Shown one piece after another: positions 1-64,000 of a stretch of 64,000 nucleotides of DNA. The notes under the pieces were generated by a model. It made no database searches and was not told the origin of the DNA. It worked only from the letters and a program-made list of their open reading frames with translations. Every line of letters begins with the position of its first letter. Within the stretch, counting starts at the first letter, position 1. Source of the DNA: Ascidiella aspersa (taxonomy: Eukaryota); NCBI GenBank assembly GCA_963924565.1, contig OZ004611.1, positions 27,218,001 to 27,282,000 of the forward strand, in the 5' to 3' direction. A program made the position numbers and the translations under genes.

Positions 1-374
1 GATTTTTTTGTATATTTAAATGTTTTGTCAGTTTATTAGGCAGAGCACAATGCAATAGTCCGCCCAAAATTTTTGCGGCATTTTTTCCTTTTTTTTAGAT
101 TTGGAAAAAAATGGCACTAAATTATTATATGCTTACAGTCACTTCTAATACACGAATAACTAAACTATGCGCTTTGAACACCGAATTCGACACTGCGTGT
201 AGCGCAGTGTGTAGAGATCCACGACAGCGCCTATTTTTTGCACTAAGCATCATTTATAGCCTTCCCCCATTCTTGAAAAAAACGTCGCACAAAATTGGTC
301 AGGTTGAAGTCGTGGTAATATATTGACAGATACACTCTACGCCATGACTAATATACTGTTATGGCTCGATACAG

Positions 375-3300
375 GCAACCCCTATGTGAACATGGAAGGC
401 TACCCGATCCTCTACCAGCCCAATGCGATCGGTGTTCCTACCTACCAAGCACGCACCATACCCGTACAATACCAGCAGATTCCCGCCTACACCATGGCCC
501 ACCAAAACCTCATGCCTTACGGCGTTACGGCACACGCAACTGCAAAACAGAGTAAGCCATTTTTGTGCTTAAAATTTTGTATAATTATTTTTGTTCGAAT
601 AAGTAACACGAATGAGAGATTTATGTGAATAGCAGTGGATTTGTTTTAAAAACCCTTTTTTCATATGTTTAATGGGTGCAATAATATTTGTTACCGATTT
701 AAATACATTTAAGCAATATTAGTCGTTTTATTGAAATAGTTTTGTATAGTAAGAGATTAAGAGAAAATAGAATTTGCTTCTCATTAGAGTGGTATTTTTA
801 AGGTAATCGGCCTGTCGCTAATTTGTTTTAAACATTAAATTTCACGAAAACAAATACAGTTTTTCACCAAAAGAGCGATTTCTATATGTAGTACGACAAA
901 ATTGTCGTTACTAAGATTTTTACTTAATGAATTATGTTTTATGATTGCCAAAATAAAATCTTTTATTCCTCAAATATTTTTAGACACCGCTGACGTCGTG
1001 AACCCTCAAAATCAACCACTGGATGGCAGTAACGCACAGGTGCGTATAGAGATTTTTTGGGCACATTGCCTTAATTAGATTAATTGTATTGAAATGATTT
1101 GAATTGAGACCGTTAAAAGCGGCTGGTTTGTTGTATACATTGATTTGGAATCTGGGATTCGTCAAAGATAAAAAATATTCAAATTTTAATGTAAACTTGG
1201 GGGAAGACGCTTTAGGAAGTTTCCCGATTAAGTATTACTGTTGGTTTGCAGTAGAGACAGCATACGATAAAAATTACAGCCGCTGGGGTTTCACCAGACA
1301 GCATATGTTATTATTGGCTCACAGCCAGTCAAGTTTGCTATAAAAAAACGCTGGCAGGAAACCTTGATTATGGCGTTATTGAAATTTCACAGCTTAATAC
1401 AGTGGTTCTAAAATCTAAACCTTTTATGGTTTGCGACATCCCTCAGAAATAATAAATAGATTGCGGCACCCTTAAAAGATTTTTCCGTAGGTAAATCACT
1501 AGAATGTCACTATAAACGAAACTGGAACAACACACACCAACTCCACACGACGTAGAAAGTTTTAAGTTTTGAATTTATTCCATTGTAATCTTTCACGAAA
1601 AGTTGTAAGAGTTGAGAGAAAATCACATTCCTAAAGATTTACAAATATCTCTCGGCACCCGAGCTTTAGAAATCGAACGCGGCACCCCGGTTGAGAACCA
1701 CCGGCTTAATGGCCTGAAACACTGCAGCGTAATTCAACATAAGTTTTTCTTTTGCGTAATTAGGTGGGTGTAGCCCCTTCTGAAGGCAGTGTGTCGAACA
1801 GTGGCGCCAGCACTCCCCTGCATATGTACCAGTCGGCCCTCTACCACCCCCAGCACTACCAGCAAGCCCCCGTTCACCTTGTCTACTACCCAACGCCGCC
1901 GCTGCAACAGGTGACTGGTTTTGTCCTGTACAATCTAAATTTGTATATTTGAAACTGTGATCTGTTGCCCGATTTTTGTGGTGTTTTTACGAAACGGTGA
2001 TACACGAAAAGTCTAATTTTGTGTTTAATTTCAGACATTTTGCCTGGATTTTGCTAACCATGCGTTTTGTCCCCGGAAATTGACTATTTAATTAAGCACT
2101 GTTTAGTGTTGGGATTGAGAAATTTATTCAATAAAATGCGATGTAACTAGCTCCGTTGTTTGGCCTTCTATTTAAACGCATTGAATTTATAGATATTCCA
2201 CATTTGATTTTTACTGTCGAATTATTTTTACAGCCTCATTTTACGATGGTTCGAAAGGTTTTACTGAAACCTTTTCGCCATCTATGCTGTTATAGTCTTA
2301 AAAACAGAGAAATGAACCTACTTCCCATTATATCTGCTCTGTACGCAATCAACTTGTTTTTATATTGCAGAGCCCCCGTCCTTTGCCGGTCAACAAAGCG
2401 CATCCTCCTCCACCTGACGTCATCAACCCAAGCGGTGACGTCACTAACCAGATGCAAGGCCTTGCCGTCGCAGAGACGGTGAGTCGTGTTTCGTAGTTGT
2501 CTCAAGGAATTCATTCTTGTTTTTACCAAAGCTGTTTTAATAAAAATCTATAATTTTTTGATCAGTAAACGGAGAGATAGTGAAATTTATTTACTTGATA
2601 AACCCATAAGCGTAATATTAACTAAAATGATCACGTGTTTTACGATGTTAATCTATTAATTATTTACTCCCAAAGTTAATAGCCCAATGTTTTGTCTTTT
2701 TTTTTTTGCTTATGTTTTAAGTTTTAATCTATTAAGAGAGTTAACGGATTATTAAAGAAGGTCAAAATTTAGAGAAATCCCTAGACCAGGGGCACGAAAG
2801 GGCACGAAACGGTAGTTAAGCGGGCAGAAGATTAGCCAGTTGAACTATAATGTGAGCTTTTCATTAACCTTGTGACATATCATGACGCAATTTTGCCAAA
2901 CGTGAGCCTTGGGGTCGACAAAGTTGTGAGAACCCATTAAAGAAGTCAGCTACCCATGCAAGGTTGACAAACACTGCTGTAGACCCTATCGATATGGATT
3001 AAAATGGAATGTAGCCAGTTATGAGATTTGCAAACTAGCTCGTAATGAAATGCGTTTCTTTTTACAGACCGTAACCTCAACCACTACTGAAAAGAGCTCA
3101 GAAGATTCTTCGGACAAGCTGGTTGACGACGATGAAAATGTTGCAAACCAGAATAAGGTATTCGATTCCCTAATTTGCCTTTTATGTGTCTCCACATCCC
3201 TTTATTTACTCCTATTCTATCATGCGTTTAAGACAAAGCATAAAAGGACAATGCAATTTGATAAGCAAATTTTTAATAGGGAGATTCAAAAAACTGCATA

Positions 3301-6300
3301 AGGTGTTGGAGCATGGAGTTATTAGTTGCAGCAAATGTGCAAAAAAAATAAAAATTGTTGTAGCACAAAGACAAGTCCGTTATCTAGTTGAGCTTTACTA
3401 AAAAACAAAATTACTTCAAAGGCTTTTTTAAGCGATTGTGACAAGTCGTCAAAAAAAAATCTTAAATTAATGTGGTATTCAACAAAGCAGTGCAAAAAAA
3501 CGAGTGTATATTTGGTTCTATAAAGCAAATAAGTCAGCGAATCTTATAAAAAACTTCGGAAACCTTTGTCATGTTTAGTGGTACTAATTAAAATTGTGTA
3601 TTTTTTTAGATCCAGCAATCGCCTAGTAAAAACGAAAGTCCAACGTCGGAAGGTATGATATTCGTAAATTATTTTCATTTTTTAGACCCCACTTAGATGG
3701 CCTTGAATGACATCTAGCTAGTGACATCATAGTCGACCAATTGTAATCCAATAATATAACTTCATGTGAATTTTAACTTTTTTCCAAATTTGAATCGACG
3801 TCAATTCCTCCTGTTTTAATCTGAAACAAAGCCGACAATAAAATAAAGTTTATAAACAAAACAAAATGAAACACCATAAATTAACAAGTCGCGTAGTTTT
3901 CACTCTCTAAATAGTGTTTGTTGTCGTCATTTTTTCATGCTTCGGGAGCCTACTGTCGCTTTTAGCTTCCCTGGAAGTTAAAACAAGCGTTTAAAAAAAA
4001 TTAAAAAAAAAGATAAAGAGGTATTTTAGTAGACCAGTAAGGTCAACTTGGCACACGAATGCCATCATTTGCATATGTTTAATTTTGTAAGGCTATAATC
4101 AAACCTATTTTGTATTTCAGCTGCAGCCAAGCCATCGCCTCAGCCTGTCAACTCACCTGAAGAACGAGCGGTAATTACGTTTTGAACTTTATTCATATAT
4201 GCTCTACTTGAAGCACACTGTTTTAGCGACGCGTATATTTGCGTGAGAGTTTAAAAAGCTGTTGATTCACTTTTAACAATTAAAATGAATATCAGCATAT
4301 AAATATCAAAGCCCATACAAATGTAGGTGTACCCACTACATTCGCATTCATATATGTTCGAAATAATTTATAGCAAAAATAGCAAAACCGTTGTTTTATA
4401 CAAGCCTCAAAAATATGTGTCTTTGTAAATCGCCGTATTTGCCTAATTCTAATTCTTAATAGGGTAATCAGGTGGCACAATATAAAGGCAAATTGTTTTC
4501 TATTCTCGACAATTGGTCGCACTACCGTACTTTACAGATCAAAGTAGAAATCCCTTTTCAATCGATGCAATTTTGTCTTTATACAGTGCCACTTGATTAC
4601 CCAAAATATGTCGTTTCTAATCCGCAAATTTGGTTCTCTTTATTTACCCTGTCCTCTTTGATTGCAGGCAAGATCAGACGCTGGGACTCTTCCACTCTCC
4701 AACGACAACTCGCCACGATTCTACAATTCGCGCCACAGTGAGTTCAAGCCCCGTGTTTCCACTTATACTTTTGGGTTGTAAACTTAAAAAAAAATATTTA
4801 ATATCTGTATCTCACGGATTGTTACTTAAAAAACATCATGCCGCTAATTTTAGCAATTTTCATTTTTGACATCGACACTTGTCTGACACAAGGGTTGTAT
4901 AGGTGGCTGTCCTAAACTTTATCGAAACATTACTTAATCATAGCACTGCCGATATTTCAGGCGAAATATATCCCGATTCGATACTAAATCATCTCAGTAT
5001 ACCAAGGTTATATTACTAAGGTTAAAAAAGTTTTTTTAGGGCTTTTTTATTTCGAAACATTTTTTTATTATTTTTTGCAAAAAAGAAATCGGCCGTCTGC
5101 TCCGATACCAAATGACTCCATTACTATGCTCAACCAAGATTTGATTCAGTGTTACAGAGCTCAGTTCTACTTTCGCATGTCATTAGTGTTCCTAAATATT
5201 TTCTTTTTTCCCCTCAGTTGCTGCAAACGTCGTCTCTACTGTTCACACCGGTCCCGGTAGCGTCACGTACTACACTACCCAGCCCCAATCCCACGACCCC
5301 AACTTCCCCAAACACCCCCCTGTGCTACCTGGGGTCCACCCCGGGGTCACAGGCCACCCTATCATGCCCCCATCGCACCCATTCATGGCCCAGGCCCCCG
5401 TGTATCCTGGCGCCGGGGTCTTAAGGCCCCCTATGGGTGAGGATTTGCCGTCTCAGGCCTCGCCCGTTCAACAGGCAAACGAATACTACATGCACCAAGG
5501 TAAACTTTTTTGTTACAGTCTGATTTCTGGTTGCTTAAGGTTTGGGTTAATGGGAGTCCAGGTTGGGTCTGTTAAAAAATAAATGTGTGTGCACTTGCCA
5601 TACTTTTCACAGTGGTATATGGTGAAATATGTGTGTGTGTGTGTGTGTGATTCGGGGGTAGAATCACATCATTTATATATGAATTGCAGTAATTTAATTG
5701 TTTTTGTTTAGAACTTGAAGTGCTTACTTTGGTCGTTTATAGTTTGCAATCAAACAAACTGTTATATTGATAAGTGAATGAATGAATGAAAGACACACAA
5801 ACATATGTGTTTAATAACATCTGTGATCTAGCCCCTCCAACGATTACGGCTTCCGTATCAATAGTAATCGTTGGTCATAAAGCAACTTCCGAGGATGCTA
5901 TTCACAGATGCTATTAAACACATATGTTTGTGTGTCTTTCATTGATTGATACGGACTGATGATCCCCCTGTGTGAAGTTGCTTCTCCTAACAAAATGTGC
6001 AATTATTGGCGCATGGTGGTTTCTCGACTCGCTCCTCTCTTAGCCTGCATAGCTCAGTTGATAGAGCGACGGTCCCGGCTTGACCGGAGGTCGTGAGTTC
6101 GAACCTCACTGCAGGCCAGTTGTTTTTCTGGCTTGCTCTGCTTGCATCATAGATCGACAGATTCGGCGACTCTGCGATGGCTTTTCGGTGTATTATGTTG
6201 ATCCGATGCTATGTGGTAGTATCCGTACTCGTCCGATGCTAGGTTGGTATATGCGCCGATTCAATACCAGCTAATATAGAAGTTTTAGACGTGATATTAG

Positions 6301-9300
6301 ATCCAAGGCAGCGATTCGGCCTATACATGTAAATTTATTTTAAAAAGGTAAGTTAACAACTGAAATTTTAGCTTACTAACATGGTAATAAAATCCCTCTT
6401 AAAAGTTTTAATTTTTTTTGTTTTGCTTACTTGATAACAGTAATAATGTCATAAGTAGCTGACATCCCTAATTGAAGATAGCAATTCAAGTTAGTAAAAG
6501 AGGTTTAGACGAAATTAAAACGTTCATAAGTTAATTGGCCAAATTTCCTTTATCGCCAACAAGTTTGTTCCCTACTTTTTTAAAGAATTTAGATTTAGGG
6601 TATAACCGCTGTGTTAGATGTTAAACCATAGCTTGAATCCCTGTGTTTATTTGATATCATATCGGCGCTAGTACTTCCTTAGTATTACAGGACATCCGTA
6701 TTCCCTAGATCAGTGGTTCTCAAACTTTTGTTAAAAAAATTACGCAACGGTCCCCCCAGCAACTTTTTAATTGCTCACGGTCCTTAAAAATATACACAAA
6801 TAAACTCAAAATAACGCGTTGTTTTTAATTGTATCAATGGGACGGGTGCACTTGCTTCTTTGCTATCAGTTATGTTAACCTCTAATTAACGAATCAATTT
6901 ATTTGAGTCTAGCAATAACGAACAGTTTTAAAACCGTGGCCGTATAGCCCACATTGCCAGCGCAGCAAGCTGTAAAAACGTAATTCTCACTAGCACAACG
7001 CAACACTATGACGTCACAATGGACAATTTAACTTGAGCGTGCAATAACGTAAATGGACAACTAATGAGCTTAGTTTGGAAAATAAAAGTAAGTTGCCTGA
7101 AAATTTTATTGCCCAAAAAATTATGTTCTTTAGGAGAGTCGTGTTGATTTTTTTGTTAGGTGCTTCGCGGTCCCAGAAAATTGTCTCGCGGACCCCAAAA
7201 GGACCGCGGACCCCAGTTTGAGAACCACTGCCCTAGATCAACTTGGCTTCAAGACTACATTAGCATACCGGAAACGCTTAAAATTTTAATATCCTGGCCC
7301 GCTCACTAACTCAGAAACCGTAATGTCTTACTGAATTATTGATTCGTTTCTCGTTGAGGGAAATGAGCCTAGCTAATCAATATGAAAATGTGTTGAACTC
7401 TATTTTTGCACGGCATCACAACTTAAATATAATTCAAAACGATCCTCCATGCTTAAATCATACCAGAGAAAAATACGATTCGCGGGCCGGACGAAATTTA
7501 TTTATGCATTTGTGCTTTAACCGAATGTATCCGTCTTTGAAGAATGATTAAAACCATGTATAGCGGCCCTCTTTAAATCGCATTTCATCTCAAATCGAAT
7601 TTTTTAACCTAATCTAGTCAGATTGTGTGTGTTTGAAATCTTTTTGTCACGGTCTGCCACAACATTTATGTTGTTCATGTGGTCGGCTGTAAGAATAACA
7701 ACCCACCACCTCTGTTTTGAATATTACTTTTACCAGGATTGAAAATTTAGCCATTTTAAGTTGACGTAAAATAAAGTCTAGCAACTGTTATGGTTTCTCA
7801 AATGGTTAGATCGAAACTGAATATTTTTTATTATTATTATGGATATTAAACATGTTTCTATTGGTGCGCATTTCTGGTTAATTCTATTGGTGTGTATTTC
7901 TTCGAAATTTTACCACCAGGTTAACGCAGACGCATATTCAATCTTTTCGGGTGGCTTTAAAAACTAATAACACTGCTTTGTAATAACAAAAAAACAACGT
8001 ATTCTGTACACATTGCAGGTACACCTGGCCTTAACTTCAATTACATGGCAAGTCCATCTCCTCAACCGATGTATTACGTACTACCAAACTCAAACGGCGG
8101 CCTTCAGCAGTATCAGGTATGTTACCTGTCCTGTATATCTTTCCGTTTAACCTGGGTAGTTTTTCGTCTTGTTAATATTCAGAACAGATATTACGTTGAC
8201 AGTAATAATCACCATATAGACTTGAGTTGTTTAGACATAGGGATTGGGATGGATTTCAGCGTTTTAAAATGTTTGTTTCAATAAAAGTGCAAAACTTACA
8301 CGTGAGAACAATTCAGCGGTTGCTATTTGTTTTATTTTTATTAGTTGCAATGTGATGATATTAAGTTTAGTAGTTAGTCATTTTCAATACTCAACATCTT
8401 AACCATGGCAATAACTTGACTGGGACTTTATAATGACTTATGCACCGCATAATTTTAGAACCTAAACGCATATAAGTATGTAACGATCTGTGTAGCCCAC
8501 GATACTACTACATTCTTCAGCCATTGTGACATCATAATTGCATACTGTGTTAGTGGAATGTTACCGCTTCTGTATAACTTTAAAATAAGTCAACTATTTA
8601 TAGTCAATATGGCGTCAATAAGGAAATTATTTTAGTTGAATGTGCAAACAATGTACTATGCCAGCTTCTTAACGTTTTTCCTTGTTGCACCCCTTTCAAA
8701 TCACCAAACAACTCTCGTACCCCCTTCTAGAATTGCTTAAATAACGAAACTATTGTTATTTTATTTTTATACGAGTTACTGATAACACAGTAACACATAC
8801 CAAATTGTGAGTTAGTTTTACATTTACCCGAGCAAAGACATGAATAGCAGTACAACATTTTCTGTACCTGATTCAGCATCGCGGCACCCCCCAGGAACAG
8901 TTCACGTATCCTGGTGAAGAATCCTTGCACTATACTGTTGTATTGATTATATCATAATCATAGTTATTATCGTGTCATTAGGGAAATAGTTTAGATGAAA
9001 GGTGCAAACAATGTACTATACCAGTGGTTCTCAACCGGGGCGTCGCGGCGCCCTGGGTGTGCCATTTCTAATGCTCAAGGGTGCCAATAGGTAATTTGAA
9101 AGATTTTAAGAATCTGATTTTTGCTCTCTCGGTAAGCTTCTTGATACAACTGTTTCTGCACGATTAGAGACCAGTATATCAAATAACATTTTCCTGCATT
9201 TTTTGGGTTAATGGTGTTGTTTCAGTTCCATTTGTCAACGAAAATTCCAGTCGGGATGCCGCAAATCTATTTATTATTTTTTTTAGGGATGCCTTAAGAG

Positions 9301-10910
9301 AATCACTATACTGTTACTGTTGTATTGATTATATAGTAATTATGGCGTCATTAAGGAAATTGTTGAAATAGAACGTGCAAACAATACACCTGTTGTATTG
9401 ATTTAAACATGATTTCCTTATCTACCCACAGGCCCTACCCGCCAATCAGTTTCACCATAACCCTGGGGCCGGGCAACAATTTCACCCCACCCTCGTTTAC
9501 TCACCCATGCCCCACGGTTACGTGAACCCACAGCTGCCCATGCAGTCCCCGCCTTACCCCTACCCCGGCGACGGGATAAGTGGGGGATTTCACCCCGCGA
9601 TGGTTACCCCTGTGACGAGTAAGTCGGCTGACCCAGTTGCGACGAACGAAGGTAACATAATAACATAACTTTGTTTTTTTCGCTTAATTTTGTTTTTTGC
9701 AATGCTTTGCAGTATTTTTAGCTTATGAAATTTCCGGTATTTAATATTACAAAAATATTATTAAGTTAGTTTTGTGTGAAAATGTCGCCCCTATGTTCCA
9801 ACAGTTTTTAAGTCAAAACCATACCGGCGAGTAAATCGACATTAGCTTAAAAAAGACGTTTCGATATTCAGTTATATCGTCAATAGTTAAATTAAGTGTG
9901 TATCAAAACGTTTATTTTTATGTATTTACTCGACCTATACTTGGCTTTGACATTTATTTTAAAACCACACGACAGATCATTGCATAGCGTGCCTAAAATC
10001 ACTTATGTTTTACGAATTTCTGTAGTTTTGCTTATGTGTTATATTTTTTGTTAGTAAATTTTTTTTTAGTTTTTTTTTTTAATTAAAGTAAAACAACTCA
10101 CCAAGCCGCACTCTGTATTTGTGTATACTTTATGTCTATGTGGTCAAATGTTTTTTACCAACCGGTGGACTATGACGTCTAGGTGAGAATGACGTCACCG
10201 ATGACCTTTGTCCCGTGCTGGTGACGCACCTAAAGGGCGGCGACATTGCGTCACCGGCGCTCAATTCGTTCGCTGCACGTCACGGCGCTAAGATTGTGCA
10301 ATTCCAATCCAACGACAACGCAACAGGTACAATTTTTTTGAAATGTTTTTTTTTAGTCAATCAAAAACTCATGGCACGCAGTTGTAAGCTAGTTTTTCTT
10401 AAAATGTTTTGTGATATTGGACTTTTTTCAATACTTACTCGCAATGTAACAAACTAGCTGACAGGCAGCGATGAAAAAAAATTATTTCTATAGTTGCTCA
10501 ATTTTTACCAAACGTTTAGACTAAAAAAAATCTCGACTTTGCAGAATAATTTAGCTTAGTTAAAAAACATGTATTTTATTTTCTTCGGCGTCAACATTAA
10601 ACCGGCGAGTGATTTTCACCTTTTGAGCTGCTTTTAAGGTTTAACAAGTATTTTTTCATTAGATTCGCCTCACTCCGATGTCTACCTTCTCTTTACTTCA
10701 CACAAACTCGGTTCCGAAGCAATCAAGCAGAACGAGCTGAGCGCTGCTGCTGGTGACGCCGAATCACCAAAGCGCGACGCCGCTTCCGGTTTCCAGCTTT
10801 CTCACGTGCACGACGCCACCCAGCGGCGAGAAATCGTCGCGCAAATTCGCGCCGCCGATTCTCAGCTGCGGGAAAGCACCGCCAACGTTTCCTCGTCCAC
10901 CTCCGTCTGA
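375..10910 (+). CDS. R3HDM: R3H domain-containing protein (R3HDM1/R3HDM2/ARPP21, encore family), 3' partial, 13 exons, ~577 aa in window
   Basis: Phase-consistent GT-AG exon chain: 375-551, 984-1039, 1764-1910, 2371-2478, 3068-3157, 3610-3652, 4121-4170, 4668-4737, 5218-5499, 8019-8116, 9432-9651, 10183-10326, 10663-10910 (TGA at 10908-10910). GNPYVNMEGYPILYQP resembles the R3HDM GQPFxNPDGxPxxYNP motif. A long P/Q/Y/H-rich low-complexity region follows. The C-terminal VLVTHL...HGAKIVQF...VYLLF...FQL segment resembles the RRM-like tail of R3HDM1/2 (VLEVTDL...GAKIQWL). The R3H/SUZ domains would lie upstream of the window. Family call is from recalled motifs. Confidence 0.8.
1400..1703. mobile_element. 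hAT MITE (~300-bp family A)
   Basis: Ends CAGTGGTTCT...AGAACCACCG. TSD GCTTAATA/GCTTAATG. GCGGCACCC subterminal motifs. Reverse-complement similarity to the copies at 9022 and 14916. Confidence 0.85.
2787..2976. mobile_element. Degenerate hAT MITE
   Basis: Ends CAGGGGCACGAA...TTGACAAACACTG, flanked by CCCTAGAC/CTGTAGAC (6/8 TSD). Confidence 0.55.
5630..5649. repeat. (TG)10 microsatellite
   Basis: Read directly from the sequence. Confidence 0.9.
5783..5945. repeat. Long inverted repeat (hairpin) with nested inner hairpin
   Basis: gaaagacacacaaacatatgtgtttaataacatctgtga (5788-5826) pairs with tcacagatgctattaaacacatatgtttgtgtgtctttc (5902-5940), one mismatch. Inner stem ccaacgattac/gtaatcgttgg. 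Confidence 0.9.
6043..6117 (+). ncRNA. tRNA-like element (tRNA-Met(e)-like body, non-canonical anticodon arm); tRNA pseudogene or SINE-type Pol III head
   Basis: Acceptor stem GCCTGCA/TGCAGGC 7/7 paired. D arm GCTC-AGTTGATA-GAGC. T arm GTGAG-TTCGAAC-CTCAC. A and B boxes present, TTTTT at 6123-6127. The anticodon loop is CCCGGCTTG (9 nt), with no U33 or purine 37, so it is unlikely to decode. Confidence 0.7.
6711..7230. mobile_element. Non-autonomous hAT element (MITE), 520 bp
   Basis: Perfect 16-bp TIR CAGTGGTTCTCAAACT. Perfect 8-bp TSD CCCTAGAT at 6703-6710 and 7231-7238. Subterminal GCGGACCCC/GCGGTCCC motifs. Confidence 0.93.
8662..8927. mobile_element. Degenerate hAT MITE
   Basis: Decayed CAG...TTG ends, GCGGCACCCC subterminal motif, TSD TACTATGC/CACTATAC. 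Confidence 0.55.
9022..9308. mobile_element. hAT MITE (family A, reverse orientation relative to the 1400 copy)
   Basis: Left TIR CAGTGGTTCTCAACCGGGG follows TACTATAC. Right end GAGAATCACT is truncated. The body is similar to 14916-15214. Confidence 0.8.
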
Positions 10911-12509
10911 TCTGATCCTGAAAAGTTCGACTCCTCGTTTTTTTTCACTGCCTTTTTTCCTTTTTTTTTCGCATGCCTTTTTTTCATTTTTTGTTGTTGT
11001 TGTCTCCTCTCTTTCTCTCCCGCTGCCAGCGTTTTAAACAGTGAAGCGCCATTTTCCTGCGTGCGTAAAGCAAAGTGCGTATTTGTTCTTTGTGTAAAGA
11101 CGGGTTGTTCTGAAACAATGAAAACTTTTTTGATCCAATTATTTAAAATTAAAAATATTCAGGTCAAATTGTGCAAAGCTTCTTCGAATATGCTTTCTAC
11201 AAATCGTCTGGTCGTACTAACAATTTGTGTTACACAAATGAACATCTTACAAACAGTTAGCCTATCATTTTTATCAAAGCATGTTTATTGTTCACTTTTA
11301 ACAATGGTTCTGTCATATCACTATATATTGATTCCGTATCAGCCATTAAAACGCCACTACTCCAGAAAAATAGTTCATATTCAATTTAATGGTCCAACTG
11401 TCACACTTCTTGCTTCACGCTGTAGCTTTATAGTTTGTAAAGTACGTGCTCGTTTAGTTTTTATTTTAAAAAATATGCCGTATCGAATATGTACCCCACT
11501 GATCTCGATTTCGAATTCTGGCAGAATGGTCGATGCCCAAACGAAATGGCGCAATTCGTTAGAACAATTTCTCACGCCGTTTGCCTTAATCGTGTTGTGA
11601 AATAGGAAAATTCAAGACTTTTCCGGCGGCATTCAACTGGAAGACCAACATGAAATAAAACGGTCCCTCTTATCGCGAATGGTATTGCCGAAATCGTGTT
11701 CTTCTCCTGTTGTTGTTTTTGCCACTTGTTATACGTACCTTAATAGTTCTCTAGTACCTTTCTTCATTGCCTGACCTGAGTACTGCTGCACCGAAACAAT
11801 TACCAACGCTTTTTCTATACTGAGCTCCCGTGCCATTTTAGCAAAACCGCGCCGTTTTTTTTAATGTACTGCCATTTTTTTCTGTAACAAATCCAAGATC
11901 GACCAGAAATGTGTAGCAGACTTCACTGGTACTGTGACCCAAGTGTTAAGGCGCTTGTAAAAAAGCCTTTGCAGACGTTTCGATGAGAATTTTCGTTTAC
12001 TGTAACAAAGTTTCGTTTTGCGGGATGGGGATATTTTGAAATTTTGAAGCAACAATTAAAGCGAAGCTTATCCATTATCCAACCAACGTTTACCACAATT
12101 TTTTTTTGTCCTGTTGCAATTTAATGATAATTAAAATCAAGTCTTGATAATTCTGAGTATTTTAAACCGCAATTTGAGGCCGTTATCCGTTTGAAAACCT
12201 TTTTTTTTTTACGAATAGAGTCGTTTTCGTTCGTGAAACAGCTCGTAATCTCGTTTGTTTCTCGGTCATTCGCCGCCCTATCACTGCTGTTAGTAGCTTT
12301 TCATACATATTCACGGTGCTCCTTTTCATTTTTCTGTTCACACCACTGCCCCTACGTCACTTCGCTTCTCGAGCGAACACCTTTCAGTCGGGATGTTCGA
12401 TAATATCGGATCAGAGCCGATAACCGATGCAAAATTAATTTATCCTTTCAAGTCATGATTTGCAACCTAACTGAGAGTTTTCCACTTAAGAAGTTTAATA
12501 GGGCTAGAA

Positions 12510-12637
12510 CCAAATTTTGACCGCTAAAGCAAAATTTTGAGCGCGAAAACAAAAGTTTGGGCGTATAAGAAAAATTTTGAGCGCTATATCAAACTTTTGA
12601 GCGCTAAAGCAAATTTTGAGCGCTAAATTAAATTTTG
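12510..12637. repeat. ~20-bp minisatellite (AAAATTTTGAGCGCTAAAGC, ~6 copies)
   Basis: Degenerate tandem units read directly. Confidence 0.85.
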
Positions 12638-12971
12638 CTTAACAAACTGGAAAGCCTTAAGTTTACACGTTTCAGTTTGATCAGTGCTTATCTCCCATAG
12701 AGAAATGCCGCCATTTGTTAACGGATACTCTTTCGCCAAAAAGTCGGCACTAAAAACAAAATATCGGCCATCCCAACTCCAATTCACCACTGGTCCACGT
12801 TCATGTTTCCGCTCAAGTTTTCACGTTGTCCGTCGTTGCTTGTCCGCTTTTCCGTGCTTTCCGCCTTTCGCCGCTATCCAACTTTACCGCGGGTCGAGCC
12901 CTCGTTTCTTCACGCCACTCTCCCGTTTTCGTTACGCGATGTCGCTTAATGACGAAAGACAGTTTTTCGTA

Positions 12972-13462
12972 AAGAATGTCAAAGCCCATACAGAGGTAGA
13001 TATAATTTTTGACGTTTCGAAAAAATATTTATTCATTCTCAACATAGTCAATGTTTTACCTACTTCTGGGTGGTCTTTGATACTCTTACTACAACCTGCA
13101 ACCATAATACTCCACAGAGTTTTTTCGTAGAAGAATATTAAAGCCCATACAAAAGTAGCTCTCATTTTGAACGTTTCGAATAACTCTTTATTCAATATCA
13201 ACATAGACAATGTTACCTGCTTCTGTTTGGGATTTTATATTCTTACTATGTTTTACGACAAACTCCAACCATTATACTCCACAGAGTTTTTCGTAGTAAG
13301 AATATTAAAGCCCATACAAAAGTAGCTATCATTTTGAACGTTTCGAATAACTCTTTATTCAATATCAACATAGACAATGTTACCTGCTTCTGTGTGGGAT
13401 TTGATATTCTTAATACGTCTTACTTCAAACTCCAACCATTATACTCCACATGGTTTTTCGTT
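12972..13462. repeat. Tandem array of three ~165-bp units, each with an internal inverted repeat
   Basis: Units start aagaat(a/g)t(t/c)aaagcccataca at ~12972, ~13131 and ~13298. Units 2 and 3 are nearly identical. A solo related end lies at ~4301-4330. Confidence 0.85.
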
Positions 13463-14915
13463 CTCGCTCACAGCTCGCGCGAAGTAGTTTTTTTTTACGT
13501 GGCGTCCTTTTTTCTGCCCCTGCTGTCTCGTGACCTTTTTTAGAATGCTTGCACGTCCCCTTTTTGTCCTATCCCCGTAAGAATTGAATTGCGCGATTAT
13601 TCAATGAAGGGTAGCATGATTCGACAAACTCATACAGTGGATTGCCCATGTTTCGATAATAATATATTGATTATTGTTTTACAACTTCACAAATGCCATT
13701 TTAAAGGCCCTATCCAAGCAGAGCTGTGAAGTGGTATCATGATTTGTCGCAATCCTACCTTCCTATGTTTTGTAATTATCTTAGGCAAAAACTTTAGTAT
13801 TAAGGGTCCGAACGTAAAATAATCCCGACTAAATGTAGCTGTTAACTCGGTTAAGTTGATTGTTCTTTAGGTTTTTATATTTACGAACCGTCGTCTGCGT
13901 GTTCTTAAAAGTATAATATCGTACAAATGTATAATTTTTTTATAAAACAATAGTTTTTTTAGAACTCACTTTCTAGGTTATAATTCATTCAAACATCGTT
14001 GATTATTTTTTTGATCAATTTTTTTTCCGTTTGCGATTAGTTTTGATTTGGGAAATGCACTTCCGCTATTTTGTTGTTGAAAACAGTCGTTGAAACTGAA
14101 AAGCGTTTTTTAACGGTTTAAAGCTAGCATTTGATAAAATATGAATTAGACACTTTTTTAAGCGAAATGCGCGTTTGAAAGAAAAGAGTGCTAAACCACA
14201 TAAGGCCTATAGCACAGAGTTTCTCGGCCTCTGCGCGGTCACAAGGAACTAAACTAAAGCGCAAGAATAACACCAGAGCTTTAGCGACTCATTTATTTTT
14301 GCTGACGTTTTTTAAACAAAACAAATATAGGAAATTAGCATTAATCTTTGCGAATTTAATCAATATGAACCATGTCTTCGTAATCTAAGCAATGATCCCA
14401 AATATTGTCGAAATCTTGCTCAAAACTCAATGTATCTAAAGTAAAACTACAACACTCCGCAACCAAACGAAATCAACCGGTGATCCAAATTTAGGCTGCG
14501 ACGCATAGGTTAAGAAAAAAACACTGGCCCAAACAGCACAAAAAAAAATCCACGACCCTATAACATATCAAGTTCGAAAAAGACGAAAGTACCACTGCAA
14601 CACCGCTCTATTATACTCGTGTATTTTGCTGTCAAGCGCGCACACGTTTATCGGAATCGACACCCTTACTTAAAAACCTTCTTTTGTTTGTTTTTGGGAG
14701 GTGAGCACGTTTCTGCTGTTGTTCTGCCGAACCTGTCCCGGCGAGTCACACTGACCTATATTCTTCGCGCGACGTAGTTCGGAAATAAACCTTTCTTCGA
14801 AACATCGTCCATGTACTTGGCTAGTTTATGTTGCACACGAGATTGTTTGAAAGTACATCCACGATATGCCAGGCGTAGAAAGTTTAAGTTTGTTGTTAAT
14901 TTGAATGTTTTGAAT

Positions 14916-15214
14916 CAGTGGTTTTTAACCGGGGTGCCGCGGAACCTTTGGGGAGCCATTTCTAACGCTCAAGGGTGCCGAGAGATATTTGAGAATCTTT
15001 AAGAACCTGATTTTTGCTTAACTCTTGCAACTTTTTTTGTAAAGATTAGATAAAATCCAAATATGACCTAGTTCGTTATGTAGCGTTGATGTGGATGTTT
15101 GAGTTCCGTTGTGACATTCTAGTAAAAATAGCTACAGAAAAACCTTGTAGGGGGCCGCAATCTATTTATTATTTCTGAGGGGTGTCCCTAGCCATAAAGG
15201 GATAAAAAACACTA
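14916..15214. mobile_element. hAT MITE (family A)
   Basis: CAGTGGTTTTTAACCGGGGTGCCGCGG...AAAAACACTA. Shares gccatttctaa-gctcaagggtgcc and atctatttattattt with the 9022 copy. Confidence 0.8.
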
Positions 15215-16154
15215 GCCTAGTGGTTCTTCAATGTTGTCCAAGGCATTCTGCTCAAATTTACTTACGATAATTAAAGCCACAATTAAGGCAATATAGATTT
15301 CATTTAGCTCGCTTCCAGCACGCAGTTTTTAGGTTACGATTTAATATGACAAAGGAAGAAAATAACTTATGACAGCTTTAGGTAGGCTATATTACAGTGC
15401 TTAGGGCCAACAGCTGCTCGAGTATACAACAGGCTACGAAGCATAGTTGTAGAGTTATTGAAACAGCCGTCAGAATAAATGCAAACATATACATGGGAAT
15501 AGAAAAACGATTTTTTGACAGTTGAACGCACGTTTATGTAAAAGCATCAACACGAATCGCAAACCAACAACGAGTCTATTTTTTTCAAAGCGTTTGACCT
15601 TGGTGAATACAAAATAGGTTATTTTACTGTCCCAAAAGAGTTCATTGAGTCAGTAGTATAATTCGTATAAGGAAATGTTAGTGAACTAGCTTTTCACGTT
15701 TTTTTTGTAAAATATTATTGGTGTTTTCTAATTTTATGGATTAATCTTGGCTGCTGTTCCGAACAATTAATTAAACATAGCAAGGGTGCAATTTTTAAGA
15801 CTTTGGCTGGCTTAAGACATTTCAGGAGGGTTGTAAAACCAAAAAAATGAGAAGATAAATTAATGTAATAGGCTACGTCAAATTTCGGCGCGCTTAATTA
15901 TAAATCTCCCCATCTTCACCAGGCTCCTATTGATATTTGATGATAATGTCTAGTGTCGATCGACATATACGTCGTAGGTGTGCGCCAAACTTTTTTAGCG
16001 CTGTTGGTGTGCCGCAAGTTTAAATTCAGTTAAGACAATTTCCTCAGCTCAAAAATCAGTGTTTCTGTGATTAACAATGTTTCCCAGCTCCCAAGGGATA
16101 TTGCGAGAATCACAAAAATCAAAAAGCAGTAAGTATACAGTCTTATTTTCATCT

Positions 16155-19100
16155 CTACTCGGGGAAAGTCCCCTGGTGCTCGCACTCGCAGCTGTGGATT
16201 CTCTGGCTGTCCTCCCTTTCCTTAAAAACGTATCTGGTTCCGATGTAGAGCAATAGTTGAGGCGAATAGCGGCTCCAGGTCTTTAGTATCAGCATCAGGA
16301 GAAATGCGAGCAGCACAATGACGCAGATTATTGTCAGACCCACTGTCAGGTACATCATTGCGTTCAGACCCACGGGTGCTGCAATTTTGGGTAAAATTAT
16401 AATATTGTAGCATATGCCCTTAAAATATATGCTGTTACTGCTAGGCATCTAGTATATACCGAAAAGAAGAACTTATTTTCATTATTTGCCCCTTTTGTTG
16501 TTAAAGCAGGGGGTTTTTGGGCAAGATAAGTTGGGAATTTCTTTTTAATATTGTGTCTAAACGGTTGGTCGCAAATCGATACCATGACAATTTTCAGAAT
16601 TTATTGTTAAAATCTGCCAAGACATATGTGCTTTCAATTGAGAAAAAATTGATAGGGTTACACGCAGTGGTTAAATTAAGTCGGAACCGCGTTCAGGTAG
16701 AATGATTATTGCAGATGCCGTAATGGTAATTCATTCAGATAACAAAAATTTTCGTCGTTTTGGTAAGAAAATTGTTCTACCTCACCCTTGGTTACACGGG
16801 TTTGGTAACCGCAGATTTTTTTATTGACGTTGAAAATAGAAAATGCGCAATTTAGAGTGTGTTCCACAATTTCAGTAAGGCAGAAATAAAAAAAAACCTG
16901 CCGACCATTTTCAAGGATTTTACAAAGATGTATTTTAGGAAATTTATACTTTTTGGGAGCTGTTGGTTTAAGTCACTTTGAATAAAATTAAAATTAAAGT
17001 GTTTGATCGACGTAAGTTTTTGTAATTTATATAAGTAAATGTGACGAAGACGCAATATACTTACAAGCGCACGCCATTTTTTCCGCCGAGAAAAACCTGT
17101 TCTTGCCGCAGCCGCAAAAAAATCGGCCAGTAACGTTTGCGCAAAAATCCCAGAATTGTTTTTCCTTCAAAAAAACAACAATATATCATTTTAGGTAAAG
17201 CTCGGGACTACATGAAAATAAATTGGTTCTTAAAGAGGTTTTAAATATGCAAAATTTTACTAATGATTTCAACTTACTTGACATGATTGACTTGTCACGC
17301 GAGGCTGCTGTTTCGCGTTACAATCCTGAAACAAACTCATAATTTTTCTTCCACTCAATCGTGTAAAACTTTTAGTTTGTGCCAGTGTTGCAAACAAGAC
17401 TTTTCAAAAATGACTTGAGCCCCAGTCCAGTTATTTGTAAAACAAAAACTTAATTCCAAGTTAAGTCATAATTAGAGCAAGTCAATTTAAGTCACATTCT
17501 TGTCGAGTAAATTAAACGTTAAAATACTAAAATTGGTCAATTGGTCCGATTATTAAGCTACCTCTACTAAAAAATAGCAAAAACCCAACATCTTACAAGC
17601 AAATTGTTTTACGTACAAAACTTAAGATAAATAACTCAATTTTATAATGACAAATGCTTAATGAAAACATTTTATTTCAACCCAAGTCATTTGTCATTCG
17701 TCCGAATAACTTAAGTCAAGTAAAGTCAATTGTCCAAAAACTTAAGTCAAGTCAATTTATTACAGGAACTAGCATATATATACTCCTATTTTATGAAAAT
17801 AGTACTCCTATTTTATGTCAAACTAAAAAAATCAGAAAGAAGCATGCAGACGCAGGTGATGCAATCGTGCAGTATTTGTTCCATATTTATGCTTCCTAAA
17901 AAAGTTGTCTGCTGCAGATATTTTAAGTTAACTTTTAACTCAGTCTTACTATGTAGTGAAACTTGTCAGTTGCCACATGTCCACTGATTAGGCTCAGTCG
18001 GCAGTCCCCGAGTAGTTCATGCCGCAAGTCGGTTGCACATTGGGTCTTCACTGTATCACAATACTCGGTGAGATTGTCAAACATCTCACATTTGACGCCA
18101 CCTCTTTCGCTATATCTTCCCAAAACAAAAAAAATCGTGGCAGAGTTTCATGAAATTAAAATACGTTATTCGAGAAAAACTTTTTCGCATTTTAAGAAAG
18201 CAAGGTTCGATCTTACAAACTAATAGTAGCTTAAAATAACAAATTTTGTGAATATGAAAAATTATAGGAAATACTTGGCACATGTTAAACTTAGCCTAAA
18301 TGGTTGTAAATTGGCTAATTATATTTTAAAAGTAAATAAAGCAACTTTTTCGTTTATCAAAAGGGGACTATATCTGTTGTACGATAAAATATAATATTGT
18401 GTCTCTTTTTGAGAAAACAAGGTAGACCTAAATGTCGGTCTTTGTGGAAATATATCAATTACATCATGTCTTGTTCTCTGTGAACAAATTTATGAACCAT
18501 TGATTATTATCTCTACCTTTCAAAAGCATAAAGCATAGGACGGACGAATTCATTTGAACCTTCGGTTCTCACAATGCATCTCGGTTGTATGTCCTCCTGT
18601 TTTATCACAAAACATAAAATGGCGTCAATTTTATAACATTGTATGAAATATTTTACTTCATGTGATGCGTTAATTAGTTCCCTAACTTTGTGTAAAAGCT
18701 ATTATAATCACTACAATAATTATATTTGGGTATAACAAATATTTAAGTACATTTTTGTTGCTGTATCCTTACTTACATGTTACGATTACCGTATTGTGAA
18801 GCATGGAACTGACTTTTTACTATAAACACACTGAACGTACCAGCAAGGTTTGCATTTTGCCACATTTGTCAAAAGGTGGAAAATCAGATTTGGCAAAGTT
18901 ATCTCTCTCATTCTCTAATGTTTGCACCAGAGATTTTTCAGAGTGGCTCTTCGCTATCCAGCGGTACCTAAAATAAATACGGTAGCTTTATCAGCAGCCA
19001 CAAATTGCATTTGAAAAACAGAGTGAAAGACGCAGTTGTTTTTTTCATTGATAAAATATATTTAATTGCTTGAATGCCCAACGTTACAGTCATACCGCAA

Positions 19101-22100
19101 TAAGAAAAAACTTACAGAAAAAGTTTGAAACATGTTTAGCCTCAGCTGCAATATAAATTATCTAAATAAAGACTATTATTTGTGCCTGTCATATAGTAGT
19201 ATACCAATATAAATAAATCGTGTTGATCATACTTACTGCTTCGAGTAGTCTTTTGAAACCTCGCATTTTATTAGCACTGGCTTGTCTTTAGTGAAGGTGG
19301 TTGTTGAAAATTTCCTCACAGCAAAATACACTTCCAAGATGCTCGCCTTTTTGTTCACCTTAAATGTAATCTAAATGTCAATAAGCTATTGCTAGTTTAT
19401 GTTATTTTAAAACTAAAAAAACACTTGTATTTAATTTAATTTAATTTGATTCTTTAGTAGTCTGTACCGCACAATTTTTAATTTTGATTAATTCTTTTTG
19501 CAAAAGCTTTAGCTTTCTCGATCTTATAATTTCAATTAAGATAAAAGTTTTGCCAACTTAACCTCTATTCCAGGGCCTAGACTCTAGGCTGTATGAATTA
19601 CAAAAAGGTTCGTTACGAGGCTTATCAAAAATAGCAATGTGGTCAAAGTACTATAAGTATTGCAGTTTCACTTATGTTTAACTGTTAAAAAAATGTGAAA
19701 TTAAACGACACGGAAATTTTAAACAATACATCTAAAAAAATTACATTCCACACATCGCATTGACCATCAAAAAAATGGAAAATGTTTGAATTAATTTTGG
19801 CAATACAGCTTGAATTTAGTTGCTCCATGCGTGTCTCTCGTTCGTTTGACATGTACATCAGAAGGTCGCCAAAAGTAGGGTTCATTCGTCGAATGTCCAC
19901 CTCTCCTATGCTATTGGCAAAACAGTGTTTAAAGAAATTAAAACCGATTGAACTGAACACGATTTCTAGTAACTATACAGACTGCAATGAAAATCTAAAG
20001 TCGACTTTATAGCTGGGGTAACTTTTAAAATTGCCACAAATCTTCTGCAAAATCCATGACAGTTTCGATAACGCGCAAAAATATTAAAGCATTTTGTTTT
20101 TGTATTAACTTTCAGAAATTAATTTAGCAACAGCATGATTGTATTCCATTCTATGAAAAATGCGCAAGAGTATTGTCTTGTTTATGCTATCGAATTCTGT
20201 TATATTTTTCTGTGTTAACGTCACTCTTTTAAACCACTGGGAATAAGTGCCTTTACTTGCCAGCTGCTCTTTAATGAACAAAATAAAATTGTCGTTGCTT
20301 ACTTACGTCAATGTTATTGTTTCGTTGTCGACATTACAACTTGAAACTTCAGGAAGGCAATCTGAAAAGATTTTTTTATCCTGAATTAAGATCTTTAATA
20401 AAACGAGGGCCCCTGTTTCTATATATAGTCATGGCGTTAAGAGTGAACGAACACAATGAATATACATAAAGGATAGGCTATCTTGATCAAAAGAACCATA
20501 GGCCTACAGCCTTACACTTGTTATCTACCCACCGATTTAAAAAAAACATTATGTGTAATTTCATTCAAACCTCTGACTGAGAAACTTTCCGAATTAAAGG
20601 TTGGTAACAACTATAATGTCCATGGACAAGCCTACAGTAATGACCTAACCTGAAGCGGTGACCAATGCCCGGAAGACTCTACGCTTTCTGTTCGCACTGT
20701 ACCGCCGCTTTCTCCCGTAGGTTTGAAAGTGTACGATTGATTTGCGGCTCCAGGTGTTAAAAACAAAAGCTTCTTTTCGTCCGATCCATCTGCCGCTTGC
20801 TGAACTTGTAGGGTCGGGGCGAATCTGCTCGTGAAAACACTTGTTGTGCTTAAGAAAGGGTTTTAAAACCAAATAAAAAAGGGGTGGTAACTAACCCCAC
20901 CTGTTGCGGTCTTGCAACATCTCTAGCCGTTAGTAATTACTTAAAGAATACTAAATTAACACACTCAGTACCCCGACGGGTTTTAAACATTCGTGCATTT
21001 CATAGGCGCCGGTTACCACACTCTTTACCTCGCGAATCTGTGTATCACTATAGCATGTGAGGTCACGCGATTATTGTGAAATTGAGGCAAAATTGTTGGA
21101 TTATGTTTCGTTATTGTTTCAGTATGTATAAGTTTTTGTTAGAGAATGTTATAGATTGTTAGCATAGTATCGCTATGTATTGCTGCCGTTTTGAAGATAT
21201 GTTCTATGATAAAGGAAAATGTTATGTAAAAGTCTTGGATTATAGTAGTTGATTGTTTAGTCCATAATATATGTAAATTATTTCAATGCGCAAGCTCGTT
21301 GTTGTTGTATATAATTAATGATGGTAATTAAGTTTCTTGGTATTTCTGAGAATCAGGCAGATAGTCTTACTGAGGCAGAACATTAGCGCTAAGATAAAAT
21401 AACCAGAACTCACGCTAAATTGTTATTTACGATAAATATAAGGTCGTAAAATTGGTACCCGAGTATCGTAAAACCACCTATATCAACTCGTGTACTGCCC
21501 TAGTATTGCGATTTGTGATTCAAATGAGCCGCCAATTCTGCCAATGATTTAAATTTAGTGCTGCGATTTGCGACGTGTTGTTTCCTGCTAAAAAATAATT
21601 GAGATTTTGAAGTACACGTCTGTTTAAAATTTACCCTTAACTTTGAAAATTATGTCGTACCGATCGAAAAAGTGTATGTTATTAGATACAGCATGCCTGC
21701 CATTTAGAACGGACTAACAATTGAATTATTAGGTGATAAAAGTGAGCTAGAAAAATAATAGACCGTTATAGAAGCGTTATTTTGCGCTACTCGATATTGG
21801 ATCAATTAAAATATCTGGTAAATTCCATACCCTATACGTAAATTACTCAGAGGCATGACAATAACAACGTAAACTAAATCACTGTGGGTCAAATACAGAG
21901 TGGGCCAAAAGTAGGCTTACAGTTATAAAAAGTAGGGTTTGGGTCTAAAAGTAAATTTATTGTTTTGGGGTTCTTCTCATCAACCTTGTTCTTTACAACA
22001 CAACACCCCTAAAAAACGAAATCTATTGGTATCAGGTCAGATGAGCGTGGTGACCATTCAATGTTGCCTCTTCTTCCAAGCCAACGCAGTGGAATAACTG

Positions 22101-23872
22101 TAAACCTACTTTTGGCCCATAATATTTTTTTTTTATTGACACTCCTATTTACATTTAATGAGATAACTGTAGATGCGCCCTAATGTTATTCGCATTTAAG
22201 CCAAGCAGAAATCGCTTTACATTACGATGTAACGGGGCTTTGTAATTTCACAGACAAAGTTCGAAATTGAAGTTTGACGTGTCCACTTACCGTTACCAAG
22301 TCGCATTCGTTAATCTCGAACTCGGTGAAGTTGAATGAGATGCGACAGCGAGTCGGACTCGCCAGGATCCATTCCATTGACGAGTAACTCGGGTAACTCG
22401 GGTACTCTTGTGTAAAATTGGGGCTCGTCAGTTCGGTGGCAACAGAAGATTGGGAAATATTCAACACTCTTTTTGTAAGACTCTTTACTAAAAGCAAAAA
22501 AAATAACTGGCATTAAGATGCTATCTGTTTATAAAAAGGCATATTTTGATTGATTTGTCGGTGGTTTTTATGTCCACTCATTCAGTCTGAAAAAGGCGAT
22601 TTGAATAGGTTGCCGAAACGTTGGTTACCACTTACAATTACCAGCTGTTTTTGATTTATTATTATGCCTGGTAGAAACAGTTTATATGTCTTCAACCATT
22701 TGTCGTGTTTAGTTATTTTTACCAAACCAAGCAGCTTCAAAGTAATTTTTAACATTTCTCCCCGTGTTGCGAATCTTTATTACAACTGATGTACAAAAAT
22801 TGCAATTTTTTTAGTTTATGTGAGTATGGGTTGGTAACGTTTAAATTCAAATTGTTCTTACCACCACTTGCTTTCATGGTAAAGTTGTGAAAGTCTTTGC
22901 CTGGCTTGCAGCGAATATTCACCCAAGTTGTGTTAAGCGACATGACAGCACTATGTCGAAATGCTGCTTCACCGAAGCTTACAGACTCACTGCTGCTGGA
23001 ATTTATCTAAATATATAGGGATATTTTGTTTTAAAACTGTTGCACAAAAGTTTTATTTAACCTAACTGTATTGCGCATGTTCTTGTTACACTTTTCGTAC
23101 GAAAAATATCGTAGTTGTGAATGTGAGCCCCAATACATGTGTTGGCCTTTTTTCTTTCAGTGGTCTTTACACTTTAAAGTTTTAACATGTAGGCTATTTT
23201 GCAATTTGACTTAATCCAATTTTAGGTCGATTTCTAATTAGAAAAATTATATTTTAATCGCTAATTTGCGATAAGGTAAATAATTCTGTTATTACAATTA
23301 AGTATCTAAGTACCGGTATAGTATGAATTACATGAAGTATGAACATACAAGGTATAATTGGCTATACCTGACAAGAACCGTTCGTTCCAAGATGGCCACT
23401 TATAGGCACCAGTGAAATGTGTTGGTGGATTCTGCTCCTGTATTTAACCTCGTACACTTTGGCTCGCTTGGGTATGTTGTATTCCCTGTCGTCCCTGTAA
23501 CCTAATGTGCTACACCTTCGAGTGCGACCTGATTACCCAATAAACACTCATCATATTATGACAACAAAAAGTATTTTACTACAAATTTTGCAGGGTAAGG
23601 AATATCAGCGAAATTCCATGCCGTACTTAATTTGGTCAGTACAAAAGTCTTTAATGTCATTCAAAAAAATTCAGCATAATTATTTAAATCTATTTCTCAC
23701 TAGGGCGCGGAATTCGCGTAATTACTAAGATAATAATTTGAAAAAAATTTGATTGTAATAATTGTAACCTAGATTAACCAAAAATCTTCATTGCAGTGAA
23801 CTTTACCAAAATACCTTGTTCTGCAAGTATTAACAAAACTCCGAATATAGCGACTTCGGGAACAGTCAACAT
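16155..23872 (-). CDS. Type I membrane/secreted protein: signal peptide, 2 CUB-like, divergent ZP-like, Cys-rich, EGF-like, TM (CUZD1-like / egg-coat-type architecture), ~629 aa
   Basis: 15 phase-consistent exons (minus strand): 23872-23815, 23528-23368, 23006-22862, 22487-22291, 20824-20650, 20361-20307, 20044-19979, 19910-19745, 19358-19237, 18967-18841, 18596-18517, 18115-17950, 17325-17278, 17164-17065, 16378-16155. Total 1890 nt, no internal stop. Signal peptide MLTVPEVAIFGVLLILAEQG; an in-frame upstream ATG lies at 23914. CUB: LTSPNF..YPS..SMEWIL...ISFNFTEFEINECDLVTI. ZP-like: LDFHCSL, FGDLLMY, SCIA..FFDGQC, VLIKCEV. EGF: CANVTGRFFCGC...C. TM: YLTVGLTIICVIVLLAFLLMLIL. Some acceptors have in-frame alternatives (19370, 20412/20418, 18109). 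Confidence 0.8.
17410..17760. repeat. AAGTCA-rich degenerate repeat (probable DNA transposon remnant)
   Basis: Multiple aagtca(a/t) units. A similar patch lies at ~43370-43520. Confidence 0.4.
21896..22119 (-). mobile_element. Tc1/mariner (rosa/DD41D-like) internal-deletion derivative with transposase remnant
   Basis: TA|CAGAGTGGGCCAAAAGTAGGCTTACAGTTAT and the inverted ATAACTGTAAACCTACTTTTGGCCCA. The minus strand translates PLRWLGRRGNIEWSPRSSDLIPIDFVF*GCCVVKNKVDEKNPKTINLL, matching the RWIGRRG..WPPRSPDLTPLDFFLWG..K.KVY transposase motif. Confidence 0.88.
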
Positions 23873-26800
23873 GATTTGATTGATTCCGCAAACGTCATAG
23901 AAAATTGTTTTCATTCGTCGGGTAATTTTCTCGTCCAGCGAATGTTGACACCTTCTCTCAAACAGGGATTTAAAATCTGACAGTGACAAATGCGCGAACT
24001 GTCTTTAAAAGCCTAAAGTAGGCACACAAGTACGCACAAGTGTCTAAATTGAGATATCCAGGTTCAAATACAGGTAAAGTTTTCTTTGCGCCATAAACTC
24101 GAGCGATTTCTATTGAGCTGCGATAAATATTTATTTGCATGTCAAAGGATCATAAGGTCAACCGGGAAATGGACTTTCGACCAGCAGGACATAGCGGCCT
24201 TAAACTGTAACTACCAGTGATTTAAGCTATACCTCTGGTGATATGTTGTACTTTTATCCAAATGTTTGGCTATTATTAGAGCGACGCAGAACAATGCACA
24301 AGAGGCGCGTTCGGATCACTTTTAAATATTAGATATACCCGTAGAACTTCACTAAATCGAATATTAGGTGGTTTTGCATCTGAGTGCTTGACACATTTAA
24401 AAATATTAGGAACACAAATCCGTTGTACCAACTTTGTATTTGTTTTTCGAATGAAAAATAAATTGTTTTTCGTTTTTTCCGAAAAGTACCCCCTTTCCAC
24501 AAAAACAGCTGCAGACACGTGGTATGTCTTTTCTCGAAACAACAAAGCGATTGGATATAAGTCAGGATACCGGGCCTCCTAAATAGAACTGAACAGATGT
24601 CAGGGTTAATCAAAAAATAAAGAATTTGTTACAGTTTCGACAAGCACTGATCCTGACCCAATATGTATATTTTGTACCCTTCGTATACCTTTTGTCAGTT
24701 GTACATCCTAGCGTTTATTCGGTTAATATTGGGTTATACGAAAAACCCGGTTGAAGCCTGATCTAAATTAATATGAAGTTTATTTATTTTTAGATGTATA
24801 CTAATCAAAAATTACAATCTATGTATCAAATATAGCCAACACAAATTAAAAAGTGTATTGCGTTCGGCTTTAGGCCTAAAAATAAACAGTTAGAATAAAC
24901 ACTTTGGTTATCTGTCATTAAATATATAAATATATCAAGTACACACTTCGTTATATCAGGATTGAATACAAGCGGGCTCAATATATTGAATGCAAGCGGG
25001 TTCAATATAGAAATACAAACACGGAAAAGCAAAGCGAACTGATGTTTCACGCCGACCAAGTCGCATTGTAACAGCATAAGGCTTACACGAAACATAGCAT
25101 TAAATATTCAGGAGCCGAGTCGTTACTTAGGGTAAACACTCAATTTGGTTATTGTGGTTTTCGATTGGAGAATTTCCAAGACGGCCGGGATCATTTATTA
25201 TTCAAACGCCAAGCAAAGGCGTTATAAGAGACTAGGCCACATTTCCGACCGTTAGGATTTTTTTCGTATCTGGAAATCCTTATATTGTTTGTTCTGGCCC
25301 TATTGAATTCATTAATGTATGTTCCTAATATCACATATAAAGTTTTGACATTATATACTCACTTCCTCTAGGTGTCGCTGTAAGTACATATCTAGCATTT
25401 TGATAACTACGCTTTCGTTGGCTTGCCGTAAAATACTTAATTTAGTCGATCCATAGTAACAAGTCGCATTTACTACTTACCTAAGATTGTTCTGTGAAAA
25501 AAATCTTGATTGAAGGTGTTTTGCGATTTGGATCTCAATATTTTTCAATTAAAAAACAAATTTTATTATTACTTTTAGCATGTCAGAAACTGCATTTGGA
25601 ATGTTGTAAGGTTTTATTCTATAACTTTGATATGCTATAACCCGACATACTGTTATAACCCGACATGTGTTCATTCGCAAAATATAACTTACCAAAAAAA
25701 AGCATCTTGTTTGGTAATCGACTAGTTTATAAATGCTCTCAATTTATTCCATCAGGTTTGTCATTATCTCAACGATTCCATTTACCGTCCTAAAAGCTCT
25801 AAAAGTGCTCGGCGTCAATTTCTTTGTTCGGACACCATGTCTTTGTATTCCCCGTTGGTCACCGTCTAACAATCCGTTGGTCAGTTCTTTACAACAAGGC
25901 CCGCGGTCTGTTAGTTTCCATGTATTGGCTATGGGTGCGAATCTCCAAGACATATTGTTCTTTGTGATTTACCACGAAGTTGGTGTTACAGTCTCGATGG
26001 CCCAGAAATTGTGAAAGTTCACATTGGCGAGTTGAAATATGTTATTGTCTAGCCTTAAATTCATGAAGCATCCTCAGTTTTATCAACCATTGTTCCGTGA
26101 CTGCGCGAAATGAGGTCGTCCCGTGCAAATTATTTCACAGCTAACATGATTACCAAACAAAAAGGTAAATCAAGTTGTTAAAGTTCTAAATTTCATTCGT
26201 CTTTCGTAGTTTTAATCTTCCTGTACGATTATGAGATGACTTTTAACATTAAACAAAATGTACTGAAAAAAATGCTTTGTACATCTTAAGAGCTGTAAAC
26301 ACGTTGCGTAATTACCGTGTAAAATAATGAATTTTCAAACAACTGTTTTTGCTGATAGAAACTGTCATAAGGATTGATAAAACTGAAACTTGTTTACAAC
26401 AAACATAATAAGCTACTTACAGTGTGTTAAAGTGTGCCATTCTATAAAAACAATTATTTACATTATCGATTCATGATTCAATTACTTTTTATAATTGGGT
26501 GCTTTTAAAGTTTCAAGGTCATAATAAACGTTTGTCCGCGTCTTTCAGGTATTAGGTAAAAATTATGTTAAGTTTTTAAAGATTTGTTCATTTTTACTTT
26601 TATTGGGAATTTCATTAATTTGTTTTGAACTAAATGCAATATATTAATACACTATCCTGATATTGACTATCGAATAAATTAAATAATAAAATACAATATG
26701 TTATGGAGCATAATGAATAGAGGTTGTAGTAAGAATATCAAATCCCATAAAGATTAAATAGGGCCATGCAGAATATGTTTTAATAATTGTGTAATGTTGG

Positions 26801-27129
26801 ATATAGATTCAATGTTCAAATAACAGGTCATCCATAACAGCTACATGCTGTACACATAGTAACTTGTACAAACATTGACTTTCTGAGTAAAGCAGTGCTA
26901 AAATACAACTTAAAAATCAGAAACTTGGTTTCGAGTGACGAGGAATTCCGTTGCCAGACCGGGCCCCACCTCATTGTGCGACACTCAACTTGAAACCTTT
27001 CGTTAACAAACCGCACAACACGTGCAAGTTCGCCACAGTTCCACCAGGTATGGTACTGCGGTCAGTTCAACAGGCTTTTGGCCTTCTCCATTGTGTCTAG
27101 TGCGCATCACGCGTTTTAACACGATTGTG

Positions 27130-27360
27130 TAATTGTTTCGTCTTGTCTGTCGCTCGCCCGCGCCCGAGAGAGAGAGACCTGTCCTAGAACGCAATACAGT
27201 CGCCGGCGTTCGCAACGGTAAATTCAGATTCGTTTCCCTTTTTTATCGCCCCGTCTCGCCTACTGCTGCTGTGCTCCTGAGAGAAAGGCAAACGAGAGGC
27301 GCATTTCGCCCGTTTTTCGCCGAGCGAGCGCCGCATTCGCAACGCAGACGCCCGCCGCTC
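27130..27360 (+). promoter_or_regulatory. CpG/GC-rich putative promoter and non-coding first exon of chimaerin
   Basis: Local GC/CpG enrichment, a (GA)n tract near 27165-27177, and a donor-like CTC|gtaagg at 27360/27361 that could join the acceptor at 31418. Inference only. Confidence 0.35.
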
Positions 27361-27514
27361 GTAAGGCAAGGTTTTCCAGACTTGATGTCAGTTGATTGCG
27401 CGTGTTGTTACAGGTGCCCGTTAGTTGTTGCAAGCGGACAGGAGTGCACAGCTAGTCAGTTTGGCTCAAGTTTTAGTCTAACTTAAGAGGATTAGTCGTT
27501 TCCAGTTTCAGGCA

Positions 27515-27846
27515 ATATTTGATTTTGACAGGGCAGAATATTAGCTGTGTTTTCATTTCACTTTTATGATTGCAACTAGAGTTAAGCTTTTGCGGTGCAA
27601 GGCAAGTTTATATTGCTAGCGCTGTACGTTCAGTTGTGTATACTTCATCGTCATAATATTGGAATAAGATTGTGAAATGAACTGATTGTTTGACAGGGCA
27701 GCTATTTTCGCTGTGTTTACATTTAGCTCTAAGGGTTGCAACGGAGCGATAAGTATTTACAGTTTCCGGGAGATTATATTTGCAACGCTGTACGTTCAGC
27801 AGTGTTTCATTCAGCGTCATATCGTTGGAATGAGATTGTGGAGAAA
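27515..27846. repeat. Diverged ~166-bp tandem duplication
   Basis: tttgacagggcag at ~27524 and ~27689; cgctgtacgttcag...ttggaat.agattgtg at 27620 and 27786. Confidence 0.8.
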
Positions 27847-28349
27847 ACTGCTGAGCTGATCTAACCTTTGACCTGATAGTTTTCTCTGTTCTTTTAGGCG
27901 ATTTGTCTGTTAGTCTGAATCACATCACTTCATTAGCAAAAGGCTTTATTTTGACGTCTGCCTTTAAACTTTGAGGACAACGGCAAGCAAATAAACAGCG
28001 CGTGCCTGGCCAAGGGTTAGGTTTCATTACTCATATTTACCGTACACAAAGGCGTTTTAAACTCGCATAAGAAAACAGTAGGGGACCGCCTGTCGGAAAG
28101 CAAACACCACGATGTTTTGGAACCGTAGCCGTAAACGGGTTGCACGTCTCCGCGGCTAGAGCTGCCAATGTCACGGACCGTCGAGCAAGAACGGGATTAT
28201 TTCTTGGGGCGCGCAGACCAACACTTGTTCGGCCGCAATAAATCACCCGAGAGCGCCGCGCGACTGCCAAGGATTCGGGTTGTGTAAACAGTCGGCACCT
28301 AGACGTCACCTTGCCGACAGGGGTCTAATATACAACCAATCAACCATGC

Positions 28350-28744
28350 AACAAAATCCTCCCTAGTTTCTTGTCTAGGGCAGATTCTCGGCAAAGTTGC
28401 AGAAAAATTTGTTAGTATTTGAGTCAGGTAACGAAGGGTAGCTGCGGATTTATTTTCTTTTTTTAGTGGGCTGTAATCTGTTAAACGTTTGAGAACCACT
28501 GGTCTAATTTGTGTGAGTAACCTATTTGTTGGATCACAAATAACTATGCAATGCATGTCAGCTTTGAATGCATAATGTTTGTACGATAACTGGTAATGTT
28601 ATTGCAGTTATCTATCTTCTTGTGCAGTAAGGATGATAGTCCAGTTACCATTTTCCATAGTTTTTGCAAACAAAAACAAAATAGAGTTAGTGTGTTTCAA
28701 TTTACTCAATGCTCCACAAGCTGAAAAGGTTTGAGAACCCACTG
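28350..28744. mobile_element. hAT MITE fragments (two right-hand TIRs)
   Basis: GTTTGAGAACCACTG ends at 28501 and GTTTGAGAACCCACTG ends at 28744, each followed by GTCTA. Left ends are unclear. Confidence 0.5.
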
Positions 28745-31582
28745 GTCTAGTATCCGCAAGGTAAAAAGCTCCGCGAATGCCGAGCCTATTGATCGCGCAA
28801 TATGAAATGCGTGCAAGGCCTTGTGGAAAATGTGTTCGGATTGATTGGCCTTCGGGTCAGCAGCAGGCTTGCTATTGACTTCACCTTCCAGAGCAGATGT
28901 TAGAACTCAAGGCCCTACGGAATAATGCTTTTTGCTCGTTTCTTAAAGTGCATGTTAAAGTGCAGCATGACAGCAAAACGCATGATTAGCTTGTTTAAAA
29001 TCAAAAGAAACGGTATTAATATGCCACCTTTAGTGTTGTCGGATGCTTTATTCATTATGGGTATTTGTTTCAACGCTCAGTGTTGAAAAGCGTGTAGTTG
29101 CAATAACTTATAAACACGACATTTTTCGTTCCTAGATCACCTTGGCGTTTAAATAATCTTGACGACTTATTTGAAATAATCAACTTGCATTTCGATTAAT
29201 TTGTTATTTAACGAAGGTGAATAGGTATGATATATCTTAGGGAAATTTGTCTGGAATTTGAGATAATTTTGAGATTTAACTACGACACTGTATGAGCAAC
29301 GTACAGGCGATAAGCGAGGCTAATTGTACCGCATTGTACGAGTCGTCCGCCTATATTTATACGCAACATAAATAGGCCAGTTACTGAGTTTTGCTAGCCG
29401 CGGGCTTAAAACTAATGCCTCGGTGGTCAATTTCATCTGGCCGCTAGCCATTCATAACCAGATTGGAAATAATTAGTTACGAATATCACATTATGAAAAT
29501 GTTTATAAGATAGTACAGTTCAATTATTATCAGATCAACACTTTTACATCTGTATATTCGCGCGTTTGTATTAGCACTCGAAATGAATACGATTGCCAAT
29601 CTAATTGCGCCAACTGTAAATCGGTATGATAATGTCCTCGGGTAAGCGTCGGCCTGCGACAATGAGATCCCTTCTCACTGCGCCGACTTTGAAAGTCGTA
29701 ATCTTGCCCTAAGCGCGCATATAAGGCCGACAAACAGCGCCGGAATTTCTTTTGTGCGCCTCTCGAAACTGCCGGCAAATATTTGCCAGTTCGCTCGTCA
29801 AACACGCCGAATCCGTCTGTCCCGTGTTTTGTCCAAGTTGTCACCGCGATATGTGTATGTGTGTGTACTCTACGCTCTCTTTTTTGATCCACACACCCCT
29901 TCCAGGCCTGACACTGGCACAACCGTGACGTTGTGTGGCCAAAGAATGCCGAATAGTCGTTAAGTCGAACGCGCGATCCTCGTAAATTCGTCCGCGCGTT
30001 TTTTCGTGACGTCATGACTAAGTGCGTTGCAGTACGCCAAGCTCCCAATGTATTTTGCCTTTGTGTGCTGACGGCGCTGCAAATCTACAACCCTGGTTTA
30101 TCCAGTCGCCAATCCGCAGTACTGCCAGTCGGATTAGCTGTTGTGTTCTCGCTTTATCGAGATATTGTTGTCAGTCGCATGCTAGAACGTTGATTTTACC
30201 GCCAGGTTTTGTTCGACACTGTGGTTAGTCTGCTGTTACAACTTGGCTAGCAATGTCACGGTGGTTTGACTGATTGTTTAGACAAGGTACTGGTTTCCTT
30301 AGACGAAGTTTTATTTACTCTAACAACCGCTGACCTTCTTGGCTTTTAAGGAAAATAAAATTAACTGCGTAAAGTCAACATTGAGTAATGTGTAGAACGA
30401 GACATATCTGAACAGTTTAAAAAGGTCCTGTCCTTTCGCCGATGTACTTTGCGTCGTCGGATAGACAGACTTTCTAATGCACTTCTTTGCACAGGTTGAA
30501 AATTGAAATTATTTGCAAGTTGTTTTGCGCCGGCTGTCTCACTCGCACCAGAGGTGTAGTAAATTGGCACCGCCGATTCGCGCAAATTGTCGCTTTCGCA
30601 TCCGTTTCTTTTCACTTAACTGGCACGAAAAGGGCAGTCTTTCCGACATCAAATCTACTTTCCCCGTTGCACCACCTTACTCAGTCAAAATATGTAGCTT
30701 TATTTTGAGCAAACATGCGTCAAAACGATTGAAATGGCAACCTATGTGGGACCTAGAACTTCGCAAGGAGAGAGAACACCGTCTGCTATTTTATCAGCAC
30801 TGCATCTTTGTCAGGCTCATTTCCAACCGCGCTAGATAGAAAGGATACACGGACATCCGATTCGGGCCGTTTTGACAGACAGCAGAATTACAGAGAGCGC
30901 TCTGGCAGAATCCATCTAGTTTTACATCGCAATTGAGCGCATTTACAAGCGACGTACGCGCGACGTATTATAAAGACGTTCGACGTAAAGTGTGCCGCTA
31001 ATAGGCTTCGGCTCGCTAGGAAAAATGAATAATTCATCTCACCCTTTTGCGCGGCGAGCGGTAATTTGACTTCGCTGTCAATTGCAATTACGCTAAAAGT
31101 TGTCCGCGGTCGTTCTTGTGGTCGAGCGATGTTGAACAACCTGTTACTGTGTCTATTTTCAGCTAAAAGGCGTTTCGCAAATCAAGCCATTGTGTGTAAT
31201 GCTCAGACGATTGTATGTACACAATAAACCGTAGGAAAGCTGATAAAAACGTATGTATATTAAACGATTATCAAATCAACCGTGTTTTAGCCAATAGTAA
31301 ACCAGGTAACTTGATACTGATACATAGTGTTATTCTATAGATAAATTAGTATAATTAAATGGCTTCTGCACTTGTACACCATTCGCTGTTTCGTCTAACT
31401 TAAAATTGTGTTTTTCAGTGATAAAAATTGCTTAATACTGATTACCCAAAGATGTACAAAGTAAGGTGTTCGCGTTCGCTACAAACGTAAACCAACGGAA
31501 CCAAAGCAAACTGTTCGATTTGCCCGGGATATTAAAAGCAAATCACAAGTCGGATTATTACCACCACACAAGCGGCACAAAT

Positions 31583-31622
31583 ATGAAGAGTCAGGATAGT
31601 TACCCAACATGGAAAGGCTACC
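31583..31622 (+). CDS. CHN: Chimaerin coding exon 1 (MKSQDSYPTWKGY)
   Basis: ATG at 31583; donor C|gtaagt at 31622/31623. An upstream acceptor tttttcag| at 31418, with a ctaac branch-like motif, suggests a 5' UTR part at 31419-31582. Confidence 0.8.
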
Positions 31623-34600
31623 GTAAGTTCTGTGTAATTTGTTTGCATAAAACATGCAAATATTTACGTGTTAAATTAAGCGATTCTAATGGTCATGTTT
31701 TACAAAAGTGCGTTATAGACGTTGCAAAAGTTTTTCGTTTTTTTAAATTGGTTTAAAATATATATCAGTTGCTCTTAATTGTTGCATATATGTACAAAAC
31801 GTTACCAAAATGGTTATTGGTCAATAAAGCATAACAGTAAACACGCATTGCATAAATATGGTCACTTTAAATTGCCAAATACTCAAAAAACATATTTTAG
31901 CACTGAAATTATGAACTGAATAGATTCCTTAAAATGCCATACGCAACGTTAACACATCGTACTAACGAAAAACACATCAATCCAGATTAGCGCGTTTGTC
32001 CAGACCCGTGTTTTTGTGTTACGCTGATTTGACAGCAAAGGTCATCGATTTAAAGACAAATATCACAAAAACACTTATATTTTTCAGTGTTTCGTCTCCA
32101 GGAAGAAGCACCAAAGCCAAGACCGGTGTACTGCCAGCAAGAGGTATGCAACATTCATGCCTGTCGTGTCGCACTGTTTACTAGCAAGTCGAACTCAAAC
32201 GACCCCCTTGCACAAACAGTGCCGTGAAATTACGATTTTCACGTCGTTTTGCTTCGCTCTGCCAACTGCTTAAATCGACCAAAAATATTTTTGTTTAACT
32301 TTATGAATACTTTGATTACCTTGGAGGGGATAAACGGATCAGCCAATGTTAATTTTCGGGTGTAAAACAAGTCTTCACAATGCCAAATATGCATTATTTA
32401 GAAATAGCAGTTTTAACTATAAATGTCGATTTATTATCTTGCATTTTAGTGATTGCCAATATTTTTGTACTTGAGCAACCAGGCTTAAATCAACTAATGG
32501 CAGAGTGGCTACATTATTTTTTTTGTTAACACCACTTACCCTCTGTGTGCATGAAAACAAGTGCGACAAAAATTATTATCAATAAGTTAATCAATTGGTC
32601 CGGCGTATCGTTAAACTTTAAACGTTCGTGCGAAAGACGATCGCCGATTGGCCAGTCATTAGCAATCAGAATAAAACGCAGTGACAATATAGGTATTTTC
32701 TCATTTAAGGCGCGCCCTTTGATCATTTCATGCTCAAGAACGTTGCCACCCCCCCATGTAACCCCCTTTACGTGCGAGGGGCTCTCAATGGCGCTTTGGG
32801 GTGTGACTGTCGCCGGCGTTTTTACTACCGTGTTTACGCCCCGGGTTTAAATGATTCATTTGCGGCGTGGTTTCGAGTGCTTCTTGTATAGACGCAAGCG
32901 TGACTCCCACTCTGGCCAACTGGCGGTTATATTTAGCAACAGCCGACTTTGTTGTCGTTGAGTGGTTTTCAATTCGGTACTACTCCGTGTTTTGTTAACT
33001 TTGATGTTGAAGTTCTACGTCAAACACGAAGTTTGTCACCAAAGCACCACATAATGATTGATTCAACCTCTTTTGAGTATTTTTGTTTTTTTGGTTATGT
33101 GTTGTACTGGAAAATGAATCCACGTTTTATTCCCATACTGATGGCCTTTATTTTGGAGAAAAATCGCTATCCTATTCGATTTTATAGGATATCTCTATAC
33201 AGGAATTTCGGTGGTCCAAACTCTGTGATGTACAGGAATAGCGACATGAGTTGGGTAAACAAGTATTTTCTTAATTATAAATGCGTCACATTGAACGTTT
33301 TAACCCAATTCTGACTAACGCCGGTGCATTCCGAAACAACCTCAAAACGCCGTTTTACCACGCGCCATTTCTCATTGGGCAAGCCTAAATACGAAAACGC
33401 CTAATTCGCCGGCGACTGTCCAAATATAGCGGCGGGCGGGCCGTTCTCATTACGGCCACAAATCTTCGTTGACCAATGACAATGCGCCTGATCTTAAGCG
33501 ATTGAAAAGGCTTCTGAGCGTCGTCATTGTTTAGGTTTGTATTTCATTCAGTTGTGAGTGCTTCTTTTGCATTTGAAAAAAAACGAAACCTTATTGCTGG
33601 TTGTAAGCACATTTGGCAAGAAGTACACGAATGGTATTTCTTTGCATTGGTTGTGAACGTAACTCCGCAGTGGTTATCAACCCGTTTTTGAATCACGGAC
33701 CCCTTTTGAAACCTTACCAAGATTACGAACCCCTAAATATATTAGGACTTCTAATTAAGAGTTGTATTAATGTACGTGTACAAATACCAGCGAACTTTAA
33801 TACCACACTCTATTAAAGTTACACGAAACAAAAAAATGCTCATTTACGAATTGCCTCTATATAAGAAAACAGTAAGAGAGTTCGTGAACCCCTGCACCCT
33901 TTTTATGGACCCCTGTTTAGGAACCGATGAGCCCCTGTTAACTACTGTAGCCGCTGCCAGCCGATACATCAGCCTTTAACGAGTCCGCGAGGTTTACCCA
34001 CACGTTCTGTCTATTTGGCGAGCCGTCCTTTTATTTATCTCGCCAAGCTCATCAGCAGACAGAGCTCAATTCGGTCCGTATTATTTTCCCTGCACGCACA
34101 ATTTGCCCTGATTGATCACGTTGATTTTGCCTTGAAGTTGCCCAGATATAGGGCTTCTGTACCGGGCTTACTAGCTGATTGGCGGCGCGGGCCTTCAAAG
34201 CTTGTAATCCGGCCGAATGGTTCGCCACCCTTGGCTTGCTACTTCGAATCGAAGCGTGACAGTTGCCATCCGGCCCCACGAATATAAATAGGCGAGCGTT
34301 AAAATTACTAATTCCCCCTTCAAGTTACAGCTAACCCGAATTCAATAAAACCAGTAGTTGTAAACATTACCGGCGTTGTTGTCCTTTAGAATGGACCTGA
34401 TGGCGTTGGATTACCTCCAATTTTAAAAAGTTTAATAAATAACTGAATCATAAATTACCCAGCTAATTCAATACAACAATCACACTTCAAGAAATTTGGT
34501 TGAACTTATTTACCGTTTTAACCCTAAAAATTGTATAACTAGCTACTCGTTTGGGTTTAAGTAGCTCCTCACAGTTTATAGACCACTGAGCTAAAAAAAT

Positions 34601-37600
34601 AGAGTCATTTTTGACATAAGAACAGTATCAAAACAAGAGGATTTTGCTGGTTATTGAATTCTTTACACGCTTCAATTGTCTTTTGACAACTTTATTGCTT
34701 AATATAGGGCTGTTGCGTATTTGCCCATCGCCCCGGCGGTTAAACATTGATATTGCTTCTGGATCCGGCATTTGGACGCACGTTTGTGTGAAGGTGTAGA
34801 CATTCCACATTTGTAGTTCAAATTCCGTTGACTGCGCACATTCAGTTCACCCTACGGTCGCGTTAAATTTATTGCGTGCAACGAACACACATTGGAAAGA
34901 AATACGCGTTATAAGAAAGTAACTGGAAGCGGCAGCGGTTGCCTAGCGTCAAAACGAAATGTCAAACACTTGACTCATTTAGGGCACCAATAAAACAGCA
35001 ACGCCCTAAATGCCATTCAGGTGTTATTGTTAACCGGTTTTTACTTTAGCTGAGCTGTAAGGTGAATAACCAACAAGTAATCTGATTTTACAAGTAAAGA
35101 CACGATATTGTCAGATCAGTACCGATACCCGTGGTATTGGTACTCGCCATTCGCCAAATACTATAGTGATGTATCGGTAACAAATTAATGTCCGGATTTC
35201 AGACCTGGTTTATTATCTAACCGGGAGTTTCCAATTTTTTCATATAATAAAATGCTAGTATTAAAAGCAACCAATTAACCTATATGGGTTAACACCTGTA
35301 GGTTGGTTTGCAGTTAGCACTATAGCGAAATTACTGGTAGCTGTAATCGGGCCTGGTAAATGTTCCGAATACAAAGGCCGTACAAAAGCAGCCCTGGAAG
35401 AAATGGTTGAAGGTGTCTTTTTAAAGCGGCATGGAAAGTGTTTCATAAAAGAACAGCGCTTCGATTCTTCTCGCAAGAAAATCCCTGGACCGCTTTTAAA
35501 AAGCTCTGCTTTCTAGATGCCAATGCGTTAATTCTATGCAGGTGCATGCTGAAAGAAAGCTTCACGCGTTATAACCTCTGTGAAAACAAGCGATTAGCCG
35601 TTTACACGTTTCGTGGCGCGCTTCTAATCCTCTTTTAACCAGCCCTGTACATTTGACGCGCAGTGTCTTTCTGCAACATCAAGGCTACCGAAAGCGTTTG
35701 AAGTTTGGGGGTGAAGCTAATGCATTGTCCTTTAAGTATGTCATTTTCAGACATGTGGCATAACGTGTGTTTGTCTATAAGTTAGAACGCGAACCCCAAA
35801 TCATGAAGTGCTGAAGTCTCATTTTCAGCAGTTTTTCAACGTTTAGTCATTTGCCTTGTGACCGATTCTTGTGTAAGTGGCGATGCTTCTGTTTCGCTTG
35901 CAATAAGTAAAAAATCACGTTGTACACTATGGCACCGTGATTACAACTTTTGGCCAAAAAATCTTGGTGAAATCCAATTTTTACCAGGCTTACGTATAGC
36001 GGTTTGGACAAGATTACGGTGCGATTTCGCCGCAGGAATCGACGGTTGTCAATTTGAAGAGATTACTCAATTGCGCGTGGTTTCGTCCCAACGAGCTATT
36101 GTTCCCTGTTTGCATTGCGTTTCCACTATTTGCGCTACGTCTTCGATAAACCGACGTGGACTGGCACATCACCGGACAACTGCTTGGCTATTTGCGTGAG
36201 CATTTCGAAGAGAGGCCGTTCTATTTAATTCAGATATTTCAATCGATCTCAAGGTATACTTGACATCTTTGAAAGCTTTCATATCCTTGTCATGATTTCT
36301 AGATGATGTTTCGTGACTGTTACTCGTGCTAAGCATTCATGATTGTTTTAAAAGCATTCAGATTAAATATTTTTTTGGTTTCAGAATTTTTTTTTGATTT
36401 TATTAAAATAATTATCAGGGTGGTAAAAGCTATGTATAACGATTTTCAAACATCAAAATCTATTTTAAGTTTCAGTTTTACATTGATCGACAAAAATTAA
36501 CAAGTCTCTCACCCCTTAAGCTAGTCGTTTTATCATCCGGGATAATTTGGTTTATTGATTTTTCTTCTAAAGGACAGTGGTTGTAAGTTAGCTGGGTGAC
36601 CTTAAAGTGGCATGTAAACTCACCCAGCGCAGACTTGGTCGTGTCAATGTACGCGGGATTCAAGCGCCAACCGATTAGCTTTGGTTTACTCATGGGGCGC
36701 GTTTGGTAAACTTACGTCCAAAAGTGAGAGGGATCCCCGTACACAGTACACACACGGCCATTGTGTAGTGAGTGTTCGTCTCGCTGTAAGGGGCACTTTC
36801 TTCTAAACGAAAAACGGCCGTTTTTTTTAGGTCGGCCATATGCCCAAATCTGTTCGTCTGTTTAAGTTTTTTGCATCTCAAATGTTGTAAAAATGTATGA
36901 CGAGAGTCAAAAAATGTATATTCTGAAAAGAATTCTGTAGAACCACTCTTGAATGAGCTTTGTTCAATTAATGCAAATAAAGGCACAATGTTTAAAGAGA
37001 ATAGGCCTGGCTCTTATTGAACTGGGTATGTTATCAAGTCTGATGACAGACAATTGTAGCTGATGCGTGAACGAAGGGAGACAAAACAACCACAAAGGCA
37101 TAAAAAAGCTTTCTGGTCCGCCTATGTACGCTTTGACGGTTATTTCGTGGTTACATATTCAACCATTTCAAGCGCACATTTGGATCTTTTACTAAATTTT
37201 ACAAAACGGAGATGAACTATAAAATTTAATTGTATGTTCACGTTTAACTGAAAGTGCTGTTTTTCACATTGTGCCTGTTTGACCATAAGTTTTGGCGTCA
37301 TTGTGTTTTAAACAGTTATTTTAACATTACTATTTTAAATAGTTTTTTTAACACGTCGATCGTCGGCGTCAGTTTTCTTCTTTTGTTTTTCACAATTAGA
37401 TGATATAATTATACTTGTATTGCAAAACCGTTTAGATAAACCAACTTGTTTTTTGTCGGTTTAGCCTAGGTTCGACTGGCAGTTTTGGCCTCGCCGTGTT
37501 TCGTAATCTTAGATCAGCTCATAACCTCAAAATTGTGGTGATTTTAAGGCTTCGGCATTCGGTGGTTTTCGGCGCCAAAGGTCTTTCGCTGACAAGTAGA

Positions 37601-40600
37601 AATCAGAAACTAGTTTTTCCTCTTTGTGACCAAAAACTGCGAGAATTTACCATTGAATCTCTGAATTTTATAGGGATTACGCTTCTATTGCCTCTTAATC
37701 TATTTATAACAAAAATGATAGTTAAAGTTCCCTAGTTACAGCAATTTTCAAACTCGGCTTAGTAGGTTAACTGCTTCTAGGTTAACGACCCGGTTGCGAT
37801 GCCCTTGTAAATTCATATCCACTTTGCGTATACTACCAGCACATTTAGAGGTAGAAGTTTCATCTAACGGTTGTTTTTATGTGACAACAGGAATGTGTTT
37901 GTTGGACAAAGGAATGGCATATCGCTTTGAATGGCGATTAGTGTTACACGACCTATTAGCCTCGTAAACGTTGGGTCGTCGGTTCGTATTAGAGAGCATT
38001 ACAATCGGGTTTAGGAGAACACCTCCCTTTATCACATTGACTTGGGTTGACCTTGCATTCTGCCCGATTCACTTTCTCAATTCGTTTTAACGAGTCGGTA
38101 AGCGCACCGCAGACAAAGCAGTAGAAGCTTCTTGCAGAAATCGCCGAATTATCCGATTATCGCGGCGCCAAAGTCCTATCAAACAAAGCTTAACGCAAAC
38201 AATGCGACTCCGTGCGCGCGCCATAATTTCGAACGTCAACAACAACCGCAACCTGATAAAACGGATCATCCCGGTTTTTAGAGTTTGACCGCTCGTGTTT
38301 TAACGTAAAAGCCACGCGTAAGTTTGTGATCTTTTGTCGAAGCTTGCAGCATTTCTACGGAGCTTTAGCAATCCTGAAAAGTGTCCCGGTATGCCTGATG
38401 CATTCGGTACCGGTTTTGAGACTGTACTGACATAGATTTACGTCAGCAGTACTGTTTTTTTCTTGGATAAATGCGGCCTAGGAAGTTACTGAAACAAGCG
38501 CTGTTATAGAAGTGGTGCTTTTGTGGTTGGGTAATTTTCCTCACAAGTATTTGAGTTATTTCTTAATATCAATTAAAGTTGTGTTTATGAGGTTATTTGT
38601 AAGAGAATTTTTGCTGTTTAACATTGTCAAACTGCATCAGCACTAAGCAGTTATGCATCTACAACATTCGCTTTACTTCTTTTGTTTCTAGCCCCAGTTA
38701 ATGTTTCGTACGACAGCAAAAATCAATTTTCCATTGCCACACCATAAGGTGCTCCTAATGCAGAAGCGCAAAGGCTTTGTTTTTAATTTACGTATAGAAC
38801 ATCGCTGCCTTACAATATGAATCGCGCACGTCCAAGGGATTACAACCATATGTCAACGTTACGTCTTAAGACAAGTGTCCGCTTTTTTATGGACCTTTCA
38901 AAAGTAGCTAAATTGGTTTGAACATCATTCATTTGTGCTATTTAGAACTTTTTTCTTATTAATGTTTAAAACATGATCTTTGGAGATGTTTTTGAAAAAG
39001 AAGAAGGGAACAATCTTTTTTATACAAAAAGTAGATAGGTTTCTTGATAGGTTAAATCAACCGATTTAAATTCGTCCAATATATATTATTTTTTACCCTA
39101 ATTTTGTGTCATTTTCGCGCCTAAGCCAAACAGGGTAGCTCAGTCGGCTTTGAAGTGGCCATGTAAATTGGCCTATTGATAAGTTCTCAAGTGGCCCATT
39201 TGCGCCGAGGCGACTAGACCCTCTTGTATCAACATTGAGATGCTCCGTTGGCGCAGATTTCCTCTGTTATCACGGATGTGTAAAGCAAAGAGATCGCGTC
39301 TGCTGATGGGGTGTGATGTAACAACCAACACAGCACACATGTGAATGTCACATGGCGCAACATTTAAAACGGCGCCACTTTTACTTAGCTACAATGTAAA
39401 TGAGTGTGTTCAAGTTTGTCGAACTAAAAAAGGAAAATTTTGCCGTCAAACTACTTTAAAATGCATCTTATTTTACAATGCAAAGCAGTTTAGTTCAATC
39501 TTATTATACGACACTGCAAATTGTAACTACTTTAAACACAGACTTGCATGCTTGCCTGCATGATTTTTTGTTACACATCCAGGTTATTTTCTAGAGTTAT
39601 AAAAATCCCCGAAACACTCGTAAATCTGTAGGAAGCAACATCATACAGTACAAAAATCACTCGTGTAAAATGTCATCACATCTTTGTCAAACTCACATTT
39701 ACTACTATCACGTCACTATACTAGCAGTGACATGGTCTTTTACGTACATGTCGTTACTCATAAATAAAATCAGTTTGAACTCTTGATTCGTCACCATATG
39801 CCGTAATCTTTATTTTTCGCTAAGCTGCCTTTTCAAGGGCCTGGTATAGCATTATAGAAATACGCGTCTGCTGTCTGCGTCTCGCTACTAAGGCGAGTAG
39901 TGCTTTTTCCAGGCGTGTGTTTCGCCAAATGCCCAGTCACGCTTGCAGTGGGTTGCTGTTGATTCAGTTAAACTCGAGTCTCGCGTAGGTTCAAAGTTGC
40001 TTGACTGAATCACATTGGTCACGAACCCAATTCAACCCGGTTAAACGGTGATTTGTTTTTGACCAAAATCTTGTTTGCGTACACAACGTTCGACAAATAG
40101 CCGTCACCCTCTCGTGATTAACTCTATTTGTCTCGGTCAGAATGATCCGCGTTTTTGAGAGGGCCTATTTGCAAGGTTGAACTTGGAAAAACCTGCAATT
40201 TATTTTTTGAATGATTGAGCGCTTGTAGTAATGTAGTAAACACGACTTAGCTGTAATCTGGTTTTGAATTCCACATGTCACCCCATGAGGGGCCACCCCA
40301 CAATTTTTTATGCGGATTTGTTTTTGGATATAAGTCTGCCAAGGGGCTTTACCCTAACCCCAAAGCTCATTTTACGCTTTTACAATCATCTTTGCGGTAA
40401 GGAAAGTCCCAGCAGTAGCAATTCAGCAATGCGTAAGAAACAGAAACGGATTTCCACATTTGAAAGCAAAATAACACTGTATATCCAGTCAAGAATAAAA
40501 ATTGGACCTTCATTACTTTGTATAACCTATGTCACCTGGGAAAGTTGAAAAAAGGTATTTTATGTCTTGATACAGCCCTGTGCCGATCTTGTTTATGCGA

Positions 40601-43600
40601 CAACACGAAACACTGGTTCTGCAGGTAGTGCATTCATATCTCCTGCTGTATTCGTGCTATTTATTATGCATGAAATCCCCAATCGTCCACGGACGCCTTA
40701 TCGTAAATGCAATCGCTGATCGGAGGACCCTTGTAGCGATTTGTATTCCGCCAGATGCGGCCTGAGATATATTCAACCTTGGTTAGAATATGCAACGTAG
40801 GCTAATTTCACGCCTGTTAACAACGTACCCACCAAGTATGATGAATCTTTTCTGGCCTAACTATAGGAATGATCAAGCGAGAGATAAGCGGACGTCCGTA
40901 TCGAAAATGCGTTCTTATTGAGATTTGTAACGTTATGTAATATACAGGTTGGCAACCGTATTTGGTGGATTACATTTGATTCGTTGAGGCACGGCTCTGC
41001 GAAAGCTTGTCAATATTAAATTGTTTTTTTTTTTGTTTGATTTTTTATTGGCACCTGTTTTTTCTGTTGGTTGTACTTTGTTGTTACTTGTTTCATGAAT
41101 CATAACTTCCATTAAAATTGTAACTTTGCTTAAATCGGCATCGTTTATATGCTGTCTTTGGAGTTGTGACCTTGTTTTGATTATTTACAGTTTCAATGTT
41201 CTTAGAACTTTCTACATCGTCCATAAGCTGAGTTTAGGCGACGTTTCGAATTGTATATTTCAAAATTGCCTGGTCCAACTTTTTTCCGGCATATTTTAGA
41301 GGTGCCCGAGTTCAATCGAGAAATGCGCGCAAAACAACTTGGTCTCTCGTCGTTACAAGTAAAGCCACGGCGTTCTTCTCGCCAATAAGCGACCCTACGA
41401 ATCCCGGTCGGTCCAAGCACCTTCCTTGGCGGTCAACGGTGTTTTGCCTGTCCACAGCAAAGCGTACACAAGACACGCTCTACACGGCACCTGTGACATT
41501 TCGCCTGCGTTCCTACGGCTTTCTGCAATCCGATTAAGCTGCGGCTGCGGCGGCGTTCCATCTATTCTGGCCGCCTGATGCATATACGCGGCCACGATTA
41601 ATGCCTGCAAGCTCTCCCATCTCGGCTGAACGTCAACGTCGCCGCAACTGTACATATTGCCTCGACAGGAGTTGGATTAAGCCGCGCTATGACTCAACCA
41701 AGTCGTCAGTTTAATATCAATCACTTTTCGCCACTGTGCCCACCTACAGTTGTATGTTGTATGGACACGCAATTCTTTTTTTTGTTGTTCAACTCGGGAA
41801 CATTGCCAAAAATGCTCTAAAACGGCCAATGGGCAGGTAGAATTCCTCGCTATGTCACCTCAAGTCTAAGAACTCGAATATGTATGGTAGAATTCAACGT
41901 CTACACAAGTATGTCATTCGTGGTCAAGTTTTTGTCATATTTAAGAACTACTACGGTTTATTACACAACCAAACGAAAATATATGCCTTCTTTATTTTGA
42001 ATTTACCCCGGTGTTAAGACGAAGACTGAATATGACACTTGTACAGAAGTAGGAGAAGCGTTTTCCAAACGTTTCGATTAATTTCTAAATCAATTTTCAC
42101 CTTAATTTGCTTTCTGCAAGTTTTTAGGCGTTTAAATTTGTAAAAGAAACTACACGATCTTTATGCAGAAAAAGCGCTATCTCACCAGCCGTATATTTTG
42201 AGCGGAATTTCCACCCGCATTGCGCTATAAGGTTGCGGTGCGTCCGATGTCAATCCAGGTTATTTCAGCCGTTTCTATGTGGTTTGGCTGCTCCGGGACA
42301 CGGCCTTATCGTCTGACCTAAGCTTAAAAAGACGCAAAGGCATTTAAGATCGGCGGCGTTTGAAGAAAACGCCGCAATCGTGACTCTATCGTATAACTCG
42401 CACTTGTTGCGAAAGCAAACTTAAGCGTTTTAAGTGGCTCAGCATGGATTTGCGCTTTTCGGCTGCCTGAAAGTTTGTTGTGTCGACTTCGGCCATGGGC
42501 CACTTGAAAACGATCCGAAGGCTGGCGAATGGTTCCACAAGATTATGCCTCCACGTTCATCTTTCACGTTCAACCGCTGTCATAGCCGCTAAAAACTGTA
42601 TGTTTGTAATATTTTTTGTATTGTGCACTGTGCAGTTATACACCCAAACCGAGATGTACATTGTTTACATTGTGGCAACCAAGAAAAATTTCGGGTAAAA
42701 ATTGTTTTGAGGTTCATATCTTGCCAACCTGTTTGTAAAGACTTCCGAGGGATATTTTTGTCGTGTCCAAAGTCGTATTAATTTGAAACACAAAGCACGG
42801 GCTTTTTGTGTAATCTTAATAACGAAGTCAATTTTTTCTATAAAATTTGTTTTTCCCATTAAATATTTATCGCAATTGCTTGTGCCGTCACCACTGTAAA
42901 CAATATCACTCAGATCTTTAGTTGTCAAAACGCGATGGATTTTATCGAATTCTACCGCTTTGTATTTTTCATCGGGTCGTTTGCCTACGAAAGCTCTCGT
43001 AAGCACGGGAAGAATTCCTGGCGCTTTAGAAATTCTTGCTCGTTCGTCGTCGCGATTATAGTCGTGTGTGTGTTACCCCATTTCAATCGCGCTCAACCCA
43101 TTTTACATGGGTCACAATGAAATTGGAAGGACGGAGCCGCGCCCCGGACAAAGACGCACCGGATCTGCTTCGGTTGATCGTTATTCATTAGGCCCGAAAA
43201 TAATCTGCTCTCTATTCGGCCTAAAAGCGAAAATTACTTTCACCCGACTATGTGTTACGGAAGTGTAGCACGGCAACACCGTTCCGTCGTTGGATTTCCC
43301 TAGTATGCGCCTTCTTTCAAATGGTAAAATTCACCTTTCCCATGTTGCGAACAATTGATTTTGAAAATACTCCAGTTCCAGTCAAGTTCTTTGCGAAACA
43401 ACTTAAGCCCAATTCAAGTCATTGTGATTAAAAATAAATACAAACTTATTTGGAAGAAAACACAAAAAAGAGTCTGATAAAAAAAAACAGTAAATTAAAT
43501 GCACAAAATCAAGTCATTAAGTGCACCACTGTATAATCAACAATAGTCTACAAATTTTTATAAAAGTGGATGGATTACAAAATGTGTACTATTTCCAAAA

Positions 43601-46600
43601 AAAACATAATGTTTCACGTATTTTGTTCCAACTCTAAAAATCGTTTTTTTATGCGCGAAAGCCTTTTTGCGTTTGCGGGTATCTCCCTGTTTTAGAGCCT
43701 CTATCTCGGGAATTTTGACGCAAATTGCACCACTATTGCTCGCAAGCCATCGAGATGGCACGCCGACAAGTTGATCAAACAAAAACAAAAGGCGACTGTC
43801 CGATGCGTTTCCACTTATATGCCACGACGCTGGAAAGTCAACATTGTCTCGACTGAAGGGCCCCATTCTGTCCCCAGTCAGGTCGTTTTGGAAACGTTAA
43901 TCCCTTAACCACCGCTAAGTGGATTATCCCTTCATTGGACGAAATGGAAGCCGCTGTTTGCTAGTCTTAGTTTTCGCATTGGATTATTATTTTTGTTTTT
44001 CAACCGATACCCAGATGTAACCAGACATGCCCGATAGGATACCGATAATCGTTTTTTTGGCAATAAACCTTTTTCATGTACTTTTCCATTATTTTTGCAT
44101 AAGTGTTTGAAAGCATAGTCAATAGTCATCTTCGTTTCTGTATTTGCCATTTTGTGCGAAAATTGTTTTTTAAGATACTAAAAATTGCACACACTACTAA
44201 AAAATGATATTAAAAATGGCACACTTTATCATATAAATAATATCGGACGATTACCGATACTACCACTTGGTATTGGGTCTAGGCGAGTAAATCCGTCACC
44301 CTGTGTTTTAACAGCTGTGATTTTGATTTTGAAGTTCCAGTCATGGTGCTTCGCAATTTACTTCTTTCGAGTTATACTATTTTGTTTTCGAGCTATACTC
44401 TTATTCGCTATAACTATCATTCAAAAATACATTTGTTTGCAACACTTTAAAAGCATTTGATCTTGTCCGGTGAATTGGCTCACCTAGTGTCTATACGAGT
44501 GTTGGTATTGGAAAGCTGCTTTTTATCACCTCAGGTAAACACTAAGTAGGATAACACTTACACAATTTCCACCCCCGCGTCTCCTAACTTGGTAACAGGT
44601 CGCTATAAAAAGGTGCCGACGTAGACGGGACAGATATGCCGGTCAAACACCCCTTCGGTAGACTGAGGTAGCGGAGCAAACATAAGCGAAATCAGCCTAT
44701 CAGAGCCAGCAAAGGGGGTGTCGGCATTTGCGTTTCAACGGCGGTTTAAACACTCTCCCAGCAAGGTGATAAGGCTGGAGTAATGTGCACACAAACAGCT
44801 CGTTTGTACGGCATGGCGTGTAAACAACGGTGTCTGGCGCGCTGTGTGGAGCTTTAAATCTAAAGTGTTGTGTCTTCGGTGTGTTTTTCGTATTCAGCCT
44901 GCAACGATTGCGGCACTTTATTCAATTTGTACGCCTGGGCTGAACCTTCCTGTGAGAAAGGCGTCGTTGACGTGTGAAGCATCTGAAAAGCTGAAATACG
45001 TGTCCCAATGAAAGATTTTGTGTCTGCTATTGCACTTGCAACGTAGCCGAAGTGTATTCATTTAAAAGCAATAAAATTTCAAGTTGCAACAATTGGCAAT
45101 TGCTGATGTACGAGTGCTTGCACAAAGCCGCCATAAGTTTACCTAAAGTTTGGTGCAGTAAAATGAATCTTGGTGGCATTAAAATTCTCCCCAACGAAGG
45201 TGTATCTATATCAATGGTTGAGGTACAGAATTCTGTACTACAGATATTTCAAACCTCTTCTTAAACAATGCTGGTAATTCTGATAAGATTTTTTTAGGAT
45301 TTCATGCAGTCTTAAGGGTACAAGCAGCAGACAACACCAGCTATAGGTGATTAATCGCCTCTTTAATCTCTCCAGCAAAGCAAGTACGTAAATACACAGA
45401 TGCAATCTCGCCGCCCAAAAACATCCACCGAAGACGCTTCATATCCCGAAAAAAAACCGCTAAAGTCGTAGAAAGCGCGCGCTCATGGTCTACCGGAGGA
45501 ACGCACGACTTTGGCGTGTATTGCGCCGCTTATAATGCCTCGAGGCTTGCGCGGCAGCCCGCCGGAGTTACGGCTATATCCGCCCTTGACAAAATACCGC
45601 GATGACGCACCTAATTTGCGCGCTGGCCTTTTTTGCTGCGTTCTTTACGCGTTCCGTAGTCAGGTTTGGTCGTGGCTTGATAATATGTGTTCAACTTCTC
45701 CTTTTTTATTTGGTAAGTGAGTAGCCATCAAAAGGGATACCTTCCGTCACCGAGTGAGTTGATTATAGGGTTTATTTTATCAAAACCTTACGTACATTTT
45801 TATGTGTCTTGGTGTTTATAGGAAAAGTTTCTCAGTCATTAAATCTTCCAAACAAAGTATTCAAGGATATAGCATGGCATTATAGGTATTTTTATTCGAT
45901 TGCCGTCCGTTCCAGCAATCATTGATCAAACACCAACGTCACTTTCTGCGCAAATGCTTGAACAGCACAATTCCGGTTCGAACCGGTTTCCAGGTTTGAG
46001 CTCGGCTTGAAAAGTAACGACCGGACAAGTGCCGGCGACGGCCTATTGACAAGCGAGAGCTTTAAGTCGTTCACGATCGTTGGTCCAACTGCGGCGCCGT
46101 GTTGTATACACACCGGGAGACTGGCTTCTTTGCCTGGGCGCTCATGATTTACGACAGGCTAATCCCGAGTTCAACTACCTGTTATCTGTAAGCTCTGTTG
46201 TTTATGCAGTGAAAACAAGTGACTTCGAAAGAAATCATCGAAATAAATTGGGAAGTCGTAAAATGTACTCCCTACAGATTGTTGAAAGTTTTGTGCCATA
46301 GCGTGTAGCCGTATTAACACTTTGCGCAGCCTTTTTATTTTTTTTCTCTATATAATAAAGAGGCGCAGCATTTTAACTTTCACTTTGAAAAGAAAGCACA
46401 TGCTTTTTTAAATACCATTGTCATTGCTGGACACATTTTGCCTGTATGGAAAGCATTATACAACGTGAAAAAACGTCGAGCCATTTTGCGGTCAAGATAA
46501 TCCCCTTCGAAATAGAAAGTCCTCTTACTTAACGTTAACCACTCGCAAATGTGAAAGCAAGCGCGATTTACAAAACCGTTGTCGCCGGATTTTTCCGAAG

Positions 46601-49600
46601 CTCGGATTATCCTAGACTCGCTGTTTCACCGCGAGTTCTTAAGCACAACGAACTCCAAATACTCTATGTTCGTGCTCGATTCAAAGGACGCTTACCTACC
46701 GAGACCCTTAACGTAGGCCGCCTTGTGGTGTGTACGACAGGTGCACAGGTACTTGAAGTTGTTGTGACGCTTTTGTGGATTTTCGGGCGCTTTTCGAAGT
46801 GTAAAGTTGCCTTTCGCTAGCTGTAGGGATTCTAATGCGATTAGAAGCGGCTTTTTGCCAGACCAACCGCCACCTTTATGACGTCACAGTGCGCGGTACG
46901 TCACACTGTGCGGGATTATGGCGTCAAAAGTTGCGTGTCGTTGTAGGGTATCATCGTTTTAAACCTACTTAAACTTACCTCTCTCATTTAACTTATGCCA
47001 ATCAAAGGTGAAACGCAAATATTCAGCCTGGGCCTAATTGTTAAGCCACACTTCTGATGTATGCGGCATTGTTTGAAAATCTGTGACACTGACAAGGATT
47101 TGTTGATTGTTTTAAACGATATTATTATCCTTGTTACCGAATTCGACTTGAAATTAGCATCTGTTCACGCCACGTTTGTACATAACAACTTGTTTTCAAA
47201 TAAATTAACCGCGCAGCCGAATGCTACTCTTAATTAGCTATTGTTTACCCCGCATTTGCACAAAACTATTACGTTTTGAATTTAAACCCTTGAGTCTTTT
47301 GTTGGTCCAAAAATAACCGCGTTTCTCCTATATGGTTCTAATTACCAGCCATAAGAGACCTTGTTGTTTTTCGAATTTGAACTCTCTTCATAAAGATTGC
47401 CAAGTTCTCGTTTTCAATTGTGCCTGACTTCGCCATAGTACGCGCATTTGGCATTGGGACTAGGCCGTTCGCGCCAACATGCCTTTCAATGGTGAATAGC
47501 CGAACGACAAAACAGCGTAAAATTGCCGTTCAAGTTCCGCGAAGCGTGTCAGAGCTGCTCCCGTTCGGAAAGTGACCCTATGTGTCTCGACGACGTTTCT
47601 GTGCTGTAAACAACCGATATTCCCTGGAGGCGTTGATGTGTTTTTGACGCCAGTGTGCCCTGATGGTTGCAAGATGCACTATTTTAAACCTGTTTTGCTT
47701 GAATTGCTTAATCTGTAGCGTTGATGATTCATGAACAGTACTCTGTGTCGAAGCTGATTTCTATGTCACAATAAAGATCATGTATAACAGATTACAGCAT
47801 ACTGGGAAAATTTCCCTAATTGTTTATAAGCGACAAATGTGCTTAATACTGATTTGTAAAACCTTTAAACCATTATATTGTATATGTAACAGTTCGGATG
47901 GTCATACGTTAAAATTCTTCTTTTTGCAGTAATATGCCTAAATTTTATCACAAAAAAGGGCTGCCATTCGCTTTATAGGTTGTAGCATATTACTACACTC
48001 AAGGGTGAAATAATTGTAAAAGCCAATAAATGGCGTAGAAAGGCCTTTCCATTTTTCATTGATTTACAACTTTGCTATTACCTCATTTTACCCGTTTAAA
48101 AGTGCGCAATTATCTTTTCCCTTTCTATCCACCGTTGTGCTGTTTTCCCCTGAATGTGTATTCACGGGCGCTGTGAAACAACAACCCTTCTCCTATTCAC
48201 GGGCATTTTCTTCAACCCGCGACCCGCAGTTACCAGTTGCGCAGTCAATGGGCTTTAAATTACCGGATTACACCATCGACAAACGAACGGACGCCTGGCA
48301 ATTCGACGAATAGCTAGCATCTCACGTAATCCGTTAACACCCTTGTTCCCAGCGAATTAGACTGATATTGGCCTGGGAGACGTCTCGGTGGTTCGGTGTG
48401 AAAACGTCGCTTCGCAGATCGCGTTACTGAACGTTTCAATGGGCTCTGGGCACCAGTAGATGCTGCCGGTTATGATAGGCTGGGATTAGGAATGGTGTAT
48501 TCGACTGATTGGGGTATGCGGATAGAGACGTAAACACGTATGTCTGGAATGTGATCCAGGATAACCTTTAATGGGTTGTGGTTTGGGAAATAGACACTTG
48601 GATAGAATAAACAGACATTGATATAAGCATCGTTTTATACATATGTTTCGCTTTGATCTACCTGTCTTGGGCTGGAAGCACCACACACTTGCAACGGAAA
48701 AAAGGTCGATAATTTTGCTATGTGTCGTTTTTAGTTTAAAGAATTTTACATAGAAGTACACTTCAAAACCTTTGGATCTACTATTGTAATACATAGATTC
48801 ACTATTTGTTTAAACGCTGATAGGTTATTCATCATCAAATGCAGAGTATAATATGCCAACATATGACTATCGTCAATGTATAGAGGCAACGTCCATGCCA
48901 TTTAAAAAAAATGCATTGCTCTTACGAGTAACCTTGCACTTCTGTTATTGCACATCCAGAGATGCGAAAAGTGATACGTGTTTTCCAGGAAACACTCCAA
49001 CAACTGCAAGGCACTGTTTCCTTTCTAAACTAGTCACAAGCATGATTTCAACCCGAGTGACTCTGTTTGCGGCTGCTTTTCACCAGAAACCTCGTGGTTG
49101 AAACCCAACAAAAGACAGCCCCGCTTGCGGCCGCCGACCCCCTTGAACCCCTCTTGACCCCCCTGTTTACGTTTTTGATTTGGACGCACAGAACGACGCC
49201 ACCATTGCCGAACTCTCGTTTTGCTTATAACTTTTCGCCCGAAACAATAACATGTCGCGCCGTTCGACACAATGCGACAAGCGGTGCGGCTGCACGCGAC
49301 ACGCCACGTTATCGTCGCGAAAACGAAATTGTTTGTTTGGCCACCGGCAAGCAACCTAGTTAGGAACGTGAACTACAATACCAACCGTGAAATTTGTCCA
49401 ATTTCTCTTATGTTTTCAAGCCGAGCAACGCTCAAAACATTTTTTGTGTTTGATGGCATATTAATGCCTCGTTTGTTTCGTGACATTATGTAAATGTGTT
49501 ACTATGTCGTCAAACAGTATGTCGTCAAACATAAGATATTACAAAACTTCACGGAAAAGTATGTGTTTATCAGAAACTAGATAATTGGAGCGAATTTTAA

Positions 49601-52600
49601 TTAAAAAACAATGATTTTAAGTAAAAATGTTTTAGGGTGTCTATGGAAGCTTTCATAACTTTAGGTTTTAGGGTGCTGAATTTAAAATTATTGTTCATTT
49701 TACAAACAACGTCTCAACAATTTAGGTTTGTATACGCTTCGGACGTTCAACAAGTGAAACTGATTCACAGCTGAATGTGTGAAACAACATAAAAAGCACC
49801 GAGCCCTCGTTATTTCCCACGGACGGCGTATTTACCGTTACATAACTCTCGCGCTTCGGCGACGACGACCTATAACTTAGCGCCTCGTCGCGACATTGTG
49901 ACGTAAGACAATAGGCAGCGCGCGGCGCGCCACGCCACGCCGTCCGACGTCTCTCTCGGCGTGGCGCGACAATCGAATACCCGATAGCAAAAATAGCCAA
50001 CGAACCTTTTTATTATAAGCATGTCTGATACTTGTATTTTTCATTTAATAGCGATGCCCGATCTTTTGGACAAAAATGGTCGCTATCCGATTTATAATCA
50101 GTTTTTCTGCGAATAGAAATTTAAAATAAATGCTAATTGGCCAGGACGTGAGCTGCGTTGAGATTCGACGTCGTTGTTCGTCGTCCTGTTTGCAAAACTT
50201 GTGTATACAGAAACCGGTCCACTGCATACGACTGCCCTTCGCATGTTTAACAAGCGAAGGTAAATTCACGCCCGTTCACTTTTGCTTGTTCTGCATTTAT
50301 TACCAAATGTACTATGCTCAAACAAACAAAATATATTAAATTGCGTCGTTTTTTCAGGTCATCAGGCCATAATTTGCTTCAGTTTAGTTAACTTAATGTC
50401 TTAACTAATTATTTTTTGGTTAAAATTACCCTTTAAGATCGAATTGCTGATTTTGATCGAAACACGCGACTGAAATGCACCGATAGCACCCTAGTATCGA
50501 ACGAGTCCGGATAGTGTACCACTTGGCACATGTTATCGGCTTCGATAATATCGAACATTCATGTTATGGAAGTAGAAGTCACTGCTGTTACTGCATTTAG
50601 CCATCCAAGCCTTAGCACTAATCCGCTTTACGTGTTCCGCAGCGTTGTAAACACAGCGAGAATCGTGCAGGCCGCCTTTGCAAGTTTGCAAGGCTTTTGG
50701 CGAGTGCTTACAAATGTGTTTTAAAGCCTTGTTGTCGTCTGCGACCGATTAGCGTGCTTCGATTCTGGAATCTGCTGTTATTCGTTGGCGAGCTTGACGA
50801 AAAGTCGTGAACGCGCTGAAACTTTGATCAAGGCGTTGTTTTTTCGTGCAAGAAGCTCGGTTTTTCTGCAAACTGCAAAACTTGATTTGTTTGCGGCGAA
50901 ATGGGTGTTATGCATTGTTTTCCTGTGTAAAATGCGTTTTCGGCAAAACGCTCAAGGCGACTGTATCCGATTTTAGCGGAAATTCGAATTTATAAGCTAA
51001 GTACCGTTGTTCGACCTTGTTTTACATAAATTCGGAATGCACTAGTTTGCACTAAAACACGATTTAAAAATTTGGTGAACGATAAAAATTGCGTAACCTG
51101 CAAAATTTCATATTTCAGTGTTGAAAACATTGAGAAACAATTTCATATTGACAACTTTATATCGGGAAGCACCGCTTTTCCAAAATCATATCGCATCGTT
51201 TCCAAAAACATCCACACAACAGAGGCCAGCAACCTTTGGGTTCGGCTTACTTTCTTAATCGCAATCCTTCAATTCTTCCGGCCGAGACGCGGCATATCTG
51301 GACTTCGGCGATCGCCAACAATAGTTGCAGATTGGCAAATCGCTCCAAAGTCGGCGACAGAAACAATATTTTTCCTTGCCCGGATTGTAGCTGTAATGCG
51401 ACGCCTAACAGACGAGCTCATATCGACTTACAAAGGCGAGCTTGTCATAACACAGTGCTACCGCGGATGCGAAAACGCAGCGGCCAAAAGCTCGTCCCGC
51501 GCCGGGTTAGAAGGGTCAGTGGAATCGCTGACTTTGTAGCCTTACTCTGATAAAGGCGCGTGTTATTTTTTGACCAATGGCGCCGGTGTATTGTGGACGC
51601 TTATCCTGTACTACAGTGTTCATCGTTCTCGCTTTTTTTTTAGCTCGTCTGTTTACTTGTGATTAATCTTCAAAAATTCGACCGCCTTTTATTCTTTGCC
51701 AAAGCCGTCACGCTATTTTTGTTCCTGTAAAGTAAACTAAGATCAATAAAGAGCTAAAATACTTGTATTTTGCCGATACTTGTCACATTAGCTTTTCTAA
51801 AAATTGGTGGAGGTGCCTTAAACTGGTGCTTTGAGTTTCATTAATCTTCCCCACCCCTATTTACACCCATAAACGTTAGCTTTTACTACATTTCTCTCAG
51901 AAGATACCATGACATTGTTAGTCAATTAACTTCAAACTTCGGTCGAGTTAAAATCCTGAAAATCCCGGAAACAGTTTTGTTGCTTCTAACGTAGAAAAAC
52001 CACCATTGCTTTTTATTGGCGACGAGGCGGTTATTTCGGAAACGTCTGTGTTTTCGTTTCGCGGGGAATTTTGTCGATATCCGAACTATTGTGAAAAGGA
52101 AACAGCCACTTATATGGTTGTCATAATTCGGCTTTTAGCTCGCGACGAAAATATACTTTGTTGGTTAAACAAGGAATAAAAGGCACTTCAAATTTCTCGA
52201 TTTTCGTATGTTTTGCGTTTTTGTATCTTGTTTTTGAAAGGTGCCATGAATTGAAGCTGATTTGTTAAATTACGATCTTAACGTACTCTGAAAATTATGC
52301 AACGTTACTTTATAATTGAAAAATTAATGCACAAGCGGTGACAAGCCCAAACATTACCTTGTAGCACTGTATATATTTATCCAATGAAACATTAAATGTC
52401 GATATTATCGATCGATGAGATGCATTTTACCCTGTTATTGATTGCTGTGTGTTTTACAAATCAACACAAGTATTTTTACCGCCAAACGTCTAGTGATACA
52501 CTACACTATGCCTGGTAGCAACATCATTTTTTATTGATTACAAATGTCTAGTGGTAAGACGGAATCCCTGACACATACCAGCGCGGGTAATTTTTTTCAA

Positions 52601-55600
52601 CTTTGCCCAAAAACACTGTTCAAAGAAGCGAGATCAAGGCGATCCGTTTACGGAAAACATTGCACAGCTTTGTGACCGCTCGTTTTCCTCGACCTCCGTC
52701 CACTTGTAGTAAATAGTTCCCACACCGAAGGCAGTCAAGTCCACAGTCGCAAGCCAAAGCCAGCCTGTATGTGGGCAGCTTAACCTGTCAGGGGCTGCCA
52801 AGTCTATTTCAAAGCAGGTGCAGCCGTATGCGGGTGGCCGCGCGTATCCTGTAACCCCGCCGCTTGTTTATACTCGCAACGTTGCAGGGTACGTCGCCCC
52901 CTCCAGACCCTGATCAGTCATCCATCAATATCGGCCAATTTACGTGGCCAGTTCAAGAACGGCCAGGTTTCGTTTTTGAAAACTTGACTCTGATTTTTCA
53001 CAACGACACAACAGGGTATTGGTTAAACAAACTCAGGCGTAATTCAAGCATTTGTGTAAATACGCATATTATAATGGATCTATAGTTGCAATTTGCGTAC
53101 AAAAACACTTATGACTGGCCAAGTTAGGGGCGCTTTAGCCAAAGGCCCTGCTTCACCTGATTTTGAATTAAGCCACTGTCATTCCTCCGTTGTTCTGTAC
53201 CCGCTCAACTCCCATGACATGTATTTTAGCAAATATGTTTTTGTTAAATGCACTGATATAAATAACCGTTCAGCTAAATATTTGCTGCTAAGTTTGAACA
53301 AGGCCTGTAAGGAAATCCCCCCACCCCACCGACCCCTGCAATTCCTGACGACACCGTTTTACCCCAACCACTAATTCGTACCACGCCTTGACCAGTTTAA
53401 ATGGCCAATCGTTACACGTCTTAACATTAACATAGAACAGTTAAAAATGCCACCAGAAGCATTAAAAGCATTCTGATAAAAGAGCGCCTTCAAAGCGGCC
53501 AGGAAAACCGGCCTAGTAAGTAGCATAAGAGCCCAATGCCGCCGCAATCTTTGCCGTCGATCACCGACGTGGCTGTTTTGCCGCCGCGTCTAATTAAACC
53601 ACGTATAATGAAGTGGAGGCCCTTGACCAAGCATTGACCTCTGTATTGCATTGCGTTATTTGACGCCATACTAGAATTTTGCGCAAGGCCGTGCTTTCCA
53701 ATTCGCCTTTTAAGACCCGGGCACGCAAAACCATTAAGTTTTTGGCTGCCGAGATTTTTTTGTTTGCTTACATCGGTGTCGGTTTACTTGTGATTGCGCG
53801 ATTGAGTCGTGAGGCTCGCTTTTAAAACTTTATTAAAAGCTCTTTGCACTTGACTGGCGTTAAATGGAAATCTGTAAACAAAACTCATTTCTTTGCAACG
53901 TAGTAAAGTTTGCAGCCGTGCAATCAAATGTGCATTTCCACTCGTTGATTTCGAAAGCTATAGTTGTTTAAGACGATATAGGAAACAAAACACTTAATTG
54001 GATGAGATAAAAGGTACAGTTTAGATTTTTATATCCCAACTATATATATTTTTTTTTTATCCCAACCATATTTTTTTAATTGTGTTAATGAATCATGGAT
54101 TGTGAATGATAATCTAATATAGGAAACCAATTCTACTAATAGAAAATAAAAAATACTATCCAAGTTTAGCTTTTTTGGCCGGACTATCGTTACAAGTGAA
54201 TTGTAAAAAAATCTAAAAATAAAGGTTTACAAAAGACACTTAGTTTCCGAAATTGTGCGTGTTCTTTAACGGTTTGTGGCCAACGACGCAAGCGAAAAAA
54301 TCGTCCGCACCTGTTCAACATTTTGTGTGGAAATAATGAACACACGCCGTCTTTGATGCGTCCATCCATCACATAAAACGCTCTTTTCGGCGCACTCAAA
54401 AGCACCACAGGGGCCGTCTGTTCGCCCGCCAGTCTTCCTGGGCAGGTTTATCTATACCTAGGGCAAAAACTACGCCCTAACCCCTCGCAGAACAGACCCC
54501 CATCGAGGGATTTAAATTGACAAGATGCGATTTAGCATCGATCGGCCTTTATCGATTAGATGTCAGATTACTTGCAGCCGGCGCGAGTTAATTAAGGCGA
54601 ATTCTCTCGGAATTATGCCACTTAAGTCGGCTCGATCCATCTGCGATAGAATCTCCCCCTCCCCTTGTGAGCTTCATCCAGTTTCTTTCTATAGTCGAGG
54701 CGACTTCTTTTAGGCCTTTTTTGCAAAATCACGCGCTGGCAAACCGGTCGATATCACGCGTTTTGTCGGATAAACGGATCACGCGTTACCTCGGACGAGA
54801 ATTTCCACGCATTTTTAACCGTTTTTTATGCGTCTTCTAATCGGATTTGCAGCTGAAAAACGTAGTACAAGGTATACGACTGCGTGGTTCGGGCATTTTT
54901 TGGTATAAATTAAATACCAGCACCAACGGTGTTTTAGTAGTAGAGTTAGCTCCACCAGGCAACATATCAATAAATATAAATCGCTCTTCTGGTGTAAAAA
55001 AGGCCAATCCAACTCAAATATTTTGATAGAACAGTAATTCCTATTATAAATATTAGCCAATACCATAAAATATCCTGATTAAGCTTGAACACACAACAAA
55101 ATATTAAGCTTGAACACACAAACAACTGTTATTCCCCTTAGCCTATTTTATTATTCAAGTTTTGAAGCGCTTTGGTTCATACAGCTCAAAATCGATTTTA
55201 AATTTATCAAAAAAAAAATCCCAATGAAACGCGCCGTAGGTTTGCAACCTTCTTTGCATGGCAGAGTGCAGTCTCGCGCTAATGGGACAGCCAGAGTGTG
55301 TTTAAGGTCGTTTGCCCAACACAATTACCTCAGCGCAGAGCCAGGATAAAAAATGCTCGCGCTTTATTACAACGCGTGAGGTAAACAAAATTACCATATG
55401 GGACGGCGGGCCCTATAGTACAGTATATAAGAGAAATCAATAAGCGCATATTGCCAATAGGGCGCATGCTTGAGAATCGTTCGCGTACCTATACCCTGTG
55501 TGTTCCAACGCTATCGATCGCACTTGGCACCTTTGTGATGCCTTTCCTGCCAGCATATGGCACTTTAACGAGCAGCTATTGCTACTCAGTCTCCTTGTAT

Positions 55601-56927
55601 TGCTTTTATATCGATCGGGGTTGGCGAGGTGCTCTCTCTCCATCTCTCAACCTTATTGCTTCTCGGATCGCGGGATTAAGTGTTTGGCTTCGCCTATTCC
55701 CAAACGGCGCAGGCGTGATTACGTAATGTGCGTTTTTTGTAGTGTTATTGCTTGGTTGGGAGGTTTAGGGGTGCGCTTCGTTTGCCGGTCTGATGAGCGC
55801 TGGTATGTTCTGCGCCTGTTTTTCGAATCATTGGAGAGCCGGTATTTCGAAATTCGTCAATACACACGCATTTATGACAAAGCATGAATATATGTTTTTC
55901 GTTAGCTGTACGATTTTAAAAAAACCTGTAGAACTTGAGAAACAACACGGAATAAGTGCAATTAACACACGGCCAGATGAAATTGCTTGTTCCTGTTTAA
56001 TGTAGCAATTCGATGTGTAATTATTTTTTTTACGCCTGATTGAATAAAATATTTTAAGCACAAGTTTGGAAATCCATTTTCGAAGTAACCATCTTGTTTT
56101 TGCTGGGATTAACCTTTCTATAAATGTATGGATTTCGGCGAGTTTTGTTGATTTAGCGTTGCATATCTTTATGATAAGATCACGATAAAACGTTCCCACA
56201 TCTGTTTCCTCTGCAATGTTCGCGAGCTCTATATAATGGCACTGCTGATACGTAGTGTTTTGCTGAATTGTTGTCTTTGCTAATAAATTTAGGCTTGTTA
56301 ATATTAACATGGCAGCGCTTGCATATCAAGAACTGTAACACATAAGCTATGCAACTGTTACACAATTTTTGTCAGCTAGACAAAATTGGTGATTTTTAAC
56401 TCCTAGCCATTTCCACTGTTAATCACCATTTTGCTCTTTATGGCCACCACCGTTATTCTGGACGTGGTCGTTAATATGCTACTTTAAAAGATTACATTCA
56501 AACTGTAAAAAAATCAGTTAGATTTTAAACTATGGTTAAATTTTTGTGGTATCGGATCGGCACCGGTGCACCCTTTATATCGGACGGGTACCGATACTTC
56601 ATTGGTATCAGCTCCTATATCCTATAGTATTGGCATTCCCCATTGATAACCCCAAGTTCTGTGCTATGCTGTCTTCTCAGTCAAAATTTAAAATCAGACA
56701 TATTTATCGGGAATTTTACTTAAAATTAGTTAGGATTCCCACGTGAAAACCAGGTATCAAGAATATTACTTCGTCCTTTTCCAGGTCCCACACCGCCCCT
56801 TCTTCTACGGCAGCGAGTACCACGGTTTGATCGCACGTGAGGACGGCGAACAGTTCTGCTGCGAAGAAGGGAACTTTCTAATCAGGGGCTCACAGACTGA
56901 AAGGGGCAGATTCACCCTCGTGTTGCG
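31583..56927 (+). CDS. CHN: Chimaerin (SH2-C1-RacGAP, alpha2/beta2 type), 5' partial; gene continues beyond the window
   Basis: Exons 31583-31622, 32088-32143 and 56785-56927 splice in phase to MKSQDSYPTWKGYLFRLQEEAPKPRPVYCQQEVPHRPFFYGSEYHGLIAREDGEQFCCEEGNFLIRGSQTERGRFTLVLR. This matches the chimaerin N-terminus (WKSYLYQLQQEAP..R...C..EVENRPKYYGREFHG.ISRE...EGSYLIRESQ...GTYTLALR), including the chimaerin-type E in place of the usual SH2 Trp. Confidence 0.92.
32088..32143 (+). CDS. CHN: Chimaerin coding exon 2 (LFRLQEEAPKPRPVYCQQE)
   Basis: ttttcag| acceptor, GAG|gtatgc donor, 56 nt, phase 1 to 0. Homologous to LYQLQQEAPHPRRITCTCE. Confidence 0.9.
33668..33947. mobile_element. Degenerate hAT MITE
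   Basis: CAGTGGTTATCAAC...GTTAACTACTG ends with repeated GGACCCC/GAACCCC subterminal motifs. No clear TSD. Confidence 0.65.
56785..56927 (+). CDS. CHN: Chimaerin coding exon 3, N-terminal half of the SH2 domain
   Basis: ccttttccag| acceptor, CG|gtgagt donor. Contains EYHGLIAR and GNFLIRGS SH2 motifs. Confidence 0.92.
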
Positions 56928-59900
56928 GTGAGTCGATGCACGGGTTTGTCGGGGTCTTCGTGATTCACCTGTTTTTTAGGGGCGGTTTGTTTTGGGTTGT
57001 AAATTCCTAAGACGTCGACAAACCTTTGTCTTACCGGCTCGGTATTTTTCTGGGTCGCTAACGGAGCCTGAGAAACTATTGTTAAAAAAAAAAAAAAAAA
57101 TCACAAATGACGAGTCAGTCAATCACTCACAAAAGCGTAATACTATAAGCTTCAGCTAGCACAACGCGAAAAGTCTATTGAATGTTTCTACAGAAAATGC
57201 GTTCTTTTTAAACGTTGTTTATATCCTACTAGGTAAAAATTTTACATTTTGCTGTCATTGATACGTTTATTCGTAATAATATCTCCTAATCAGCAGTTAG
57301 ACACATGTACGTTTACCAAAAAACGCCGTGATATTGAGTTTTGAAATCAATGTTCTATAAAAATCATAGAACTTTATCTCATGGCTTTCACAAAATTCGT
57401 GGAAGAATAGCCCGTATACCCAGTCTTTGCTAAACACGCAGCCAAGCTAGAACGCAGTGGGTTCAAAAGGAGGCCTAATTCGAGAAATAATCGTTAGCAT
57501 ATTTGCTTTTCCAATCACAACAAAAGCCACTATATAGTTCAAGGCTATCGCAGTTCCCCGAAAATCGCGGGTTATCCGTACAACCCCACCGAGTGTGTGT
57601 ACAGCTGTAGACGACGAACGGTAGTGGCTTTAAGGCTTCAAGTCCCTGTTTCGGTGCTCAGTAAACCCACACCGAATGGTGATTTGTTAGCGGCGCAAAC
57701 AACCAGCAACAAATACTCTTCGCTCACTTGTAAAATTATGTCGAGTTTGAGATCGTTGGAAAGGTGCGATTAATGACCTTTTCGAAAATTAAAGTTTCCT
57801 TCGGGCAATACAGTAATATCGGTTCGTTTTGCTCGAATGTTGCTTAAAAAGATGCGATATTGTCGATAATGAGTTATCATAAGTATTTTCGTTACGTTTG
57901 ATTAACGTTCACCCGACCATATTTGTCTTTTTCACTACACATTTAATGTTATAACACATCTTTTATTACTTAAATGTGTTTATTTGACATCCAAATACAC
58001 ATACCAGTCTCAGTACGGTTGTCAAATTCGTTTTTGTAAAAATACCACAGAAACATGTTTGTGTTGCCGTTGAAAAAGTAGGATAGTTTAGCTGACGTTT
58101 TTTAGTCCAAGCCATACAGTAGTTGTGGTGGACTATCGGTTTCATGCTCTTTGAATTGCTTCGTCACTAGGCTGCCAAAATCCGGAACTTGCTTCACCCT
58201 GGCGTGAAGTCTTACTGCATTACGCCATGCACCGCAAATAGATCCCCTGTTTGCTGCTAGTTCTCTTGTAGTAGAGCGACTTCGCAAAGGATCGTGGTAA
58301 CCCGACCCCACCCACGGGAAAAGGAAGTCGATTTTCCCGCCGACGTTTAACCCCGTTCTTTGGGGTCGCTTCACCGTTTTTTGCGGGTGAATCACGGCTA
58401 ATGCACGTCCCTTCCGCCCCATTGTTCCCACGCTGTAAATGAACGTGGACAAATAGGGTCGTGATGATGAATGTACAACTCTGTACTGTTTTCACCTGGA
58501 TTAGTGACTATGTTTGTCACCGGGTTTACACGCTTTGCTTGGTCGAATAAATGTCATGTGTGTGAAATGATTGGCATTTTCTCACCGTTACGTGCTTACT
58601 TGGGTTTTTTAGAAAAATAACACCCAGCACAAGCGGAAGCTGGGCTAAAATTTTATTGTTCCTAAACATACATAAATCATTTATATATTTGGTCTAATAA
58701 GGCGTCATAAGCTATTTTAAAACAGACCCCTTTATAATTTTATTACTTTAAACTATAAACCATTATATTAAGCGTTGGAATATAACACAAATTTTGCACA
58801 TTGTTTTTAAGAAACCAGTGATTCGATTTTTTTTCAAAACCAGGCGTTTTGAGTCGAATAAATCTAAAAAAATTGTTTTGAAAGCTGACGTTTTATTTTC
58901 ACCCGACGCCTTCGCGTGGCCAAACATCAAAGGGTAAACAACACAATCCATCTCGGCATTTTTCGCGTTCCACGGCGCCCGAAAAAAACAACCGACCGAG
59001 TTCAAGTCCCAATGGGCGCCCGAGCAGAAACCCTCAAAGGTTTCAGGACTCCGGGAAAAAACGTGAGCTGTAAGCTCAATTCGCATTCCCGCTTCTTGCG
59101 CCACAAGTAACTCACAGTCGGACAACTCGAGAGAGATGCTCTTAGGCCTTTTGCTGAGATTCGATCCTATCTCGTTACAGCTTCGAGTATGGCGCACTTG
59201 AAAAGCTACGCAAAGGGTTATATTGGTGGTTCGTCTATTTTTAAAAGTTAATCAAATGCCTGCGTATACCCTGAAACTGAAAATTGTTTCTTTATGTGAT
59301 CCATTTTGCCACAATGCCAGAAAGTCGCCAGTATTCTTGTTTAGGGTATTATTGTTATTTCAACTGTTAAAAAAACGTTTTATGTGAAATTGAACTGGAA
59401 TCGTCTCACAAAATGCACGTATTCAGTTCCGCTAAGGACTGATTTGGTGGCACTGGTATTCCCATCGAAAATTTTTCAAAAATTTTTTGGAATTTTTTAT
59501 TGTTGAAACTGAGAATGCCACTAAAAATACGTGTACCCATTAGGTTATTTTCCTAAACGAAAAAGCGGGTGTTAATTTCTGTTCCCTTTTCGTACGCCGA
59601 GTTTTATACTTGTATGCCTTCGTCGTAGTTTTAATAGGGGCATTCCAAACCTGTCGTAAAACTCTCCGGCGTGTATTTGACAATTTATTGCGACATTAAA
59701 AACGCAGTAGCACAGGGTTGCCAACTTGCCACAAAGTCTGTAAGTCGTTAAAAGTTTTGAATGTCTTTGAATCGATTTGTGTATCAAATAGTCTATAAAA
59801 ACCCATGTTAACGGGTTTCATAGGCTTTTATGCTCACCAGGTTAAACACTTGCCAACTTCTTGGCATTTGCCCTTTTCACTGTTCGGTTTGAATGTATCG

Positions 59901-62900
59901 GTAAACTTTCGGCGTTCGTCACATTGAAATCCATTGAAACCCGATTCACTGCGCAAAACCCTCGTGTTGGAATCCTTTTCGCTTCTTGCCTGGACTTGCC
60001 GTCATTTGAATTTAACCGAGGAATGTCGAGGGCGCTTTTTTGCTACTACAAAATATTAGGCGCTAAACCGGGATTTCGTCCAGTTTCAAACCAGGAAAAA
60101 CGCTACCGTAAACTAGTTTTCGTTAGCTCCATTAAACGTTTGAAAACAAAATTTATAGTAAAATTTATAGTAACAAATGACGTTTTAGTAACAAGTAGAA
60201 ATTTAGCAAAGTAAATTTCCTCTAGGATTTTACAATTGTGCAAGTTAATGGTTATAGCTGAACCAAATTACGTTTGTGTTGCTAGAAAACGTTTAACTCC
60301 TTTCTGCTTTAAAGTAGGCCCTTGTACAGTAGCGCCGGAAGGAGGTGGGCATCAATATAAAACGATTTCATCGCCATATCACTACCGTAATCTAATACGC
60401 CACTTAAAATAAGGCACGCTGGCCCGTTTGAAAACAAGTCGCAAGCGGCGTGTGAGGAATGTAACAACAATTTGACGATTTTCGTCAACTGACGCTATTG
60501 TGGACCCATATAGAATATACCAGATGTTTTCGTTTCGATTCGGCACAGCTGGCATAGGCGAGCAATTCCTTGAATTCCTTCTTACCGAGCCTTATTAACT
60601 TGCTCGCGAAACTGCGCGCCTTGTATCGTTTTTGGTTTAGCTGTTGCGAGCGAACCGTAAAATGTCGCAACTCCTTAGCCGGGCAGACTTTACGATTGAC
60701 CCCCGATGCCTGGCACATTTGCGTGCCGAAATCTGATCGAATTTTGCTCCCTTCCGCCCACTTCAACACTTAAGAGTGGCAGATGCGCCGCCCATGGAGG
60801 CTGGTCTTATGCGACCGGCTGTTACCCGCCAAGCCGCTACTCTCGGTTGCGATGTTGAAAGCATTTTTACCTAAAATTAAGTTTAAAATTAAGTTTACTT
60901 CGACGCTCGATTAATAACCTTCGGTTTATGGGATTCTTTGCATGCTTACAAAAACGTCAATAGTACTTGGTTTACATTAGATTCATTGAATTTTGCCGTT
61001 TTTTCCTGCCTCCTGTGTTTGCGGTTTGGCTGTCAGGGGAGGTGTATTTTTTTGATGTATATTACTGATTTCGGTTTTATGCTGGCCTAGCATTCCCACA
61101 TTTTCCTTATAGTGAATTTTGTAGTCCAAATTGCGCGTCTTACACATTTTTTTTATCTTCGATACATTTTTTCCGATTTAGTTGTACAAATATTAAGTAT
61201 CTTCTGTAACTATTTGTAGTAAATCTTAAACTATAACCTGATCTATTTTTGTCGATGAGTTGGATTGGGACAATTTACCTATACACCCTAATTTCAAAAC
61301 CCCTTTTCTCTACCTTATTTTAAGGGCATTTAAAGATTATTAAGTAGATGTTTTGTCTCATCCAATGTAAAACACAGTGATATTTATTATTTGCCAACTC
61401 CCCATTTTGTATTGTGGCCACTGTAAAAAAGTCCCATTACTCGGCCCAAAATATCTGACCAACAGATTTCCGTCAACGCTGGCGAACGCACTCAGCTTTT
61501 GTCGGTCCACTAAACTTCGTCTTTTATTTCGACCGGGGCTTAACGTCCAACCTTAAAGGCAATTTGCCGCCCGTTCGCCACTTGTCGCACCTTTATTGCC
61601 ACCCTCTGCTGTTGATACTGACAATGACAAGCCGGTGTTTTAATGGGCGAGGTGGTGTTTTCTTTAGGTCGGTCCACAATTACAGCTATTGCTTTACTGG
61701 TTATGCGTCCGCTGTTTTAGAAGGGGATTTTTTGCTTTTTAGACAAGTGGTTGTTTTGGTATTACTCGGTATTGCTGAGAATATAAGCTTCCGTCTTACA
61801 GCCTGGCAAAACTTGCATCGAGCCTTAATGCTTTATTTGTAAATATAAAAAAGTTTTATTAATATGGTAACTGAAACTAGTTTTGTGTTATTTACTTCAC
61901 GGGGCAATTTAAACTGCAAAACATTATCCGTTATATATTCTTGATTTATAGCCTTATTTGTCTAATTTAAAAGTTTAAATCGGGTAATACTGGGAAAAAC
62001 AATTGTATTTTTATATTCAAACTTGATTTAGTCCTTGAATTTTGTACACTTATTAATGGTCTAAGATTTTAAGTTATAAACTGACAACTCGATACAGTTC
62101 TATTTGTATATCGGAATAAGTCTTATTAGACGAATTACGATTGTTAACCGTGGTAACTTTAACTGTCGATCAAAATTTGAAGTTGACACAGCGCCTTACT
62201 CGACGAATTACGACTTGCGCTTCGAGTTTTCCAAAATATTGGCAAAATTCACCCATCAATTATAATGTAACGTGTCACAGCGATTGGGTCCCACGCTAAA
62301 TGTAGATTTACGGTTTCAAGGGATTTGCAAAGCTCACACTTAGCTCAGGGCGGCTCGTTTTAGGCGCGAATTCCAAAATCTTTCTCTCTTTTACGTGAGA
62401 ATCCCAAGGGCGGCTCTTCGAATAACGCCTAAGCGGTTTACGGTCGCATTCCCAGAATAGTTCCCGCGTAGGCCCTTAAAGGTCGGTTTTGAGTGACTCG
62501 TCTGGGAATTTCTCACCAGCATTCAGTAGTCTTCAAGGTCTGGTGCGCCCGTTCCTCAATTGTGATGAGGTTTCCAGTCGCTAATATCTCCTACAGACTT
62601 GACTGGTTCACTTAGCCAATTAGTTAGTGTCAAGGCCTACTTGTGTGGTCAAAGTGTTTTTGTCTGAATTATTTTTTTAATTTTGTTATTTTTTCTCAGT
62701 CAATTTTATATGCAATGTCTTTAACAAGAAAAAACAGAGTTGCATCATTAAATTTTTTCGGTTTATTTTCGTGTATTTTCCTGGGATTGTTGCCAAATTA
62801 GAAAAAAATTACGGAATTTACGTTTTTTAGGGGTTATCTGAAGCCTATTGACTTTGATCTAATTAAAAGCAATTATTGGTCGTGTTTGCGCGGCCACTGA

Positions 62901-64000
62901 AAAATTCGTATTGATTTTAAGTTTTATTTGCACTTTTACCTACAACCTAGTTTAACCACAGTCAGCGGCACATTTTTTCCCAAAAAATCGACAAGCTGCA
63001 TTTTAAACACCCGGTTTCGTGCCAAGACCAATATTGCGCATAAATAGTCTGCATTTTTGCGACCGCGTTGTCGCGAGAGACCCCACTCGTGTAATTTCCT
63101 TGTTTTTGTTCCGGTCAGCGACAAAGTGCACAGGCCTAATGCATTCCCGGTGTCCGCTCTCGGCCGAATGCTTAAAACGGGATTTTTCGCCGCAAAATGA
63201 AAGCGAATTTTTTCGAAATTGTTTTACGAGGTCCTGTGCTGTTGTTTTGACACACCCGCGTGATAATATTTGCCCTCGAATGATACGAAACGTGAGGGCA
63301 ATTTTTGGCGACAAATATCTTACGACCTGCCTTCAATTTTAGGCGTAACAGCAGCTTTTTTTTTTTTTTAAGGTTATATTTTTAATTTAAGAAAAATTTT
63401 AAACGTCAATTAAACAAAAATCATATTAGTTTGGCTTTTCCTCTCGACAAACAATTAAGGGGTCTTTTGTGGCACCTATAGTGTTTTGGAGTAAATTTGT
63501 TGTAAATAAAAACATGAAGTAAATTAAATCAATGTACAATTATTGCCCACTTATCTGCGTATTTTTTTAAAATAGTCAATAAATTGCCGTTGATTATTCA
63601 AAACCAAAATGTTGCAGACCCAAAAACCGTCCAAAATTAGCAACATATTTACAGCAATTTGGTAATGGCGTAAGAGCACCCAATTAGCGACCAGTCAAGC
63701 TTCCGTAAACTACTGATAAAAAATTCAAGTCCCCCACTTGGCACTGGCGAGCTTATAAACGGCGAATACCGCGCTTTCAAAGACAACGGGCAACCTTTTG
63801 AGTGCGGCACCGGTCGACGTTTTTATCCAGTTTCGTTGCTTCAGCCGGCTCAAGTACAAGTTTGTGCGTCGTTCAAACTCTCCCGCCAATTCCTGGAACG
63901 TCGAGTGAGCCCCTTAAGAGGCTGTTGTAACTTTAATGGTAACAGTTTCTTTATGGAAAAGGCTGCTTAGAACTCAAATTGAAATAAAAAGCAAAAATCA

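Follow-up and report, generated by a model that had tools for sequence, protein, structure and literature searches.

What could give rise to the dense set of complementarities found beside a tRNA-like cloverleaf at this locus of Ascidiella aspersa? In the window (the whole stretch of DNA that was analysed, 64,000 nt), the original prediction read positions 5585..6330 as one interlocking cassette, and the stretch folds far better than shuffled sequences (z -10). Comparison with the genome dissolved this cassette: positions 5785-5866 are the minus-strand segment u1-u101 of a repeat unit (u denotes a position in the unit), positions 5864-6192 are its plus-strand segment from u20 round to u2, and a member of a young repeat family, inserted once, accounts for the whole of 5785-6192. 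The locus carries one copy, slightly decayed, of this mobile element, which is young and has hundreds of copies in the genome; its forward arm agrees with the commonest unit at 317 of 331 positions (96% identity). Its parts and surroundings are as follows.

5762..5771, + strand: candidate left copy of the target-site duplication, 10 nt long, differing from the right copy at one position and separated from the element end by 13 nt
5776..5784, - strand: additional CATT-type repeats at the long end, adjoining the inverted arm
5785..5866, - strand: inverted arm, u1-u101 with deletions of 17 nt and 2 nt, stopping at the 'long' fixed end
5864..6192, + strand: forward arm, u20 round to u2, stopping at the 'short' fixed end
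5864..6042, + strand: PLE-like half of the unit (u20-u200), with a predicted rod at u26-u149
5956..5962, + strand: CTGATGA, a look-alike of the hammerhead core
6043..6117, + strand: tRNA-like cloverleaf (u201-u275), tRNA fold score 50.9 bits
6109..6137, + strand: trailer hairpin whose loop holds T5 (6123-6127), in competition with the acceptor stem
6193..6202, + strand: candidate right copy of the target-site duplication
6203..6345, + strand: older repeat in the flank, unrelated to the element (128 matches, 71-91% identity)

The left copy of the duplication appears degraded and is only plausible as such. The extra CATT repeats are likely to reflect stuttering as reverse transcription begins, and an extra CAT or CATT is found on 16 of 82 distinct long ends. 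The window copy itself is probably inert intronic DNA.

The long hairpin, for which arms of about 55 nt had been proposed, does exist as an inverted repeat (5778-5826 with 5902-5950, 49 nt, 94%), but not as a designed module: since the inverted and forward arms cover the same stretch of the unit, both it and the inner 11-bp hairpin (present at 5837-5847/5864-5874) are the overlap of an inversion. The complementarity between tccgtatcaat (5852-5862) and attgatacgga (5945-5955) is likewise present, and arises from the inversion together with an 11-nt direct repeat in the unit (u5-15 = u103-113). Among the complementarities noted, only the helix formed by aagcaacttc (5880-5889) and gaagttgctt (5974-5983) is intrinsic to the unit. 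The segment 5654-5668, put forward as an alternative pairing partner, lies outside the element, the listed non-self matches all starting at or after query position 192 (window 5776), and the separate older repeat accounts for the short repeats at 6202-6330. A match to MIR6027 (E 0.011, far below the gathering score) was discarded as a consequence of the inversion. As the interlocking architecture is not conserved between copies, a conformational switch and a host ncRNA can both be discarded; the readings that hold up are the non-autonomous retroelement and the non-decoding tRNA with Pol III character.

The repeat unit is 348 bp long and non-coding; it is repeated head to tail in arrays, the longest of which has 12 units. 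The genome holds at least 212 sequence matches to the element, and exact motif counts gave 362 and 717 (the latter for one 21-mer), with none for the reversed-motif controls. A second young version, subfamily B, has a unit of 353/354 bp, is 86% identical to subfamily A and has the same two ends. A 378-nt contig (348 + 30) was recovered without differences in three of four assembled sequencing runs of unstated kind; its loop is uninformative about circular RNA because a tandem DNA array would yield the same one.

How are these copies inserted? Mapping of a sample of 62 insertions placed 83 of their 91 outer ends at two fixed sites about 98 nt apart. Inverted copies join one long and one short end in 24 of 29 cases, never two long or two short ones, the remaining 5 having an unclassed end. 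Target-site duplications of at least 9 nt (mode 13 bp) flank 38 of the 62 insertions, compared with 4 of 3782 mismatched flank pairs. The 5′ ends are scattered across all 23 bins of the unit and the 3′ ends are fixed and internal, while the inversion break point varies among copies and 33 of the 62 insertions do not have two outward ends. Multiple copies, common boundaries and target-site duplications, all of which the original prediction had proposed to look for, are thus present. The two fixed ends, the inversions and the duplications are the tail-and-inversion signature of Penelope-like elements (PLEs), and the PLEs of the same genome show this end geometry. Among the traits of a non-autonomous partner of EN+ PLEs, the element has two fixed 3′ ends, an inverted 5′-truncated arm with a one-sided tail, partial tandems and duplications of about 8-14 bp. 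The 11-nt direct repeat lies beside both ends, but it is exact solely in subfamily A, and we dropped it as the start signal for this reason.

The mapping also bears on the resemblance to DIRS-type elements suggested for this locus. In such elements the terminal inverted repeats are fixed, a complementary region lies internally and the target site is not duplicated. A non-autonomous element of this tyrosine-recombinase type would fit the inverted, internally complementary segments of the window copy taken alone, but it is contradicted by the end mapping, in which duplications, 5′ truncation, a variable inversion point, an underlying tandem unit and the many insertions without two outward ends all appear; we give it almost no credence.

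The second half of the unit contains a tRNA fold with an A box (6050-6061) and a B box (6097-6105) on the + strand, the former carrying a G>A change at 6061 in the window copy. A decoding tRNA has a canonical anticodon loop with U33 and a purine at 37. The loop of the element, CCGGCTT, has neither (older copies read CCGGTAT), which upholds the proposal of a non-decoding tRNA and Pol III candidate; judging from its sequence, this look-alike is likely to serve as a Pol III promoter. Pairs 6 and 7 of the acceptor stem are still paired, with other letters, in 18 of 18 older copies; these changes are of CpG type, and the predicted best fold of the region differs from the cloverleaf. The trailer hairpin shows a C-G to U-A change in other subfamilies. 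The propagating RNA does not stop at the T5 in the loop of this hairpin, since copies continue through it.

Internal A and B boxes are also a trait of tRNA-derived SINEs. An ordinary LINE-dependent tRNA SINE, lying near a palindrome that template switching produced by chance, or else a host ncRNA, would account for the tRNA-derived head, and one copy (L201) is bounded exactly by tRNA +1 and the long end and carries a duplication. Yet poly(A), simple-repeat and LINE-type tails are absent, the ends being fixed internally, and copies do not start at the tRNA head but reach upstream through the tRNA into the preceding unit. The 62 mapped insertions show no pile-up of 5′ ends at the tRNA start; a search for junctions there gave 12 pattern matches against 7 at a control site blind to subfamily B, or, without two point variants, 4 from A and 6 from B against 5 from A at the control (6 matches, two identical), and established no pile-up either. 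Moreover, the arm of the palindrome is element sequence, the window copy stays close to the commonest unit and carries the A-box change, and this explanation is contradicted by the tandem runs as well as by the fixing of ends at two sites. We judge it very improbable.

The first half of the unit points towards a possible partner. Family P1, a young PLE in the same genome with an 816-aa RT and GIY-YIG ORF, aligns weakly but in register with u1-u200 through its tail and ORF start, with z values of 4.3, 7.1 and 5.0 for three versions of the element, P1 being the best of eight families and chosen after inspection. The other long-tailed PLE families reach 0.7-3.3 and the short-tailed ones less than 1. 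Over 200 nt the comparison with P1 gives z values of 3.2 and 4.0, against -1.1 for the tRNA half. This likeness was first spotted by eye and is absent from the BLAST output; in the local screen one chance flank match scored equally high. Element and P1 do not align upstream of the short end, and their tails measure 98 and 79 nt, respectively. A rod in the same register is also obtained on folding P1, this fold being no better than that of shuffles (z +0.9), and 13-bp duplications flank three of five scored P1 loci. A BLAST search for helpers over about 140 PLE loci, in which Naiad-type PLEs were not specifically included, returned only element copies and chance matches. From these alignments, P1 may be regarded as a candidate helper. 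The predicted rod (u26-u149) likely serves the helper reverse transcriptase as its landing pad. Its outer stem is the intrinsic helix described above (+ strand, 5880..5983), which is retained in subfamily B and in older copies; covariation is thin in this alignment of A with B, where 25 of 30 pairs are unchanged, one is changed yet paired and four are broken.

Could the element instead be a retrozyme whose self-cleaving ribozyme is a variant or has escaped recognition? Its units of 348 and 353/354 bp lie within the 150-450 bp of non-LTR retrozyme-type tandem non-coding units, the element resembles animal retrozymes in its tandem arrangement and in the stability of its fold (circular z -5.0), and in subfamily A CUGAUGA and GAAG flank stems of 4 and 7 bp. 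The hammerhead reading was nevertheless rejected: no GAAA partner occurs on the RNA strand, and CUGAUGA is missing from the equally young subfamily B and from older copies, so that units lack the type I hammerhead. When versions with a better core were sought, only four point variants or chance matches came up. An HDV-like reading of the hairpin at u313-u335 was also abandoned, having no Rfam support and, by inspection, no consistent P1-P3. The Rfam comparison that had been suggested did recover the tRNA, and nothing else, no conserved ribozyme included, scored above the gathering threshold in tandem dimers of A and B. A retrozyme is therefore improbable.

We consider with good confidence that this is a ribozyme-free, tRNA-promoter, non-autonomous element; a PLE RT-endonuclease is likely to copy it into new sites, and its tRNA-derived Pol III promoter is likely to drive its transcription. 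Within an array, transcription would be driven by the tRNA of a given unit and continue past T5 into u1-u200 of the following one, a part of the RNA that would fold as a rod descended from a PLE tail and ORF start. The PLE protein would cut both target strands, priming cDNA at u2 on one and at u101 on the other, and two cDNAs meeting head to head would produce an inverted copy such as the hairpin in the window.

The least certain step is the origin of the arrays. They may be rebuilt by repeated copying of a unit-length RNA, as a circle or by end-to-end jumping, with the cloverleaf as an RNase P unit-end mark replacing the hammerhead, a step to which we give slightly less than an even chance. 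Private changes are present in 5/5 units of a duplication-bounded array beginning at the tRNA 5′ end and in 7/7 and 3/3 units of two subfamily B arrays, and we counted them for repeated use of one unit. Alternatively, the same PLE-mobilised element could use linear read-through templates (from Pol III leak or host Pol II), with unequal exchange or slippage enlarging its arrays later; the alternative departs from the preferred reading at the last step alone, the unit-length RNA. Scattered 5′ ends and the lack of a ribozyme agree with linear templates, and unprocessed RNA is the main substrate in the in vitro PLE work as described in PMC11167929. Two changes occurring in 2/3 units of an array, and an array-wide change absent from the inverted arm of the same copy, point to duplication after insertion. 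Along arrays, 105 variants are unshared and 11 shared. Against linear templates, arrays of 12 and 7 units with just 4 and 1 differences leave little time for stepwise growth, T5 in each unit makes multi-kilobase Pol III read-through unlikely, and there are the array-wide private changes; we hold this alternative to be a serious one, if somewhat doubtful. More tentative still is the specific version of the preferred reading in which RNA circles form without a ribozyme, the tRNA mimic both promoting Pol III transcription and marking the RNase P cut, and the ligated unit RNA is copied round by a Penelope RT from two starts with telomerase-like stuttering.

SINEs are the partners of LINEs. The tRNA- or 5S-bearing miniature elements described in PMC10886601 are partners of LTR elements, and a ribozyme-free, tRNA-promoter partner of PLEs was not found in the literature searched (Repbase, Dfam, supplementary files and retrozyme consensus tables lay outside its scope). 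If real, the element offers a natural minimal PLE RT substrate of 200 nt that exists in two living versions, its start sites mapped and a candidate helper present in the same genome, and makes it directly testable how PLE tandems and head-to-head inversions form and whether a hammerhead is needed. With EN+ PLEs, as portrayed in PMC11167929, PMC3846280 and PMC8557442, it shares two internal start sites, a tail at one end, an inverted 5′-truncated arm, duplications of 8-14 bp, an AC-rich hairpin near a start site and partial tandems; the two start sites defining the PLE tail have been demonstrated in vitro (PMC11167929). It differs in having no ORF, no hammerhead, an internal tRNA-type promoter and a tail of about 98 nt instead of 30-40. 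Animal non-LTR retrozymes have similar non-coding tandem units, a stable fold and PLE kinship, but are defined by a type I hammerhead in every unit (PMC7229834; bioRxiv 10.64898/2026.07.22.740005), and the words 'tRNA' and 'Pol III' are absent from the main text of the preprint. In the SINE-like Sm-alpha and Sj-alpha repeats of schistosomes, as reviewed in PMC6765202, a Pol III promoter also lies inside the tandem unit, an upstream unit transcribes the next and single copies are sterile; Sm-alpha cuts itself by a hammerhead, whereas our element has none and carries a mapped PLE end signature. The Chlamys elements such as MRC1 are likewise non-autonomous PLE partners with head-to-tail insertions and 3′ likeness to an autonomous family, but belong to another PLE clade and host, and the passage on them in PMC8557442 describes no tRNA-derived part. 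Likened by description only, the amphibian PolIII/TAN, OAX and Rana/polIII repeats have tandem units of 200-360 bp with a tRNA-like segment and no matching SINE, their account in PMC10702118 giving no route of mobilisation. Should the RNA-circle reading be true, the element would be to PLEs what SINEs are to LINEs, and could explain tRNA-related tandem repeats of animals for which there is no explanation so far.

The insertion at 5785–6192 belongs to a young repeat family whose 348-bp unit (u1–u348, numbered from locus L007:2270) is arrayed head-to-tail in the genome. A search of the 309 Mb of the species' own genome, the copy-number check proposed with the original prediction, returned at least 212 matches (40 of 2127 candidates were scored), restricted to window 5776–6201; exact motif counts were 362 and 717, compared with 0 for the reversed controls. 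Alignment to the unit divides the window copy as follows.

5785–5866, minus strand: inverted arm, unit u1–u101
5864–6192, plus strand: forward arm, u20 round to u2, 317 of 331 positions identical to the commonest unit

The complementary pairings listed in the original prediction are found in the sequence, the tRNA fold claimed downstream of the hairpins lies at 6043–6117, and folding of the noted stretch gives z = −10. Since minus u1–u101 is followed by plus u20 round to u2, the long and inner hairpins, although real, are the overlap of an inversion within the repeat unit and not a designed module. The 5852/5945 pairing is likewise present, as the combined product of the inversion and of an 11-nt direct repeat that the unit contains, rather than as a pseudoknot design. 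Two supposed parts of the cassette are flank: 5654–5668, outside the genome-wide repeat matches, and the short repeats past 6202, which belong to an older repeat family. The site is probably intronic, as proposed, following a likely splice donor (5500/5501) of a plus-strand gene with exons rich in proline and glutamine (intron inferred from open frames). The window copy is probably inert, and the interest of the element rests on its family.

Several neighbours were also recorded. Part of the older repeat at 6203–6345 (71–91% identity) builds 28-bp minisatellite arrays elsewhere, for example at G000:C2:39.09 Mb and C9:1.228 Mb. A MITE-like insertion at 6711–7230, with terminal inverted repeats starting CAGTGGTTCTCAAACT, is flanked by an 8-bp duplication (6703–6710 and 7231–7238), the length of which suggests a hAT-like element. 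At 12932–13543 on the minus strand and nearby, fragments match the start of another Penelope-like (PLE) family (L237/L240 type).

Besides the 348-bp subfamily A, a second young subfamily, B (353/354-bp unit, 86% identical), builds separate arrays and ends at the same two sites; older copies show 70–90% identity. In all of them the tRNA-derived and PLE-like parts co-occur. One 12-unit array (L028:1836 onward) sits within an older member of the family. In a 2.5-kb contig (run X5, record 15), the tRNA arm and the u313–u345 hairpin have short matches that continue into diverged sequence, a hint that another lineage has related units.

We scored the ends of 62 insertions, covering most of the first 100 listed exact motif matches, on contig C1 (30 loci and 40 regions; nine overlapping or duplicated loci were removed and three insertions already sampled were not refetched). 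Outer ends fall at two sites in 83 of 91 cases, u346–u9 (39; the short end) and u94–u104 (44; the long end). The 29 inverted copies comprise 24 that pair a short with a long end and five with an unclassed end, none having two ends of one kind; 31 of the 33 non-inverted copies terminate at one of the two sites. Target-site duplications, also proposed for checking, reach at least 9 nt in 38 of the 62 insertions (mode 13), compared with 4 of 3782 mismatched flank pairs. Inner or 5′ ends (n = 103) are scattered over the entire unit, with 2–10 per 15-nt bin. In the pool of all sampled loci, 16 of 82 distinct long ends carry an extra CAT or CATT (about one expected by chance), which suggests slipping during initiation. 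This layout is that described for PLEs (PMC3846280, PMC8557442); in vitro work showed that the PLE tail spans the interval from one internal start site to the other, with both target strands being cut and extended (PMC11167929).

A rod-like fold (u26–u149) is predicted in both A and B. The covariation anticipated for a functional RNA is borne out only in small part: between A and B, 25 of 30 pairs are unchanged, one is changed and still paired, and four are broken in the alignment used, with B rebuilding rod pairs in a shifted register. Conservation of the predicted rod is thus clear and its covariation thin. In the tRNA part, the A and B boxes are unchanged and the anticodon loop varies. Acceptor-stem pairs 6 and 7 are still paired in 18/18 of the older copies that have other letters there, and one trailer-hairpin pair has changed from C–G to U–A, all of these being CpG-type changes; the best predicted fold favours the trailer hairpin over the acceptor stem. 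The trailer pairs across the five-T terminator (T5), and therefore the propagating RNA reads through it. CUGAUGA occurs in subfamily A only, with no GAAA partner on the RNA strand of the unit, and Rfam searches with A and B dimers returned no ribozyme.

Many PLE families are present in the genome, carrying RT and GIY-YIG domains and minimal hammerheads. BLAST between the unit and these PLEs gave no link. The likeness to one young family, P1 (816-aa ORF, 3422-bp tandems, 79-nt tail), was first spotted by eye from the family ends and tested afterwards. With alignments anchored at the short ends, z for P1 is 4.3 against A, 7.1 against B and 5.0 against an older copy, compared with 0.7–3.3 for four other long-tailed families and below 1 for three short-tailed ones. 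The likeness extends beyond the long end (z = 2.7 and 3.2) and holds over 200 nt (z = 3.2 and 4.0); it does not reach upstream beyond the short end (z = −0.4 and 0.4) and is absent from the tRNA half (z = −1.1). In an unanchored screen (88 stretches × 3 queries), one chance match scored equal to P1. The resembling P1 stretch encodes a likely protein start and is predicted to form a rod in matching register with a different outer stem, a fold no better than those of shuffles. We regard P1 or a relative as the likely source of u1–u200 and the likely helper. A group of PLE families with a zinc-finger linker (P1: L067, L075, L079; also L083, L086, L303, L317) have tails of about 75–85 nt, much longer than the 30–40 nt of PLEs in the published descriptions available, and a common GATT(C/T)-TT motif in the tail. 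Small contigs with a bacterial-type GIY-YIG gene, presumably UvrC-like (L052 and L089 on G000:C11; L051 on G000:C35), probably come from a symbiont or a contaminant within the assembly.

We infer that Pol III would initiate at u201, pass T5 and enter u1–u200 of the following unit. PLE protein would bind the rod and, using the two target strands as primers, start cDNA at u2 and u101, a single completed cDNA giving a direct copy and two cDNAs meeting head to head an inverted one. A copy of a transcript starting at u201 would lack u102–u200 and be sterile (L201 is a copy of this kind); the lineage therefore needs templates continuing upstream of the tRNA, which could be supplied by RNA multimers, by a circle or by jumping from one end to the other. 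That a single unit is used repeatedly is favoured by a private change in 5/5 units of an array that begins at u200 and is bounded by a duplication, by homopolymer changes in 7/7 and 3/3 units of two B arrays (the former also present in one other insertion), and by arrays of 12 and 7 units containing 4 and 1 differences. Against it, 105 of 116 array variants are not array-wide, two occur in 2/3 units, one array-wide change is missing from the inverted arm, and no clear clustering of 5′ ends is seen at u201. Array renewal through unit-length RNA is possible, if a little short of probable, and RNase P as the cutter releasing it is less probable still.

Our literature searches turned up no PLE partner that has a tRNA promoter and lacks a ribozyme; for the tRNA-related tandem repeats of amphibians, the available text of PMC10702118 gives no mobilisation route. 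The DIRS-like layout originally suggested does not apply. The element shares the SINE-type promoter without SINE ends, and works like non-LTR retrozymes and the Sm-alpha repeat, but without the hammerhead that defines both.
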